A stretch of DNA of 64,000 bases from Puia sp. Its GTDB lineage: Bacteria > Bacteroidota > Bacteroidia > Chitinophagales > Chitinophagaceae. Where the stretch lies: contig DATMGS010000019.1 of the NCBI GenBank assembly GCA_035555335.1, positions 77,500 through 141,499 of the forward strand. Reading direction: 5' to 3'. The notes under the pieces were generated by a model, which saw only the letters and a list, made by a program, of their open reading frames with translations, had not been told where the DNA came from and did not search any database. The position numbers were made by a program, and so were the translations under genes. Shown here in pieces: positions 1 through 64,000 of this stretch; the first letter of the stretch is position 1; each line of letters starts with the position of its first letter.

Positions 1-2290
1 CTCTGTCTCCGTTGATGGGGTTGTTTCGGCCACCACAACGGATCAGTTAGGTATTTTCCTGTTAAAACGACTTTCACCGGGTATTCATACGGTCATTTGC
101 AGCAGTATTGGCTTTGCAACGACTTCCACGACAGCGGAAGTGAAGACCGGGCAGACAACGGTGATGCATATTGAAATGCCTTTTACGGGTACGACCCTGC
201 GGGAAGTGGTGGTGAATGGGGTAAGAACGATCAGCGGGATGGGCAGACTGGACGAGATACATGAGGGCGCTGTCTACTCCGGAAAGAAAACGGAGGTCTT
301 AATTTTAGACAGCCTGAATGCCAATACAGCCCTCAACAACCCCCGGCAGGTATTGGGGCGGGTTCCCGGGGCTAATTATTCCGAGACCCAGGGCAGCGGT
401 TTTCCCTCCAACGGGATCGGCTTCAGAGGCCTGACGCCGACCCAATCCATCGAGACCAATACCCGGCAGAACGGGTACAATTTAGCGGCGGATGTCTATG
501 GATATTCAGAAGCCTATTATCAGCCGCCCCTGGAAGCCGTCCAAAGGATCGAAGTGACGCGGGGCGAATCGTCCCTGCAATTCGGACCCCAGTTCGGCGG
601 GGTGATCAATTATATCATCCGCGATGGCGCCCGGGATAAGCCGGTAGAATATACCATGGAGCAGACGGGTGGCAGCTATGGACTGGTCAATTCTTTCCAT
701 TCATTAGGCGGCCAGGTGGGTAAGCTCAATTACTACAGTTTTCTTCAATACCAGGGCATGCAAGGGTGGAGGCCCAATTCCGATTACCGGCAGTTAAGCG
801 CTTTCGGCAAGCTGTCTTTCCAGGCAAGCTCAAAGCTAAAACTGGGATTGGAATACACCCTGTTCCGCAACAGGATACATATGCCGGGCGGCTTCAACGA
901 CGCACAGTTTGCCAAAAACAGCGATACCTCTTACCGGGCCCGGAACTGGCTGGAGAGCCCCTGGAATATTGTCGCCGCCAAAGCTGAATATGTGTTCTCC
1001 CCGAACACTTCCTTAAATATCACTTCCTCTTATTTATTTAGCGCCCGGAACCTGGTATGGAAGAATGAGGACGGGGGGCCGGGAACACCGGACAGCATCA
1101 GCCCGGTAACGCTGCAGTATGTGAACAGGGAGGTACAACGGGAAAAGATGAATAGTCTGACCACCGAGGCGCGCTTGCTGAGCAATTATACGGTTGCGGG
1201 GATGAACAATACCCTGGCAGCCGGTATCCGCGTGTTCTACGGCAAATTCAAAAGACAGGGCGGGGGACTCGGCACTACCGGCAGCGATTTTAACCTGAGC
1301 CTGCTGGATCCGCATTATCAATACGACCTGGATTTTACCACTACCAATGTAGCTCCTTTTGTGGAAAATATTTTCCGGATCAACAACCAGCTTTCTGTTA
1401 CACCGGGGGTACGCTATGAATACATTAACTCGACGGCAAAAGGATATATCACCGACGGGAATGAGGAAGTAAGGACAGACAGCTCCAAAAAAAGGTATAT
1501 CCCTTTGTTTGGGATCGGAGCTCAATATAAGACCACGCATACGACTAATATCTATGCAAATATCTCACAGGCATATAAACCGGTCACTTATGACCAGATA
1601 ACTCCCTATGCCGTCGCCTCCCGGATCGACCCGAATATGAAGGATGCCAAAGGTTATAATGCCGACCTGGGCTGGAGAGGCTCATTTGGAAAGGTTCTCA
1701 ATTTTGACGTAAATGTCTTTTACCTGGCCTATGACCACCGGATCGGGCTTATCCAGTTGACGGATGCCAATGGTAACCCCTACACTTACAGGACCAATGT
1801 GGCTAACAGCGTACACAAAGGGGTAGAAACCTATATTGAGTTCAGCCCGACGAAAATAGCGAAGACTCCTGCAGCGTTGGGAAACATCAGCCTTTTTAAT
1901 TCTTTTTCTTATATCAATGCAAAATATACCACAGGGCCTTATAAAGGCAATTTCGTGGAGTATGCTCCTCAGACGATCGACCGTTTGGGGGTCACGTATT
2001 CCCGTTCATTTTTTTCTACTACTTTCCTGATCAGCTATACCGCCAAATCTTTCGGGGACGCTGGTAATACTGTCTCCAGTGAGGATGCGATCGTAGGTGT
2101 CATTCCTTCTTATACCGTTATGGACTGGGCTATTACTTTTCCCCTGAAGGGGGGCTGGAATATCAAAGGCGGCATCAACAACCTGGGGGACCAACGGTAC
2201 TTTACCTTGCGTACGGATGAATATCCCGGCCCCGGCATCATACCTGCTATCGGAAGAAGTTTCTATCTGTCTTTCGGCGCCCGGTTCTGA
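1..2290 (+). CDS. TonB-dependent receptor (FecA-like), 5' end truncated by the window edge
   Basis: Plug motifs (IGFRGL, RIEVTRG..SLQFGPQFGGVINY), beta-barrel C-terminus ending GRSFYLSFGARF. The frame is open from base 2 (SVSVDGVVSATTTDQLGIFLLKRLSPG, carboxypeptidase-regulatory-like N-domain), so the real start lies upstream of the window. Confidence 0.92.
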   Translation, partial: SVSVDGVVSATTTDQLGIFLLKRLSPGIHTVICSSIGFATTSTTAEVKTGQTTVMHIEMPFTGTTLREVVVNGVRTISGMGRLDEIHEGAVYSGKKTEVLILDSLNANTALNNPRQVLGRVPGANYSETQGSGFPSNGIGFRGLTPTQSIETNTRQNGYNLAADVYGYSEAYYQPPLEAVQRIEVTRGESSLQFGPQFGGVINYIIRDGARDKPVEYTMEQTGGSYGLVNSFHSLGGQVGKLNYYSFLQYQGMQGWRPNSDYRQLSAFGKLSFQASSKLKLGLEYTLFRNRIHMPGGFNDAQFAKNSDTSYRARNWLESPWNIVAAKAEYVFSPNTSLNITSSYLFSARNLVWKNEDGGPGTPDSISPVTLQYVNREVQREKMNSLTTEARLLSNYTVAGMNNTLAAGIRVFYGKFKRQGGGLGTTGSDFNLSLLDPHYQYDLDFTTTNVAPFVENIFRINNQLSVTPGVRYEYINSTAKGYITDGNEEVRTDSSKKRYIPLFGIGAQYKTTHTTNIYANISQAYKPVTYDQITPYAVASRIDPNMKDAKGYNADLGWRGSFGKVLNFDVNVFYLAYDHRIGLIQLTDANGNPYTYRTNVANSVHKGVETYIEFSPTKIAKTPAALGNISLFNSFSYINAKYTTGPYKGNFVEYAPQTIDRLGVTYSRSFFSTTFLISYTAKSFGDAGNTVSSEDAIVGVIPSYTVMDWAITFPLKGGWNIKGGINNLGDQRYFTLRTDEYPGPGIIPAIGRSFYLSFGARF

Positions 2291-2388
2291 TCCGCCTTGT
2301 GATCCGCCCTTCTGACCTGCCCCTGCTTTAGCCGGCGCGGGCGCCGGGAAAGTTATTATCTTAGCGACTTACCAATAAAAGATCAGGT

Positions 2389-2757
2389 ATGCCGGAACAA
2401 GCCTTGCCGCCGCAGCAACCGCAGCCATCTATGTCGATACAGGAAGCCCAACGGCTCGTGGATACCTGGATCACCACGACAGGAGTGCGTTACTTCAGTG
2501 AGCTGACCAATATGGCCATCTTAACGGAGGAAGTCGGAGAGGTGGCCCGCCTGATGAGCCGGCTCTATGGGGATCAGTCTTTTAAAGAATCAGATAAGGG
2601 AAAGGAATTATCCGATGAGCTGGCGGATGTGTTATGGGTATTGCTCTGCATCGCCAACCAGACAGGAATCGACCTGACCCGCGCCCTGGAGAAAAATTTC
2701 GAAAAAAAGAATATCCGTGACGCGGAAAGGCACAAGGGGAATGAGAAGTTGAGGTAA
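2389..2757 (+). CDS. MazG-like nucleotide pyrophosphohydrolase (YpjD type)
   Basis: LTEEVGEVAR...ELADVLWVLLCIANQTGIDL motifs; 122 aa. Confidence 0.9.
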   Translation: MPEQALPPQQPQPSMSIQEAQRLVDTWITTTGVRYFSELTNMAILTEEVGEVARLMSRLYGDQSFKESDKGKELSDELADVLWVLLCIANQTGIDLTRALEKNFEKKNIRDAERHKGNEKLR

Positions 2758-2773
2758 AGAGTGGGAGAAGGGA

Positions 2774-3298
2774 TTAAAAATTGTCGATTTGCCCTTCCAT
2801 CAGATTCGCTTTAAAATTTTCTTTAAAAGCGACAATATCAGCTACGCGTTTGGCGCTTTGCACTGGATGGGCTTGTTTTGCCTTTAGGCAAATTACTGCA
2901 TTCAAATCTGTATTTTGGAGGTTGATTCTGTTTCTAAACAATGCAATAGAAGAATGTAATTGCTGAATGGCATCTTTGCGTGCAGTTGCTCTTTGGCCAG
3001 TGTTTACTTGTTTGATTTCAACAAAATATAATTTTCGGAAATTACCTATAGTAAAATCACATCTTGATACGTCATTTGAGCGAAGAATACAATTGTCTAA
3101 GGCAGCAAAAATCAAGCTCTCGTTCAATGGATTTCGTAATGTAAAATGAACGGGCTGTCCTTCACTGGTTTTTATATAGCTCCTTTGCTGAGTGGGAATA
3201 CAATCATAACAATCAAAAACCTCGATTAAAATGCTGTTCGTTTCAGTAATGCATTCAGTTATATCTTCACCAAAAGCATTCCTCAATGCCTGTCTCAT
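2774..3298 (-). CDS. Hypothetical protein, putative PD-(D/E)xK-type nuclease
   Basis: 174 aa; SRCDF...LYFVEIK resembles the (P)D...(D/E)xK catalytic motif; the start codon overlaps the ATPase stop (ATGA at 3295-3298); AT-rich. Confidence 0.6.
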   Translation of the reverse strand: MRQALRNAFGEDITECITETNSILIEVFDCYDCIPTQQRSYIKTSEGQPVHFTLRNPLNESLIFAALDNCILRSNDVSRCDFTIGNFRKLYFVEIKQVNTGQRATARKDAIQQLHSSIALFRNRINLQNTDLNAVICLKAKQAHPVQSAKRVADIVAFKENFKANLMEGQIDNF

Positions 3299-4350
3299 GC
3301 AGTTGCCGGTTTATACATTTTCATTAGCTCATCGAATTCCCCGGCCAAATCTTCGGATATGCTGTCCAATGCATTCTCGTCAATCAAACCGGTATTGTCA
3401 TCTACGATCGAGGTGGCTCTGCCATCTATTAAGTAGAAAGCAGAGAAATCTTCTTTGTTTATCCAGGATTTTTGAGATATCACTTTATTTACAGCAGCTA
3501 CGTTGCTATTACTCTGATTGCCTACTTTTGCTGCAAAGAGCAGATTATTGGCAGCGCTTAAAATATAGGGACTGTGAGTAGGAAGTATGACATAGGCGCG
3601 GTCTAATCGAGGGTGCTTCATTCGCTCAATGATATAGTAAAGTAGTTTTTTCTGTAAGAGGGGAAAGCCGTGCAATTCCAATTCTTCAATCACAAATAAT
3701 GATGTTGGTTTCACTGGATACTGAAGAATGACTAATAATGGGAGATTGGCTTGTATAGCACTTGATGCTTCTTCGAGCAATAGGGATTTATTGTCTCTGA
3801 GTATTACAACATTTTTGCCTTCTCTATATTCAAATTCGACTTGTAAAATTGGCAGGTTGAATAGCTTTTGGTTTTTTCTTGCGATAGTGAAGTCTTTCCC
3901 GAATTGCAAAAAATAAGCAGGCAATGTACTTTGAGCAAGCACAACTTCAAATAGCGATTCAGTAATCATTGGCAACGCTATTCTTTCCGCAGGGAAGTAA
4001 TAGGCTTCGGTTTGGCTACTAGTCTTCTCCAAACTTTCTTTATGGTTGATTTTTATTTCTTCCCCCCTTAGTTCGAAGGAGAATAGCTCATCTTCGAAGA
4101 ACCAATATGAGTCTCTTTGAAGAAAATTTTCAATTCGATAATAGATCAAGAATTGCTTCAGTATTTCCGTATTTCTTTTTTTGTCAGCTACAGATGAAAT
4201 GTTGTAGTCAAATGCGTGAATGACGGCCAGGACCTTAGATATTGTGCTTTTACCAGAAGCATGGGGGCCAATTAAAATATTAAACTTACTTATTTCGATA
4301 TTAAGGTCATTTACAGGACCGAAATTCTGTATTTGCAATTTTGCTTTCAT
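3295..4350 (-). CDS. ABC-type ATPase (AAA_15/AAA_21-like)
   Basis: Start reassigned to the ATG at 4350 (MKAKLQIQNFGP). Walker A GPHASGKS, signature-like EEASSAIQ, Walker B LFVIEELE, H-loop PTHSPY. Confidence 0.88.
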   Translation of the reverse strand: MKAKLQIQNFGPVNDLNIEISKFNILIGPHASGKSTISKVLAVIHAFDYNISSVADKKRNTEILKQFLIYYRIENFLQRDSYWFFEDELFSFELRGEEIKINHKESLEKTSSQTEAYYFPAERIALPMITESLFEVVLAQSTLPAYFLQFGKDFTIARKNQKLFNLPILQVEFEYREGKNVVILRDNKSLLLEEASSAIQANLPLLVILQYPVKPTSLFVIEELELHGFPLLQKKLLYYIIERMKHPRLDRAYVILPTHSPYILSAANNLLFAAKVGNQSNSNVAAVNKVISQKSWINKEDFSAFYLIDGRATSIVDDNTGLIDENALDSISEDLAGEFDELMKMYKPATA

Positions 4351-4355
4351 TGCGC

Positions 4356-4363
4356 CAAATTTA
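4356..4363 (-). promoter_or_regulatory. Bacteroidota primary-sigma -7 promoter element for the ATPase-nuclease pair
   Basis: TAAATTTG on the minus strand (consensus TAnnTTTG), 5 nt before the ATG. Confidence 0.65.
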
Positions 4364-4415
4364 AGCAATTTATTTTTCTTCTTAAGCGTAACTATGGATG
4401 GTAGCCCCTCAGCCC

Positions 4416-5621
4416 TCACCCCGCCGTAAAATCGATTTTGCAGAGAGCAGCGGCGGCATTCAGACGCCCCGCATGCAGATGATCGGTAAGCTGCAGAAGC
4501 CTGGGACGGTATAACGCATAGTCGGCGCCATAAGCATCTCTCATGTTTTCCGCTTCGATATGGGAGATCCTCCCGTCGAAAGCCGCGGCAATAGTGAAGA
4601 GATTGAGCAGGAACCATCGCTCTTTTGCAGAAGCCGTACGCAGGGCTTCCAGAAACAGGTCCCAGTCATCATAATGATGATCCTTATGGAGGTGCAGCAG
4701 ATGCTGAAAACGGAGAAGCAATACGATCATATTGGGATGATAGTTCCGGGCCAGCACCACCGCATTGCCGATAGCCCGCATACAGCCGATCTTTGCAGAC
4801 TCCGAAAGCCGGTGAAGAGTACCTTCCTCCAGGATATGATCCGCCACATGATTGCAGAGAGCAAAACCAAACAGACGCAGACGGGCTTCTTTCACCACCC
4901 GCCGGATCACCAGCGCATTCCAGAAACATTCTACGGGAAGGGCGATATAGTTGATGGAAACGCCGGCAATGGTAGGACCCACCGTATGGAGGAGCAGCCA
5001 TTTGGCTACCAGGTTGGTGAGTATGATCTTACATTTATACAGCAGCCCCAGCAATAACAGATTTTTTTTGGATACCCTTTTGAAGGGATCGATACCCAGT
5101 ATGTGCAGTTCGGGATCCTGGATTTCCAGGGCCGCCCGGGAAAGGATATTGGTGATGCTGAAAGGACCGCTCTGCAAAAAATATTTTGGATCCGGCGCCT
5201 CGCCCCCAACCCCGCCCGGCCGGTCGCCCTTTCCCGCAATATCACCGCGGGGAGCCGCATGCGAACGCATGTTGATCAATTCGCTCACTTCATGGACAGC
5301 CCTGAGGGCAATGACGAACAGCAGGTAGAATTCAAGAAGGATGGAAGCCAGCGTCACGGCCCCAACCCAGGAATATTGAATATACCAGGGATCGTTCTGC
5401 CGCAGCACCCCGATCCAGACCGTCGGCCAGACACATACCAACCCGACAAACGCCGAAAAGAAGATCCCCTTTCCCGAAATGCGATTGACCCTGCTCGTCA
5501 GTTCCGCATCCGAAAAATCAAAAACATGGTGAAAGAGGTCTTTTTTCCGGAAAAGATCCAGGTAATAAACCCCAAACCTTTCCAGCAGGGGCGTTTTTCG
5601 CTCTTTAAATTCTATAGACAT
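4416..5621 (-). CDS. Hypothetical membrane protein (resembles the LBF_2804 family; TerB-like C-terminal segment)
   Basis: 401 aa with several hydrophobic helices; C-terminal AAAFDGRISHIE motif; family name from memory only. Confidence 0.55.
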   Translation of the reverse strand: MSIEFKERKTPLLERFGVYYLDLFRKKDLFHHVFDFSDAELTSRVNRISGKGIFFSAFVGLVCVWPTVWIGVLRQNDPWYIQYSWVGAVTLASILLEFYLLFVIALRAVHEVSELINMRSHAAPRGDIAGKGDRPGGVGGEAPDPKYFLQSGPFSITNILSRAALEIQDPELHILGIDPFKRVSKKNLLLLGLLYKCKIILTNLVAKWLLLHTVGPTIAGVSINYIALPVECFWNALVIRRVVKEARLRLFGFALCNHVADHILEEGTLHRLSESAKIGCMRAIGNAVVLARNYHPNMIVLLLRFQHLLHLHKDHHYDDWDLFLEALRTASAKERWFLLNLFTIAAAFDGRISHIEAENMRDAYGADYALYRPRLLQLTDHLHAGRLNAAAALCKIDFTAG

Positions 5622-5664
5622 AACAGGACAAATGTAAGGGTGGGTTCCGAACGGGAGAAAACTT

Positions 5665-5672
5665 TATCTTTG
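5665..5672 (+). promoter_or_regulatory. -7 promoter element of glyQS
   Basis: TATCTTTG, 6 nt before the ATG at 5679. Confidence 0.65.
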
Positions 5673-5678
5673 CAGGCT

Positions 5679-7118
5679 ATGGCAAACGAAACCGGCAGAT
5701 TCCAGGCGATCATTTCGCATTGTAAAGAATATGGGTTTATTTTCCCCTCCAGCGAGATCTATGATGGATTGAGCGCTGTATATGACTACGGTCAGTATGG
5801 CAGTGAACTGAAGAAAAATATTAAGGACCACTGGTGGAAGAGCATGACGCAATTGCACGAGAATATCGTAGGGATCGATGCCGCCATTTTTATGCACCCT
5901 ACTACCTGGAAAGCCAGCGGCCATGTCGACGGGTTCAGCGATCCGATGATCGATAACAAGGACAGTAAGAAAAGATATCGCGTCGACCACCTGATCGAGG
6001 CGCGCATAGAGGAATTGACGAAAGAAGGCAAACAGGAAGAGGCGGACGTCCTCCAGGTAGAAATGGACCGCCTGCTGGCCGCCAGCGATTTCAGCGGCCT
6101 GAAGAGGCTCATAGAAGACCGGAAAATAAAATGCGCCGTCAGCGGCAGTTCCAACTGGACGGATGTACGGGAGTTCAACCTCATGTTCTCCACCCAATTG
6201 GGCAGCGTCACCGAAGAAGCCAGCGAGATCTACCTGCGCCCCGAGACGGCCCAGGGTATCTTCGTCAACTTTCTCAACGTTCAAAAGACCGGCCGTATGA
6301 AGATCCCTTTCGGGATTGCCCAGATCGGTAAGGCCTTCCGCAATGAGATCGTAGCCCGGCAATTCATCTTCCGGATGCGGGAATTCGAACAGATGGAAAT
6401 GCAGTTCTTCATCCGCCCCGGCACGGAAAAACAATGGTACGAATACTGGAAAGAGACCCGGCTGAAATGGCACGCGGAGCTGGGAATACCCAAGTCCAAA
6501 AGCCGTTTTCACGACCATGTCAAGCTGGCGCATTATGCCGACGCCGCCTGCGATATCGAATATGATTTCCCATTCGGTTTCAAGGAAGTAGAAGGCATCC
6601 ATTCCCGGACCGACTTCGACCTCAAAAACCACCAGGAATACAGCAAAAAAAAGCTCCAGTATTTCGACCCCGAGATCAACCAGAATTATATCCCCTATGT
6701 GATCGAAACCTCTATCGGGCTGGACAGGACCGTACTCATGATCCTGAGCGAAGCTTATTGGGAAGAAGACCTCAGCACGCCGGAAAAAACGGATAGCAGG
6801 GTGGTACTGAAATTCCCCCCCCGGCTGGCCCCCATCAAACTGGCTATTTTACCCCTTACCAAAAAAGACGGATTACCGGAGATCGCCCGCGAACTGATGG
6901 AGACCTGCAAACCCCAATTCAGATGTTTTTATGAGGAAAAAGACGCTATCGGCAAACGCTATCGTCGCATGGACGCTATCGGCACCCCTTTCTGCGTAAC
7001 GATCGACCATCAGACCAAAGAAGACCAGACCGTAACGATCCGCCACCGGGACAGCATGCAGCAGGAACGGGTAGCAATCAGCGCAATCCCGGACATCGTC
7101 AGTAAGGCAATTTTTTAA
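5679..7118 (+). CDS. glyQS: Glycine--tRNA ligase (homodimeric, eukaryote/archaea type)
   Basis: YDYGQYG, WKASGH, LRPETAQGIF, GKAFRNEI, FRMREFEQME motifs and a C-terminal anticodon-binding domain; start reassigned to 5679 (MANETGRF). Confidence 0.97.
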   Translation: MANETGRFQAIISHCKEYGFIFPSSEIYDGLSAVYDYGQYGSELKKNIKDHWWKSMTQLHENIVGIDAAIFMHPTTWKASGHVDGFSDPMIDNKDSKKRYRVDHLIEARIEELTKEGKQEEADVLQVEMDRLLAASDFSGLKRLIEDRKIKCAVSGSSNWTDVREFNLMFSTQLGSVTEEASEIYLRPETAQGIFVNFLNVQKTGRMKIPFGIAQIGKAFRNEIVARQFIFRMREFEQMEMQFFIRPGTEKQWYEYWKETRLKWHAELGIPKSKSRFHDHVKLAHYADAACDIEYDFPFGFKEVEGIHSRTDFDLKNHQEYSKKKLQYFDPEINQNYIPYVIETSIGLDRTVLMILSEAYWEEDLSTPEKTDSRVVLKFPPRLAPIKLAILPLTKKDGLPEIARELMETCKPQFRCFYEEKDAIGKRYRRMDAIGTPFCVTIDHQTKEDQTVTIRHRDSMQQERVAISAIPDIVSKAIF

Positions 7119-7163
7119 ATCGATTCTTTAGGTATTTATCCAAAGTTTATATTATTTTAGCAC

Positions 7164-7171
7164 TATATTTG
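7164..7171 (+). promoter_or_regulatory. -7 promoter element upstream of the 92-aa ORF
   Basis: TATATTTG followed by a leader of about 105 nt that contains a GGATAAGGG/CCCTTATCC hairpin. Confidence 0.5.
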
Positions 7172-7279
7172 ATTCGGATAAGGGATGTGACCCCTTATCC
7201 TATCCCCTGAAGAGCCCGTCGCTACCCCCTTTTAATAGCCTGTCAGACCTCGTTTCTGAACCTTAAATTATTTTTTAAG

Positions 7280-7558
7280 ATGGTTACATTTGATTTAATT
7301 ATCAATCCTGTCATTTTATTAGCGGCATTGATCGGGGGAGTTATCATAGGATATGCGGCAAACAGAAGAAAACTGGCAAAAAGACACGCAAGGATCACTG
7401 AACTGGAAAGCGAAATGATGAGCAGCCACGCCGAAGTCCTGGAAATGCAAAAAGCCTATGTCCAGCTGGAAAGAAAGTTAGGTGAGCAGTCCAGCCCGGT
7501 TATCTCTATGAAAATCAACGGAAAAGAGACTTCTCCCAAAGAAAAGGTATCCAAATAA
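7280..7558 (+). CDS. Small membrane-anchored coiled-coil protein
   Basis: N-terminal hydrophobic helix followed by a charged heptad-like region; A/T-rich start context. Confidence 0.7.
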   Translation: MVTFDLIINPVILLAALIGGVIIGYAANRRKLAKRHARITELESEMMSSHAEVLEMQKAYVQLERKLGEQSSPVISMKINGKETSPKEKVSK

Positions 7559-7596
7559 GAGCCTGGCAGACGCAGGCTACCCATGGCTGGCACTCA

Positions 7597-8373
7597 TTAC
7601 CCATATAATTCCTGGTGAATGGATTTTCGGTCATAGCCCAGCAGCTGAATCCGCTGCTTGGCTTCATCGATCATATTTTTCCACCCGCATAAGAAAAATG
7701 ACGCCGGCGGCAGCTCCCCGGACCCAGCCGCCAGCTGTCGGTCGCGGCAGATCTCCTCATACACGGTATGTACATACCCGGTACGTATATGCTGTATACC
7801 TGGTATACCTGGAGGAGTATCCACCGGCGCCTCCCGGGAGAAAGTGGGGATATAATGAAAAGCAGGCATCCGCTCCGCCAGCTCCCTTAATTCCTTTTCA
7901 TACAGGGCGTCCCCGAAATGACGGCACCCGAAGATCAGGTAGATCTCCTTATAGGGAATATGATGATTAAACAGATGATGCGTCATGGAACGAAAAGGCG
8001 CAATCCCCGTGCCCGTACAGATAAAGAACAGATCTTTTTCGATAGGCTCCGGCAGGGTGAATACTCCCTGGGGACCGCGAACCGTCAATTCACTGCCTAC
8101 GGTCACTTCATTAAATAAGTAATGAGTGCCGGCTCCCCCCTCCAGCAAAACGATCACCAGCTCAAGAACATTGGTGCCATCGGGCCAGGATGAGATCGAA
8201 TAGCTTCGTACCCGTTTATTGGGTTTCTCGTGAATGGGAAGATCTAATGTTACAAACTGACCCGGCTGAAAATCGAAGGATTCCAACCCCGGCAACTGGA
8301 TCCAGAACCGGCGGGTCTGCTCCGTTGCATTCTCGATGCGTATGATCTTACCTGTTTGCCAAGGTTGAAGCAT
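7597..8373 (-). CDS. Ferredoxin--NADP reductase-like FAD/NAD(P)-binding oxidoreductase
   Basis: FQPGQF, RSYSISS, GPQG, TGTGIAPF, FLCG motifs. Confidence 0.93.
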   Translation of the reverse strand: MLQPWQTGKIIRIENATEQTRRFWIQLPGLESFDFQPGQFVTLDLPIHEKPNKRVRSYSISSWPDGTNVLELVIVLLEGGAGTHYLFNEVTVGSELTVRGPQGVFTLPEPIEKDLFFICTGTGIAPFRSMTHHLFNHHIPYKEIYLIFGCRHFGDALYEKELRELAERMPAFHYIPTFSREAPVDTPPGIPGIQHIRTGYVHTVYEEICRDRQLAAGSGELPPASFFLCGWKNMIDEAKQRIQLLGYDRKSIHQELYG

Positions 8374-8385
8374 AAGTATATCGAT

Positions 8386-11300
8386 TTATTTTTTTATCAG
8401 GATCTTTCGGACATACACACTGCCGCCATGCACGATCTTAAGCACATACATCCCCGATGCCAGGTTCCCCGCGGCTATCTGCCGGGAGAACTGTCCGGCA
8501 AAACCCGGATAGGACGCTTCATAGACCTGCTGGCCCAGCGCATTGATCAGGCTGATACCGGTATTATCAGGCGTATCCACGAAAAACTCCAGTTGGAAGC
8601 TCCCATTGCTCGGACTGGGGTAGACTTTAAGCCCGATAGCATCAATGGATGTGCCCGCCCCCGTGTAATTGATGGAATTGGAGGGCAGGGAACAACCCGT
8701 TGCCGTATCGATTACAATAGATTGATAGACACCCGGCAAGCTGGCGGTATCCACCTGCTCCGCAGCGCCGCTGATCGCGGCCCCGTTACGATACCACTGG
8801 TTGCCGCTGAGGAAGCTGCTGGTAAGCACATTCCCGCTCAGGATGATCGTGGGCGCCACGGGAGTAGTCGCCACTACCGCCGTTCGCGGACCGGGGCAGC
8901 CGGCCAGCCGGACCCCTATATCGTAGAAGGGGAAATAGAATTTCTTAAAGTAGGTAAGACTGTCCGCCTTCGGATCATCGCGAAAATCATTGCCCGTAAC
9001 AGAAAATACGCCCGGCAAAGAGACCGGATAAGGAAGATCGGTAGAGCTGACATTCACAAAAGCTGACGAATAGTTCAGACAATCGATCAGAATGATATAA
9101 TCTCCCGGCGCCGGAACCGGAATATTCAGATAAAAGAAGGCTCCCGCATCCGTATTGTCTCCCGCAGCCACATTCACCTGCCTGGCGGTATCCGGGTGCG
9201 CCGTAGTGGCGTATACGTCGACGGTGGTATTATAGAGCGGAATATACGAATAGCCCAGAGAGGTATAGCTTACGAGCGTAGCCAGCGTGAGAGAGAGCTG
9301 CCCGGAATGACCAATATACATTTTGGCGCTCTCGATCGTCAGCGGCACGCTGGTAGTGAACTTAAAGAAGTTGCCGCCAAAGCGGAAATAAGCTCCGGCC
9401 CCGCTGGAATACGTCCCCTTGTCAGAAGGCCCCGCCTTAGCCTTTAAATCGTTGAGGCCCACATAATAAGTCTTATTGGACGTGACGACATTGGCAGACG
9501 TGCCGGCGCCGGCTGCGATAGGAGTGGACGCCGTCGGACTATCATACCAGAGAGGCAGGTCATTACCCGCTGTGGTAGCTTTCAGGAGTACCTGGGCACC
9601 CGTCGCGGTACAGAGCGTTGCCGTTCCGGAGACCGCGCCCGCTCCGGCATTCACTGTGATCACAGACTGATTCTGATCGTTACTGGTATTCAGGTCGGCG
9701 GCCAGCGCCGTACCGCTGCTAAAGGTATAGGTTACTCCGGCTACGGAAGGGAAAGTCTTGTTATACGTGAAGATCACTTCGCCCCTGGGGGCAATGCTAT
9801 CGGTACAGGTGGCAGTCAGCGTGGCGACCACCACAGCGCCATTCCTGATGACGGTAGTAACCGGCACGCTGGTCTGGGGTGTCGTGCCGAAATTCCGGAT
9901 ATGGACGGCAACCAGCTGTGAATCACTGGCGCAGGTAGTAAGGGTAGGGTATTCCAGCGCCGTCACCCCTACGTCATTGGCAGGAGTCGTAAAGAGTACC
10001 CGGTAGTCCTGCGTCTCGCCGGCTGCATAATTGCCGCAGGGTGTTACGGAAGACGGAGCTCCGGTCTCCTCTGCAATGACCCGCATGCGGGAATAGCTGC
10101 CGATCGTGGCGGTTGCAGGGATGGTAATATTGGTGTTATATACGCCGCCGGTGACCACGCCGCTCTGCGCTACCATTTCTCCGGGGTCGCTGAAACTTCC
10201 GTTATTGTTAAAGTCTATGTATACGGTAATGACCCGGCTGTTATTGGTGGAATTGCAGCTGCTATGCGTGATGCTGAGGGGCAGTGTCTGGCCCAGGGGC
10301 AGCTGGGCGGAAGGCAGGCCCGTCAGGTCCGAATAGGTCCTGCAAGCGGCCGCATTGGTGCGGGAGAGCGTGCCAAGGGTAATCTTATCGATGCTCGCAC
10401 CCGGGCCGGTAGCCGCCGAAGAGCAGTAAGCCGTCCCCCCCACACCACTGACCAGCAGGGTATAAGCCTGCGAACCTCTTGCCAGGATGCCCTTATGAGT
10501 AATGTTTATAGTATAGGCCCTGCCGGGAATAAGACTATCGACCTCTATCTTTTCCACGTTGTCCAGGGTATTGTCACCCGTAGCAGCCGCCGCAGGCCGA
10601 TTGCCCGGATCCAGGATCCAGGGCTTATAGACCGTGCCCGTGCTATTATCCGTGATCCGGATATCCAGGTCATTGACCAGTTTAGGGCTGACATCGGCAA
10701 AGTTCGCCCCGGTGACAGGGGCCGGAGTGCCGGGAGGATCGGTCCAGGAAATAGTAGCCGTAAGCACCGTCCTGCCGGAAGCAATGACGGGGATATTGTC
10801 GGCATCATGCGTCCCCTGGGTGAGCAAATTCTCCTGAAGCAGCTGATCGGTATTATTCGAGGTGATGACAGACACCGCCTTTTGCATATTGATCAATCCC
10901 CACCCATATTGGTAATCGGGACCGGGACTGGAGCCTGCTTCGTCGGCTGTATGGATGAGCAGCCCCTTCAGCGTGGCAGCCCGCATAAATGCGCCGCTAT
11001 GCAGTTTGGAATACTGCTCCTGTAATAAGAAAGAAGAGCCGGCAGAAGCGGGAGAGGCCATGGACGTCCCGCTGAGCAATTCATAGGCATTATCGGCCGA
11101 GCTGACAGAAGAGAGGACATTCAACCCATCAGCTACTACATCGGGCTTGATACGCCCGTCGCCGGTAGGCCCCCAGCTGCTAAAATCCGTCAGCACCACA
11201 TCCGAAGGCTGGGTATACCCTCCGGGAATAGGGCCGACCGCGCCTACCGTAAGGATGTTCTTGGCATTTCCGTAAGTGGCGATGATAGCATAGCCGGCAT

Positions 11301-12219
11301 TGCTGCTGATAGCGCCTGCACCGCCCGGCCGGGCCCCCGCATTGATAAAATTCCCACTGGCGTCCATCCGGTAGTACGTAGCCCCTGCAGCAGGACCCGT
11401 CTCGCCCCTGTTGTTACCCGCCGCTTTTACGATCAGATAACCAGGCGCATTATAGGCAATCGAATCCCATAGCTGCGTCTCGGCATCATATTGACCAAAC
11501 CGGATATCTACCGTATCCCCGGGATCTCCGAAGAACTCCCAGCGATTCTGACCGCCATCGAAGTACCAGCCCGCAATGGTGGCATAGGAGTGATTGGAGA
11601 CCAGGAGGTTGGGCGCAGCCCCCATCATTTCAGAAATATCGTTATTGAAATCGTAGGCCAATAGCTTTTGGGCGCCATAAGACATCCCCTTGGCGAGCGG
11701 ATTGACACCCGCCGCTATCATGGTGCCGGCTACATGGGTCGAATGATCGCTGAGCGTGGCGGCATTATCGACCTGGGTGACCCTCCCGGTCAGCTCCACA
11801 TGGGTTGGCCTCACCAGGCCCTCATCCCATACGGCTATTTTCCCGGTCATATTGGTGCCGCTGCCGCTGAGGTTCAGCCCGGTGCTACCCCCGGCCCACA
11901 GCTGGTTGGTGCGGATCGTGGCGGCGGAAATGATATTATCGGTCGTGGAAATATAAACCGGGAGCCCCCTGCTATTGACACCTCTCAGATAGGCCAGGTT
12001 CCCTTTTTTATTCCGCAGGGTAAGAGGCCACCCCTTTTGCCGGGCCAGCGAGAGGACCATCCGATGCATATCCGCCTCCTGGGAAGCCCTGGCCTGGCCC
12101 GACCTTTGCAGCGCCGACCGGTTGGTAAGCGTCTGCGCAAGGGAACCCAGGCTGCCGGAAAGCCCTGCCACCACCAGCAACAAAAACAAGGATAAGGGAC
12201 ATGGCCTGCATCGGGTCAT
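8386..12219 (-). CDS. S8 (subtilisin-like) serine peptidase with GEVED domain and T9SS type A sorting domain
   Basis: Signal peptide; catalytic triad WDEG / DHSTHVAGT / SGTSMASP; GETQDY; C-terminal VYPSPS...LASGMYVLKI. Confidence 0.93.
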   Translation of the reverse strand: MTRCRPCPLSLFLLLVVAGLSGSLGSLAQTLTNRSALQRSGQARASQEADMHRMVLSLARQKGWPLTLRNKKGNLAYLRGVNSRGLPVYISTTDNIISAATIRTNQLWAGGSTGLNLSGSGTNMTGKIAVWDEGLVRPTHVELTGRVTQVDNAATLSDHSTHVAGTMIAAGVNPLAKGMSYGAQKLLAYDFNNDISEMMGAAPNLLVSNHSYATIAGWYFDGGQNRWEFFGDPGDTVDIRFGQYDAETQLWDSIAYNAPGYLIVKAAGNNRGETGPAAGATYYRMDASGNFINAGARPGGAGAISSNAGYAIIATYGNAKNILTVGAVGPIPGGYTQPSDVVLTDFSSWGPTGDGRIKPDVVADGLNVLSSVSSADNAYELLSGTSMASPASAGSSFLLQEQYSKLHSGAFMRAATLKGLLIHTADEAGSSPGPDYQYGWGLINMQKAVSVITSNNTDQLLQENLLTQGTHDADNIPVIASGRTVLTATISWTDPPGTPAPVTGANFADVSPKLVNDLDIRITDNSTGTVYKPWILDPGNRPAAAATGDNTLDNVEKIEVDSLIPGRAYTINITHKGILARGSQAYTLLVSGVGGTAYCSSAATGPGASIDKITLGTLSRTNAAACRTYSDLTGLPSAQLPLGQTLPLSITHSSCNSTNNSRVITVYIDFNNNGSFSDPGEMVAQSGVVTGGVYNTNITIPATATIGSYSRMRVIAEETGAPSSVTPCGNYAAGETQDYRVLFTTPANDVGVTALEYPTLTTCASDSQLVAVHIRNFGTTPQTSVPVTTVIRNGAVVVATLTATCTDSIAPRGEVIFTYNKTFPSVAGVTYTFSSGTALAADLNTSNDQNQSVITVNAGAGAVSGTATLCTATGAQVLLKATTAGNDLPLWYDSPTASTPIAAGAGTSANVVTSNKTYYVGLNDLKAKAGPSDKGTYSSGAGAYFRFGGNFFKFTTSVPLTIESAKMYIGHSGQLSLTLATLVSYTSLGYSYIPLYNTTVDVYATTAHPDTARQVNVAAGDNTDAGAFFYLNIPVPAPGDYIILIDCLNYSSAFVNVSSTDLPYPVSLPGVFSVTGNDFRDDPKADSLTYFKKFYFPFYDIGVRLAGCPGPRTAVVATTPVAPTIILSGNVLTSSFLSGNQWYRNGAAISGAAEQVDTASLPGVYQSIVIDTATGCSLPSNSINYTGAGTSIDAIGLKVYPSPSNGSFQLEFFVDTPDNTGISLINALGQQVYEASYPGFAGQFSRQIAAGNLASGMYVLKIVHGGSVYVRKILIKK

Positions 12220-12311
12220 AAAGAATGTTTAAATCATTCTAAAATTACTGTTTTTATGGACTTTTAAGGCTTTATTATACTAACTTACCCAGTGGCCTCA
12301 ACCATCAAATT

Positions 12312-12752
12312 ATGGAAAAACTATTTTGGACCACACTGCTTCTTCTATCCGGCCGGTTACTCCCCGCCGACCAGGGTATCGAAGGGATCGTCTACCCCGT
12401 GAGCGGCAACCGGATGCCATCCCCCGATCACAAAACCAGCCCTCCCAGGGGAATAAAATCGACCGTTTATATTTTTGAGCTGACCAATATTACCCAGGTG
12501 ACCCGGCAGGGACAATCTTCCTATTACCCGGTCATCAATACCCGACTGGTGAAACAGGCCGATACGGACGATACAGGATATTTTAAGATCAAATTGCCGC
12601 CGGGATTTTATTCCATTTTTACCAGGAAAGGAGATCTGTTCTATGCCAGCCGCCGGGACGAGAAGAATAACATTGCTCCCGTAGAAGTGATGGCCGGAAA
12701 ATTTACCAGGATCGACTGTAAAATAGAAGGGGACCGAAAGGCCGTTTATTAA
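12312..12752 (+). CDS. Secreted hypothetical protein (carboxypeptidase-regulatory/transthyretin-like fold)
   Basis: Signal-like N-terminus; TDDTGYFKIKLPPGFYSIF motif. Confidence 0.65.
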   Translation: MEKLFWTTLLLLSGRLLPADQGIEGIVYPVSGNRMPSPDHKTSPPRGIKSTVYIFELTNITQVTRQGQSSYYPVINTRLVKQADTDDTGYFKIKLPPGFYSIFTRKGDLFYASRRDEKNNIAPVEVMAGKFTRIDCKIEGDRKAVY

Positions 12753-12819
12753 GCCCCGATCCCCTTAACCTTATTGATGGTTTACTTGTCTCTTATTCAT
12801 GTCTGTCAGAGCGGATTCA

Positions 12820-12906
12820 GTCGGCTCTTATTTCCGGAGACAGACTGAAGTCTGTCTCCGGTCGGCTCTCATGATGGGCCTTCGGCCAACGGACCTGTGG
12901 TCCGTT
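12820..12906. repeat. Cluster of palindromic REP-like hairpins between convergent genes
   Basis: Perfect 12-bp inverted repeat CCGGAGACAGAC-TGAA-GTCTGTCTCCGG (12834-12861) flanked by direct repeats GTCGGCTCT (12820, 12861); GGCCTTCGGCC (12877-12887); AACGGACC-TGT-GGTCCGTT (12888-12906). Confidence 0.7.
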
Positions 12907-15900
12907 AGCGTATAATCAATACTTTCTGACTATAGGTCTTTTTCCCTACCAGCACTTTAAGGGCATATACCCCGGAAGCCAGATTCCCCGCACTGATCTC
13001 ATTGTTGAAGAATCCGCTGAAGCTGCCATAGTTCTGCACATAGACTTCCTGTCCCAGGTAGTTATACAGCGAGACCGACACATTGTCCGCCGTATTGATG
13101 ACGAAATTCACCTTGAAGACACCGCTGCTGGGATTCGGATAGACGGCCAGGGAGATGGCCCCGCCACTGCCCGAAGCATATTTGATGACATTGCTGGCCT
13201 GGCTGCAGCCAAACGTATCCGTGGCGACAACCGTATAGGAACCGGTGACGATGGCCGTGTCCGTCTCCCCGGTGGCGCCCGGAATAAGGGTTCCGTTTAC
13301 ATACCATTGATAGCTGGCAGCCGCCGTGCTGGTCAGTACCTTCCCGCTCAGGGTGATCACCGGGGCCGTACCCGTAGTGGCTACCACCGGCACCCGCGTA
13401 CTGGGGCAATTGGCCATCTTGATACGCACGTCATACAGGAAATAATAATACTGTTGATACAAGGTCGGACTGGCTTTGGAGACGGCGCTGTTACTGGTGA
13501 TAGAGAATACCCCCGGTATCGTGAACGGATAGGGACTGCTGGTGATGCCATTGTTACGGAAAATCGTAGCCGTATCGCTGACGATATAGATGATATGGCT
13601 GCCCGTAGTGGGAACATTAAGCCCCAGCCAGAATATAGCCCCGGTATCCGATGCGTTATTCCCCGTGACCGCCCCGGATTGGGGATTCGGTGTCGTAGGA
13701 TAGGCATTGATGGTGGTAGAAGAGATTTCCGAAATATTATAGCTGCCGGTGGCCGTATCGAAATTGCTGATATCCGCCACATGGAAACTGATCGTCCCCG
13801 GATAACCGATGTATAGCCGGGCGCTCTCTATCGTCACCGGCACGGCATTGGTGAAGTTGATAAAGTTATAGCTGTAGGAATTGTACCCTCCGCTGGAAAA
13901 GACCAGTTTATTGGCAGGCCCCACTTTTGTGATGGCGTCATTCAGGCTCAGGTAATACGTATGATCGGACGTAATGGTACTGCTGGATGTATCGAGGCCC
14001 GAAGCGATCGGCGTAGTGGCCGTGGCGCTGGCATACCAGAAGGCGGCGTCACTGCTGCTGGCATTCGCCTTGAAATAGACCTTATCCGTGCCGCAAAGCT
14101 CAGCCGTTCCACTGGGAGTGCCGGCGTTGGTATTGACGACCAGGGTCGTAGTAGTCGTATCGTCGGAGGGTAGCTGATCACCGCTCAGACTGGTATAGCT
14201 GCTAAAGGTATAGGTGGTGCCGGACAAAGCATTAAAGCCGGTCTGATAAGTGAATACCGCATCGCTGTACGCAGGGATCGTACCCGGATAGACGCCGGTC
14301 AGCGTGGCCACCGTCGTGCTGCCGTTCAGGATGATCGTCGTAATGGGAACATTCTTCAACGCGGCCGATCCGAAGTTTTTTACCCGGATCGTAACCAGCT
14401 GCGAATCCGTGGCGCAGATCGTTCCCGCCGGAGCGACGATTTGCGTAATCCCGGCATCCGTGGCCGGAGCCACGATCTTGATCGTATAGTCCTGTGTCTC
14501 ACCATTGCCATACGTGCCACAGGCAGTCACGGCGGAAGGAACGGTGGTCTCTTCGGCTACGATGCGCATCAGCCCGAAGTTACCGGTGGTGAGGGAGGAC
14601 GGAGTGGTAATAGTACCGCTATAGGTAGTCGTTCCTCCGGTGAGAACGCCGCTGACGGCTGCCAGCTCACTGGTTTCGAAAACACCGTCATTGTTATAAT
14701 CGATAAAGACTTTCACTATTCGGCTGGCTGAGGTGGCGTCGCAGCTGCTCAGCGCAACCGTAATAGGCAGCGTCTGGTTGGGCTGGATCTGGCCTGTAAC
14801 GCTTGTATAGTCGGTATAGGACCTGCAGGTAGGAGTGGTGGTAGCCTGGCTGATATTGCTGAAGCTGACATTGTCGATCCGGGTGCCGGCCGTACTGGTG
14901 GCGGCTGAAGTGCAATACGCTGTTCCGCCCACGCCGCTGATCAATAAGGAATAAGCTTGCGTGGTATTGGTCAGCGTCCCTTTATGCGTGACCTTGATGA
15001 TATAGGCCTGCCCCGGCACCGGGTTGCTCACCACAATCTTTTCGACATTGTTGAGCGCATCATCACCGGTAGTAGCCGCATTGCCGGGATTCTTGGCATC
15101 CAGCACATAAGGCAGCCACTTTGAGGATCCGCTGGTGATCCGCACATCCAGGTCATTGACCAGCATCCTGGTCGTATTGTTCAATACGTTGCTGGCCGTT
15201 TCAGATATGGGCGTCCCGGCCGGGTCCGTCCAGCTGATGGTAGCCACCAGCGGCCCTTTACCGGAAGCCACTACGCTGAGGGTGAAGACACTGTCACTGG
15301 CGGTATTGCCCAGGGAGCTTTCATAGATCCGCTGGTCCCGGATGACCGATGTGTCGGAAGTGATGAGCGCTGCCGCTTTTTTGATATTGAGCAATCCCCA
15401 TCCGAAAGTAAAATCCGGACCATCTGCCGGGCCCGCCTCATCGGCTGTATGAATGGCGATACCCTTCAAAGTGGCCGAACGCATAAAGGCTCCGCTATGT
15501 AATTTGGCATAATACTCCTGCAGCAGAAGCAGAGAGCCCGTACTGGCCGGGGTTGCCATAGAAGTACCGCTATAGGTATCGTATGCATTATCAGCGGTGC
15601 CGATACAGGAAAAGACATTCACCCCATCCGCAACGACATCAGGCTTGATACGGCCATCATCGGTAGGACCCCAACTGCTGAAATCAGACATCACCACGTC
15701 ACTGACGCTGGAATAACCCCCGGGAATAGGGTTCACCGCCCCTACGACCAGGACATTCTTGGCGCATCCTGATGTCGGGATACAATCATACCCGTCATTG
15801 CTGCTGATCCCCGACGGCCGGTTACCCGCACTGGCCATGATCCCCGCCTTGTTATACCTCCAATAGGGCTGGCCAACGGCCGGCCCGGTCTCCCCCCGGT

Positions 15901-16723
15901 TGTTGCTGGCCGCTTTGACGATCAGGTATTGAGGGGCATTATAAGCTATCTGGTCCCAGGCCTGGGCGTCAGAACTATAATAGCCGAATTTATAATCGGC
16001 CGTGTCTCCATAATTTCCCCAGAACTCCCAGCGGCTGGCGTCGGAGTTATAATACCATCCGGCAATGCTGCCATAGGAATGGTTGGATACCAGGAGACTG
16101 GATGCGGCGCCCGCCATTTCCGAATTGTCATTATTATAATCATAAGCCAGCAATTGCTGCTCCCCAAAGGCCATCCCCTTTGCCAGGGGATTGACGCCGG
16201 TAGCGATCATCGTGCCGGATACATGGGTAGAGTGATCACTGATAGAAGTAGCATTGTCTTTCTGGGTAACCCTGCCGGTCAACTCCACATGCGTAGGCCG
16301 GGGCTTGGCTTCATCCCAGATAGCTATCTTCCCCTTCACCGAAGCAGAAGACCCATTCAGGTTCAGTCCGGTACTTCCTCCGGGCTGGATCTGGTTGGTT
16401 CCGATCGTAGCGGCCGAAATGATATTGTCATTGGTGGAAATATAAAGGGGATTGCCCTTGCCATCCACTCCACGCAGAACGGCAATACGCCCGCGCCGGC
16501 CCATTATTTTCAACGGCCATCCTTTTTGTTTGGCGAGAAACGAAAGCTGTTGGGCCATCGCCGCATCTTTTTGAGCGGCCTGCAGGCTGACCTGCTGAAG
16601 GGCTGCCTTGTTGGTGACAACCTGGGCCCGGGTAACTGAACAAATGAGCAGAACGAATAATAAAGTCGAAAGCAAATGGCTGACCGGAAGCGGGCACCTG
16701 AGCGAGCGTCTGTTTTTTCCCAT
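12905..16723 (-). CDS. S8 serine peptidase paralogue with GEVED domain and T9SS type A sorting domain
   Basis: Triad WDEA / DHSTHVSGT / SGTSMATP; GETQDY; C-terminal VYPNPSSG...LASGVYALKV; likely start at ATG 16723 (MGKNRR) rather than 16816. Confidence 0.93.
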   Translation of the reverse strand: MGKNRRSLRCPLPVSHLLSTLLFVLLICSVTRAQVVTNKAALQQVSLQAAQKDAAMAQQLSFLAKQKGWPLKIMGRRGRIAVLRGVDGKGNPLYISTNDNIISAATIGTNQIQPGGSTGLNLNGSSASVKGKIAIWDEAKPRPTHVELTGRVTQKDNATSISDHSTHVSGTMIATGVNPLAKGMAFGEQQLLAYDYNNDNSEMAGAASSLLVSNHSYGSIAGWYYNSDASRWEFWGNYGDTADYKFGYYSSDAQAWDQIAYNAPQYLIVKAASNNRGETGPAVGQPYWRYNKAGIMASAGNRPSGISSNDGYDCIPTSGCAKNVLVVGAVNPIPGGYSSVSDVVMSDFSSWGPTDDGRIKPDVVADGVNVFSCIGTADNAYDTYSGTSMATPASTGSLLLLQEYYAKLHSGAFMRSATLKGIAIHTADEAGPADGPDFTFGWGLLNIKKAAALITSDTSVIRDQRIYESSLGNTASDSVFTLSVVASGKGPLVATISWTDPAGTPISETASNVLNNTTRMLVNDLDVRITSGSSKWLPYVLDAKNPGNAATTGDDALNNVEKIVVSNPVPGQAYIIKVTHKGTLTNTTQAYSLLISGVGGTAYCTSAATSTAGTRIDNVSFSNISQATTTPTCRSYTDYTSVTGQIQPNQTLPITVALSSCDATSASRIVKVFIDYNNDGVFETSELAAVSGVLTGGTTTYSGTITTPSSLTTGNFGLMRIVAEETTVPSAVTACGTYGNGETQDYTIKIVAPATDAGITQIVAPAGTICATDSQLVTIRVKNFGSAALKNVPITTIILNGSTTVATLTGVYPGTIPAYSDAVFTYQTGFNALSGTTYTFSSYTSLSGDQLPSDDTTTTTLVVNTNAGTPSGTAELCGTDKVYFKANASSSDAAFWYASATATTPIASGLDTSSSTITSDHTYYLSLNDAITKVGPANKLVFSSGGYNSYSYNFINFTNAVPVTIESARLYIGYPGTISFHVADISNFDTATGSYNISEISSTTINAYPTTPNPQSGAVTGNNASDTGAIFWLGLNVPTTGSHIIYIVSDTATIFRNNGITSSPYPFTIPGVFSITSNSAVSKASPTLYQQYYYFLYDVRIKMANCPSTRVPVVATTGTAPVITLSGKVLTSTAAASYQWYVNGTLIPGATGETDTAIVTGSYTVVATDTFGCSQASNVIKYASGSGGAISLAVYPNPSSGVFKVNFVINTADNVSVSLYNYLGQEVYVQNYGSFSGFFNNEISAGNLASGVYALKVLVGKKTYSQKVLIIR

Positions 16724-16832
16724 AAATAGATTATTGTGCAAATATTTTAATACACCGGGCGGATTGATTAATAAAGATACGTTTTCCGGGAATCGCCGGT
16801 TGCCTGAAAGAGGCAAAACAATAAAATCGTCG

Positions 16833-16840
16833 TATCTTTG
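16833..16840 (+). promoter_or_regulatory. -7 promoter element of mfd
   Basis: TATCTTTG, 8 nt before the ATG. Confidence 0.6.
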
Positions 16841-16848
16841 CGCCCTGA

Positions 16849-19800
16849 ATGAATAGTGAGGTTTTATCAGGGGCTTTTTTACATTCTCCCCGCCTTTTTC
16901 AATTGGCGGAGAAACTCCTGTTGTCCCATCCCCAGCGTATCTGGTGCAAAAACCTGCAGGGTAGCTCGCCCGCCTTTCTCATCAGCGCTGTATTTCAGCA
17001 TACTATGACCAGCCAGCTGAATCACCTGGTGGTCTGCGAAGATGCCGAGTCCGCCGCTTATCTGCACAATACCCTCGAAAACCTGACGGGCGCCCTGGAT
17101 CTCTTTTATTTCCCTTCGTCTTTTAAAAATAAAAAAAATTACCGGCTGCTGAACAGCAGCCATGTCATGCTGCGCACGGAAGCGCTCACCAGGCTATCCG
17201 CCGCCATGGGCAGCCTGACCAAAGGAAATTTGCCCACCGCCGGCAATTCCGTCACCGGCAGCAATAAGAAGCTGATTATCACCTACCCGGAAGCCTTATT
17301 CGAAAAAGTCGTCTTACCCCAGGCCCTGTCGGGAAATATTATTTCCATCAAAGCCGGCGATACCCTGGACCTGAACGGAATGATGGAGAAATTCGTGGGG
17401 AAAGGATTCGACCGGACGGATTTTGTGTACGAGCCGGGGCAGTTTGCCCTCCGGGGCGGTATCCTGGATATCTATTCCTTTGGCAACGAAAAACCCTACC
17501 GGGTAGAGCTTTTCGGTAATGATGTGGACTCAATCCGCATTTTCGACCCGGAAACACAGTTGAGTGAACGTAAGTTATTGCAAGTCAATATTATCCCGAA
17601 TATGGAGACCCGCGTAGACAGCGGGGAGAAAATATCGCTGCTGGATTTTATCCCGGGAAACACCGTGATCTGGATGCAGGACTGGGCGTTTACCCGGGAT
17701 CGGCTGGAGATCCAGGAAGAAGATCTGAGCCTGTTCCTGGACCTCGCGAATACAGAACGGGAAATAGCAGCCGGTCAGCGGCTGGCGGCTGAACCGGGCG
17801 CCGGAGGAGGCAGGAACGTATTTGGAAACCGCAACCGGACTACACCATCCGTCCGCGAAGCCTCCGGATCGGGCGAAGACGAAGACCGGTTGGAAAAAAA
17901 GGAAGTGAGCGCAGCGGAATTCGTAACGGCGGCAGAAGTGGAGGGGCAATTGTCCAGATTCCACTTCGTGGAATTCGGACCCTCGGCCCAGGGCAGCAAC
18001 CTGCCGGCAGAAGCATCCGGGACCGCCCCCCATGTGATTGAATTTCATATCAAGGCGCAGCCGGCCTTTAACCGGCAGTTCGATCTGCTGATCCGCGACC
18101 TGAAATCCTGGGAGACCAAACAATATAGCATCTACCTGTTCGCCGAGAACCCCCGGCAGCTGGAAAGACTGCATACCATCTTCGAAGACCTGCATGCCGA
18201 GATCCGGTTTACGCCCGTGCCGGTCTCCATCCATGGAGGGTTCATCGATGAAGACCTGAAAATCGTATGCTACACCGATCATCAGCTATTCCAGCGTTAC
18301 CACAAATACAAGGTCAAACAGGCCTATAATAAGAATAAGGCGATCACCCTGCGGACGCTCCGGGAATTGCAGCCCGGCGACTATGTGACCCATATCGACC
18401 ATGGCGTAGGCGTCTACAGCGGGCTGCAGAAGATCGAAGCCAACGGCCGGCTGCAGGAAGCCGTCCGTATCATTTACAGGGACAGCGATATCCTCTATGT
18501 CAATATCAACTCCCTGCACAAGATCTCGAAGTATACGGGAAAAGAAGGCACCGTCCCGAAAGTGAACAAGCTGGGAAGCGATGTCTGGCAGAAACTGAAG
18601 GAAAAGACGAAGACCAAGGTGAAGGAGATCGCCTTCGACCTGATCAAACTATACGCCCAACGCAAGGCTCAGCAAGGATTTGCACATTCCGCGGACAACT
18701 ATATGCAGACGGAGCTCGAAGCCTCCTTTATCTACGAAGACACGCCCGATCAGAGCAAGGCAACGGCAGATGTGAAAAAGGATATGCAGTCCCCTTCGCC
18801 GATGGACCGCCTGGTATGCGGGGACGTAGGATTCGGGAAAACGGAAGTAGCTATCCGGGCCGCTTTCAAAACCTGTTGCGACAGCAAGCAGGCCGCCATC
18901 CTGGTACCCACTACCATCCTGGCTTTCCAGCATTACAAGACCTTTAGCGAACGACTGAAGGATTTCCCGGTAAAAGTGGATTACATTAACCGGTTCAAGT
19001 CCGCAAAAGAAAAGAAAGAGACCCTGAAAAGAGTGGAAGAAGGCAAGGTCGACATCCTGATCGGAACCCACGCGATCCTGAGCAAGGACGTAAAATTCCA
19101 GAACCTGGGCCTGCTGGTCATCGATGAGGAACAGAAGTTCGGCGTGGCGCATAAGGAAAAGATAAAGACCCTGCGCACCCATGTGGACTGCCTGACCCTC
19201 ACCGCTACGCCTATCCCCCGGACCCTGCAGTTCAGCCTGATGGGCGCCAGGGACCTCAGCATCATGAATACACCCCCTCCCAACCGCCAGCCGATACAAA
19301 CGGAGCTGCATGGCTATAACGAGGACTTTATCCGCGATGCCATCTATTATGAGACCGAGCGGGCAGGACAGATATTCTTTATTTACAACCGGGTGCAGGG
19401 ACTGGCGGAAATGTCAGCCATCATCCAGGGCCTTTGTCCCGACCTGAGCATCGGGTATGCGCATGGACAGATGGAAGGCAATGAGCTGGAAGAGCGGATC
19501 CTGGACTTTATCGACAAGAAATATGACGTGCTGGTCTGTACGAATATCGTAGAGAGCGGCGTGGATATCCCCAACGTAAATACGATCATCGTCAATAATG
19601 CCCATCATTTCGGGCTCAGCGACCTGCACCAGCTAAGAGGCCGGGTGGGACGCAGCAATAAAAAAGCCTTCTGCTACCTGCTGGCGCCTTCCCTGGCCAC
19701 CCTGCCAACGGATTCCCGGAAACGGTTGCAGACCCTGGAGCAACACAGCGACCTCGGCAGCGGCTTCCAGATCGCCATGCGGGACCTGGATATACGGGGA

Positions 19801-20451
19801 GCCGGTAATATGCTGGGGGGCGAGCAGAGCGGATTTATCGCTGAGATCGGCTTCGAGACCTACCAGAAAATCCTCGACGAAGCGATCCGGGAGCTGAAAA
19901 GGACGGATTTCAAAGAGCTGTTCAAAGAAGAAATCTCTAAAAAAGATGACTTCGTACAGGATTGCACCATCGATACGGACTTGGAAATTCTTATCCCTGA
20001 TAGCTATGTCGAAAGCGTCACGGAACGACTGTCCCTCTATACCCGGCTTGACAATTGCGAAAGCGAAGCAGAACTCCTGGAATTTCATAAAGATATGATC
20101 GACCGGTTCGGACCCATCCCTGACAAGGTGGAAGATCTCTTCGATACGGTGCGCATCCGGGCGCTGGCCGTGACGCTGGGATTTGAGAAGATGATCCTGA
20201 AAGAAGAGCACCTGCGTTGTTATTTTATCAATCGCCCGGACTCGCCCTATTTCGAATCCGATACCTTCCGCCTGATCCTGGAATATATTCAGAAACATAC
20301 CAATAAGGCTAAATTAAAACAGGCCGGCAAACTATTCCTGCTGGTAGTCGACGACATCCGGTCGATGAGGGAATTGCTCAAATTCCTGCAACGCATGAGC
20401 GGGTTCGTACACGATACCCCCCTGGAAGAAGCTGCCAAGCTCCCCGCTTAA
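16849..20451 (+). CDS. mfd: Transcription-repair coupling factor
   Basis: UvrB-like N-terminus, CarD-like domain (GDYVTHIDHGVG), GDVGFGKT, DEEQKFG, QLRGRVGR, TRCF C-terminal domain. Confidence 0.98.
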   Translation: MNSEVLSGAFLHSPRLFQLAEKLLLSHPQRIWCKNLQGSSPAFLISAVFQHTMTSQLNHLVVCEDAESAAYLHNTLENLTGALDLFYFPSSFKNKKNYRLLNSSHVMLRTEALTRLSAAMGSLTKGNLPTAGNSVTGSNKKLIITYPEALFEKVVLPQALSGNIISIKAGDTLDLNGMMEKFVGKGFDRTDFVYEPGQFALRGGILDIYSFGNEKPYRVELFGNDVDSIRIFDPETQLSERKLLQVNIIPNMETRVDSGEKISLLDFIPGNTVIWMQDWAFTRDRLEIQEEDLSLFLDLANTEREIAAGQRLAAEPGAGGGRNVFGNRNRTTPSVREASGSGEDEDRLEKKEVSAAEFVTAAEVEGQLSRFHFVEFGPSAQGSNLPAEASGTAPHVIEFHIKAQPAFNRQFDLLIRDLKSWETKQYSIYLFAENPRQLERLHTIFEDLHAEIRFTPVPVSIHGGFIDEDLKIVCYTDHQLFQRYHKYKVKQAYNKNKAITLRTLRELQPGDYVTHIDHGVGVYSGLQKIEANGRLQEAVRIIYRDSDILYVNINSLHKISKYTGKEGTVPKVNKLGSDVWQKLKEKTKTKVKEIAFDLIKLYAQRKAQQGFAHSADNYMQTELEASFIYEDTPDQSKATADVKKDMQSPSPMDRLVCGDVGFGKTEVAIRAAFKTCCDSKQAAILVPTTILAFQHYKTFSERLKDFPVKVDYINRFKSAKEKKETLKRVEEGKVDILIGTHAILSKDVKFQNLGLLVIDEEQKFGVAHKEKIKTLRTHVDCLTLTATPIPRTLQFSLMGARDLSIMNTPPPNRQPIQTELHGYNEDFIRDAIYYETERAGQIFFIYNRVQGLAEMSAIIQGLCPDLSIGYAHGQMEGNELEERILDFIDKKYDVLVCTNIVESGVDIPNVNTIIVNNAHHFGLSDLHQLRGRVGRSNKKAFCYLLAPSLATLPTDSRKRLQTLEQHSDLGSGFQIAMRDLDIRGAGNMLGGEQSGFIAEIGFETYQKILDEAIRELKRTDFKELFKEEISKKDDFVQDCTIDTDLEILIPDSYVESVTERLSLYTRLDNCESEAELLEFHKDMIDRFGPIPDKVEDLFDTVRIRALAVTLGFEKMILKEEHLRCYFINRPDSPYFESDTFRLILEYIQKHTNKAKLKQAGKLFLLVVDDIRSMRELLKFLQRMSGFVHDTPLEEAAKLPA

Positions 20452-20501
20452 GCATTTTCAAAAAAATGGGTATATTCATTGAATAAAAACCTCCTTCTTC
20501 T

Positions 20502-20852
20502 ATGGACGAACAACCACTTTATACCCCCAATAGCGATGAGCGGATCCTGGCGATCCTGTCGCATATCCTGGCGATCGTTCCGGGTATCGGCATTTTCGGC
20601 CCCCTGGTGATCTACCTGCTAAAAAAAGATGAATCCGGATTCGTCGAAGCCAACGCCAAAGAATCCCTGAATTTTCAAATAACGATGATTATTGCTTATT
20701 TCATCGCAGGTATCCTGGTCCTCATGCTCATCGGGTTCCTGCTCCTGGCAGTCCTCGGTATCCTGAACCTGGTCCTGGTCATCATAGCCACGATCAAAGC
20801 CAGCGAGAACAGGATCTACCGCTATCCGTTCAATATGCGGCTGATTCGATAA
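20502..20852 (+). CDS. DUF4870 family membrane protein
   Basis: ERILAILSH...GPLVIYLLKK...AKESLNFQIT...YRYPF. Confidence 0.85.
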   Translation: MDEQPLYTPNSDERILAILSHILAIVPGIGIFGPLVIYLLKKDESGFVEANAKESLNFQITMIIAYFIAGILVLMLIGFLLLAVLGILNLVLVIIATIKASENRIYRYPFNMRLIR

Positions 20853-20943
20853 GATCCTTCGGCCCGAGGCCATAGGCCTCGTCGGCGGCTGATTCGCTGA
20901 ATTAACCGCCGGCGTAGCTGCCTGCCCCCCCTCGGCCCAGGGG

Positions 20944-21375
20944 TCAGAGCACCTTTTCCATAATATAATGCGGGATCGTCACCTCCAGGAATTCATCGCC
21001 GGTGACCTGATAGCCTAATTTCTGGTAGAAGCCCAGCGCTGTCTTGCGGGCGTGCATGGTGAGTTTCTTATAGCCGAGATCACGGGCGATATTCTCAGCG
21101 AAGATCATGAGGGCCCGGCCAATGCCTTTGCCCTGCATACTATTGGGAACAGCCATTTGGCGTAATCGAATCGTAGCAACGTCCATTTTCGTCAGCAGGC
21201 AGCAGCCCAGCAGACGGTCATCGTCCTCGAAGGCGCCCATCAGGACATCGTCCTTTTCCTTCTCCAATTCATCCGATAACAGCGCCAGGCCTAATGGTTT
21301 ACGCAGTATTTCATTGCGTAAGTTGACCATTTGCCGGTATTCCTTCGTTCCATGATCTATTATCCTAAGCGCCAT
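20944..21375 (-). CDS. GNAT family N-acetyltransferase
   Basis: RLRQMAV...QGKGIGR acetyl-CoA-binding motif; FYQKLGY. Confidence 0.92.
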   Translation of the reverse strand: MALRIIDHGTKEYRQMVNLRNEILRKPLGLALLSDELEKEKDDVLMGAFEDDDRLLGCCLLTKMDVATIRLRQMAVPNSMQGKGIGRALMIFAENIARDLGYKKLTMHARKTALGFYQKLGYQVTGDEFLEVTIPHYIMEKVL

Positions 21376-21682
21376 GCTGTTATTTAATTAATATCTGGTT
21401 GCCGGGACGGCTGATTATTTGAATATTGTTCAATCGGGGGCCGGGAAGGCCGAAGTTATTTAAATTTACTAATTATGGGGTGTAAATAAGGGCGAAAAAT
21501 GAAAAATGGTGAAAAAAGGGCTGTTAGGGCGAGAAGGGCCCTTAAATATTACATATTAAGAATTTATAACACAACCCGCTGCCCGCGCAAGTCCTGGGGG
21601 AAAATCAGTGCAATCTGGCTCCCCGGATTTGCGATGGTAAAAATTAAAAATGCCTTGTTTGTTCTCTTTAAGTCAAAAATTA

Positions 21683-21690
21683 TATTTTTG
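21683..21690 (+). promoter_or_regulatory. -7 promoter element of the acpP-fabF-rnc operon
   Basis: TATTTTTG upstream of acpP. Confidence 0.6.
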
Positions 21691-21716
21691 CAGCCGTATA
21701 ACTAAAATTTAAGAAA

Positions 21717-21953
21717 ATGTCAGACATCGCTACAAGGGTAAAGAAAATAATCGTGGACAAGCTGGGCGTCGAAGAAGCCGAGGTGACTAATGAAGCTTCC
21801 TTCACTAACGATTTGGGTGCCGACTCTCTGGACACCGTTGAGTTGATCATGGAGTTTGAAAAAGAGTTCAACATTTCCATTCCGGACGAACAGGCTGAAA
21901 CGATCACTACTGTAGGTCAGGCCATCGCTTATCTGGAAGAACACGCTAAATAA
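21717..21953 (+). CDS. acpP: Acyl carrier protein
   Basis: [12 protein letters not shown] phosphopantetheine attachment motif. Confidence 0.98.
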
Positions 21954-21988
21954 GCAGGAACTCCGGTTGGCTGCAATAAATTCGTTGG

Positions 21989-22025
21989 ATCCGCCTTTTC
22001 AAGCAATCTCGCTTAGGAGGCGGAT
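21989..22025 (+). other. Long stem-loop downstream of acpP (mRNA stabiliser, partial terminator or processing site)
   Basis: ATCCGCCT (21989-21996) pairs with AGGCGGAT (22018-22025) and encloses AAGC/GCTT; only a weak U-tract follows. Confidence 0.55.
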
Positions 22026-22146
22026 TTATCCTTAAACTACATAGCCACAGAGTGGCTCGTCCGAAGGACAGACATTAGCCGATTGCTGGAATCGGGCTAA
22101 GTTTTGGCAAAGCACGATTCCAGCACAAAACCCTGGGAAGTCCTAT

Positions 22147-23400
22147 ATGCAATTGAAAAGAGTTGTTGTTACGGGTATCGGTGCGTTGACCCCGATAGGG
22201 AATAATTTGAACGATTACTGGAATGGACTGCTGCAAGGGGTGTCCGGTGCCGATCTTATTACCCTGTTCGATGCGTCTAAATTTAAGACCAGGTTTGCCT
22301 GTGAATTGAAGAATTTCGATCCACTGCAGCACCTGGAAAAGAAGGAAGCCCGTAAAGTGGACAGGTTTACCCAGATCGCGCTGGCCGCCAGCGACGAGGC
22401 CGTGAAGGACGCCGGTATCAACAAAGAAACGATGAACCCGGACCGTATCGGCGTCGTATTCGCCAGTGGTATCGGCGGTCTGATCACCTTCCAGGAAGAA
22501 GTGATCAACTTCGCCAAAGGAGATGGTACCCCCCGCTTCAATCCCTTTTTCATTCCCAAGATGATCCTGGACATTGCAGCCGGACATATCTCCATGCGGC
22601 ATGGTTTTCGCGGTCCTAACTTCGCCGTGGTAAGCGCCTGCGCTTCCTCTACCAATGCTATTATGGAGGCTTTCAACCTGATCCGCCTGGGCATGGCCGA
22701 TATTATCCTGAGCGGCGGCTCCGAAGCCGTGGTCAGCGAAGCCGGCGTAGGTGGATTCAATGCCATGAAAGCACTGAGCGAACGTAATGACGATCCTAAA
22801 ACAGCCAGCCGCCCTTATGACCGGGACCGGGATGGATTTGTGATGGGAGAAGGCGCCGGCGCCCTGGTATTGGAAGAGCTCGAACACGCCAAAGCCAGGG
22901 GCGCTCATATTTACTGTGAGATTGCCGGTTGCGGCGCCACAGCCGATGCTTATCATATAACAGCCCCCCATCCGGAAGGATTGGGCGCCAAGAACGTCAT
23001 GTTTGCAGCCCTGCGGGATGCCGGCATGAAACCGGAAGATATCGATTACATTAATACCCATGGTACCTCCACCCCCTTAGGCGATAGCGCCGAGGTCAAG
23101 GCCATCACGGATGTTTTTGGCGAGTATGCTTATTCGGTGAATATCAGCTCTACCAAGTCCATGACGGGACATTGCCTGGGGGCAGCCGGAGTGATAGAGG
23201 CGATTGCATGCGTGATGAGCGTCGTTCATGACCAGATCCCGCCTACAATCAATCACCTGACGGACGACCCCGACCTGGATCCGCGGCTTAACTTTACTTT
23301 CCTGAAACCACAACAAAGGACAGTCCGGGCAGCCTTAAGCAATACTTTTGGTTTTGGCGGTCACAATGCCTGTGTTATCGTAAAAAAATACCAGGCATAA
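22147..23400 (+). CDS. fabF: Beta-ketoacyl-ACP synthase II
   Basis: SACASS catalytic Cys, HGTST, GHCLGAAG, SNTFGFGG. Confidence 0.97.
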   Translation: MQLKRVVVTGIGALTPIGNNLNDYWNGLLQGVSGADLITLFDASKFKTRFACELKNFDPLQHLEKKEARKVDRFTQIALAASDEAVKDAGINKETMNPDRIGVVFASGIGGLITFQEEVINFAKGDGTPRFNPFFIPKMILDIAAGHISMRHGFRGPNFAVVSACASSTNAIMEAFNLIRLGMADIILSGGSEAVVSEAGVGGFNAMKALSERNDDPKTASRPYDRDRDGFVMGEGAGALVLEELEHAKARGAHIYCEIAGCGATADAYHITAPHPEGLGAKNVMFAALRDAGMKPEDIDYINTHGTSTPLGDSAEVKAITDVFGEYAYSVNISSTKSMTGHCLGAAGVIEAIACVMSVVHDQIPPTINHLTDDPDLDPRLNFTFLKPQQRTVRAALSNTFGFGGHNACVIVKKYQA

Positions 23401-23495
23401 CAACAGATGGACTTTACCGCCCGTTTTACTGCCGGTAAACCCGTCGGGACCTTATTTATTTTTTATCGGATCGAAAAAAATTGTAGATTGTCAGT

Positions 23496-24236
23496 GTGGG
23501 AATCCTGGAACGTTTACTAAAAGGCGATGCCGCGGTCGCCTCATTCAAAAGACAGCTCCGTAATGTGCTGGGGTTTACCCCCGGTAAGGCCGTGCTATAT
23601 AGAACCGCCCTTACTCACCGCTCCGTAAAGGACGGAGCAGATGAGAATAATGAAAGACTGGAATACCTGGGGGATGCTATCCTCAGCGCCATCATTGCAG
23701 ATTTCCTCTTCAAAAAATACCCCTACAAGGAAGAAGGCTTCCTCACCGAGATGCGGAGCAAGATGGTGAACCGCAACCAGCTCAACGATATCGCTATCAA
23801 GATGGGACTGAAGAAGATCAGTAATTTCAACAAGTTCGACAGCAGCCTCAAGATGAGCCAGATCTTCGGTAATACCCTGGAAGCGATCGTCGGAGCTATC
23901 TACCTGGACAAAGGGTTTGATAAAACGCGCTTATGGGTAATCGAGAGGATCGTACAGCCCTACCTTTTCCTGGACGACCTGGAGAACCTGGAGATCAACC
24001 ACAAAAACAAATTATACGGCTGGGCAAATAAGAACGGTAAGAACCTGGAATTCGAAACCCTGGACGAAAGACTCGAAGGCGGCCGCCGGCTGTTCACCGT
24101 AGGGGCCGTGGTAGACGGTGCACTATTAGCGCAGGGAAAAGCCTATAATAAGAAAGATGCCAGCCAGATAGCGGCACAACTGGCGCTCGATAAACTGGGA
24201 CTTAACAAAATAGATACCGGCGAAGAGGCCGTCTGA
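23496..24236 (+). CDS. rnc: Ribonuclease III
   Basis: NERLEYLGDAIL signature and a C-terminal dsRNA-binding domain; GTG start. Confidence 0.96.
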   Translation: MGILERLLKGDAAVASFKRQLRNVLGFTPGKAVLYRTALTHRSVKDGADENNERLEYLGDAILSAIIADFLFKKYPYKEEGFLTEMRSKMVNRNQLNDIAIKMGLKKISNFNKFDSSLKMSQIFGNTLEAIVGAIYLDKGFDKTRLWVIERIVQPYLFLDDLENLEINHKNKLYGWANKNGKNLEFETLDERLEGGRRLFTVGAVVDGALLAQGKAYNKKDASQIAAQLALDKLGLNKIDTGEEAV

Positions 24237-24689
24237 CGGCCCCCCGCCCAACCCCCGCCAAAAATTCTGCAAATTTTTTTCCTCCTTTTCTTGCAAACTC
24301 GTCGTTTTCTTTCTATTTTTATGCCCTTATACCTCCATCCACGAAAAGTGTCCCTTCCTGACACATGCAGTACCCAATATTCCTTTATCTTTTTTGTGTA
24401 TATGTTGACGTTAGTTAATACTGATTATCGTCCCTGACACCTGTATTCAGACCAGGATCAGCGAGCGTAATTTGTACATTATGTGCTTATAGGGCCGCTT
24501 TGCGCCTATCCGATCCAATTCACCTTCGAAAGCTTTTTATTAATCCACTTTGACTATGGTTTACCTGAAGCGAACCCTGATTCGCTGGCTGAAGGTTCAT
24601 CATTAGCCGGTTTATGCTAATGGACCCAATGCCAGTGAGCCGGAGGCGCACCCCCTAACCCCCTTCAATTAATCAATTCTGTAGTGAAC

Positions 24690-25850
24690 ATGAAAAAGCT
24701 TTACTCTTTAACAACCCTCTCGCTCGCCCTCACCCTTTTAATTAACGGAGCTTCTGCCCAGACTTACACCAGTACTTATACGGCGGTGCGTAACGGCAGC
24801 TGGCACACCGCTTCCGGTGTTAACGTATGGGACCCCAACGGCGAACCCTCCAACGATTGCAAAAATTGTAAGATCGTCATCAACCCCGGCATTACCATCA
24901 CCCTGAACGCAGATGTTCTGCTGGAACAGTCGTCGACCCTCATCATCGGAACGGCCTCCTCCAGCGATGCCGCCGCCGTGCTGAGCGTTGCCGGCTCCAC
25001 CGGAACGAATTGGAGCACGGCCTACAATGTCATTATAATGAACGATGGCAGCAGTCCGCAAAACTCTCTTGTGATCGGCAGCAGCAGTTCCATGGTCGAT
25101 GCAACGGGCATCAGCAGCCAATTCGACGGGGTTTTTACGGCTTACTCGAGCCTTGGCGTGACCTCTTATTATAAACAGGTTGGTAAAGGAGCTATCGCCT
25201 TTAACCAAACCACCGCCACCAACACCGGTACTGGCAATCAGGCCCCCGCTACCTTGACGGGACCCGTATCGCTTACCGCCGACGGTACCCTGCCCATCGT
25301 CTTATTGGAATTTACCGCTACCCTGAATAATAAGGAAGTAGACCTGGCCTGGACCACAGCCCAGGAATCGAATAGCGATCATTTCGCCATCCAACGGAGC
25401 GCAAACGCTGGCTCCAGCTGGCAGGCGATAGGAACCGTAGCTGCTAAAGGCAACTCTTCCGTAGCCACCAATTATTCTTTCACCGACGCCAATGCCCCCT
25501 CCGGCACCAGCGAATACCGCCTGCAGGCCGTTGACAAGGATGGGAAATACACTTATTCCGAGATCAGAACGACCCGCAACGGACTGATCGGAAGCGTCAG
25601 CGTATTCCCCAACCCCGCTAAAGACTATGTCAATATCACCCTCGGCAGCAGCTCTACTGCAACGGGTAACCTGAGCATCCGCCTGATCAACCAGGCCGGA
25701 CAGCTGCTGGTAGACAAGAAAGTGACCAATGCAGGCGGAACGACCGTCTCCCTCCCCGTAAGCAGCTACCCTCCCGGTAATTACCTGATCCAGGTAACGG
25801 GCCAGGACGGAACACGACAGATCAGCAAAGTCCTGATCTCAAGACAATAA
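24690..25850 (+). CDS. T9SS type A sorting domain protein (G8-like N-terminus)
   Basis: Signal peptide; LPIVLLEFTA...LAWTTAQESNSDHF Ig-like module; VFPNPA...YPPGNYLIQV C-terminal domain. Confidence 0.88.
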   Translation: MKKLYSLTTLSLALTLLINGASAQTYTSTYTAVRNGSWHTASGVNVWDPNGEPSNDCKNCKIVINPGITITLNADVLLEQSSTLIIGTASSSDAAAVLSVAGSTGTNWSTAYNVIIMNDGSSPQNSLVIGSSSSMVDATGISSQFDGVFTAYSSLGVTSYYKQVGKGAIAFNQTTATNTGTGNQAPATLTGPVSLTADGTLPIVLLEFTATLNNKEVDLAWTTAQESNSDHFAIQRSANAGSSWQAIGTVAAKGNSSVATNYSFTDANAPSGTSEYRLQAVDKDGKYTYSEIRTTRNGLIGSVSVFPNPAKDYVNITLGSSSTATGNLSIRLINQAGQLLVDKKVTNAGGTTVSLPVSSYPPGNYLIQVTGQDGTRQISKVLISRQ

Positions 25851-25882
25851 AAAAACAATACGATTAAGGCTCATCATAGTTC

Positions 25883-25909
25883 AGGCCGCCCATCCGGGCG
25901 GCCTTTTTT
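25883..25909 (+). terminator. Rho-independent terminator
   Basis: AGGCCGCCC-ATCC-GGGCGGCCT followed by TTTTT. Confidence 0.9.
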
Positions 25910-26030
25910 AGGAAGACCCGATAGCATAGCTTGCCAGGTCGGGAATATCGCATTCCCGGAAAGAGAATATTTGCCCAAATGTGCATAAGTTTCCCAGAAT
26001 GAGACTGATAGATATAATGTATATTTACAA

Positions 26031-27317
26031 GTGACTTTATTACAACAGTTGCTTCATCTGGGCATTTCCGACCGGCTTAAGCCTTATGAACGCCGGAGGG
26101 CCTGGATCTTCAATTACTGCAACCTGGCAGGCTTTACGATCAGTTTAATACGACTGTGCTATCTCACTTTTTTTGCCGTCAACCATTATCCGGTCATAGC
26201 GCTGCTGGTAAATGGATTGCCGATGGTCGTCTGCGCAGCGATGGGGATCTGTATGTTGCTGCACCGTTATAAGGGCGCGATAGCCATCTCCTTTATTTTC
26301 TTTCCGCCGCTGCTGGTCTGTATGGCTTTTTTCACCAATGACAGGGGATTGGAGATCTATCTGCTGTTGTATCTGCTGTTCACCTTCTTTTTTCTGCACC
26401 GCCTCCCCTTGATCCTGGCGACCTTTGCGTGGATACTGGCCTGTTTCGTCTGCATACATTATATCCTTAGCCCCCGCGTCTTTAATCAGCTTTATTCCTT
26501 TCGCTTTGATATTACCCTTTCTATCATAGATTACAGCTCCGGGCTTTTTTTCCTGTTCATGACCATGTATTTTATCAAATTCGAAGTCTGGAAGTTTGAA
26601 AAATCCATTCGGGAGAAAAAGGAAGAGCTGAGGAAATTGAATGCTATGAAAGACAAAGTTTTTTCCGTGATCTCGCATGACCTGCGCACGCCGGTGAATT
26701 CGATTATCCTACTGCTTCGCGAAATGCAGAAAGTCGCTGTCTCTGCCGAAGAATTCAATACCGCTCTGCCGGAGATCCTCGGCAATATGGAACAGACCGG
26801 CGACCTGCTGGACAACCTGCTGGCCTGGGCCAGCAGCCAGATCCGGGACAAGGAATTACAGGCAAACGAAATATCCATTTCCAAGGTAACGAACCAGACC
26901 TTAAAATACCTGGAGCGGAATGCCGCCAGCAAGAATATTCGCCTGATCAATGAAGTGACGGCAAAGAGCACCGCCTTTGCGGATGAGAGCTGCGCCAGGA
27001 TTGTACTGAGGAATTTATTGGCAAATGCCATAAAGTTTACGGCATCGGGCGGTTTTGTAAAGGTGAGATCGGAAAAAGCCGGTGAATTTATAAAAATTAT
27101 CGTTGAAGATAACGGCATCGGCATTCCCCGGGATAAACAGCCGTTGCTGTTCAGCGAAGGATATTATTCTACCTCCGGCACCAATAATGAAGCTGGCACC
27201 GGTCTGGGCCTGCTGATCTGCAAAGACCTTGTTCAGAAGAACGGAGGTTCCCTCATTTTCACCAGCGAGGTGGGGAACGGCAGCACTTTTTCTTTCTCGC
27301 TACCTGCCTATAACTGA
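26031..27317 (+). CDS. Membrane sensor histidine kinase (no adjacent response regulator)
   Basis: Six to seven TM helices; H-box SHDLRTP; N-box NLLANAIKF; DNGIG; GTGLGL. Confidence 0.93.
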   Translation: MTLLQQLLHLGISDRLKPYERRRAWIFNYCNLAGFTISLIRLCYLTFFAVNHYPVIALLVNGLPMVVCAAMGICMLLHRYKGAIAISFIFFPPLLVCMAFFTNDRGLEIYLLLYLLFTFFFLHRLPLILATFAWILACFVCIHYILSPRVFNQLYSFRFDITLSIIDYSSGLFFLFMTMYFIKFEVWKFEKSIREKKEELRKLNAMKDKVFSVISHDLRTPVNSIILLLREMQKVAVSAEEFNTALPEILGNMEQTGDLLDNLLAWASSQIRDKELQANEISISKVTNQTLKYLERNAASKNIRLINEVTAKSTAFADESCARIVLRNLLANAIKFTASGGFVKVRSEKAGEFIKIIVEDNGIGIPRDKQPLLFSEGYYSTSGTNNEAGTGLGLLICKDLVQKNGGSLIFTSEVGNGSTFSFSLPAYN

Positions 27318-27351
27318 AAGTTGACCCCGCCTATAACTGAAAGTTGGCCCC
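27306..27351 (+). repeat. 23-bp tandem duplication spanning the kinase stop codon
   Basis: GCCTATAACTGAAAGTTGACCCC / GCCTATAACTGAAAGTTGGCCCC (one mismatch). Confidence 0.9.
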
Positions 27352-27430
27352 GCCACAAAATAAATAGCCCGCAAGTGAGTTAATTAGAGTGAATCCAATA
27401 ACCTGGTGAAACTATGAAGATACTCCTGCC

Positions 27431-28594
27431 ATGAAAAACCCGGATCCCTCCTTCCTGAAAAAACTGGGCCTGTCGCTGTGCGCAGGAGTGATCCTGTATT
27501 TATCTTCCCCCGCTCAATGTGTCAATAATTTGGCCACCCGGTCCTATGATACCGTTCTGACGGGCATAGGATATGGCAACTACCTGTTAAGCTTCCCGAA
27601 ATGGAGCCCGGATTCCGGCCTGCTGGCCTCGGTAAAGATCAATGCCCGGGTGTCTGTACATTATGCTTTTACGCTTAAGAACGTAGACGTAGCGCCCAGC
27701 ACCTATTCCTTATGGGTGGGCCGGGAAGATGCAATCAGCAGCGCGGCGATGAGCAATGCCTATGATAATATCACGGAACAAAAGATCGGGGTTTTCCCGC
27801 TGGCCCCCGGGAGCTCGCTGTCAGAAGGCCCCTTTGTCTTTCTGGACAATTATGTCAATACAGATAGCATTACCGCAAATACGGCTGGTTTCCTGGGGAC
27901 AGGGAATGTCAGCCTGGCCTATTCCCCCGTTACATATACGACCCTCCATACCAATAATAATTCCAGCTATTCTTATAGGGCCTCGGTCCAGGACACGGTT
28001 CATTTTACGCTCACTTATGCCTATTGTAAGGCAGGAGGCGTGCTGGCCAGCAATCTTACCCGGTTTTCAGCGGTGCTGCAGGGGCCTGCGGTGGTGCAGC
28101 TGGACTGGTCCGTCGTGAACGAAATCGCAGGCCGTCAGTACCTGGTCCAGCGAAGTCAGGATGGGCAGCATTTTATGACGATAGCCTCGTTGGGGGCTAC
28201 GGGGACAGCTGACTATACCTATAACGATAACCTGCCGGCAACAGCGGCAGGAAAATGGTATTACCGGCTGCAGATCGACGATCCCGCAGGCACTACCTGG
28301 TCGGCTATAAAACAGGTAATGGTAACCATAACAGGAGACCCGGGACTATCCGTCTACCCGAATCCCGCTGTTGATTTTGTAGACCTGGCTTTTGATCCGG
28401 GCGCTGGATCCGGCGCCGGCTGGCAAGTGGAGCTGTTTGCTACGGACGGCAGCCGGGTACTAAGTGGTAATTACTTGCTTACCAATACAATACATCTCAA
28501 CTTCCCCAGAAAGCTGACTCCGGGGGTTTATATGCTGCGCACTACCGGCCTGCAAGGGCAGGGCCATTTTATTAACAGAATTTTAATACGGTGA
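27431..28594 (+). CDS. T9SS type A sorting domain protein with choice-of-anchor E-like N-domain
   Basis: Signal peptide; FPKWSPDSGLLASV resembles the choice-of-anchor E motif; VYPNPA...LTPGVYML C-terminal domain. Confidence 0.8.
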   Translation: MKNPDPSFLKKLGLSLCAGVILYLSSPAQCVNNLATRSYDTVLTGIGYGNYLLSFPKWSPDSGLLASVKINARVSVHYAFTLKNVDVAPSTYSLWVGREDAISSAAMSNAYDNITEQKIGVFPLAPGSSLSEGPFVFLDNYVNTDSITANTAGFLGTGNVSLAYSPVTYTTLHTNNNSSYSYRASVQDTVHFTLTYAYCKAGGVLASNLTRFSAVLQGPAVVQLDWSVVNEIAGRQYLVQRSQDGQHFMTIASLGATGTADYTYNDNLPATAAGKWYYRLQIDDPAGTTWSAIKQVMVTITGDPGLSVYPNPAVDFVDLAFDPGAGSGAGWQVELFATDGSRVLSGNYLLTNTIHLNFPRKLTPGVYMLRTTGLQGQGHFINRILIR

Positions 28595-28766
28595 GAATCC
28601 ATGGGCGCCCCGTCCTATTACCCATTCATTAGAAGCTATTTATAGTATTTTTTCTAGTCCTTTCTTTATTTATTCTTAATAAAACGAGTAAACCTACTTA
28701 GGAAAAATAAAATAAAATACACGGGTTTGTAGTTATATAACGAATCCTAAATCCCAATTTGTTCCT

Positions 28767-29963
28767 ATGAGGCGGTCTAGAATCCAATTATCCGGGGTGA
28801 CCCTATTATTGTTGTTGTGTTGGGGAGCCTTAAAACCTTTACCGTCTGCAGCGCAGACCTGTTCAGGTACCTTACAATCGACTACCTATAGTACTTCCGT
28901 GTCCGGAAGCGGTAATAACACATATTCTCCTGTATTTCCTCAATATTCGCCGCCGGCCGGTTATACCCTGCTGGCCGCTGTTCTCAGTTCGACCATTACG
29001 GTTGTCGCTACCCTCGATGTCTCCAATTCCGGTGGCGCCACCACATCTAAGCTGGGTGTCACTGACGAGGATATCGTTCAATTGAACGGCAGCGATATTA
29101 CAGATGCTTCAGGAAATGATATTTCGGATGTCTCCGTTGCTAAAAACCTGGGTACTTTCGCGATTCCTACTGGCAATACTACGATAGGACCCACGACTGC
29201 CTTCAGCAATAAACAAGTGGTCTACGACTCCCTGACCACCGCTAACGGCCTGCTCAATTCCTTTATCGGCAGCGGCAATCTGAATCTGACGTATTCGAAT
29301 TCCAGCGGCTATTCGACCACCGCATCCGTAACAGTAACACCTACTTTCTCCGTTTCAGCCGTATTCGCCCTTACTTACTACTATTGTTATACGGGCCCTT
29401 TGGCAGCCGATATTTTAACGTTTACGGCTACCCGCGAAAATGACCAGCATGTCTCATTGAACTGGCTTACGACCAATGAAAATGCCGGCCGGAAATATAT
29501 CGTCGAGGTAAGTCCCGGCGGTGGCGGCGCATTTTCGGACTTAGCCACCCTACCGGCGGACCCTCTTAACAGCGACGCAAGTTATTCCTATGATTATATC
29601 ATCAGGGCGACGGATAAAGGCAAGCTCTATTTCCGGCTAAAATTAGTCAATGCCGACGGCACGATCGCTTATTCGCCCTTGCGCATCATCGACCTGAGCA
29701 CCGGCACAGGTACCGGATCGGGATTTTCCATCTATCCCAATCCCCCCACTGATTATATCAACCTGGTATTCCCTCCGGCTGCCCAGGGCTGGCAGGTAGA
29801 CATCCTCGCCGCGGACGGTAGCCTGGTACAACGGAATTATTATAGCAATATCAGTACCGGCCGGCTGAGCTTCCAGCGCCCACTATCTGCCGGAACCTAT
29901 TTTGCACGGGCAACGGATCTGCAGGCTGCTAAGAGTTATGTGGCTCCATTCGTGATTCATTAA
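28767..29963 (+). CDS. T9SS type A sorting domain protein, paralogue of the upstream gene
   Basis: Signal peptide; FPQYSPPAGYTLLAAV; FIGSGNLNLTY matches FLGTGNVSLAY of the paralogue; IYPNPP...LSAGTYF C-terminal domain. Confidence 0.8.
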   Translation: MRRSRIQLSGVTLLLLLCWGALKPLPSAAQTCSGTLQSTTYSTSVSGSGNNTYSPVFPQYSPPAGYTLLAAVLSSTITVVATLDVSNSGGATTSKLGVTDEDIVQLNGSDITDASGNDISDVSVAKNLGTFAIPTGNTTIGPTTAFSNKQVVYDSLTTANGLLNSFIGSGNLNLTYSNSSGYSTTASVTVTPTFSVSAVFALTYYYCYTGPLAADILTFTATRENDQHVSLNWLTTNENAGRKYIVEVSPGGGGAFSDLATLPADPLNSDASYSYDYIIRATDKGKLYFRLKLVNADGTIAYSPLRIIDLSTGTGTGSGFSIYPNPPTDYINLVFPPAAQGWQVDILAADGSLVQRNYYSNISTGRLSFQRPLSAGTYFARATDLQAAKSYVAPFVIH

Positions 29964-30367
29964 CAAAGCGGCTTCTCCATACACAACTCTATCAGCACCC
30001 CATTCGTATCGCGGGGGTGAAGGAAACAGATCAATTTATTGTCGGCCCCTGATTTGGGCGCATCGCTGAGCAGCGTGAACCCTGCCGCAGCAAGCCGTTG
30101 CATCTCCGCATGGATATCGGCTACTTCAAAAGCGATATGGTGCATGCCTTCTCCCTTTTTTTCCACGTAGCGGGTGATGATGCTGTCGGGGACCATGCCC
30201 TGCAGCAGTTCGATCTTGGTCTCTCCCTTCTGAAAGAAAGCAGTGTGGACCTGCTCACTCTCCACCTGTTCCGTCTTATAACAGGGACTATCCAGGAGCC
30301 GCTCGAACAAGGGGATGGAAATGCCCAGGTCTTTGACAGCGATGCCTATATGTTCGACTTTATGCAT
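29960..30367 (-). CDS. mce: Methylmalonyl-CoA epimerase
   Basis: EHIGIAV, KIELL, GEGMHHIAFEV, FLHPRDTNGVLIEL. Confidence 0.95.
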   Translation of the reverse strand: MHKVEHIGIAVKDLGISIPLFERLLDSPCYKTEQVESEQVHTAFFQKGETKIELLQGMVPDSIITRYVEKKGEGMHHIAFEVADIHAEMQRLAAAGFTLLSDAPKSGADNKLICFLHPRDTNGVLIELCMEKPLC

Positions 30368-30395
30368 GCGGGAATCTTTTAGTAAAAATAAGGGG

Positions 30396-30403
30396 TAATT
30401 TTG
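30396..30403 (+). promoter_or_regulatory. -7 promoter element of iscS within a 40-bp divergent intergenic gap
   Basis: TAATTTTG, 4 nt before the ATG. Confidence 0.6.
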
Positions 30404-30407
30404 TGCT

Positions 30408-31616
30408 ATGTTACAACTGCCTGTCTATCTCGATCATAATGCGACAACGCCCTGCGACCCCCGGGTCGTGGAGGCGATGCTCCCCTATTTCACGGAGAAG
30501 TTCGGCAATGCGGCCAGCCGGACCCATTCCTTCGGATGGGAAGGGGAGGAGGCTGTGGAATATGCCCGGGAGCAGATCGCTGCCCTGATCGGCGCCGAGC
30601 CGAAAGAAATTGTCTTCACTTCCGGAGCTACAGAGGCGGATAACCTGGCGATAAAGGGGGTATTTGAACTCTATGCCGGCAAGGGCAATCATATTATTAC
30701 AGTGGCGACGGAACACAAGGCGGTCCTGGATACCTGCCATCATCTCGAAAAGATGGGCGGGGAAGTGACATACCTGCCGGTCGGCCCGGATGGGCTGATC
30801 GACCTGGCGGAGCTGGAGGCGGCTATAAGGCCTGCTACAATCCTTATTGCCGTTATGTACGCCAATAATGAGATCGGGGTAATCCAGCCCATCCGGGCAA
30901 TCAGCCGGATCGCCCGGGAACATGGGGTGGTCTTCTTTACGGATGCCGCACAAGCAGCGGGAAAGATTCCCGTGGATGTGAATGCCGACGGTATCGACCT
31001 GATGGCGCTCAGCGCTCATAAGCTATATGGTCCCAAAGGGGTGGGCGCCTTGTACGTGCGGCGGAAAAATCCCCGGGTGAGGCTGGCCGCGCAGATGGAT
31101 GGGGGAGGACATGAGCGCGGGATGCGCAGCGGTACCCTGAATGTGCCGGGGATCGTAGGGTTTGGCAAGGCCTGTGAACTGTGCCGGCTGGAAATGGAGG
31201 CGGACAACAGACGTATCGCACCGTTGCGGGACCGGCTTGAAAATGCCCTGCTGGAGCTGGAACAGTCTTTTGTAAACGGGAGCCGGGAGCATCGTCTTCC
31301 CCAGACAACGAATATCTCCTTTAAGTACGTAGATGCGGAAGGGCTGATCACGACTGTCAATAAGGATCTGGCTGTTTCTTCCGGCTCGGCCTGTACTTCG
31401 GCTTCGCTGGAACCCAGCTATGTGCTGAAAGCGCTGGGACTGGATGATGCATTGGCGCATAGCTCTTTGCGCTTTGGTTTGGGACGATTCACTACCGAAG
31501 AAGGGGTAAATTATGCTATAGAACGGCTAAAAGAGGGCGTAAGCCGGCTCCGGGAAAACAGTCCCTTATGGGAAATGTATCGGAACGGCAACGAAATAGG
31601 ATCAATAAGTGAATGA
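30408..31616 (+). CDS. iscS: Cysteine desulfurase (IscS type)
   Basis: [19 protein letters not shown] (PLP lysine), [14 protein letters not shown] (catalytic Cys). Confidence 0.96.
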
Positions 31617-31831
31617 TTATAAGGCAAATAGGAGAGAAGGAAGCGGAATTTTTTATATATAGTTTAAAATTGTTATTTGTTAATGTATTAATTTGTAATA
31701 TGTAAATCGGGCCGGCAGGAGGCAATAGCTGACCGCAGATTGGATCCGGAATTTGAGCCCATTCGGGCAAGCAGGCGACCCGGCATCAGGGTGGGAGGAG
31801 GGCTGGAAGAGCCTTGGAACTGGCTTAAATT

Positions 31832-31858
31832 AAAAAACCCGCCTTGAAGGGGCGGATC
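31832..31858 (-). terminator. Rho-independent terminator on the minus strand
   Basis: Minus strand GATCCGCC-CCTTCAA-GGCGGGT-TTTTT. Confidence 0.8.
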
Positions 31859-31860
31859 TT

Positions 31861-31974
31861 TCATGCAGTTGGTTTCGGTTCAATTTTTTTTGTACTGAAC
31901 CTAATATCTTTTTGACAGGAAGGTTGTTCGATAACGAGCATGCGAATATAAGTAATCCTTCCATTCGAGTGCAT
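31861..31974 (-). CDS. Candidate 37-aa small protein (MHSNGRITYIRMLVIEQPSCQKDIRFSTKKIEPKPTA)
   Basis: A-rich start context (ATAAAAATG); stop codon 2 nt before a terminator; no other minus-strand gene explains the terminator; below the ORF-track cutoff. Confidence 0.45.
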   Translation of the reverse strand: MHSNGRITYIRMLVIEQPSCQKDIRFSTKKIEPKPTA

Positions 31975-32112
31975 TTTTATGTGGATCTAATTTAAATTTT
32001 TTTTCACATTTCGTTATTTATAATATAATTAACATGACCTATATAATAAATGGCGAAGACATTAATCGTTTAAATAAAACGTTTAAAAGCTATAACACTT
32101 ATTTTCGTGCTT

Positions 32113-32847
32113 ATGTGGGCAGTTTGTAAAAAAGAACTCCGTCAGTTTTTTAGTAGTCTTACCGGTTATATAGCCATTATTGTTTTCCTGTTGCTGAACG
32201 GATTACTCTTATTCGTGTTTCCGGCTACGGATATACTGCTATTTGGCTACGCCACCCTCGATAAGTATTTTGAACTGGCCCCCTGGATCCTGTTGCTGCT
32301 GATCCCGGCCATCACCATGCGCAGCCTTTCCGATGAGTTCCGCATGGGGACATTCGAGATCCTGCAGACCACCCCGCTGAGCCGGACACAGCTCGTAGGA
32401 GGAAAATACCTGGCCAGCCTGCTGGTCGTCCTGGTGGCGCTGCTGCCGACCCTGCTCTATTTTTTATCCATACAGCGTCTCTCCGGACAGGGAGGCATCG
32501 ACATCGGCGCTACCATCGGCAGCTATATCGGTCTGTTCTTCCTGGGCGCCGTATTCACCGCTATCGGTATCTTCTGTAGCAGCTGGACCAACAACGCCGT
32601 AGTCGCTTTTATAGGGGCGGCATTCGCCTGCTTCCTCCTCTATAGCGGATTCGGGGCTGTCAGCCAACTGCCCGTTTTTGCGGCAGGCGCTGATTATTAT
32701 ATCGAAATGATCGGGATCGACTTTCACTATCGCAGCATCAGCCGCGGCGTCATCGATAGCAGGGACCTGATCTATTTTCTAAGCGTCATATTTTTATTTC
32801 TAAGCCTGACCAACCGTAACCTGGCCCAACGCCTGGCAAATCGTTAA
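32113..32847 (+). CDS. gldF: Gliding motility-associated ABC transporter permease GldF
   Basis: MWAVCKKELRQFFSSLTGY; PAITMRSLSDE; FRMGTFEIL; adjacent to gldG. Confidence 0.93.
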   Translation: MWAVCKKELRQFFSSLTGYIAIIVFLLLNGLLLFVFPATDILLFGYATLDKYFELAPWILLLLIPAITMRSLSDEFRMGTFEILQTTPLSRTQLVGGKYLASLLVVLVALLPTLLYFLSIQRLSGQGGIDIGATIGSYIGLFFLGAVFTAIGIFCSSWTNNAVVAFIGAAFACFLLYSGFGAVSQLPVFAAGADYYIEMIGIDFHYRSISRGVIDSRDLIYFLSVIFLFLSLTNRNLAQRLANR

Positions 32848-32876
32848 CCGATCCGAATACACTCGAACAAACCGAT

Positions 32877-34586
32877 ATGCAAAAACTATTGTCCTCAAAA
32901 TATGGATGGCTTGCGTTGATCGTGCTGCTGGTCCTGGTCAACCTCCTGGCCAGTCACCTGCATTACCGCCTCGATCTTACCCGGGAGAAACGTTATACCC
33001 TAAGCGCTCCCACCAAAGACCTTCTGAGTAAGCTCGATGACGATATAGAAGTCGACTTCTTTTTACAGGGAGACCTCAAGGCGGGCATCCGGCAATTGTC
33101 CAAGAGCACGCAGGAACTGCTGCAGGAATTTTCCGAATACTGCGACGGGAAGATCCGCGTGCGCACCTTCGACCCGCTCATCACCCTCGACGATTCCGCC
33201 AAGGCCACCTTCCTGGACTCACTCCGTAAAATCGGCATCCAGCCCATGACACAGGTAGCACAATCCAAAAAAGGCGAAGAGCAGAGCCAGCGCCTCGTCA
33301 TCCCCGGAGCCATCCTGAAATACAAGGACAAGATCTTCCCCGTAGATCTTCTGAAAGGAGTGCAGGTAGGCAGCGAAGGACATCCGGAAGAACAGCTCTA
33401 TACCAACGCGGAGACCTTGCTGGAATACAAATTCGGCAGCGCCATCGATAAGATCACCCGCAAACAGCCCCCCGCCGTCGGATATGTCGTCGGCAACGGA
33501 GAACCCCTGGACTTCCGGGTCTATAGCCTGATCCAGGGACTTCGGACCAATTACCGCTTCGGCGTGCTCCGCCTCGATAGCGTCCCGCTCATCCCCCTGC
33601 AATACGATGCACTCGTCATCGTCAAGCCCACGGAAAAATTCACGGACCGCGAGAAATTATCCCTGGACCAGTATGTGATGCACGGCGGCAAGCTCATCTG
33701 GGCCATCGATCAGCTGCATGATGAATTGGACAGCCTCCGCCTGGATCGCGAGACAGTAGCTTATGACCGGGGACTGGAACTGGAAGACCTTTTCTTCAAA
33801 TATGGAGTACGGGTCAACCAGAACCTGGTCGAAGACATCCAATCCGCTCCGATCAATATGGTCGTCGGCATGCGGGGCGATAAACCGGATATCCAGCTGG
33901 TCCAATGGCCCTATTTCCCCCTGCTCAACGGCAGCCTCACCCATCCCATTTCCAAAAACCTGAACCCCGTCTTTGCCAAATTTGCCAATTCCATCGATAC
34001 CGTCAAAGCCCCCGGCATCCTGAAGACCGTCCTGCTCCAAAGCTCCGCCAATGGCAGGACCATCAGTTCACCGGCCCTCATCACTTCCGAGAGCGTCAAA
34101 CAGGCCAGCGATCCGCAGCTATTCCACACCCCCAATATCCCGGTGGCCATGCTGCTGGAAGGGAAGTTCAATTCCTTATTCGCCAATCGCGTCGGCACGG
34201 CCGTAGCCGATAGCCTGGCCAACTACTATAGACAGCCATTCCTGCCCGCGGCAACGAATAACACGGCCGTCATCGTCATCGGAGATGCGGATATCGTAAT
34301 GAACGAGGTCAGCCGGCAGAGACCGCTGCCAATGGGTTTTGACAAGGACAATGAATACACATTCGCCAATGAAGACTTTATACAGAACTGTGTCGAATAC
34401 CTGGTGAACCCCTCGCGGATCCTGGAGACCCGCTCCAAAGACTATACCCTGCGCCTGCTGGATGCGACCAAAGTGGAGGAAGAGCGCAGCTTCTGGCAAT
34501 TCATCAATATCCTGCTGCCGGTGCTGCTCGTGATCGCCGGCGGGTATGTTTACCAGGCCCTGCGCAAGCGAAAGTACCAGGGTTAA
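32877..34586 (+). CDS. gldG: Gliding motility-associated ABC transporter substrate-binding protein GldG
   Basis: RLDLTREKRYTLS, LEYKF, LDQYVMHGGK, N- and C-terminal TM helices. Confidence 0.93.
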   Translation: MQKLLSSKYGWLALIVLLVLVNLLASHLHYRLDLTREKRYTLSAPTKDLLSKLDDDIEVDFFLQGDLKAGIRQLSKSTQELLQEFSEYCDGKIRVRTFDPLITLDDSAKATFLDSLRKIGIQPMTQVAQSKKGEEQSQRLVIPGAILKYKDKIFPVDLLKGVQVGSEGHPEEQLYTNAETLLEYKFGSAIDKITRKQPPAVGYVVGNGEPLDFRVYSLIQGLRTNYRFGVLRLDSVPLIPLQYDALVIVKPTEKFTDREKLSLDQYVMHGGKLIWAIDQLHDELDSLRLDRETVAYDRGLELEDLFFKYGVRVNQNLVEDIQSAPINMVVGMRGDKPDIQLVQWPYFPLLNGSLTHPISKNLNPVFAKFANSIDTVKAPGILKTVLLQSSANGRTISSPALITSESVKQASDPQLFHTPNIPVAMLLEGKFNSLFANRVGTAVADSLANYYRQPFLPAATNNTAVIVIGDADIVMNEVSRQRPLPMGFDKDNEYTFANEDFIQNCVEYLVNPSRILETRSKDYTLRLLDATKVEEERSFWQFINILLPVLLVIAGGYVYQALRKRKYQG

Positions 34587-35254
34587 TTCAGCTTGCCCTG
34601 CTGTGCCTCCTGCTTCATTTCATTGTTGGCGGTAATCCCGACTTCCACACGCCGGTTGAGCGACCGGTTCGCATCCGTGGTATTGGGATATTTCGGCTGG
34701 GTCTCTCCATACCATTTGATATCCATACGGTTGGTGGCAACGCCTTTGGATTGCAGGAACTCACTGACGGAATAAGCCCGTTTTTTGGATAACTCCATAT
34801 TGTACTCAGGCGCTCCCGTATTATCGGTATGTCCTTCGACCAGGATATTCGTCTCCGGATATTTTATAAATACGCTGGCCACTTTTTCCAAATTGACCTT
34901 GGCAGCTTCGCTCAATGCGCTCGAATTGATGGTGAAAAGCAGCCCCGAATTGAAAGTCATATTGATCCCTTCCCCCACACGCTCGACCTGGGCATCCGGC
35001 ACGGCCTGCTTGATTTCCTGGGCCTGCTTGTCCATATGGTGCCCGATCAGGTAACCCGCACCTCCGCCTACCCCAGCTCCGATCAACGCCCATAATACGG
35101 AGCTCTTGCCTCCTCCCCCCGCCAGGGCCCCTGCCGTGGTGCCGGCGGCAACGCCAATGGCCGTTCCCTTCTGCGTATTGTTCATGCTTTTACAGTTCGT
35201 TAGCAGCACCGCTATCATAGCCGGGATAAAAATGATCTTTTTGCTTTTGTTCAT
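34583..35254 (-). CDS. OmpA family lipoprotein with glycine zipper
   Basis: Lipobox LLTNC; glycine-rich zipper; VEGHTDNTG...LSKKRA...NRRVEV peptidoglycan-binding domain. Confidence 0.93.
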   Translation of the reverse strand: MNKSKKIIFIPAMIAVLLTNCKSMNNTQKGTAIGVAAGTTAGALAGGGGKSSVLWALIGAGVGGGAGYLIGHHMDKQAQEIKQAVPDAQVERVGEGINMTFNSGLLFTINSSALSEAAKVNLEKVASVFIKYPETNILVEGHTDNTGAPEYNMELSKKRAYSVSEFLQSKGVATNRMDIKWYGETQPKYPNTTDANRSLNRRVEVGITANNEMKQEAQQGKLN

Positions 35255-35308
35255 GGTGGTGTTTTTAGGTTAGCAAATACAATAACTGGTTAGCGGGAGA
35301 TGGATCCC

Positions 35309-36133
35309 TTATTTACAAATGGAAGCCTGGACCAGGTCGATGTTAATATCCTTCATGCCGGCTTCCTGGGACGAACGGATGCTGTTGCAGAGCGCTTGCC
35401 TATCCGTATTACTCATCTTTTTTCCCAGGATTTCAGCGTTATCCGTGCCGTATTTTTTCTGATTTATCTTAATCAGGGTGGTCGTCCTGGCCTTCCACGC
35501 TTCACCGTCATTCTTACCCCTGCCAATGGCTTCGTCATAATTGCCAAGAGCAGTGGATAAATTTCCCGCTGCCACATTGATATCTCCCCGCTGCATGTAA
35601 AAGCTGAGATTACTGTTGTCCATCGAAATGGCCTGGCCGATATGTTGCAGCGCATCTGAATACAGCTGCTGCCTCATTTCAGCCTCGGCTATCTTCGCAT
35701 AGATGGTGGCCCGCTGGGGAATATTCCGGTTTTTTGCCGTAAGGCCCGTAATGGTGTTCAGGTCCGTCCTCGCCTGATCGGTCATGCCCAGGGCCAGCTC
35801 TGCATTGGCCCTTTCAAAAAGGTTATCCAGGCTGGACGCATTGATCTTCAACCCTGCATTGGCGGCTGCCAGCGCATCGTTATACTGCTGCAGGCCATTC
35901 AGGGCCGTGGCCTTGCCGGCATAACCCTTTTCTTTTGCATCGTAAGCATCGCATTTTTGCAGTACTTTAGTGAAATTATCCAGCGCAGCGCTGTAATTGC
36001 CCGCCTTGTTCTGGGACTGACCGGTATTGATGAGATCATAGCAGCTGTTTGACATAGTGACCAGGCCGCTCTTGCAATTACTGATCAAAAAGGAGAGCAC
36101 AAAGAAGCTCAATAGGCGAATGGGTGTTTTCAT
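35309..36133 (-). CDS. Tetratricopeptide repeat lipoprotein
   Basis: Lipobox LISNC; multiple TPR-like helical repeats. Confidence 0.85.
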   Translation of the reverse strand: MKTPIRLLSFFVLSFLISNCKSGLVTMSNSCYDLINTGQSQNKAGNYSAALDNFTKVLQKCDAYDAKEKGYAGKATALNGLQQYNDALAAANAGLKINASSLDNLFERANAELALGMTDQARTDLNTITGLTAKNRNIPQRATIYAKIAEAEMRQQLYSDALQHIGQAISMDNSNLSFYMQRGDINVAAGNLSTALGNYDEAIGRGKNDGEAWKARTTTLIKINQKKYGTDNAEILGKKMSNTDRQALCNSIRSSQEAGMKDINIDLVQASICK

Positions 36134-36188
36134 GGTATAGTTAAAGCGCTAAATTAGGAATAATTCCAATATCACCAGTCAAAAGAAT

Positions 36189-37718
36189 ATGAACTTTAAC
36201 CTTAGCAACCGGGTCCTTTTCTGGGGAATGCTGCTCCTCTATTTTATTTTTCTGGGTTACGGGATCCTTCATGCCGATTATCTGTTCACCGACGAAGCCT
36301 TTATGCTCTGGCACCAGCAAGATCACCACACGCTGTTTGCCTATTGTAGTACGCAAGGCAGGGCGCTGACGGGCTGGCTGGAGCAGGGGCTTTTTGCCGC
36401 CTGCGGCCGGGCATCGAATGTGAGATACATCCGCGTGTTATCGCTGGGGGGATTTGCGATAACAGTGGTCCTTCTTTTCGGAATGCTGAAGCGTTTGCAG
36501 CAGAAAGGGCGACTTCCCCTCAGCGATCCCCTGATCTATCTTACGGTGGCTTTTGTGGCTGCCTCTCTTTCCACGACGATCTGTATCGGCTGGGCTGTCT
36601 GCACGGAGATCTTCATCCCCACTATGCTTAGCCTGGCGGCGGGCTGGCTATTGTATGAGGCGGTAAAGCCTTCCGGCCCGGCGGATAAGGCGACGTCCGT
36701 CAGGATCCCGACCCTGACCTCTTTATCAGTCCTGGCCCTGGGCGTGACGGCATTGTTCTTTTATCAACCCTCTTATCCCTTTCTGCTGCTGCCATTCTAT
36801 CTCCTGTTCCTCACCCGGAAGGACGGTAAGATCGGTAAGCCGGTCGTCATAGGGCTGGTATATTATTTTGCCGGGCTGGGGATCTATTTCCTGCTTTTCA
36901 AATATTCGCTGAAGGCGTGGGGCATGGTGGCTTCCCCCCGGACTGCGCTGACTTTCAACCCTCTGGACCGGATCTCTTTTTTCTTTTCTTCCCCCATGAA
37001 CCAGGCGTTTAACGGCAATGCCCTTTTCGATGCCCGCAGTATCCTTTCCCAGGCGGTATTCCCGGTGCTGTTCCTGTGCTGGGTAGTATCGGTCTTTTAT
37101 TCCGGCCGCAATATCCGCTACCTCCTGGGAATACTGGCCTTCTGGATCCTGGGGTATTTGCCGCAGCTGATCGCCCGGGAAAGCTTTGGCCCCTACCGTA
37201 CCATGCTGGTGCTGAGCGTGATGATCTTTATGCTGCTGGCGGATACGGCATTGCCGATGATCCGCTCCCCCCGTGCGCGAACAATCTTTGCCTTTATTCT
37301 CATCGGGGCTCTCCTGACGACCGGGGCCTACCATTATAAAGCATACCTGGCGGATCCGTTGAGCAAGGAATACGCATCCATCCGGACGGCGGTCCGGGAG
37401 GGCTATTCAGACCGGATCCGGGAGGTGGTGTTTATCCGGGCTTCCGATCATGGGTTCGATAAGAGCCTTGGTATCGGGAGCTATAAAGATGAGTTCGGGA
37501 TGCCTTCGACGAATAAGGATTGGACGCCGGAGCCGCTGGTGAAGCAGCTCGTATGGGAGCTGACGGGCAGCCGGCAGCAGGCGGAGGCGTTGAGACTGGT
37601 GCAATATGCCAGTGAGGAGGAGTGGAAGGCGGCCACCGGCAAGGCCGGCGATAGCGTGCTTACTATCAATGCTCCCCAACTGTTAAATGATCTTAATAAG
37701 CGGAGCGGCCACCCCTGA
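36189..37718 (+). CDS. Polytopic membrane glycosyltransferase-like protein (GtrII/GT-C-like)
   Basis: N-terminal TM followed by DYLFTDE and QGRAL, FFYQP motif, more than ten TM helices, soluble C-terminal domain. Confidence 0.6.
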   Translation: MNFNLSNRVLFWGMLLLYFIFLGYGILHADYLFTDEAFMLWHQQDHHTLFAYCSTQGRALTGWLEQGLFAACGRASNVRYIRVLSLGGFAITVVLLFGMLKRLQQKGRLPLSDPLIYLTVAFVAASLSTTICIGWAVCTEIFIPTMLSLAAGWLLYEAVKPSGPADKATSVRIPTLTSLSVLALGVTALFFYQPSYPFLLLPFYLLFLTRKDGKIGKPVVIGLVYYFAGLGIYFLLFKYSLKAWGMVASPRTALTFNPLDRISFFFSSPMNQAFNGNALFDARSILSQAVFPVLFLCWVVSVFYSGRNIRYLLGILAFWILGYLPQLIARESFGPYRTMLVLSVMIFMLLADTALPMIRSPRARTIFAFILIGALLTTGAYHYKAYLADPLSKEYASIRTAVREGYSDRIREVVFIRASDHGFDKSLGIGSYKDEFGMPSTNKDWTPEPLVKQLVWELTGSRQQAEALRLVQYASEEEWKAATGKAGDSVLTINAPQLLNDLNKRSGHP

Positions 37719-37734
37719 AATGGCGGTGTGTTCG

Positions 37735-37742
37735 TACCTTTG
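37735..37742 (+). promoter_or_regulatory. -7 promoter element of the terC-alr unit
   Basis: TACCTTTG upstream of the ATG at 37759. Confidence 0.55.
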
Positions 37743-37758
37743 GTAATCAATAGGATAT

Positions 37759-38691
37759 ATGGATAGTTCGGAGATAACGTATTTAACTTTTGGAATTGTA
37801 CTGTTGCTGGCGGTGGTCTTCGACCTGGGTTTGCTGAGCAGGAAGGGGGCTACGGTCTCTATTAAACGGGCGTTGCTCCAGACTGCCTTCTGGGTGGGAT
37901 TGGCGCTGGCTTTCTTCGCCTTCCTCTGGTATGAGAACGGGCATAAAATGGCCGTGGAATATCTAAGCGCCTACCTGATGGAGTGGAGCCTCAGCGTGGA
38001 TAATATCTTTGTCTTTATCCTCATCTTTTCCTTTTTCCAGGTGAAACCGGCATATTATGGCCGGGTGCTGCTCGTCGGGATCCTGCTGGCCATCGTGCTG
38101 CGGATCATTTTTATCACGGTGGGGATCGCCCTGGTGACACAGTTCCACTGGCTATTGTATATCTTCGGAGGGATCCTGATCTATACGGGGATCAGTATGT
38201 TCAGGGCCAGGGAAGAAGAAGAGATGGATGTGGAGGACAACCGGGTATACAAATTCCTGAAGCGGCTGCTGCCTTTAACGGGCAGTGATGGGGAAGGCCG
38301 GATGACGATCCGTAACAAGGATGGCAAGAAGCTCTTTACCACGCTGTTCGTGGTGGTGGTGCTGCTCGCCACGACGGATATCCTCTTTGCCGTAGACTCC
38401 ATACCCGCCGTATTCGGTATTACACGGGAAAAAATGGTCATTTATACCTCGAATATATTTGCGGTGCTGGGACTTCGATCCCTGTTCTTCCTGTTAAGGG
38501 GAGCGGTGGCGAGGTTCGGCCATTTACAGCAGGGCATCGCGGTGGTGCTGGTCTTTGTGGGGCTGAAGATGCTGGCGGAGATCATCGATATTGTACTGCC
38601 GGTATATGTGTCGCTGCTGGTGATCCTGACTTGTATCACAACGGCTATCTTTTATTCCATGTATTCAACGGGAGGGAAGAAGGACATTTAG
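37759..38691 (+). CDS. TerC/Alx family metal homeostasis membrane protein
   Basis: EWSLSVDNIFVF, TDILFAVDSIPA, TSNIFAVLGLRSLFF. Confidence 0.93.
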   Translation: MDSSEITYLTFGIVLLLAVVFDLGLLSRKGATVSIKRALLQTAFWVGLALAFFAFLWYENGHKMAVEYLSAYLMEWSLSVDNIFVFILIFSFFQVKPAYYGRVLLVGILLAIVLRIIFITVGIALVTQFHWLLYIFGGILIYTGISMFRAREEEEMDVEDNRVYKFLKRLLPLTGSDGEGRMTIRNKDGKKLFTTLFVVVVLLATTDILFAVDSIPAVFGITREKMVIYTSNIFAVLGLRSLFFLLRGAVARFGHLQQGIAVVLVFVGLKMLAEIIDIVLPVYVSLLVILTCITTAIFYSMYSTGGKKDI

Positions 38692-38696
38692 TACTG

Positions 38697-41246
38697 ATGA
38701 AATATGCGATAGAACATATTAAGGAGATCGTGCAGGGAACCTGGCTGCAGTTCCGGAGAAATGATCCGGTAGAACACCTTTTGCTGGATAGCCGCCGGTT
38801 GATCTTTCCCGATACCTCCCTGTTCTTTTCCCTGAAGGGCCCCCGGCGGGATGGGAGCCATTTTATAGAGGAGCTGTACCGGCGGGGAGTGCGGAACTTT
38901 GTGGTGGAGGAAGGCCCTGCCTCCCGCGCAATCGCGGAATCCAGCCCCGCGCCCCACACGATCGCGGAAGCGAATATTATTTTGGTCAAAGATTCCCTGG
39001 CAGCCCTGCAACAGCTGGCTGCTTATCATCGCCGGCAGTTCTCTCTTCCGGTGATCGGCATTACCGGCAGCAATGGCAAGACCATTGTAAAAGAATGGCT
39101 CAACCAGCTCCTGGAAGATAAATACCATATCGTCCGAAGTCCTAAAAGCTATAACTCCCAGATAGGGGTTCCGCTCAGCGTATGGCAACTGAATGAGTCG
39201 CATGAGCTGGCCATCTTCGAAGCGGGTATTTCCCGCCACGGAGAAATGCAGCGGCTGGCCGCCATTATACACCCCACGATCGGACTCTTTACCAATATTG
39301 GCGAAGCGCATAGTGAAGGATTTACCAGCCTGGCGGATAAGGCGGCGGAGAAGCTGCAGTTATTCTCCCAGTCGGAGCTGCTCATTTATAACAAAGATCA
39401 GCCCGGGACGGAGAGGGCCATCCGGGCCTGGCTGGCGACCCGCGAAACGACGGCCCCCCGACTTTTTTCCTGGGGACGGGCGGAGGATGCCACGCTGGTC
39501 ATCCTCGAATCTACAGGGTACGCAACAGGTTCTACTTCCCCTTTAGGGGATAAAGGGGTAACCAGCATTACGGCCCGCTACGAGGGCCGGGAATTCTCCT
39601 TCACCGTACCCTTTACGGATGAGGCTTCCCTGGAAAATATCCTGGCATGCACCTGCGTCCTTTTGCATTTCCGGCAGCCGGTGGACGCTATCCGCAGCAA
39701 GCTGCAACGACTCTCTCCCATCGCCATGCGGCTGGAATTGAAGAACGGCATCAATCACTGCTCCATTATCAACGATAGCTATAGCGCGGACCTCAGTTCG
39801 CTGTCCATTGCCTTGGACTTCCTGTCCCAGCAGCAGCAGCATGCCCGCAGGACCGTCATCCTCTCGGATTTCCTGGAGAGCGGGCTGGAGCAGTCCGCCT
39901 TATATGCCGAAATAGCCCGGGCACTCCGGCAGAAACAGGTAGACCGGCTGGTAGGCGTCGGCAGCAGGATCAGCGCGCATGCGCAGGTTATCGGTCAGTG
40001 GTTCCCGGGAGAGACGGCCTTTTACCCCTCAGTGGACCACTTTAAAAAAGACCTTCATCACCTGCACTTCAGGGACGAAACGATCCTGATCAAAGGAGCA
40101 CGGGTATTCGAGTTCGAAGAGATCGACCGGTGGCTCTCCGAGCAGATCCACCAGACGGTACTGGAGATCAACCTGAACGCCATGGCCCATAATCTGCGCC
40201 AGTACCGGCAGCTGCTGCAGCCTGCCACTAAAATGATGGCGATGGTGAAAGCGTTTGCTTATGGCAGCGGCAGTTATGAGATCGCCAATCTATTGGAATT
40301 CCATGGAGTGGATTACCTGGGCGTAGCCTATGCCGACGAGGGGGTGGTGCTGAGAAAAGCGGGCATCCATATGCCGATCATGGTGATGAATACGGAGGAC
40401 AGCTCCTTCGACTCACTGGTAAAATACAACCTGGAACCGGTGATCTACTCTTTTTCTTTGTTACGGTCCTTTGACAAGTGGCTCAAAAAAGAAGGGATCC
40501 TGCAATTCCCGGTACATATCGAGCTGGAGACGGGTATGAACCGGCTGGGCTTCCCCCTCGAAGAGGTGGGAGAGCTGGGGCCGGCCCTTTTCCAGGCCGC
40601 CTTTAAAGTCCAGAGTGTGTTCAGCCACCTGGCTGCCAGCGAGGAAGCGCAGCAGGACCCTTTCTCCCGTCAGCAGGGCTCGTCCTATCTGGCCGCAGCG
40701 CAAAAGCTGCAGGAATTTCTGCCCTATCCTTTTCTCCGGCATATTGCCAATTCGGCGGCGATCATCCGTCACCCGCAGCTCCAGCTGGACATGGTGCGCC
40801 TTGGCATCGGGCTATATGGCATCGACAGCGCGGATAGCCACCAGCTGGATCTGCTGGAAGTGTCCACGCTGAAGTCGACGATCGCGCAGATCAAACCGCT
40901 CCATGAAGGGGATACTGTCGGCTATAATCGCCGCGGGATCGCCGGACCGCACACCCTTATTGCGACTGTCCGTATCGGATATGCAGACGGCTACCCGCGC
41001 AGCCTGGGCTACGGCAACGGGAAGATGTGGGTCAAGGGACGGCTGGCGCCTGTCATCGGAAGCGTCTGTATGGATATGACGATGATCGATATTACCGGCA
41101 TTCCGGACGTTGAAGAGGGCGATGAGGTCGTGGTCTTTGGCAATGAGCTATCCGTCAACCAATTGGCGCACTGGGCCCAGACAATCCCTTACGAGATCCT
41201 CACCGGCGTGAGCCAACGGGTGAAAAGGGTCTATTTCGAGGAATAA
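38697..41246 (+). CDS. alr: Bifunctional MurF-like ligase / alanine racemase
   Basis: GITGSNGKT (Mur ligase P-loop), INDSYSAD, MVKAFAYG (PLP lysine), GYADG, GSVCMD; start reassigned to 38697. Confidence 0.95.
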   Translation: MKYAIEHIKEIVQGTWLQFRRNDPVEHLLLDSRRLIFPDTSLFFSLKGPRRDGSHFIEELYRRGVRNFVVEEGPASRAIAESSPAPHTIAEANIILVKDSLAALQQLAAYHRRQFSLPVIGITGSNGKTIVKEWLNQLLEDKYHIVRSPKSYNSQIGVPLSVWQLNESHELAIFEAGISRHGEMQRLAAIIHPTIGLFTNIGEAHSEGFTSLADKAAEKLQLFSQSELLIYNKDQPGTERAIRAWLATRETTAPRLFSWGRAEDATLVILESTGYATGSTSPLGDKGVTSITARYEGREFSFTVPFTDEASLENILACTCVLLHFRQPVDAIRSKLQRLSPIAMRLELKNGINHCSIINDSYSADLSSLSIALDFLSQQQQHARRTVILSDFLESGLEQSALYAEIARALRQKQVDRLVGVGSRISAHAQVIGQWFPGETAFYPSVDHFKKDLHHLHFRDETILIKGARVFEFEEIDRWLSEQIHQTVLEINLNAMAHNLRQYRQLLQPATKMMAMVKAFAYGSGSYEIANLLEFHGVDYLGVAYADEGVVLRKAGIHMPIMVMNTEDSSFDSLVKYNLEPVIYSFSLLRSFDKWLKKEGILQFPVHIELETGMNRLGFPLEEVGELGPALFQAAFKVQSVFSHLAASEEAQQDPFSRQQGSSYLAAAQKLQEFLPYPFLRHIANSAAIIRHPQLQLDMVRLGIGLYGIDSADSHQLDLLEVSTLKSTIAQIKPLHEGDTVGYNRRGIAGPHTLIATVRIGYADGYPRSLGYGNGKMWVKGRLAPVIGSVCMDMTMIDITGIPDVEEGDEVVVFGNELSVNQLAHWAQTIPYEILTGVSQRVKRVYFEE

Positions 41247-41275
41247 GAATGACTTTTAGGGTAAGGAATTTGAAG

Positions 41276-41283
41276 TATATTTG
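41276..41283 (+). promoter_or_regulatory. -7 promoter element of lspA
   Basis: TATATTTG upstream of the GTG start. Confidence 0.55.
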
Positions 41284-41302
41284 ATCCTTATAATTTATAA
41301 CA

Positions 41303-42004
41303 GTGAAGGCAAGAAACGTTTTTCTGGTAGTGTTGCTTATTATCGTGGCTGATCAATCGCTGAAGATCTGGGTAAAGACCCATATGCCCCTTAGTCATCC
41401 CCTGGAAATTTACCGGGAGCCGGTGTCTAAGTATGACAATGGGATCAAGCTGCTGGGTAATAAAGGGCAGATCTACTTTGTGGAAAACGAGGGCATGGCC
41501 TGGGGCTGGAAATTCGGGGGCGCCCTCGGTAAGATCGCGCTGACCCTGTTCCGCCTCGTAGCGGTAGTCTTCGGCGTTTATTATATCCATACGGTCATTA
41601 AAAGGCGATATCACCGGGGATTCATTATCTGTGCAGCCCTGATCTTTGCCGGCGCGCTGGGCAACCTGCTCGACAGCATGTTCTATGGCCTGATCTTCGA
41701 AGAGAGCACCTTCGATCACGTCGCAAAAATGTTTCCTCATACGGGATACACCAGCTTCCTGCACGGGCGCGTGGTGGACATGTTATACTTCCCCCTGATA
41801 AAAACGCATTATCCTCATTGGATGCCTTTTGTCGGAGGCGATGAATTCGAATTCTTCAGTCCTGTCTTCAATATCGCCGACGCCTCTATCTCTGTCGGTG
41901 TGATCGCCATCCTCTTATTCCAAAAGAAATTCTTCCACAAAGAACCGGGCAGCGAAACGGCGCCCGTCGAGGGCAAGGCCAATGTAAATACGGTGAGCGT
42001 TTAA
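41303..42004 (+). CDS. lspA: Lipoprotein signal peptidase II
   Basis: ENEGMAWG, GALGNLLD, GRVVDML, VFNIADA. Confidence 0.95.
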   Translation: MKARNVFLVVLLIIVADQSLKIWVKTHMPLSHPLEIYREPVSKYDNGIKLLGNKGQIYFVENEGMAWGWKFGGALGKIALTLFRLVAVVFGVYYIHTVIKRRYHRGFIICAALIFAGALGNLLDSMFYGLIFEESTFDHVAKMFPHTGYTSFLHGRVVDMLYFPLIKTHYPHWMPFVGGDEFEFFSPVFNIADASISVGVIAILLFQKKFFHKEPGSETAPVEGKANVNTVSV

Positions 42005-43341
42005 CCGCCGTATTGGCGGACATCCAAAATAACTTTATCGGGCCGCAAGGTAATTAAAGGCTTTAGCTCCGGGATCTGCCCTGTCGGGCTGATCTGGAAT
42101 TTTGTAAAAAATGCATACAGGAAAAAAGACATCTCCGCCATAGCGAAATTGTTGCCGATGCAGAGCCGGGGTCCGGCGCCAAAGGGGAAGAAATTCTTCG
42201 GTTTCTTTTCTTTGGCATTCTCCGTCAGGAACCTTTCGGGATGGAAGGCAGACTCGTCGTCCCAATATTCTTTGTCCCTGTGTAAGCCATAAAAGAACGA
42301 TAAGATGATCGTGCCGCTGGGAAAGGAATATTCTCCGAACCGGTCGTCTTTCAGCGCGACCCTATCCGTCATCCAGGCTGCCGGATACAGCCGCATGCCT
42401 TCATTGATGACGGCGGCTATATACTCGTCTTTTACACTGTCCTGAATGGACCGGGCCTCCATCGAAGCCCTTAATTTTTTGACCACCTCCGGCTCCGATG
42501 CCAGGGCGTATAGCAGCCAGCTAAGCGTATTGGCGACGGTCTCATGTCCCGCAAAGATCAATACCAGGATCTGGTCGATGAGCTGCTCTTCGGGTATCGG
42601 CAGGCCGCTGTCTTCATATCTTGTATGCAGGAGAATGTCCAGCAGGTCGCTGAAGGCGTCCTTACTGGCCCGGCGCTCTTCTATGATGCCTTTCAGAATG
42701 GCTCTCATTCTCGCCGACTTTTGGAGGTTGCGCTTGTCCGCATGGTTGAAGGGATAGAAGAGCCTCCTGACGGGTTGATTGATCTCCTTGATATAAAAAT
42801 CCTGCACTTCGCTGAAGGTCCGGCTTAATTCCGTCATCGTATCGGAAGAGAGATGGATGGTAAACAGGGAGCTGATGACAATATTAAACGCCAGTTGATG
42901 CACCAGGGGATAGATATCGATACTGGCTCCGGTGGGAAAGGTGGACAGGGATTTTTCAATGGAGTCGATCATGATGCCATACAGACCCTGTATTTTTTCC
43001 CGGTGAAAGCCAGGTTGTACGAGCCGACGGTGTGTCAACCAGTCTTCTCCATTGGAAAAGAGAAATCCTTTTCCAAAATATTTGGCGGCCCTCTCGGCTG
43101 TCAGCGATGATTTATGATAGTTACTGTGGTTCTCCTTGAGGACATAGTTGATGAAGGCCGGGTCCTGGGTCAGAATGAGGTGGTATTTCCGCAGGGTGGC
43201 TACGGAATAGGTGCCGGAAAACTTAGCCATATTCAGGGAGACGAATTTGATCGGGTTGGACAAAAACCGGTAAGATCGCAGGATCGATTGGAAGGCAGAA
43301 TAGCCGGCGGGTAAATGATAGGTTTTATTTTCGGTATTCAT
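42001..43341 (-). CDS. Cytochrome P450
   Basis: I-helix AGHETV, EGMR (ExxR), FHPERF, FGAGPRLCIG heme motif. Confidence 0.96.
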   Translation of the reverse strand: MNTENKTYHLPAGYSAFQSILRSYRFLSNPIKFVSLNMAKFSGTYSVATLRKYHLILTQDPAFINYVLKENHSNYHKSSLTAERAAKYFGKGFLFSNGEDWLTHRRLVQPGFHREKIQGLYGIMIDSIEKSLSTFPTGASIDIYPLVHQLAFNIVISSLFTIHLSSDTMTELSRTFSEVQDFYIKEINQPVRRLFYPFNHADKRNLQKSARMRAILKGIIEERRASKDAFSDLLDILLHTRYEDSGLPIPEEQLIDQILVLIFAGHETVANTLSWLLYALASEPEVVKKLRASMEARSIQDSVKDEYIAAVINEGMRLYPAAWMTDRVALKDDRFGEYSFPSGTIILSFFYGLHRDKEYWDDESAFHPERFLTENAKEKKPKNFFPFGAGPRLCIGNNFAMAEMSFFLYAFFTKFQISPTGQIPELKPLITLRPDKVILDVRQYGG

Positions 43342-43418
43342 ATTGATAAAATTTAAGATGCGAAAGAGCTGCTGAATCGAAGTTACGACGGGAATAGCGA
43401 TCAGGGGTACTCTAAATA

Positions 43419-43456
43419 AAAACCCCCGGAGAATAAATTATCTCCAGGGATCTTTT
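43419..43456 (-). terminator. Probable terminator of the T9SS gene
   Basis: Minus strand CCTGGAGATAATTTATTCTCCGGGGGTTTTT imperfect hairpin plus U-tract. Confidence 0.55.
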
Positions 43457-43480
43457 ACAAACTAACGGAGCTCTAAATAC

Positions 43481-46213
43481 TTATTTCGAAAATTTTACCA
43501 TTTTCTCACTGATCATTTTATCGGCATACTGGATTTGCAGCACGTAAGTACCATTGGTCAGCCCCCCCAATCCATAAAGAGAGAGCCCATTGAGGCCCTG
43601 CGATACAGGAGCTTTTTCGCGTCGGACCACCCGTCCGTACATATCGGTCAGCCTGATCACCACCGTGCCATCACCCGGGGTCGTCAGCTCCATCGTGATA
43701 TGGTCGGAGAAAGGATTGACCACGCTCCTGATCTCGAAACCGATCCCCGCAGTGCCCAGCAGGACCAGGCTGCTATAACGGTGCGTATTGTCGCTGGTGA
43801 TATTGATGCGGTAATAGGATTGTGCGGCGGGCGGATTGGGGTCTGTGTAATGATACCCCGCACCCTGTCCGGCGCCGGCTGTACCTTTCACGAAGCCGAT
43901 GGACGTAAAATTGACACCATCGTCACTACGCTCGACGATATAACCGACATCGGCCGTCTCATCGGCGCTTACCCATTGCAGCGCACTCAACCCTTCCCGT
44001 ACCTGTCCGCGAAAAGAGATCAGCGTAGTAGGCAGCACGATCATACAATTGACGGCAAGTACGATCTTGGGCGATAGGGTTATAAAAGAACAACTACTGC
44101 TGCTTAAATTGGCAGTGGTGCTGGCAACGGTGATCCGGTACATAAGATAGGTATTGACTGCGTTGAGCCGGAAATAGCGGGTAATGATATATTCATACTG
44201 ACCGGTCGCTGAATTATACACCGGTACAGCGCTACCCGATGCGGCGGCTCCCGTCGTATCGACCCCGACGGTCACCCAGGTGGTCCCCCCGTCCGTGCTT
44301 TTCTCCATCTTCCATTCCGTATAGTTGGAAAAATAGGAAATGACCTTAAAACGGACCGTATCGTCCGCGCCCTGGCAAAGGGTATCGGGTTTGTTAGGCG
44401 TCAGCACCATTTGAGGCGAACAGCTGGCTACGCCGATGTCATCGATGGCCCAGTCATTACCACCGCCACCGGGGGCATTGTTCCGGATGCTGATAACCAT
44501 CGTAGTCTGGGTCGCGCCCGTCAGGAAAGTAAACCCTTTCTGTACCCACTGGCCGCTATATTGTATATTCCCCGTGGTATAATAATCATACCCGTTCACA
44601 TTAAAGGTCAGGTTGGGGTATACGCCCGAAGAGTCATGGGTGGTGGAATTCGTAGGGATATAACCCGAACTGCCGGATCCGACGCCATTCGAGTCACATC
44701 CGCAGCGGGAACACATATTGCGGAACCAGCCGCTATACTGGTAGTACGTATTCGGACATAGATTATAGACGGTGTCCAGGAAAGCTGTATCCGTCCGGTA
44801 AGCGGAGTTGACCACAACCATATAACCACCCGTCTTGCCCGAGTTGTCATCCGTTGCAGGATTACCCGCGGTAGGACTGGCCGCTCCGGTATGGTCGCCG
44901 ATAATATCCCATACACCGAATATCCGGTGGGAAGGGCTCTGGGAATTGTCCGGCTTGGCCCAGGTATTCAGGATCGAATAACCCTGCGCCGCCGTGGTGC
45001 CGCCGCTCGTATTATTGGATATGCCATAATAATAGTCATTCGGCATGCCCGCGCTGCTCGAAAAAGCGGAATAGGTATAATTGGACGGCACTTTATTGGA
45101 AGCCGCCCGGTCCTTGGTGCTCCCCGACCCGAAAGTGCCGCCGAATTCATTGATGATCGCATTGCTTCCAACCGTATTCGGGCACATGCCGTAATTCTTA
45201 AAGAGCATGATATCATCCTTCGGAAAGGTGACCTGGACCATGCCCGTAGTATTGTTGTATTGGAGCATGCCGGCACCCACACTCACCACGGTATTATACC
45301 CCACAGCCCCTACCACTACCCGGTAAGAAGCTATCATGATACAGGAGCCGCCGTAAAAACTAGGTTTGCTGGTATTGGCTAAGATCCCCCCGGCAGTGGC
45401 GGTAGCCCCGGATCCCAGGTTGATCGTGATGGCCGAGCCCGAGAGAGTACCCCCGTCCGCATCGGAGGCATCGGTAAATTGCTGGTATATTTTGCCTTCA
45501 TTCGTCAACACCCGGAGCGTACCGGCCTGATAGGTCGTATTGGCGGGGATATTATCGGTAAAGGAACAATCATAAGCTGAATTGGCTTTCACGACAATGG
45601 TAGCTCTAATCTCCAGGGTGTCTCCCGGCTCAATCGTACCCCCGGTGGTCCCTTTGGTAATATTTAAATAGCTTTTGCCGTAATCGACGGTAGGAACACC
45701 CGTCGTCAGATTGGTGATACAGATGTTGAACCCCCAGAGTCCTGTCGTAAAAGGCCCCGTTGAATTGGTATAGATCCGGATGTAATAGGTCGTACCTACC
45801 GTAAGACCAGCGCCGCCGATGTTCGTTAGCACATTGAGCGTATTCCCGCTCACACAGGCGAGGGAAGTCATGCTTGCACAGGTCCCTGAAAATAATTGGA
45901 TCCTTGCTCCTGCAGCACTAAGACTCCCTCCTAAACTGCTTAAAGTAATAGTGGGATAAGAACTGGTTGCCACAAATGAATACCATACGTCCGCGGAAGT
46001 AGCCGCACCGCAGTTCACGGCTATCCCCACACTGGCGGTGGCATTTTTTAAGGTGCCGGCTGTAGTCGTACAGGTGGTGCCGGAGGTGAGCGTAGAAGCA
46101 CCAGAGCAAAGGTCATTTGTTGGTTGTGCATAAGCCAGGTTGCTTACCAGGAAAAAGATCACTAAAGCAAGCAGGGCTTTGACTGTGCGTACAGAACAGA
46201 GCTTGGTTTTCAT
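43481..46213 (-). CDS. Large T9SS type A sorting domain surface protein (DUF11-like and lectin-like modules)
   Basis: Signal peptide; QPTNDLCSGA module; GGTIEPGDTLEI DUF11-like motif; DHT..GYMVVVN module; LTNGTYVLQI C-terminal domain. Confidence 0.82.
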   Translation of the reverse strand: MKTKLCSVRTVKALLALVIFFLVSNLAYAQPTNDLCSGASTLTSGTTCTTTAGTLKNATASVGIAVNCGAATSADVWYSFVATSSYPTITLSSLGGSLSAAGARIQLFSGTCASMTSLACVSGNTLNVLTNIGGAGLTVGTTYYIRIYTNSTGPFTTGLWGFNICITNLTTGVPTVDYGKSYLNITKGTTGGTIEPGDTLEIRATIVVKANSAYDCSFTDNIPANTTYQAGTLRVLTNEGKIYQQFTDASDADGGTLSGSAITINLGSGATATAGGILANTSKPSFYGGSCIMIASYRVVVGAVGYNTVVSVGAGMLQYNNTTGMVQVTFPKDDIMLFKNYGMCPNTVGSNAIINEFGGTFGSGSTKDRAASNKVPSNYTYSAFSSSAGMPNDYYYGISNNTSGGTTAAQGYSILNTWAKPDNSQSPSHRIFGVWDIIGDHTGAASPTAGNPATDDNSGKTGGYMVVVNSAYRTDTAFLDTVYNLCPNTYYQYSGWFRNMCSRCGCDSNGVGSGSSGYIPTNSTTHDSSGVYPNLTFNVNGYDYYTTGNIQYSGQWVQKGFTFLTGATQTTMVISIRNNAPGGGGNDWAIDDIGVASCSPQMVLTPNKPDTLCQGADDTVRFKVISYFSNYTEWKMEKSTDGGTTWVTVGVDTTGAAASGSAVPVYNSATGQYEYIITRYFRLNAVNTYLMYRITVASTTANLSSSSCSFITLSPKIVLAVNCMIVLPTTLISFRGQVREGLSALQWVSADETADVGYIVERSDDGVNFTSIGFVKGTAGAGQGAGYHYTDPNPPAAQSYYRINITSDNTHRYSSLVLLGTAGIGFEIRSVVNPFSDHITMELTTPGDGTVVIRLTDMYGRVVRREKAPVSQGLNGLSLYGLGGLTNGTYVLQIQYADKMISEKMVKFSK

Positions 46214-46446
46214 GGGTCACAGCATTTCAAGAGTTATCGGATTGTAACGGCCATAGACAGTTGATGCTGCCTGTGGTAAGTTTGGAAGGTCCCTTGGTCA
46301 GGTTCCTTCAACGGATTAAATTATTGGTAAAGTTAATCTGTATTTTGTAGGTAGGCAATCGTATAAATACCACAAAGACAGGAAAAACTACTATTCCAGA
46401 TCTAAGGGCAATCGATTATCTTGTCGTTGTTCTAATCCTATTCCTG

Positions 46447-48231
46447 ATGAAAAGCAGACCAATTTATATTTGTTGTCTTTCGGCCTGCCTGTGCCTATCT
46501 CTGAATCTTTCTGCTCAAATGACCGTAACATATTATGGTCAGACTTTTAAAATCGACACTTTATACCCCGCCACCGGGTCAACGGGAATGAATACGCCCT
46601 GGGAGGTCGTTTATGGTCCGGACGATTCCTTATGGGTGACGGCAGCCCATGATTATAAGATCTGGAAGATCCATCCGGGGAATAAAGGAGTCCGTGAACT
46701 GCTGGATGTCAATGGCCTAAAAGACTTTACAAGCCCCGCCTCCTGGCCCCAGGGCGGGTTAATGGGCCTGGCTATACACCCCGCATTCTATTCGGGCAAG
46801 CCATGGGTCTATTTTGCGTATGTCTATCACCTGGTGGGTTGTAACACCGGCAGCAACCCCACCGGCAATCCGTTCTGCACCAACTGCGCCACTGGGTCCT
46901 GCAGCTTTAACACCAAAATCGTCCGTTACCAATATAATTTTGCGGATGGCTCCTTATCCTATATGAACGATGTGATCTCCGGGCTGAATGGGAGCACCGA
47001 TCATAATTCCGGCCGAATCCGGATCAGTCCGCTTACGGAGAGCGATGGGAAATATCATCTTTATTATACGATCGGGGATATGGGGGCGGGTAACCTGTCA
47101 AATGCCAACCGGCCTAATCATGCCCAGGATACCACTATCATAGAAGGAAAAGTATTAAGGCTGAATACGGAGCCGGATCTTTCATTGACTGGCAGTCAGC
47201 AATGGGTCCCGGGTGATAATCCCTTTCCGGAGGGCGCGGCCCCCTCCGCTAAAAGCCCTATATATTCTTTTGGTCACCGTAATCCCCAGGGGCTGGTCTT
47301 CGGCTCCGTGAACGGGGGCGCCTCCTATAATTTGTACAGCAGCGAGCATGGGGATAAGTCGGATGACGAGGTGAATATCATTTTACCCCATACCAATTAC
47401 GGCTGGCCAAAAGTAGCCGGCCTCTGCGATGATAATTATACTTCGACGAACGGGGATTCCATGTACCTGGCGAATAAATCCGTTATCAGTGAAAAGGGGT
47501 TTTGCGATACGACGCACACTACGTTGCAGGAGCCGATTTTCTCTTTTTATAACTGGAGCCGGGCTAATAATAAGACTTCGGGAGCGCAGGGAAATATGTA
47601 CTGGCCTACTATTGCCCCGTCCTCTATTGCCTTCTATGGACAGGGAGCTATCCCGGGCTGGAATTATTCCCTGCTGGTGCCTTCTCTGAAGAATGGTCTT
47701 TTCCGGTTAAAATTAAAACCGGACGGGCTCAGCATCGACAGTACGCAGTTGCCTACCGATACCCTCCATTATCTGCCGGGTTTTCGGTTACGGAATATCA
47801 CGGTGGCGCCTTCCGGAGATACGCTGTTTGTAGCGGTAGACAATTCCTGTTGTGCGATCGATGCTTCCGGAACGCTGGGCACGTCCGTATCCACCCCCCC
47901 GGATAAGGGGTTTATCCTGCGGATGGTGTATATGACGACCCTGGACCTGAAGGGGGATACAAATAAAATACTGCCGGAACCTACTCTGACCACCTGTAAG
48001 GTATATCCGAATCCAGCCCACAAGACCCTCTATGTGGAAGTCCCCCCGGGGGAGCGCCGGCCTCTGACAGCGGGTCTCTATGATATCACGGGCAGACTCC
48101 TTCTGCGGATGGAGACGGCCGACGATCATTGTTCTCTCGACGTTCATGCTCTTTTGCCCGGGATCTATGTTTTCCGGCTCCTGAATGGGTATGCGGTACC
48201 GTTGCTTACCGAGAAGATATTGATCGAATAA
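46447..48231 (+). CDS. PQQ-dependent sugar (glucose/sorbosone) dehydrogenase with T9SS sorting domain
   Basis: PWEVVYGPD, GGLMGLAIHP, HNSGR, YSFGHRNPQGL, SEHG..DDEVN, NYGWP; VYPNPA...LLPGIYVF C-terminal domain. Confidence 0.88.
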   Translation: MKSRPIYICCLSACLCLSLNLSAQMTVTYYGQTFKIDTLYPATGSTGMNTPWEVVYGPDDSLWVTAAHDYKIWKIHPGNKGVRELLDVNGLKDFTSPASWPQGGLMGLAIHPAFYSGKPWVYFAYVYHLVGCNTGSNPTGNPFCTNCATGSCSFNTKIVRYQYNFADGSLSYMNDVISGLNGSTDHNSGRIRISPLTESDGKYHLYYTIGDMGAGNLSNANRPNHAQDTTIIEGKVLRLNTEPDLSLTGSQQWVPGDNPFPEGAAPSAKSPIYSFGHRNPQGLVFGSVNGGASYNLYSSEHGDKSDDEVNIILPHTNYGWPKVAGLCDDNYTSTNGDSMYLANKSVISEKGFCDTTHTTLQEPIFSFYNWSRANNKTSGAQGNMYWPTIAPSSIAFYGQGAIPGWNYSLLVPSLKNGLFRLKLKPDGLSIDSTQLPTDTLHYLPGFRLRNITVAPSGDTLFVAVDNSCCAIDASGTLGTSVSTPPDKGFILRMVYMTTLDLKGDTNKILPEPTLTTCKVYPNPAHKTLYVEVPPGERRPLTAGLYDITGRLLLRMETADDHCSLDVHALLPGIYVFRLLNGYAVPLLTEKILIE

Positions 48232-48337
48232 GTTTAACGGTGTCTTAACGCCGGTTGTTTCGTTCGTGGCGGGGAAATGACCGGTATAAGGGTAAACCAC
48301 TCCCTATTTATCTGTGCATTTGGCTAAATTTGCAGAA

Positions 48338-48874
48338 ATGGTGTTATCGGCTATGATGGTCCTGCATCTTCTTTTTTTTATAGAGGTGGTTTGTTTTTTG
48401 GCGGGGTGCCTGTTTTGGCGAAAGCAGTGGCCGCTGCAATATAAGATGCTGGTCCTGTTGATGGGTTTAACGGTGTTGGTGGAACTGGCCGGCCGCATCC
48501 TGGGAATCCGGTACCACCAGAATGTCTGGCTGTACAATCTTTTCTTGCCGCTGGAGTCCGCTTCTTATATCTGCTTTTTCTACCTGGAATCAGCCCACCC
48601 GGCCATGAAGTGGCTGTATCGTTGTCTGCTGGCGGCGATCGTCCCGGCCCTGGTGATCACCTGGCTTAAACAGCCGCATTTTTTCATTTTTAATCAGTAT
48701 GGATATATTGCCGGCCTGTTCCTGCTATTGGTGGCGGCAGCATTGATCTATCTGGCAGAAATACCGCACTTGTATTTAGAAATAGTGAATACCATCGCCA
48801 ACATCTTTCTATACGGGGGCGTGACAGGCTGCTTCTTCACGGCCAGTCAGCCGGCCAAATTTACCACTTTGTAG
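48338..48874 (+). CDS. Hypothetical polytopic membrane protein, possibly internally deleted
   Basis: TAAATTTG promoter element at 48325-48332 supports the ATG at 48338; hydrophobic helices with NVWLYNLF motif. Confidence 0.6.
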   Translation: MVLSAMMVLHLLFFIEVVCFLAGCLFWRKQWPLQYKMLVLLMGLTVLVELAGRILGIRYHQNVWLYNLFLPLESASYICFFYLESAHPAMKWLYRCLLAAIVPALVITWLKQPHFFIFNQYGYIAGLFLLLVAAALIYLAEIPHLYLEIVNTIANIFLYGGVTGCFFTASQPAKFTTL

Positions 48875-49037
48875 TATTGCTCCTTTTATAGTGATCTTCT
48901 ACCTTTATCCCGATAAGAGCCACAGATATATAGTACCAGACCTGACCGCCTGTTCAGATCCTGTATACCCTGCCATAGACCTGCCTGGTTACTTTCCTCC
49001 ATTCAACGGCGAGCGGGAATAAATTAAATAACAATAC

Positions 49038-49646
49038 ATGCAACCAATTCTCTTTTTCTGGATAGCCTTTCTGGTCTTGCTGGCACTGATGGTGTTCCTG
49101 GACCAAAAGTTCTTTATGCTGCGGGACAGCAGCACAGCCCTGCCCAAGCCATATAGCTATGCCCGGGTGCAGCTGGCCTGGTGGACGCTGGTGGTGCTGT
49201 CATGCATCATTGCGATCCTGCTGGCGGGCAGTGCGATGCCTACGCTCGACAGCTCGACACTGATCCTGCTGGGGATTGCAGCGGGTACTACGGTGGCGGC
49301 CCGGCTGATCGATGTCTCCGACCATACCAATTCGGGTACCGGCCTGGTCAGCCAGAATTTCCCAGGCGAAAATTTCCTGTTGGATATTTTGTCCGATAAG
49401 AACGGGGTAAGCATTCATCGGCTGCAGTCGGTACTGATCAATATCATCTTCGGGGTCTGGTTCATCGCGCAGGTGCTCCGGCATTTGACGGGGGTGAACC
49501 CCTGCCTGCCAGGGGATGCAGATTGTTTAAAACACCCGCTTGATTTTATCATGCCGGTGATCAGTACGAATAACCTGATCCTGCTGGGGCTGAGCTCGGG
49601 GACTTATGCGGCGCTGAAGACCACGGAGAATAAGACGGCGGCATAG
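49038..49646 (+). CDS. Hypothetical membrane protein with internal duplication
   Basis: Two repeats: SYARVQ...MPTLDSSTLILLGIAAGT and SIHRLQ...MPVISTNNLILLGLSSGT. Confidence 0.8.
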   Translation: MQPILFFWIAFLVLLALMVFLDQKFFMLRDSSTALPKPYSYARVQLAWWTLVVLSCIIAILLAGSAMPTLDSSTLILLGIAAGTTVAARLIDVSDHTNSGTGLVSQNFPGENFLLDILSDKNGVSIHRLQSVLINIIFGVWFIAQVLRHLTGVNPCLPGDADCLKHPLDFIMPVISTNNLILLGLSSGTYAALKTTENKTAA

Positions 49647-49719
49647 GGGCGATAGATTATTTATTATTTTTTTATTATATATATTGAAGATATATTAGAT
49701 CTTTATTTAATCTAATTCT

Positions 49720-51822
49720 ATGGATCGAAAGGAGAACGACCTCACACATATCAGGTTTCGAAAGGATTTTTCCTATGCTAAGAAAACGCCCACTTTCGTC
49801 AGCAATGCGATCGGCGCCTCCGATGAGATAGCGAGATGGGTGCTCGATTGGAATGATGTCTTATATAAGGACGAACCCCATGCCCCCGCCCTGTGCACTC
49901 CTGTTATGAATAGATTGATTGGTGACGGCAATACCGGCGGCCCGGGCCCTGTTTTGATCAGGACGGATGCGCTGCTCTATACGACAGAGAGTGTGATCGT
50001 TTATTTCGAACAACGTTGTGCGCCGGAGAAGCGGCTTCTGCCGGCGGATGCCGCTAAGAGACAGGAAGTAGTGACTTTATATAATCTGTTTACCGGCCCC
50101 TTTGAAGGGAACGTATACGGGTATCTCTATGGACAGTTGCTCGCCAACCCGGGAGAAGCGCGGAGCTGGTTTACACAGGGCGTTCCCTTCGGGGAGAAAC
50201 TGCAGTATATGCTGTCGTTTGGCGCCCTGCGAAAAGAGCTGACCCGCGAATGGGGGCTGGCGGAGAAGCCGGCGGGAGAGAGGCTCGCCTATATTAAAAA
50301 AATATTCGGGGATGTGGATACGATACTGAGCGATGGCCGCAGATACCTGACGGGAGACCGGTTGACCATCGCCGATATTGCTTTCGCCGCTGTAGCAGCG
50401 CCGTTGCTCCTGCCCATTGAATTCGGGGGAGCAATAGGGGCGATCCACACGGTGCCCACAGAGATGCGCAGAGAAGTGGAAGAGCTTAGGGCGACCCCCG
50501 CAGGTCAGTATGTTTTGCTGCTCTACCAGGATGAGCGCCCCCTGCGGCGTAGCCGGAAAGATATCCCGAAGGACCCGGGCCCTTTGGGAAAGCTGGGTTT
50601 GCAGCTGGGGCTGGCGCTGGACCGGAAGAAGACAGGGCTTTTCTGTTTCCTGCAAAAGCACTTCCCCGTACTGAGGCTGGGAATAGTAGGGCTGGCGGCC
50701 GTCTGTAAGAATGACCTGCTGGTAGAAATGATGGAGCGGGATAATGATTTTACCGTGGAGGAGATCAATGGTAAGAAGATGGCCAATCAGAAGGGGGCCT
50801 TCTTTTTAGGTTTTGACCGCAATAACCCCCAGTTCGACCGGGAACGGAATTTTGTCCGCCGGACGGCGAAGAAAGAAGACATGGACCGGATCCGGTCTTT
50901 TATCCGGGATTCCTGCGAGCAGATCCTGCGACAGGCGAGATCTTATGGCAAGGTGGATGTGGCCGATTCGATGTGTTATACGGTATTGGTGCGTTTCATC
51001 GACGATTATTTCGGGGTGCCGCCTCCCACGGAGCCGATTATGCGACATTGGCTTCGCGTATTGTTCTATGACCTGTTCCTGAATTTTACCAATGACGCGG
51101 TCAAGCACCAGGAAGCTGTAAGCGCCGCCCTGGACAGAAGGGTGTGGGTCCTGCAGCTGATCAGGGACCGGCGGCGTGATCTGGATACGGGTAAGACTTT
51201 AGCCGATAATGTGTTGAACCGGATGATCCTGCTGCAAAGGGAGGAAGGCAACGGATGGTTCGACGATGAGACGATCCAGCGTAATATCGGGGGATTGATC
51301 ACGGGTATCCTGGAGACGACGAATAAGGCAGTAGTGCTGGTATTGGATGAACTGTTCAACCGGCCCGATGTGCTGAAGGGAGCGATCGATACGGCGCAGA
51401 TAAAGGATATGAAAAAGATGTATGGGTATGTGTCCGAGGCGCTGCGATTTAACCCCGCGCAGCCCGGAGTGATCCGGTATTGTGAGAGCGGGCAGGTGCT
51501 GAAAGGCAAGGGGACCAAACCATACCGGATCAAAGCAAAACGCAAGGTCTTCGCGCTGACGGCCTGCGCGATGATGGACCCGGCCGTATTCCCTGAGCCC
51601 CGGCAGTTCAACCCTCAGCGGGAGGCCGTCTATATGAACTACGGATACGCATTGCATGAGTGTTATGGTAAGTACATCAATGCGGTGACGATCTCCGAGT
51701 TTGTGGCGGCCGTGCTGCGTTTGCCCGGTATCCGGCGGGAGCCGGGATGGGCGGGGCGGGGGACGGGCCTGCATGTGGGACCGTTCTTTAACAATTTTGT
51801 AGTGCGATTCGATACCATTTAA
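49720..51822 (+). CDS. Glutathione S-transferase-fold / cytochrome P450 fusion protein
   Basis: GST-like N-terminal part (ARWVLDW...HAP; YLTGDRLTIADIAFAA); P450 C-terminal part with GILETT (I-helix), EALR, PRQFNP and YGYALHECYG (Cys codon at 51661). Confidence 0.85.
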   Translation: MDRKENDLTHIRFRKDFSYAKKTPTFVSNAIGASDEIARWVLDWNDVLYKDEPHAPALCTPVMNRLIGDGNTGGPGPVLIRTDALLYTTESVIVYFEQRCAPEKRLLPADAAKRQEVVTLYNLFTGPFEGNVYGYLYGQLLANPGEARSWFTQGVPFGEKLQYMLSFGALRKELTREWGLAEKPAGERLAYIKKIFGDVDTILSDGRRYLTGDRLTIADIAFAAVAAPLLLPIEFGGAIGAIHTVPTEMRREVEELRATPAGQYVLLLYQDERPLRRSRKDIPKDPGPLGKLGLQLGLALDRKKTGLFCFLQKHFPVLRLGIVGLAAVCKNDLLVEMMERDNDFTVEEINGKKMANQKGAFFLGFDRNNPQFDRERNFVRRTAKKEDMDRIRSFIRDSCEQILRQARSYGKVDVADSMCYTVLVRFIDDYFGVPPPTEPIMRHWLRVLFYDLFLNFTNDAVKHQEAVSAALDRRVWVLQLIRDRRRDLDTGKTLADNVLNRMILLQREEGNGWFDDETIQRNIGGLITGILETTNKAVVLVLDELFNRPDVLKGAIDTAQIKDMKKMYGYVSEALRFNPAQPGVIRYCESGQVLKGKGTKPYRIKAKRKVFALTACAMMDPAVFPEPRQFNPQREAVYMNYGYALHECYGKYINAVTISEFVAAVLRLPGIRREPGWAGRGTGLHVGPFFNNFVVRFDTI

Positions 51823-51833
51823 ACCAATATTTC

Positions 51834-53096
51834 ATGACGCATCAACATCCACTGACGCTTGTTACGCCCGTGAAAGACGGGGAACATGATAGCCTGCATA
51901 GCTTGCTCATGCAGATACGGGCGGATGTGCAGGCCGGTATCCCCCAGTCTTTCGAGAGCCTGGGCACGATCCACTATGCCCGTTGGATATTGCTGGAACC
52001 CAAAGATGCCGATGGCAACGTCGAGACGGATGTGGGCGTACGGTTGGTTTTCTCCTCCAACTATGACGGAGACGAGGATGTTCATCTGACCGGATTGGCC
52101 AATCATTGCGCCGTTTTCATCGATCAGCTCTACGGGCATTGCGAGGGATATCCTGCCCCGGCCAGCCGGACGGTAGAGAATCGTAAACAATATTTAGCGA
52201 AGTGGCGGGTGAAGGAGTCCGCCTTCTTTGTAGGCGCGCCGGGCAGGACCCTGCCGCAGATCCGCCAGGAGAACGAGCTGCGCAATTACGTCTGGACCCG
52301 GATCAATCAGGGCGACTGGAAGGGAAAGTCGGCCCGGGAGATCCACCAGGTCCTGAAGCAGGACGTATTGGATAAACCCGGATTTCAATGGGCGCGGCAA
52401 TCTATAACCATACCGGGTATCCGGTGGCTGGGCATGGTCCTGCTGGGACTGATCCTGCTGATCCTTCTGCCGGTCATCATCATCTGGATCCTGCTGTTGC
52501 ACTTCCTCTTCGAACGGACCGATGAACCGCTGGGACTGACACCCAGCCAGGTGAGCGGAGCGCATGTCAAAGAGCTGGAAGAGTATGAGGACCTCGCCAA
52601 TCAGAATCAGTTTACACAGGTGTTGATCATGAAACCGGGCATGATGCGGCTGATCACACTGAAAGGGCTGATGTTGTTTGCGAAGGCGCTGATCAGCTTT
52701 CTCTTTGTGAATGGCAAGCTCATGGGGATACCTACGATCCATTTTGCCCGCTGGGTAATGATCGACAATCAGAAGAGGATGTTGTTCTTCAGCAATTTCG
52801 ACGGGAGCTGGCAGCAATACCTGGGCGATTTTATCGATAAGTCGGGATGGGGACTGACGGGGATCTGGAGTAATACCATCAAGTTCCCGCGCACAAAATT
52901 TCTCTTTACCGGCGGCGCTTATGATGAGGAACACTTTCTGGCCTGGAGCCGTTATTTCCAGGTGCCGACTGCCGTCTGGTATTGTGCATATCCGCGTCTG
53001 TCGATCAAGAATGTCATCAACAATTCCTATATCCGCAATGAGCTGTTCCGGGATCTGAGCGAAGAGGAGGCGAGGAATTTCTTACAGCGGTTCTGA
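51834..53096 (+). CDS. Hypothetical protein with duplicated TIH[YF]ARW...SN[YF]DG domain and central TM helix
   Basis: Domain 1 GTIHYARW...FSSNYDG, domain 2 PTIHFARW...FFSNFDG, separated by WLGMVLLGLILLILLPVIIIWILLLHFLF. Confidence 0.85.
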   Translation: MTHQHPLTLVTPVKDGEHDSLHSLLMQIRADVQAGIPQSFESLGTIHYARWILLEPKDADGNVETDVGVRLVFSSNYDGDEDVHLTGLANHCAVFIDQLYGHCEGYPAPASRTVENRKQYLAKWRVKESAFFVGAPGRTLPQIRQENELRNYVWTRINQGDWKGKSAREIHQVLKQDVLDKPGFQWARQSITIPGIRWLGMVLLGLILLILLPVIIIWILLLHFLFERTDEPLGLTPSQVSGAHVKELEEYEDLANQNQFTQVLIMKPGMMRLITLKGLMLFAKALISFLFVNGKLMGIPTIHFARWVMIDNQKRMLFFSNFDGSWQQYLGDFIDKSGWGLTGIWSNTIKFPRTKFLFTGGAYDEEHFLAWSRYFQVPTAVWYCAYPRLSIKNVINNSYIRNELFRDLSEEEARNFLQRF

Positions 53097-53139
53097 GGGC
53101 GCGGCGACGTCCACATTTTTAAAGGTTTAAATTTATTTT

Positions 53140-54549
53140 ATGGAAGAGACATTAGAGCTATCGGATATACAGGGATATATCATCAGGGGATACAAATACA
53201 TGCAGTATTCCCGGTATGCGGTGCTGCGGGTGACCGACGCCGTGGAAGCCCGAAAATTCCTGAAAGACCATGTGGACGAGGTGACGAATGTGACGCATCA
53301 TGCGAAAACGAATTGCCTGAATATCGCTTTTACCTGCGCCGGGCTGAATGCGCTGGGGTTGAAGAATTCCAACCTGGCTTATTTCACCCGGGAGTTCCGG
53401 GAGGGGATCACGTCGGCGCATCGTCAGCGGCTGCTGGGAGATACGGGAGACAGCGCTCCGGAGGCCTGGCGTTGGGGAGGACCCGATAACGAAGCCGTAC
53501 ATCTGTTGTTGATGGTCTTTGGGAAGGATAAAGAGACGGCATTGAGCTATTATACAAGGCTGCAGAAGGAATTTGCGCCGGGATTGGCGGAGGTATTGCA
53601 GATGGATGGACAGACTTTGCCGATGAACAGGGAGCATTTTGGTTTCCGGGATGGGATCTCGCAGCCGATTATCAAGGGGAGCGGACGTAAGGGGCCGGAG
53701 AATGATTATATCAATGCCGGGGAATTCCTGATGGGCTATAAGAATGAATACGACGTATACCCGGATACGCCGCTGCTGGGCGAGGACCAGGGGGAAAGCT
53801 TCCTGCTGCCTTTCGATGCGGCGGGCACGGGGAAGAAGGATCTGGGACGCAATGGCAGCTATATGGTGATGCGGCAGCTGCAGCAGGATGTGAAGGCGTA
53901 TTGGGAGTTTATGAATGAGAAGACCAGGAATACGGATGGCTCTGTCAATGCGGAGGAAAGTACCAGGCTGGCTTCGAAGATAATGGGCCGCTGGCCCAGC
54001 GGGGCGCCGGTGGTGAAGTTCCCGGACAAGGACCCGGGGGGAGAATCGAATGACGATTATTTTACGTATTCGGATCTGGATAAGGAAGGGCTGAAATGCC
54101 CGTTTGGCTCCCACCTGCGCCGGACCAATCCCCGGGATAACTTCGAGGACAACGGACCGAAAGAGTCGATGCGGCTTACGCGGCGGCATCGGATCATGCG
54201 CCGGGCGAGGCTGTATGGGGATCCTTATATGGGATCTCCGTCGAACTATACGCCGGACGGGGAGGTCGGGCTAATCTTTACCTGCTTCAATACAGATATC
54301 TCACGGCAGTATGAGTTCATTCAATATACCTGGGCGAATTATCCTAAATTCAAAGAGCTGTATAATGACCCGGACCCGGTGTGCGGAGTGAAACATGACC
54401 CCGGACCGGGAGTGGAGCAGAACTTTACGATACAGGCGGAGCCGGTGAATAAATATGTGACGGGGTTGCAGCGGTTTGTAACGGTGAGAGGTGGAGCCTA
54501 TTTCTTTTTCCCTTCCGTCACAACCATCACCTACTTAAGCACCTTATAA
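53140..54549 (+). CDS. Dye-decolorizing (DyP-type) heme peroxidase, no signal peptide
   Basis: DIQG, EHFGFRDGISQP (catalytic Asp), GSYMVMRQLQQ, GRWPSG, CPFGSHLRRTNPR (proximal His), IMRR (distal Arg), GGAYFFFPS. Confidence 0.93.
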   Translation: MEETLELSDIQGYIIRGYKYMQYSRYAVLRVTDAVEARKFLKDHVDEVTNVTHHAKTNCLNIAFTCAGLNALGLKNSNLAYFTREFREGITSAHRQRLLGDTGDSAPEAWRWGGPDNEAVHLLLMVFGKDKETALSYYTRLQKEFAPGLAEVLQMDGQTLPMNREHFGFRDGISQPIIKGSGRKGPENDYINAGEFLMGYKNEYDVYPDTPLLGEDQGESFLLPFDAAGTGKKDLGRNGSYMVMRQLQQDVKAYWEFMNEKTRNTDGSVNAEESTRLASKIMGRWPSGAPVVKFPDKDPGGESNDDYFTYSDLDKEGLKCPFGSHLRRTNPRDNFEDNGPKESMRLTRRHRIMRRARLYGDPYMGSPSNYTPDGEVGLIFTCFNTDISRQYEFIQYTWANYPKFKELYNDPDPVCGVKHDPGPGVEQNFTIQAEPVNKYVTGLQRFVTVRGGAYFFFPSVTTITYLSTL

Positions 54550-54567
54550 CAACTAAAAAATCTATTC

Positions 54568-55005
54568 ATGAGTCCTGACACCATGTTCGAACTAACCTCC
54601 CTGTTTGCCGGAATCGGCTGGATCGCCCTTCTTTTTGTGAGCCCCTACTGGCCCGGCTTCGACAAATTCCTGATCGGCGTGATCATTGCCTTGCTGGCTT
54701 GTGTCTATACCTGGTTGAATTTCTCCAACTTCAGCCCGGATATCCTGAAGAATTTCAGCTCGCTGGAAGGAGTGATGAAACTGTTCCAGATCCCCGAACT
54801 GGTGGTGGCCGCCTGGGTCCATATCATGGCCTTCGATCTTTTAACCGCCGTCTGGATAAAGAAGAATTCCCTGCAACTGGGGATCGGGCATGGCTGGATC
54901 ATACTTTCCCTGATCTTTTCCTGCCTTTTCGGGCCATTGGGTTATCTTATCTATCTGCTGACCCGCTGGATCAGGACGAAAAACTATTTTTCTACGAATT
55001 TTTGA
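54568..55005 (+). CDS. ABA4-like / DUF4281 membrane protein
   Basis: AWVHIMAFDL and FGPLGYLIY motifs; four TM helices. Confidence 0.85.
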   Translation: MSPDTMFELTSLFAGIGWIALLFVSPYWPGFDKFLIGVIIALLACVYTWLNFSNFSPDILKNFSSLEGVMKLFQIPELVVAAWVHIMAFDLLTAVWIKKNSLQLGIGHGWIILSLIFSCLFGPLGYLIYLLTRWIRTKNYFSTNF

Positions 55006-55183
55006 CCGTAGAAGGACATAAAACGCCGTCAGGCGCGTTATTAATGCTTCCATTCTGTGAGATAAACGATTGAATAAATGAGTGTTTGACGGTTGAACAA
55101 ATGATTGTTGAACTTGTTTAATAAAATGACACGAGGGTTGCTGCCAGATGATACAAAGGAAGAATTAACTAACACGATAGAAC

Positions 55184-55435
55184 ATGCAACTTGTCAACGA
55201 CGCGAGCGGGGTGCCCCACCCTGAAATTAAGTGTACGGTATGTGGAGTGGCTTTGTACGCGACGGATTGGGGTAGTTTCGAAGTGACCTATCATTGTTCC
55301 TCCGCAGAAGCGAGGTTCTGGGATTTCGACCGTGGAACACCTGATCTGACCCGGGCCAAAGAACATTGGGATAAATCCAAACAGGAAATATTGCTGGATC
55401 GCAGCGAGGAGAAGAAGCTGGACGCGACAGGATAG
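55184..55435 (+). CDS. Small hypothetical protein with possible zinc-ribbon ligands
   Basis: 83 aa; CTVCG and YHCSS; A-rich start context. Confidence 0.6.
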   Translation: MQLVNDASGVPHPEIKCTVCGVALYATDWGSFEVTYHCSSAEARFWDFDRGTPDLTRAKEHWDKSKQEILLDRSEEKKLDATG

Positions 55436-55501
55436 ATCTCGCCCCGGCCCCCTCTTCTCTTTGCGACCATCACAGAATGGCTCCGCGATTACTCACCGCG
55501 A

Positions 55502-56254
55502 TCAGTTCGTGGCTCCTCCATTTACTAATAAATGCTGACCCGAAACGAAAGACGATAAGTCGCTGGCAAAAAACTCGGCCAGGTTGGCTACGTCTTCTAC
55601 TTCCGCAAGCCTCCCCATCGGACAGCTATCCAGCAACTGTTTTCTTAATTCGGGATAGGCCTTGGGATCTGCAAAGATGCCCGAATGATCCACGGCAAAA
55701 GGAATGATCGAATTGACGGTAACCCCTCTGTGTCCGATCTCTTTGGAGAGGATGTCGACAAGGTAGCGGGGCGTGGTCTTGCTGCCGCCATAGACCGCCA
55801 TGCCGGGAACGGGGAAGCTGGTGGTGCTGGATGCCACATAAATGATCCTGCCATTGTCTTCTATATGCCGGGCTGCCTGCTGCAAGGTGAAGTACGTGCC
55901 CTTGGTGTTGATGGAAAACACCCGATCGAATTGTTCTTCCGTAAAATTGACCACCGGTGTCTCGACCAGCTCGATACCCGCATTGGCCACGACGATATCT
56001 ATTTTCCCAAAGGCTGATTTTGCTTCCGTAAATAACTTTTCCAGATCGGCGACCTTGCTGACATCGGCCTGGATAGCAATCACTTTGACACCCATAGCTT
56101 TAATATTGGAGACCACTTCTTCGGCGGATGCCTTGTCCCTGGAGTAGTTGATGACGATGTCGGCGCCCATGGCGGCATAACGCTCTGCAATGGCTTTGCC
56201 TAAACCTCTGGCTGATCCTGTAACCAGGGCGACTTTGTTCTTTAAACTGTTCAT
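55502..56254 (-). CDS. Short-chain dehydrogenase/reductase (SDR)
   Basis: TGSARGLG, NAG, YGGSK (YxxxK). Confidence 0.95.
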   Translation of the reverse strand: MNSLKNKVALVTGSARGLGKAIAERYAAMGADIVINYSRDKASAEEVVSNIKAMGVKVIAIQADVSKVADLEKLFTEAKSAFGKIDIVVANAGIELVETPVVNFTEEQFDRVFSINTKGTYFTLQQAARHIEDNGRIIYVASSTTSFPVPGMAVYGGSKTTPRYLVDILSKEIGHRGVTVNSIIPFAVDHSGIFADPKAYPELRKQLLDSCPMGRLAEVEDVANLAEFFASDLSSFVSGQHLLVNGGATN

Positions 56255-56283
56255 GACGATTATTTTTTTGTTGGGTTAATAAA

Positions 56284-56602
56284 TTAAGCCATCGCTCCGT
56301 TGATGCCCCTGCCGCCGATCTCTTTGGAGAATACGCGCGTCAGCTGCTCCACAGCCGATTTGGTAGCGGCATAGGTCGAGTAAGTGGGAACCATCACCCG
56401 GTTGTTGGTGCTGGAAAAATTAATGATGCTGCCTTAATTTGGTGATCATAATGCCGGCATTGTTCACCAGCACATCGATCTTGCCGTAGACGGCGATGGC
56501 TTCGCCGCCCTGGGTTTTAATCTCCGCGACCAGCTGTTCGGCGACGTCCTGACCGCCTGCGTAGTTGACGACTAATACTACTTTGCTGTTTAACGTGCTC
56601 AT
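56284..56602 (-). pseudogene. SDR pseudogene with four internal deletions and a frameshift
   Basis: Retains KVVLV, VNYAG, YGKIDVLVNNAG and (in a shifted frame) GSIINFSS...YAATK...GRGIN GAMA, but lacks the intervening blocks present in the adjacent intact SDR. Confidence 0.85.
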
Positions 56603-56687
56603 ATTTTTTCGTTTTTGTTTGATGACACAAAGTTGAAATATAAGCCCGCCAAAAAAATACGGATATCACACTATAAGATGCAAAATT

Positions 56688-57400
56688 CTAAGATCGGCCT
56701 TTGCCGGCCTGTTTCCGATACAGGATAGGGGAGAGGTCGGTGTGTTTTTTAAAGTAATTGCTGAAGTGGGTGGACTCGGGGAAGCCCAGCTGCCAGGCGA
56801 TCTCCTTGATGGAAATAGAAGAGTTCTGAAGGAGGGACCTGGCCTCGGCGATGGTCTTGTCAGAGATCCAGGCGCCGACGGATTTGCCGGTCTTGCTTTT
56901 GATGACGTTGCTGAGATAGTTGGGATGCAGGTGCTGAGCCGCGGCATAGTCCTGGATGCGGAAGACCTTTGTTTCGGACCCTTTCAGGAGGTTACGGTAG
57001 TGTTGTTCAAGTGTCTTTTTGAAGGATTTGACGATCTGGGAGGAACGGTTGCCTTCGTAAATGGGATTGTATTCCGACCAGAAGTATTCCTTTATTTTCA
57101 GCAGCAGGACGACGAATAAGTTGCCGATCACCCGGTTCTTATAGACAGAGCTGGAAAGATATTCTTTATGGATCTGTCCATAGAGCTGTTCGAATTCCGC
57201 AAACATCTCAGGTTGCAGCACCCGCGGGGGAACTGTCTCGGCCAGGAGAAAAGGGAATTCATCGAAGATGTTGGGGTGTACGTTTTCTTTCAGGAAGGAT
57301 TCGCTGAGAGTGATCAGGTAAATGGCGTCTATGTTATGCCATGATAAACGTATTGCTGGTGCAGCGAGTTAAAAACCAGGGCCTTTTCTTGGGTTGCCAT
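56688..57400 (-). pseudogene. AraC family transcriptional regulator, frameshifted by an apparent internal deletion
   Basis: The ATG at 57400 gives MATQEKALVFNSLHQQYVYHGIT then stop. A second frame (WHNIDAIYLITLSESF...) runs into an intact AraC HTH (HLHPNYLS...SIKEIAWQLGF...HFSNYFKK). Confidence 0.75.
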
Positions 57401-57404
57401 CTAT

Positions 57405-58325
57405 TTATTCTTTCACCCGATCGAAATATTCCTTCTGAAGCTGCAGGGTCTTCGTGTCTGCCTTTACCGCGGCCAAAGCTTTTTCCAGTGAGCCGATGAC
57501 ATGTTCCGTCACCAGCTGACCGAGCTCTCGCGTTGCTTTTGACCCATCTCCTGCATAATGGTTGGGATAGTCCGCATACCACCAGATAGCCGTATAGATA
57601 TCGGGAATGGATAGCCGTTTCTGATTAGCGCCTGATTCATTGGCGGCGCTATCCATTTTCACCAGGTCGGGACGCAGGTATAACAGTACGGAAGTCTCGC
57701 GTTCACCTGCATGCTGGTCGCCGGCGGGGTCGGACTTATGAAGCCGGGCCATTTTCGCCAGATAGGACGAGTCTGTGCCGGGCTGGAAAAAATAAACGGC
57801 ATAGTCGTGCCGCTTTTCCAGCCGGGTCTGGATGAAATATTTCAGCAGCTCGGGATTCCCTCCGTGTGCGTTGATAAGCAGGATCTTGTCAAAACCATTT
57901 CTGGCAATCTCGTCGCAGGTGGCCTCCAGCATATCCCAGACGACTCTTTCCGGCAGGGCAAAAGTGCCCGGCTGATGCCTGGCTTCGTTGATCTGCCCAT
58001 AATAATAATCGGGGAAGACGACGGCATATTCCCTTTTGGTTACCCTTGCCGCCCATTCACGTACCTGGATCAGGTCCGATCCGATAGGGACGTGGGGGCC
58101 ATGCTTCTCCAAAATGCCGATGGGAAGGATACAGGTCCGGGAAGATCTGTCCAGAGCCTTCGGCCAGTCACTGGCGGTGAGCTCATCCCAGCGGCTTGGC
58201 AGGCTTTGCGGGGCCGGCGATGTTGATGAGGCCGGTGAGGGGTGCGCCGTTTGCGCGTTGACGCCGTTGTTAACGGCCAAAAGGATAAGCAGGAGCTTTA
58301 TGCCGCGACGGATACCATTTTTCAT
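57405..58325 (-). CDS. Creatininase family amidohydrolase with signal peptide
   Basis: LPIGILEKHGPH..D, NAHGGN, HAGERETS; N-terminal signal and Ser/Pro linker. Confidence 0.9.
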   Translation of the reverse strand: MKNGIRRGIKLLLILLAVNNGVNAQTAHPSPASSTSPAPQSLPSRWDELTASDWPKALDRSSRTCILPIGILEKHGPHVPIGSDLIQVREWAARVTKREYAVVFPDYYYGQINEARHQPGTFALPERVVWDMLEATCDEIARNGFDKILLINAHGGNPELLKYFIQTRLEKRHDYAVYFFQPGTDSSYLAKMARLHKSDPAGDQHAGERETSVLLYLRPDLVKMDSAANESGANQKRLSIPDIYTAIWWYADYPNHYAGDGSKATRELGQLVTEHVIGSLEKALAAVKADTKTLQLQKEYFDRVKE

Positions 58326-58409
58326 AAAAGCGGGTTGTTTTATGAATTGAAAATAAGGAATATCCTGGCAAGATGAGAATCCCCCGGTTCTATCCGGTCA
58401 TTTTACTTT

Positions 58410-58703
58410 TTATTTACCTATCAGGCGGAGATCCTGTAATTTTCTGCCAAGTTCATCATCCGACGCCAGCTTTAAAATACCGTCCTCTAATCCCAACACT
58501 CTCAATACATTAAAATAGGCTCCCATAGATACACTGGGCTTACCTTTTTCAATCTGATAAAGCGTGGTCCTGTCAATATCTGCACGTTGAGCCACTCGCA
58601 CGGTGGTTAGGTTTCTCCTTTTTCGGGCGAGTTTAATGTTTTCACCCATCTCCTCCATCATTTTTTGATATTCAGGCAGTAGAACCTGCTTTTTCTGCCG
58701 CAT
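58410..58703 (-). CDS. XRE-family HTH regulator (HipB-like antitoxin type)
   Basis: MGENIKLARKRRNLTTVRVAQRADIDRTTLYQIEKG; start reassigned to 58703 (MRQKK). Confidence 0.85.
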   Translation of the reverse strand: MRQKKQVLLPEYQKMMEEMGENIKLARKRRNLTTVRVAQRADIDRTTLYQIEKGKPSVSMGAYFNVLRVLGLEDGILKLASDDELGRKLQDLRLIGK

Positions 58704-58762
58704 AAAAGTGTTGTATATTATCCACAAAACTAATTGAATTGTTGATAATATACAACACTTTT
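58704..58762. promoter_or_regulatory. 24-bp inverted repeat, probable autoregulatory operator
   Basis: AAAAGTGTTGTATATTATCCACAA (58704-58727) and TTGTTGATAATATACAACACTTTT (58739-58762): 23/24 complementary, 11-bp spacer, abutting the HTH start codon. Confidence 0.8.
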
Positions 58763-58791
58763 ACACCTCATGAAATTATTACCTTGCTGAG

Positions 58792-59400
58792 ATGAGAACC
58801 TCCCTTATCGTAATCGCAGCCATTGGCTGGACCCTGGTTGCCTGTGACCGGCCACAACAACCCGCCGCCCCTGCGCCCGAAACGCCAAAAGCCTTGCAGG
58901 AAAATTCAGATGTTAGTTTACTCCGTATGTCGAAAAGCAGGGACAAAGACCTGGTAGAAGATCTCTATAAAGAACTTACCGAAAAGCGGCCGGAATTGAA
59001 CGAGCTGGAAACGGCCATCGGTGAACTTCCGGAAAAGAAGGCCGATTCCCTGAAGCCATTTGATGCATATAACCAGGATAACAATGCTTACTATGGCTCC
59101 GCGGACAGGCATGTTTCGCAGATCCGGGATTCCGTCCTCCGGGAAAAGATAAAAACGCTTATTGCTAAAAGTGAATCAGCATATAAAGACAAAGTGGCCC
59201 GTCATAGTAGTTTAATCGATGCTATCAACGCAAAAACGGCTTCGCTGGAAGACTTACATCTTGCCTTAAAAATAACAAAGACGATCGCTGTCATCGAGCG
59301 CTATCAAAATGAGCATATCCCCGGGACAGCTCCCCTGCAAAACATTATCCGGCAATATGAGAAAGAAATCAAAAAGACCGATTCATTAATAAAGGAATAG
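58792..59400 (+). CDS. Hypothetical lipoprotein (helical/coiled-coil)
   Basis: Lipobox LVAC; charged helical body. Confidence 0.8.
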   Translation: MRTSLIVIAAIGWTLVACDRPQQPAAPAPETPKALQENSDVSLLRMSKSRDKDLVEDLYKELTEKRPELNELETAIGELPEKKADSLKPFDAYNQDNNAYYGSADRHVSQIRDSVLREKIKTLIAKSESAYKDKVARHSSLIDAINAKTASLEDLHLALKITKTIAVIERYQNEHIPGTAPLQNIIRQYEKEIKKTDSLIKE

Positions 59401-59422
59401 GGTTTAATAGCGCAGCCTGCTG

Positions 59423-60145
59423 TCACCGTTTAGGCAACCGGTTGTCCAATAATTGCCGGAGAACGGAATCCCGTTCGGTGCGGCTGATAGGGATATGGTG
59501 TGGTCCGATCCTGATATCATTGCCTTCAATGCTCTCTATCTTATCAGCGGCCACGATAAAGGATTTGTGGGTACGGATGAACCGGTCGGCGGGCAGATAG
59601 GCTTCAATGCCGTGAAAGGTGAGGTAGGCGATATGTTTTTTACCGGTTGTCTGAATGGCTATATAATTTTGCAGGGCTTCCACAAAGAGGATCTCATCGA
59701 ATCGGATCTTCATCAGTTTGTTATCGCTTTTTAGGAAGAAATAATCTTTTTGGGGGTCAGCGTTTTCTGTGGGCGCCTGCATGGATGATTCTTTCAATTT
59801 CCTTGCCTTCATTACCGATTTGCAAAAGCGATCGAAGGAAAAAGGCTTTACGAGGTAATCGATCGCGTTTAATTCGAATCCTTCGACGGCATATTGGGGA
59901 TAAGCGGTAGTGAATATAATCATTGGAGGATGGGACAGGGTCTTCAGAAAATCCACTCCTGTCATTTTCGGCATCTGTATGTCGAGGAAAAGTAAGTCTG
60001 CTTTTTGTTGCAGGATGGTGTCGATGGCTTTTATGGGATTGTCGAATTCGCCGGCCAGTTGCAGAAACCCCAGGTCCTGTATATATTCTTTCAGGCCTTT
60101 GCGGGCCAGGGGCTCATCGTCTATGATGATACAGCGTAATATCAT
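59423..60145 (-). CDS. LytTR family response regulator
   Basis: IIDDEP, FLDIQMP, TTAY, DYLVKP; LytTR domain FIRTHKSFIV. Confidence 0.96.
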   Translation of the reverse strand: MILRCIIIDDEPLARKGLKEYIQDLGFLQLAGEFDNPIKAIDTILQQKADLLFLDIQMPKMTGVDFLKTLSHPPMIIFTTAYPQYAVEGFELNAIDYLVKPFSFDRFCKSVMKARKLKESSMQAPTENADPQKDYFFLKSDNKLMKIRFDEILFVEALQNYIAIQTTGKKHIAYLTFHGIEAYLPADRFIRTHKSFIVAADKIESIEGNDIRIGPHHIPISRTERDSVLRQLLDNRLPKR

Positions 60146-61182
60146 GAGAGATGGAGATTGAGTATTACTTTAAAGGTAGCATCATTATCCTGGATTTTCA
60201 ATTCATGTTTTTCGGGGTATAGTAAGGCCAGTCTTCGTTTTACGTTGTTCAGGCCGATGCCGCCGGGCAGGGCCGGGGCGGGGGCGGCCTGGCTGTTCGG
60301 ACGTTCCCTGGAATTTTCCACGACGAAATGGAATATATTTTTTTCCCGGCGAAGGTCCACCCGTACAAAGTTCCGCTGGTCGGTATGATGTGAAATATGT
60401 TTGAAGGCATTTTCCACGAAAGGGGTGAGCAACAGGGGGGTAATGTTGAAGCCGCTTATTTCCTCTCCGATCCGTACTTCTATTTCGTAATGCTGGTCCC
60501 TGCGGAGCCTTTGCAGTTTTATATAGTCCTGTAAATAGGTGATCTCTTTTTCGATCCCGATGGTGTCTGCGTTGCAATCGTATAACTGGTAGCGCAGAAG
60601 GTCGGAGAATTGCAGCAGGGATTGACGGGCTGCGGCATTCTGCTTGTCGATAAGGAAATAGATGGCATTCAGGGAGTTGAATAAAAGGTGCGGGTTGATC
60701 TGTGATTTCAGGAAGTTCAGTTCCGCCTCCGATTTTTCCCGGGAGACCTCTGCCAGTCGTCGTTGTGAACGGGCATAGTCCATTAATAATTTAAAGGCTG
60801 CCCCGGTGCTGACCAGTAAGAAATGAGGAATTACATTGTCATATACTCTTACTTTAAAGTCGCTCCAAAAATTAAAATAGTTGGGGCGGTGCATGATTTG
60901 TTCTTCCAGACGCATCTTGAGCAGACTGAAGGAAAATACGAATACGATAAAAGTACAGGCAAATAATACATATTTCTTTTTGTACAGCAGCCGGGGAATC
61001 AGTAAATAGTTGGTCATGTATACCATCAGGGCAAGATCTCCCACTTTTAGCAGGTTGAGCCACCAGCCCAGGCGAGGGGGATAGTCCTGGTAACGGAAAT
61101 AGTACCAGCCGAAGAATAGCACTGCCCACGCCGGAAGGTGATGTATTTTATAGCGGCGTAAGAAAGATAGTATTCTTTTCAT
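60142..61182 (-). CDS. LytS-type sensor histidine kinase
   Basis: N-terminal TM helices; LKSQINPHLLFNSLN, PFVENAFKH, GGIGLNNVKRRL; ATGA overlap with the regulator. Confidence 0.95.
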   Translation of the reverse strand: MKRILSFLRRYKIHHLPAWAVLFFGWYYFRYQDYPPRLGWWLNLLKVGDLALMVYMTNYLLIPRLLYKKKYVLFACTFIVFVFSFSLLKMRLEEQIMHRPNYFNFWSDFKVRVYDNVIPHFLLVSTGAAFKLLMDYARSQRRLAEVSREKSEAELNFLKSQINPHLLFNSLNAIYFLIDKQNAAARQSLLQFSDLLRYQLYDCNADTIGIEKEITYLQDYIKLQRLRRDQHYEIEVRIGEEISGFNITPLLLTPFVENAFKHISHHTDQRNFVRVDLRREKNIFHFVVENSRERPNSQAAPAPALPGGIGLNNVKRRLALLYPEKHELKIQDNDATFKVILNLHLS

Positions 61183-61382
61183 GGCTCAAAATAAATATAC
61201 AAAATCCAAAGCGTATTTTTTCTTACATCAAGGGTGGATCCTGCCTGATGAAATGCATTTCCCCCGCTACGTTGCTGAATATCCCGTATTCCCTGCGGCT
61301 GGTCAAAGAAATTATTCAGGACCGGGAGTCTTGTGTTGTTTTGTGATGAAACATTCATTTTTTCATTTTAAAACTTACATGT

Positions 61383-61832
61383 ATGTTACCTTTAAATGTA
61401 AAGCATTGGTGCGCGCTCACGTCGGTGGCGCTTTGTTTGACCTTATCCACCCTGGCTTCCAGGGCGGGGTTAGACAGTTTTGAGATCTATCTTAATGATA
61501 AGCTGCTTGAAAAGATGGTGGCGGGGAAAGCATTCAGCCTGGAAAGCCTGCGACTGGACAAATCCAATTCCAATGATCGGCTGGTAATCTATTATTCCCA
61601 ATGTAATGCTGTCGGGAAAACGGGGAAAGAGAGAAGTATCTCTGTAAAGGACAGTAAGGGGAAAATATTGAAGGAATGGAAGTTTGCCGATGCCACGGGA
61701 ACCGATGCGGGGATGACGATACCGGTGAAAGAGCTGCTGCAGCTGGAAAAGGACAAAACGGGAGGAGCCCTTAGTCTTTATTATACCGCCCAGGGGCGTC
61801 CCGAAGGCCAACTGCTCGCGTCTTTTAGTTAG
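61383..61832 (+). CDS. Secreted hypothetical protein, divergent from the LytS/LytTR pair
   Basis: Signal peptide followed by GLDSFEIYLNDKL. Confidence 0.75.
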   Translation: MLPLNVKHWCALTSVALCLTLSTLASRAGLDSFEIYLNDKLLEKMVAGKAFSLESLRLDKSNSNDRLVIYYSQCNAVGKTGKERSISVKDSKGKILKEWKFADATGTDAGMTIPVKELLQLEKDKTGGALSLYYTAQGRPEGQLLASFS

Positions 61833-62205
61833 GTTTGTTGCTACTGATCTCTATGGTATGATAAATGAGCGTGTTCAGATCTTTTACCCGGATCACCGTA
61901 TTATGCTCATCCGTGAGGACTGCCTCGATATGGATGCATTGATTCTCCGTGCTGTTGACGGCGCTGTTGACCAGCTGCGACAACACATAAGCCAGCGTAT
62001 GCTGATCGGCGATGACCGCCAATTCCTTGGGAATGTCGTTTAATAAGATGTTGTTGCGTTTGACGGCAAAGGGCTGCAGGCTGGTGATCAGCTGGCTGAC
62101 AATCTGATGGACGAATGTTCTGGGTTCGGAAGGGGACGAAGTCATTCCGGTCAAACCGGCGGATTCTGCACTCGCTGAATGGGAGAAAAAAGGTCGGGGC
62201 TTCAT
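61825..62205 (-). CDS. Small protein resembling an isolated partial HATPase_c domain
   Basis: LLNDIPKELAVIADQHTLAYVLSQLVNSAV...IRVKD resembles the kinase N-box region; no H-box or G-boxes. Confidence 0.5.
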   Translation of the reverse strand: MKPRPFFSHSASAESAGLTGMTSSPSEPRTFVHQIVSQLITSLQPFAVKRNNILLNDIPKELAVIADQHTLAYVLSQLVNSAVNSTENQCIHIEAVLTDEHNTVIRVKDLNTLIYHTIEISSNKPN

Positions 62206-62389
62206 ACAATCAAATTTTTAAAAGATTTAAAAAAGCAACTCCGGTTCTGGTAGATATGGACGGCAGCGATGTTAGGGATAGAGGCGAAAAAGGGCCCTAT
62301 AAAAAACTACAACAGCGTAGTTCAACAGCGATGCCAAAATACAATCGATTGATTGCTATAATATTGTGGCTGATCAAAAAAGACGGATA

Positions 62390-62681
62390 TTCCAAAAATG
62401 GGAGACTTGATTGCAAATAGGGAATCGGGCGGGGGCTGTGATAATCGGGCGGGGGTTCTGCTATGCCGGTCAATAAATCCCCATAAAGTGGTAGGGGCAA
62501 AAAAAAAGGAGCAGTATAGAAATACACTCCCGTTTTTAATCCAATATCCTATGAAAAACCGAATAGGGTAATTCAATAGGAATGCCAAATTGCAATGTGT
62601 TGATTTTTAAATAGTTAAACACGAGGCCAGCCTGCCGCGTTCCAAAAACGGGAGAATTGATAGCAAATCGGGAATCCGGCG
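62390..62681. repeat. Pair of 42-bp imperfect direct repeats 250 bp apart
   Basis: TTCCAAAAATGGGAGACTTGATTGCAAATAGGGAATCGGGCG (62390-62431) versus TTCCAAAAACGGGAGAATTGATAGCAAATCGGGAATCCGGCG (62640-62681), 37/42 identical. Confidence 0.85.
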
Positions 62682-62690
62682 CCCGCAGCG

Positions 62691-64000
<1,310 letters not shown>

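Follow-up and report, generated by a model that had tools for sequence, protein, structure and literature searches.

The 64,000-nucleotide stretch of Puia sp. DNA analysed here (hereafter, the window) carries a gene for a 420-residue protein (51834..53096, plus strand; defined by its open reading frame and translation) located between the genes of 2 haem enzymes, raising the question of what this protein contributes to its neighbours. The upstream gene (49720..51822, plus strand) encodes a 700-residue protein in which a GST_C-like domain is fused to a divergent cytochrome P450 (Pfam p450, E 6e-14; GST_C_2, E 1e-6), and the downstream gene (53140..54549, plus strand) encodes a class-V (C/D-type) DyP haem peroxidase matching Pfam DyP_N and Dyp_perox_C as well as TIGR01413. 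The three are separate ORFs: the GST-P450 ORF stops 11 nt upstream of the gene in question, and 43 nt separate the latter from the DyP gene. What DyP peroxidases act on in nature, and which roles they play, is itself a long-standing open question (PMC10820274, PMC9719856).

The protein consists of 2 halves, residues 1-190 (51834..52403) and 250-420 (52581..53093), on either side of a hydrophobic segment, W198-F226 (52425..52511; all plus strand). BLASTP of residues 1-190 against 226-420 aligned the core of the halves with an E value of 2e-5 (13/41 identities), and profile-profile comparison (hhalign, 65 family members) aligned 145 columns with a probability of 99.85% and E 1.2e-30, equating residues 2-159 with residues 255-410. 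The duplication is beyond chance, in agreement with the first-pass annotation, which had described 2 homologous halves around a hydrophobic stretch. All the motifs listed there were found: Q4-H-P-L-T8 and Q257-N-Q-F-T261 near the starts of the halves, the strand motifs T45-IHYARW51 and T301-IHFARW307, S75-NYDG79 and S320-NFDG324 (the latter opening SNFDGSWQQYLGDFID, residues 320-335), and the terminal motifs GAP...I143xxE146xxL149R150 and AYP...V394xxN397xxI400R401, where the second copy has V394 rather than the Ile that had been given. The His, Arg, Trp, Asn and Asp described as invariant between the copies are indeed the same in both within this protein's own sequence. Among the 65 aligned family members, H47 and H303 are each kept in 64, D78 in 65 and D323 in 62, N321 in 64 and N76 in 52, R50 in 59 and R306 in 55, and W307 in 61, with W51 being the majority residue yet below 70%. 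Loss of the His residues from homologues, which had been named as grounds for abandoning the initial interpretation, is thus not what is observed. Furthermore, C103 is invariant across the stand-alone family, Tyr329 is invariant, and L21 and L25, which lie on a helix face, are conserved.

A homology search collected 2356 representatives of this family. The Pfam scan (E ≤ 1) returned only a weak DUF1634 match on the hydrophobic segment and none to the ABM profile; the NCBIfam scan gave no match, phmmer against PDB sequences gave none at E ≤ 10, and the ESM Atlas search returned only clusters of "hypothetical protein", with no structure. The family is large and lacks a Pfam or NCBIfam model, and none of the sequence searches (Pfam, NCBIfam and PDB sequences) linked it to a haem- or metal-binding family. 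Searches of the literature yielded no account of the family, and of the papers retrieved PMC9719856 alone touches on it, through a fused P450-DyP form.

The AlphaFold2 model of the full-length protein (pLDDT 95.8, pTM 0.92) predicts a ferredoxin-like beta-alpha-beta-beta-alpha-beta core with extra helices in the N-terminal half (DSSP order E4-13, H18-33, E46-54, E70-78, H81-100, E130-133) and a second ferredoxin-like domain in the C-terminal half (E257-266, H270-289, E302-310, E315-323, H326-345, E381-384). The best fold match was the tandem-ABM protein 9lmn_B (Z 14.1, 228 residues aligned, rmsd 4.2), followed among tandem-ABM proteins by 9ltx_A (Z 11.6, 197/206 aligned), 3mcs_B (Z 10.0) and 3f44_A (Z 9.8), and the superposition covers model residues 1-387, that is, both halves. 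Foldseek matched solved tandem-ABM proteins with E values of 2.8e-4 and 1.7e-3. Single-domain ABM proteins matched the N-terminal half (model residues 1-137) with Z scores of 5.4-7.3, and the best 50 matches listed for the C-terminal half alone all have the ABM/dimeric alpha+beta-barrel fold (Z up to 6.9); modelled on its own, this half reached a pLDDT of 72, versus 96 in the full-length context. Both halves are thus predicted to be ferredoxin-like domains of the ABM/dimeric alpha+beta-barrel type, as had been suggested from the sequence, and they appear to be packed sheet to sheet as one tandem ABM-type barrel. The more specific kinship with DyP and chlorite dismutase that had been suggested was not supported: the family profile aligned with that of the partner DyP over 10 columns with a probability of 0.3% (hhalign, E 0.23), there was no DyP Pfam match, and no DyP or chlorite dismutase chain was among the 50 matches listed for the full-length or the C-half model, although families beyond those listed may also match. 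Among the matches listed, the modelled halves resemble ABM proteins rather than DyP or chlorite dismutase, and the possibility that the protein is a divergent DyP paralogue was rejected at the sequence level by the same hhalign comparison.

The constant partner of the family is the DyP. The enzyme encoded in the window has the GFRDG motif (D171), the proximal H325, R354/355/357 and the invariant W398, with no apparent signal peptide, and its closest solved structures are 8re3/8re2 (E 1e-49). We analysed the neighbourhoods of homologous genes at 80 related loci from several phyla; these loci share ancestry, so the counts do not represent independent events. In 79 of the 80, the homologue is followed on the same strand by a DyP gene, and at the remaining locus (L030) the available sequence stops 2 nt past the end of the homologue. 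The DyP match begins at most 120 nt away in 75/79 loci, the gaps between the 2 ORFs being mostly 2-13 nt. In several cases the two are fused into a single chain (P0079, P0095, P0107, P0126, P0143, P0153 and L079). Moreover, alphaproteobacterial single chains of 1443 and 1620 residues, encoded by Novosphingobium aromaticivorans pNL2 and a Sulfitobacter plasmid, combine P450, the duplicated protein and DyP, with the whole family profile (positions 4-425) recovered between the 2 haem domains (E 7e-71 and 8e-76). The distances of the 2 proteins correlate in a mirror-tree comparison (r = 0.94), to which we give no weight because shared descent accounts for it. A protein that is nearly always beside, or fused with, one type of DyP is probably a missing subunit of that enzyme.

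The predicted complex of the 2 proteins agrees with this pairing. The model reached an ipSAE of 0.87 (0.88, 0.86 and 0.87 in individual runs), the best control scoring 0.00; the mark set for this score was reached by 116/157 solved complexes and 2/215 mismatched pairs, a calibration only approximate for a job that used its own alignments and included haem, ligands being unscored. The runs had at least 97% of contacts in common, and the pLDDT of the partner was approximately 90. The predicted interface draws on both halves of the duplicated protein (residues 154-170 and 236-420), with most of the surface on the C-terminal half, where residues 249-256, 300, 323-335, 363-367, 388-396 and 414-420 are predicted to dock onto the DyP. 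In this arrangement, the helix of SNFDGSWQQYLGDFID lies against the DyP helix bearing Trp398; DyP residues 388-408 are within the interface, with Trp398 itself absent from the listed contacts and its neighbours on the helix present. In the duplicated protein, conservation is higher at the interface than elsewhere (0.72 versus 0.59; permutation p 0.001), whereas there is no such excess on the DyP side (0.70 versus 0.67; p 0.19). The residue of Amycolatopsis DyP2 that aligns with DyP Trp398 is a Trp that has been called homologous to AauDyP Trp377, an exposed catalytic residue (PMC7961821); by alignment, Trp398 hence corresponds to the Trp at which fungal DyPs form their surface radical. Since the SNFDGS motif is among the predicted interface residues, part of its conservation may serve docking rather than catalysis. 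Collectively, synteny (79/80), fusions and the complex model strongly support the link to P450 and DyP that had been suggested.

With moderate confidence, we propose that the duplicated protein serves the DyP peroxidase encoded downstream as a membrane-tethered partner subunit that presents substrate, and that the pair acts on lipid. The DyP would dock chiefly on the C-terminal half, and the tandem barrel would bind a hydrophobic substrate from the membrane, for which a fatty acyl chain or a lipid peroxide is the likeliest candidate. An oxidising equivalent formed at the DyP haem would be relayed via Trp398 to the substrate in the barrel, possibly onward through Tyr329 or Trp326, and the product would be handed on to the module's remaining enzyme, the reductase-less GST-P450 in the window and a catalase-related haem protein in other lineages.

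Alternatively, the protein could itself be a cofactor enzyme, binding haem or metal through H47 and/or H303 with D78/D323 and C103, and acting as the dioxygenase or isomerase from which the P450 receives its substrate, a role already suggested by the first-pass annotation; the DyP would then be a neighbouring enzyme and not the catalytic centre. The near-invariance of H47, H303 and D78 and the invariance of C103 in the stand-alone family speak for this, as does a fold shared with an iron enzyme, sulfur oxygenase reductase (Z 6.5), as well as with the haem-degrading oxygenases MhuD (Z 6.2 for the N-terminal half) and IsdG (Z 5.7). H303 also lies outside the predicted DyP interface, so that its conservation needs another reason. 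However, there is no match to haem- or metal-binding families in the sequence searches described above, the triple-fusion proteins have lost C103, R50 and W51 even though His and Asp are retained, the SNFDGS motif falls within the predicted DyP interface, and the majority of ABM enzymes require no cofactor. We consider this alternative unlikely.

Less probable still is a non-catalytic role, in which the protein, as anchor, chaperone or regulator, would do no more than tether the DyP to the membrane, load its haem or keep it inactive until a signal arrives. Strict pairing, the fusions and the confident complex model would all be expected of such a protein. In addition, genes for signalling proteins (cyclases and kinase-STAND proteins) are found beside the pair in 24/80 loci, and DrDyP, the closest solved DyP, when studied alone is inactive at physiological pH and has a six-coordinate low-spin haem, its authors asking which event activates it (PMC10820274). 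Two full ABM domains with conserved His, Asp and Cys, as well as L21 and L25, nevertheless exceed the needs of a tether, and 2 of 142 full-length relatives have both halves but no hydrophobic core, indicating that anchoring is not the sole role of the protein.

Regarding the substrate-presenting subunit that we favour, the manner of its tethering depends on the hydrophobic segment, a run of 29 uncharged residues with P214 in the centre and a hydropathy peak of 3.31. Its presence bears out the strongly hydrophobic helix noticed initially between the halves, and AlphaFold2 models it as one straight 28-residue helix (198-225); its topology as a single transmembrane helix is doubtful. With an ordinary single span, the two halves would be separated by the membrane, and no signal peptide precedes the 190-residue N-terminal half. 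Hydrophobic cores of at least 40 residues, with room for 2 membrane spans, are found in 68 of the 142 relatives, 40-60 residues being common; the core measures 33-39 residues in 25 and at most 32 in 47, of which 42 have a Pro within the central 12 residues. The triple-fusion proteins have 2 hydrophobic segments. The low pLDDT of the C-terminal half when modelled by itself (72, versus 96 in context) likewise favours halves that share one side. We propose that W198-F226 is a re-entrant or hairpin anchor, either dipping into the membrane or looping through it, such that both halves would be on the same side and the tandem barrel would sit on the cytoplasmic face. A true single span, in which each half would complete its barrel with its counterpart from another chain, would fit the 29-residue length, the single modelled helix and the homodimeric state usual for ABM domains, an inter-chain arrangement to which single-chain prediction is blind, but it is very improbable given the missing signal peptide, the long cores and paired segments of relatives, the contribution of both halves to the predicted DyP interface and the superposition of the full-length model on solved single-chain tandem-ABM proteins over residues 1-387.

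The lipid component of our proposal derives from neighbouring genes (patatin, catalase-like/SRPBCC and P450), which are present in only part of the loci. P450 is encoded in 18/80 loci and the catalase-related haem protein in 39/80, with no locus encoding both; neither is present in 23/80 loci, or in 10/56 when only loci with long flanks are considered. The catalase-related neighbour frequently carries a fused SRPBCC lipid-binding domain, and 3e4w/3e4y were its only match in the PDB sequence search. A patatin lipase gene lies directly upstream in 16/80 loci. The P450 of the window has ordinary bacterial P450s as its best solved relatives (E 1e-10) and has retained both a normal Cys loop and the canonical acid-alcohol pair (..ILETT..), so that it does not resemble a CYP74-like hydroperoxide isomerase; no reductase or ferredoxin gene was found among the neighbouring ORFs scanned. 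At the loci lacking both P450 and catalase-like genes, where the ORF caller is unreliable at high GC, there was no consistent neighbour; genes observed there include LytTR/7TMR sensors, AhpC/TSA, a GMC oxidoreductase and many ORFs without a family. In the window, the DyP gene is followed after 18 nt by a gene for an ABA4-like small membrane protein (54568..55005, plus strand; PF14108, E 1.9e-21; 4 hydrophobic peaks). This gene is found in 11/80 loci, all among the closest, Chitinophagaceae-type relatives of the query, 10 of which also have a P450 match, the eleventh (L010) having just 2 nt of upstream sequence; it is a clade-specific accessory. Patchy distribution and patatin, cyclase and STAND neighbours had raised the possibility of anti-phage defence, which was set aside, because PADLOC matched none of the core genes (duplicated protein, DyP, P450 or catalase-like neighbour) and returned only generic domain matches for the patatin, kinase and cyclase neighbours. 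Scans of positions 48000-56500 found promoter-like sites at the level of shuffled sequence and terminator-like sites scattered within genes, which were uninformative.

Alternation of P450 and catalase-like genes and the lipase neighbours point towards lipid peroxides. A more specific and, in our judgement, doubtful version of the proposal is that the duplicated protein and DyP form a new membrane-bound lipid or fatty-acid oxygenase, in which the DyP radical would travel through Trp398 and Tyr329/Trp326 to abstract hydrogen from the lipid, and the resulting peroxide would be converted by the P450 or the catalase-like protein into an oxylipin-type signal, which in many lineages the cyclases encoded alongside would perceive. 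If so, the dioxygenase-plus-haem-isomerase pathway would have arisen independently for a third time, and class-V bacterial DyPs would gain a physiological role. More generally, a missing subunit could help to explain the cellular role of DyP enzymes: if those of class V in bacteria normally work together with a membrane-tethered partner, assays to date may have lacked half of the enzyme.

Among solved proteins, WhiE-ORFI (9lmn), the Abx(+)O polyketide decarboxylase (9ltx) and the putative monooxygenases 3mcs and 3f44 likewise have 2 ferredoxin-like domains per chain, forming a pseudo-dimer. Identity to them is 6-12%, with no profile match, and, unlike the protein studied here, they are soluble, with no membrane segment between the halves and no known peroxidase partner; each half of our protein also carries approximately 60 extra helical residues. 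IsdG and MhuD share the domain fold (C-half Z 4.7 and 6.0, respectively) and have a conserved His, through which they bind haem, with an Asn/Trp/His catalytic set. They are unrelated by sequence to the duplicated protein, in which the conserved pattern differs, with H-F-A-R-W on strand 2 and N-x-D-G at the end of strand 3. The gene order P450, duplicated protein, DyP corresponds to the unfused form of DyP subclass V4, defined as "P450 - transmembrane regions - DyP" proteins (Sugano/Yoshida 2022, PMC9719856), without implying that the DyP of the window belongs to V4. V4 members are single polypeptides, whereas the window has 3 ORFs, the fused homologues being on plasmids of other bacteria. In the sections of that account dealing with V4, the middle part is given only as "some transmembrane regions", with sidedness left open, and neither the duplicated ABM-like domain nor the far commoner unfused and P450-less forms appear. 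Finally, the module resembles known oxylipin synthases (PMC13049297, PMC5617202) in combining a radical-forming oxygenase or peroxidase with a reductase-less P450 or a catalase-related haem protein: fungal Ppo/linoleate diol synthase joins a haem dioxygenase to a self-sufficient P450, and coral and cyanobacterial fusions join a lipoxygenase to a catalase-related allene oxide synthase. The mutually exclusive P450 and catalase-like genes and the often adjacent lipase are part of this likeness. The parallel is one of logic only, as the first enzyme here would be a DyP with an ABM-fold partner, homologous neither to the animal-haem-peroxidase-type dioxygenase nor to lipoxygenase.

The gene at 51834-53096 (+) is an intact open reading frame (ORF) of 420 codons and the second of four closely packed genes on the same strand. 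It lies 11 nt downstream of the first gene of the cluster, which encodes a 700-aa GST_C-P450 fusion (49720-51822, +), and is followed after 43 nt by the gene for a 469-aa class-V haem peroxidase (DyP; 53140-54549, +) and, 18 nt beyond the latter, by that for an ABA4-like membrane protein (145 aa, four hydrophobic peaks; 54568-55005, +). The source genome (8.2 Mb) is 99.98% complete, and the closest public relatives of the locus, among the matches listed, are Puia and other Chitinophagaceae assemblies. Two same-strand ORFs directly 5' of the P450 gene (48314-48874, +, 186 aa; 49038-49646, +, 202 aa) match no Pfam family and lack conservation across the related loci, the sole match, to one of the two and at 35% identity, being in locus L002. 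Further upstream are a glucose/sorbosone dehydrogenase-like protein (46447-48231, +) and a 910-aa protein (43481-46213, -), both with type IX secretion C-terminal sorting domains, a hallmark identifying the genome as that of a member of Bacteroidota. An SDR-family oxidoreductase (55502-56254, -) and an AraC-type regulator (56688-57221, -) lie past the cluster, a position that is shared by the closest relatives alone. The SDR gene is 93-97% identical in loci L002 and L003, with weak matches (~25%) in L055 and L067. The AraC gene is 80-84% identical in L003 and L004, with a weak partial match in L010.

None of the Pfam, NCBIfam, PDB-sequence or PADLOC models matches the protein. Nevertheless, an exhaustive phmmer search with it over 1.84 billion cluster representatives yielded 2356 relatives at E ≤ 1e-3 (1654 at E ≤ 1e-10 and 792 at E ≤ 1e-30), mostly of 400-460 aa and aligned end to end. 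A word-index search recovered 787 relatives out of 910 candidates; among the 120 listed, none carries a Pfam domain and all are named "hypothetical protein" by the source. Species-representative genomes contain at least 583 confirmed loci of the family, of which the 80 kept for the locus counts below span Bacteroidota, Actinomycetota, Acidobacteriota, Gemmatimonadota and Pseudomonadota. The distribution is patchy: neither the family (E ≤ 1e-10) nor the DyP type of the window (E ≤ 1e-20) was detected in 300 other genomes sampled evenly from the phylum of the window.

The family is tied to DyP by gene order and by fusions. When the neighbor genes of the window were compared with the 80 loci by tblastn, DyP was found downstream on the same strand in 79, and the remaining locus, L030, stops 2 nt past the family gene. 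The DyP match starts within 120 nt in 75 of the 79 (the outliers being L064, 5.6 kb; L023, 463 nt; L028, 452 nt; and L076, 220 nt), with ORF-to-ORF gaps mostly of 2-13 nt. In six long relatives, the family region is followed by C-terminal DyP domains, and in locus L079 the two form one 925-aa ORF. A tblastn search of plasmids matched 22 records, including a 1443-aa protein of Novosphingobium aromaticivorans pNL2 (WP_011907039.1) and a 1620-aa plasmid protein of Sulfitobacter pontiacus, each composed of a P450, the family profile in full (positions 4-425; E 7e-71 and 8e-76, respectively) and a DyP, that is, the gene order of the window in a single polypeptide. The fused P450-DyP architecture has been described as DyP "subclass V4" (PMC9719856), the part of that source available to us characterizing the middle portion only as "some transmembrane regions" and leaving its sidedness open. 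The synteny and the two- and three-domain fusions bear out the functional link to P450 and DyP that had been proposed from the sequence.

Two loci depart from this arrangement in detail. In L023 (7276-8687; Chitinophagaceae assembly), DyP is split into ORFs of 129 and 282 aa, possibly by a frameshift, pseudogenization or an assembly error. In L062 (8657-9820; Cyclobacteriaceae assembly), a 388-aa P450 without a GST-like part lies downstream of DyP rather than upstream of the family gene; thus, the order of the trio is not fixed. The genome of the window also encodes a second DyP-like protein of 512 aa (L084, 6125-9202, -, within G000:C14:103000-116000), with the motifs GFRDG, SAHIRKVNPRD and EKWAN and a match to the DyP profile at E 2.3e-33. 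The ~510-aa ORF 6 nt upstream of it matches neither Pfam nor the family profile, so that this second DyP appears, judging from sequence, to have a different partner; SIR2-like, PIN and DUF4325 genes are found nearby.

The first-pass annotation had described two copies of one domain with a conserved His, and every motif it listed occurs in each half. When residues 1-190 are compared with 226-420 by BLASTP, the TIH[YF]ARW...SN[YF]DG core is recovered at E 2e-5, and profile-profile comparison of the halves (65-member alignment) gives a probability of 99.85% (E 1.2e-30, 145 columns). The equivalent residues are H47=H303, R50=R306, W51=W307, N76=N321, D78=D323, C103=N347, P107=P352 and R150=R401; each of the two His residues, H47 and H303, is retained by 64 of the 65 members, and D78, C103, F318, Y329, F333, P352 and G361 are invariant. 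In the AlphaFold2 model (65-row alignment; pLDDT 95.8, pTM 0.92), both halves consist of a beta-alpha-beta-beta-alpha-beta core with additional helices after it. The four best matches in an all-against-all structural search are single-chain tandem-ABM (dimeric alpha+beta-barrel) proteins, aligned over model residues 1-387: 9lmn_B (Z 14.1, 228 aligned, rmsd 4.2), 9ltx_A (Z 11.6), 3mcs_B (Z 10.0) and 3f44_A (Z 9.8), followed by ~45 single ABM/DABB domains (Z 5.4-7.3); Foldseek is concordant (9ltx, E 2.8e-4). The C-terminal half folded alone is modeled with lower confidence (pLDDT 72), consistent with a dependence on the N-terminal half for packing, and all its listed structural matches are of the ABM/DABB fold (top Z 6.9). 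Thus, the earlier interpretation is supported in part: the superfamily-level fold, the conserved His and the functional link hold, haem binding and a dioxygenase role are candidate functions, and the specific kinship with DyP and chlorite dismutase is not supported, the family profile matching that of the partner DyP with a probability of 0.3%. The structural matches listed for the two models include no DyP or chlorite dismutase chain. The protein represents a new sequence family inside a known fold.

A complex of the protein and DyP, modeled from paired 51-row alignments with haem included, reached an ipSAE of 0.87 (runs 0.88, 0.86 and 0.87) compared to 0.00 in all three controls, with 94-100 contacts on which the runs concur by at least 97% and a partner pLDDT of 90. 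Of 157 solved complexes, 116 attain the ipSAE mark, as do 2 of 215 mismatched pairs, a calibration that is approximate here owing to our own alignments and the ligand. The model supports binding, and we consider a physical partnership likely. The predicted interface lies mostly in the C-terminal half (236-256, including E252/D253, P300, D323-G324-S325, 327-335, 363-367, 388-396 and 414-420) but also takes in helix residues 154-170 of the N-terminal half, and is more conserved than the remainder of the protein (0.72 versus 0.59, permutation p 0.001). The DyP side (80-98, 202-211, 336-349, 388-408 and 425-441) shows no excess conservation relative to the remaining DyP residues (0.70 versus 0.67, p 0.19).

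The model places the conserved C-terminal motif against the Trp helix of DyP (segment 388-408, ..SRQYEFIQYTW398ANYPKF..). W398 is invariant in all 51 DyP sequences and aligns by phmmer with a Trp of Amycolatopsis DyP2 (4g2c, "..qqiWannp.."); chain index 423 corresponds to Trp396 only if a 27-residue tag is assumed, and the 4au9 offsets fit position 376 or 377. According to the accessible part of PMC7961821, DyP2 Trp396 is homologous to, and more buried than, AauDyP Trp377, the solvent-exposed site at which the fungal enzyme oxidizes bulky substrates. W398 is absent from the contact list; its helix neighbors 396, 397 and 401-403 contact D323-Q328 of the family protein, and the helix holding the latter residues also carries the invariant W326, Y329 and F333. 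This modeled geometry suggests a relay in which an electron or radical could pass from haem through W398 to Y329/W326.

The halves are separated by a stretch of 29 uncharged residues (W198-F226) with a proline near its center. With a single membrane span, the halves would face opposite sides of the membrane, in conflict with both a single-chain tandem barrel and an interface involving both halves. Of 151 relatives examined, 9 lack a complete half; in the 142 full-length ones, the hydrophobic core is at least 40 aa in 68, 33-39 aa in 25, at most 32 aa in 47 (42 of these with Pro in the central 12 residues) and absent in 2. The triple fusions contain two hydrophobic segments, the N-terminal half lacks a signal peptide, and no export signal is seen in the DyPs, which start M..LELxDIQGY. 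On these grounds, the segment probably forms a hairpin or, in shorter versions like the present one, a Pro-kinked re-entrant anchor, with all else cytoplasmic. AlphaFold2 draws it as one straight helix (198-225), which counts against this reading.

Some of the neighbors bear on the substrate. Among 651 greedy ORFs clustered from the 80 loci, which are related, so that counts are not independent, a ~350-aa catalase-related protein, in many cases with a fused SRPBCC/Polyketide_cyc2 domain or a SnoaL-like protein beside it, occurs in 39 loci and P450 in 18, the two never together and neither in 23; in the 56 long-flank loci the figures are 31, 15, 0 and 10. The gene for a patatin-like lipase is the immediate upstream neighbor in 16 loci, 14 with the catalase-like gene and none with P450. 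The ABA4-like gene occurs in 11, all among the closest Chitinophagaceae-type relatives, 10 of them with P450; for the eleventh, L010, the available sequence extends just 2 nt upstream. The only PDB sequence match of the catalase-like protein is 3e4w/3e4y (E 1.4e-5), a mycobacterial 33-kDa catalase-related protein reacting with organic hydroperoxides. Fatty-acid hydroperoxide rearrangement has two known, unrelated solutions, P450 and catalase-related enzymes, as in allene oxide synthase, which is CYP74 in plants and catalase-related in corals. Mainly because of the mutual exclusivity, we favor a lipid-peroxide substrate, with the caveats that the loci are related, that a quarter of them have neither gene and that the P450 of the window resembles an ordinary O2-activating P450 (ILETT, ExxR, HECYG). 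Adenylate/guanylate cyclase proteins, either Ser/Thr kinase-STAND ATPase-GAF-cyclases of ~1700 aa (e.g., L015:687-5771) or cyclase-TPR proteins of ~650 aa (e.g., L005:5902-7869), are encoded in 24 of the 80 loci and accompany the pair in several lineages, hinting that the product or substrate of the module is sensed.

Collectively, the evidence for this protein comprises the three-domain plasmid fusions, the P450/catalase-like exclusivity, the linker-length census and the controlled complex model. The best overall explanation, which we favor by a narrow measure, is a membrane-tethered, substrate-presenting subunit of a lipid-directed DyP; the substrate-presenting, lipid-directed mechanism itself is a reasoned guess. 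The protein works like no established one. For the module as a whole, the nearest analogies are the fungal dioxygenase-P450 (Ppo), also raised for the fused P450-DyP form in the accessible part of PMC9719856, and the coral lipoxygenase-catalase pair, although the protein described here is a member of neither family.
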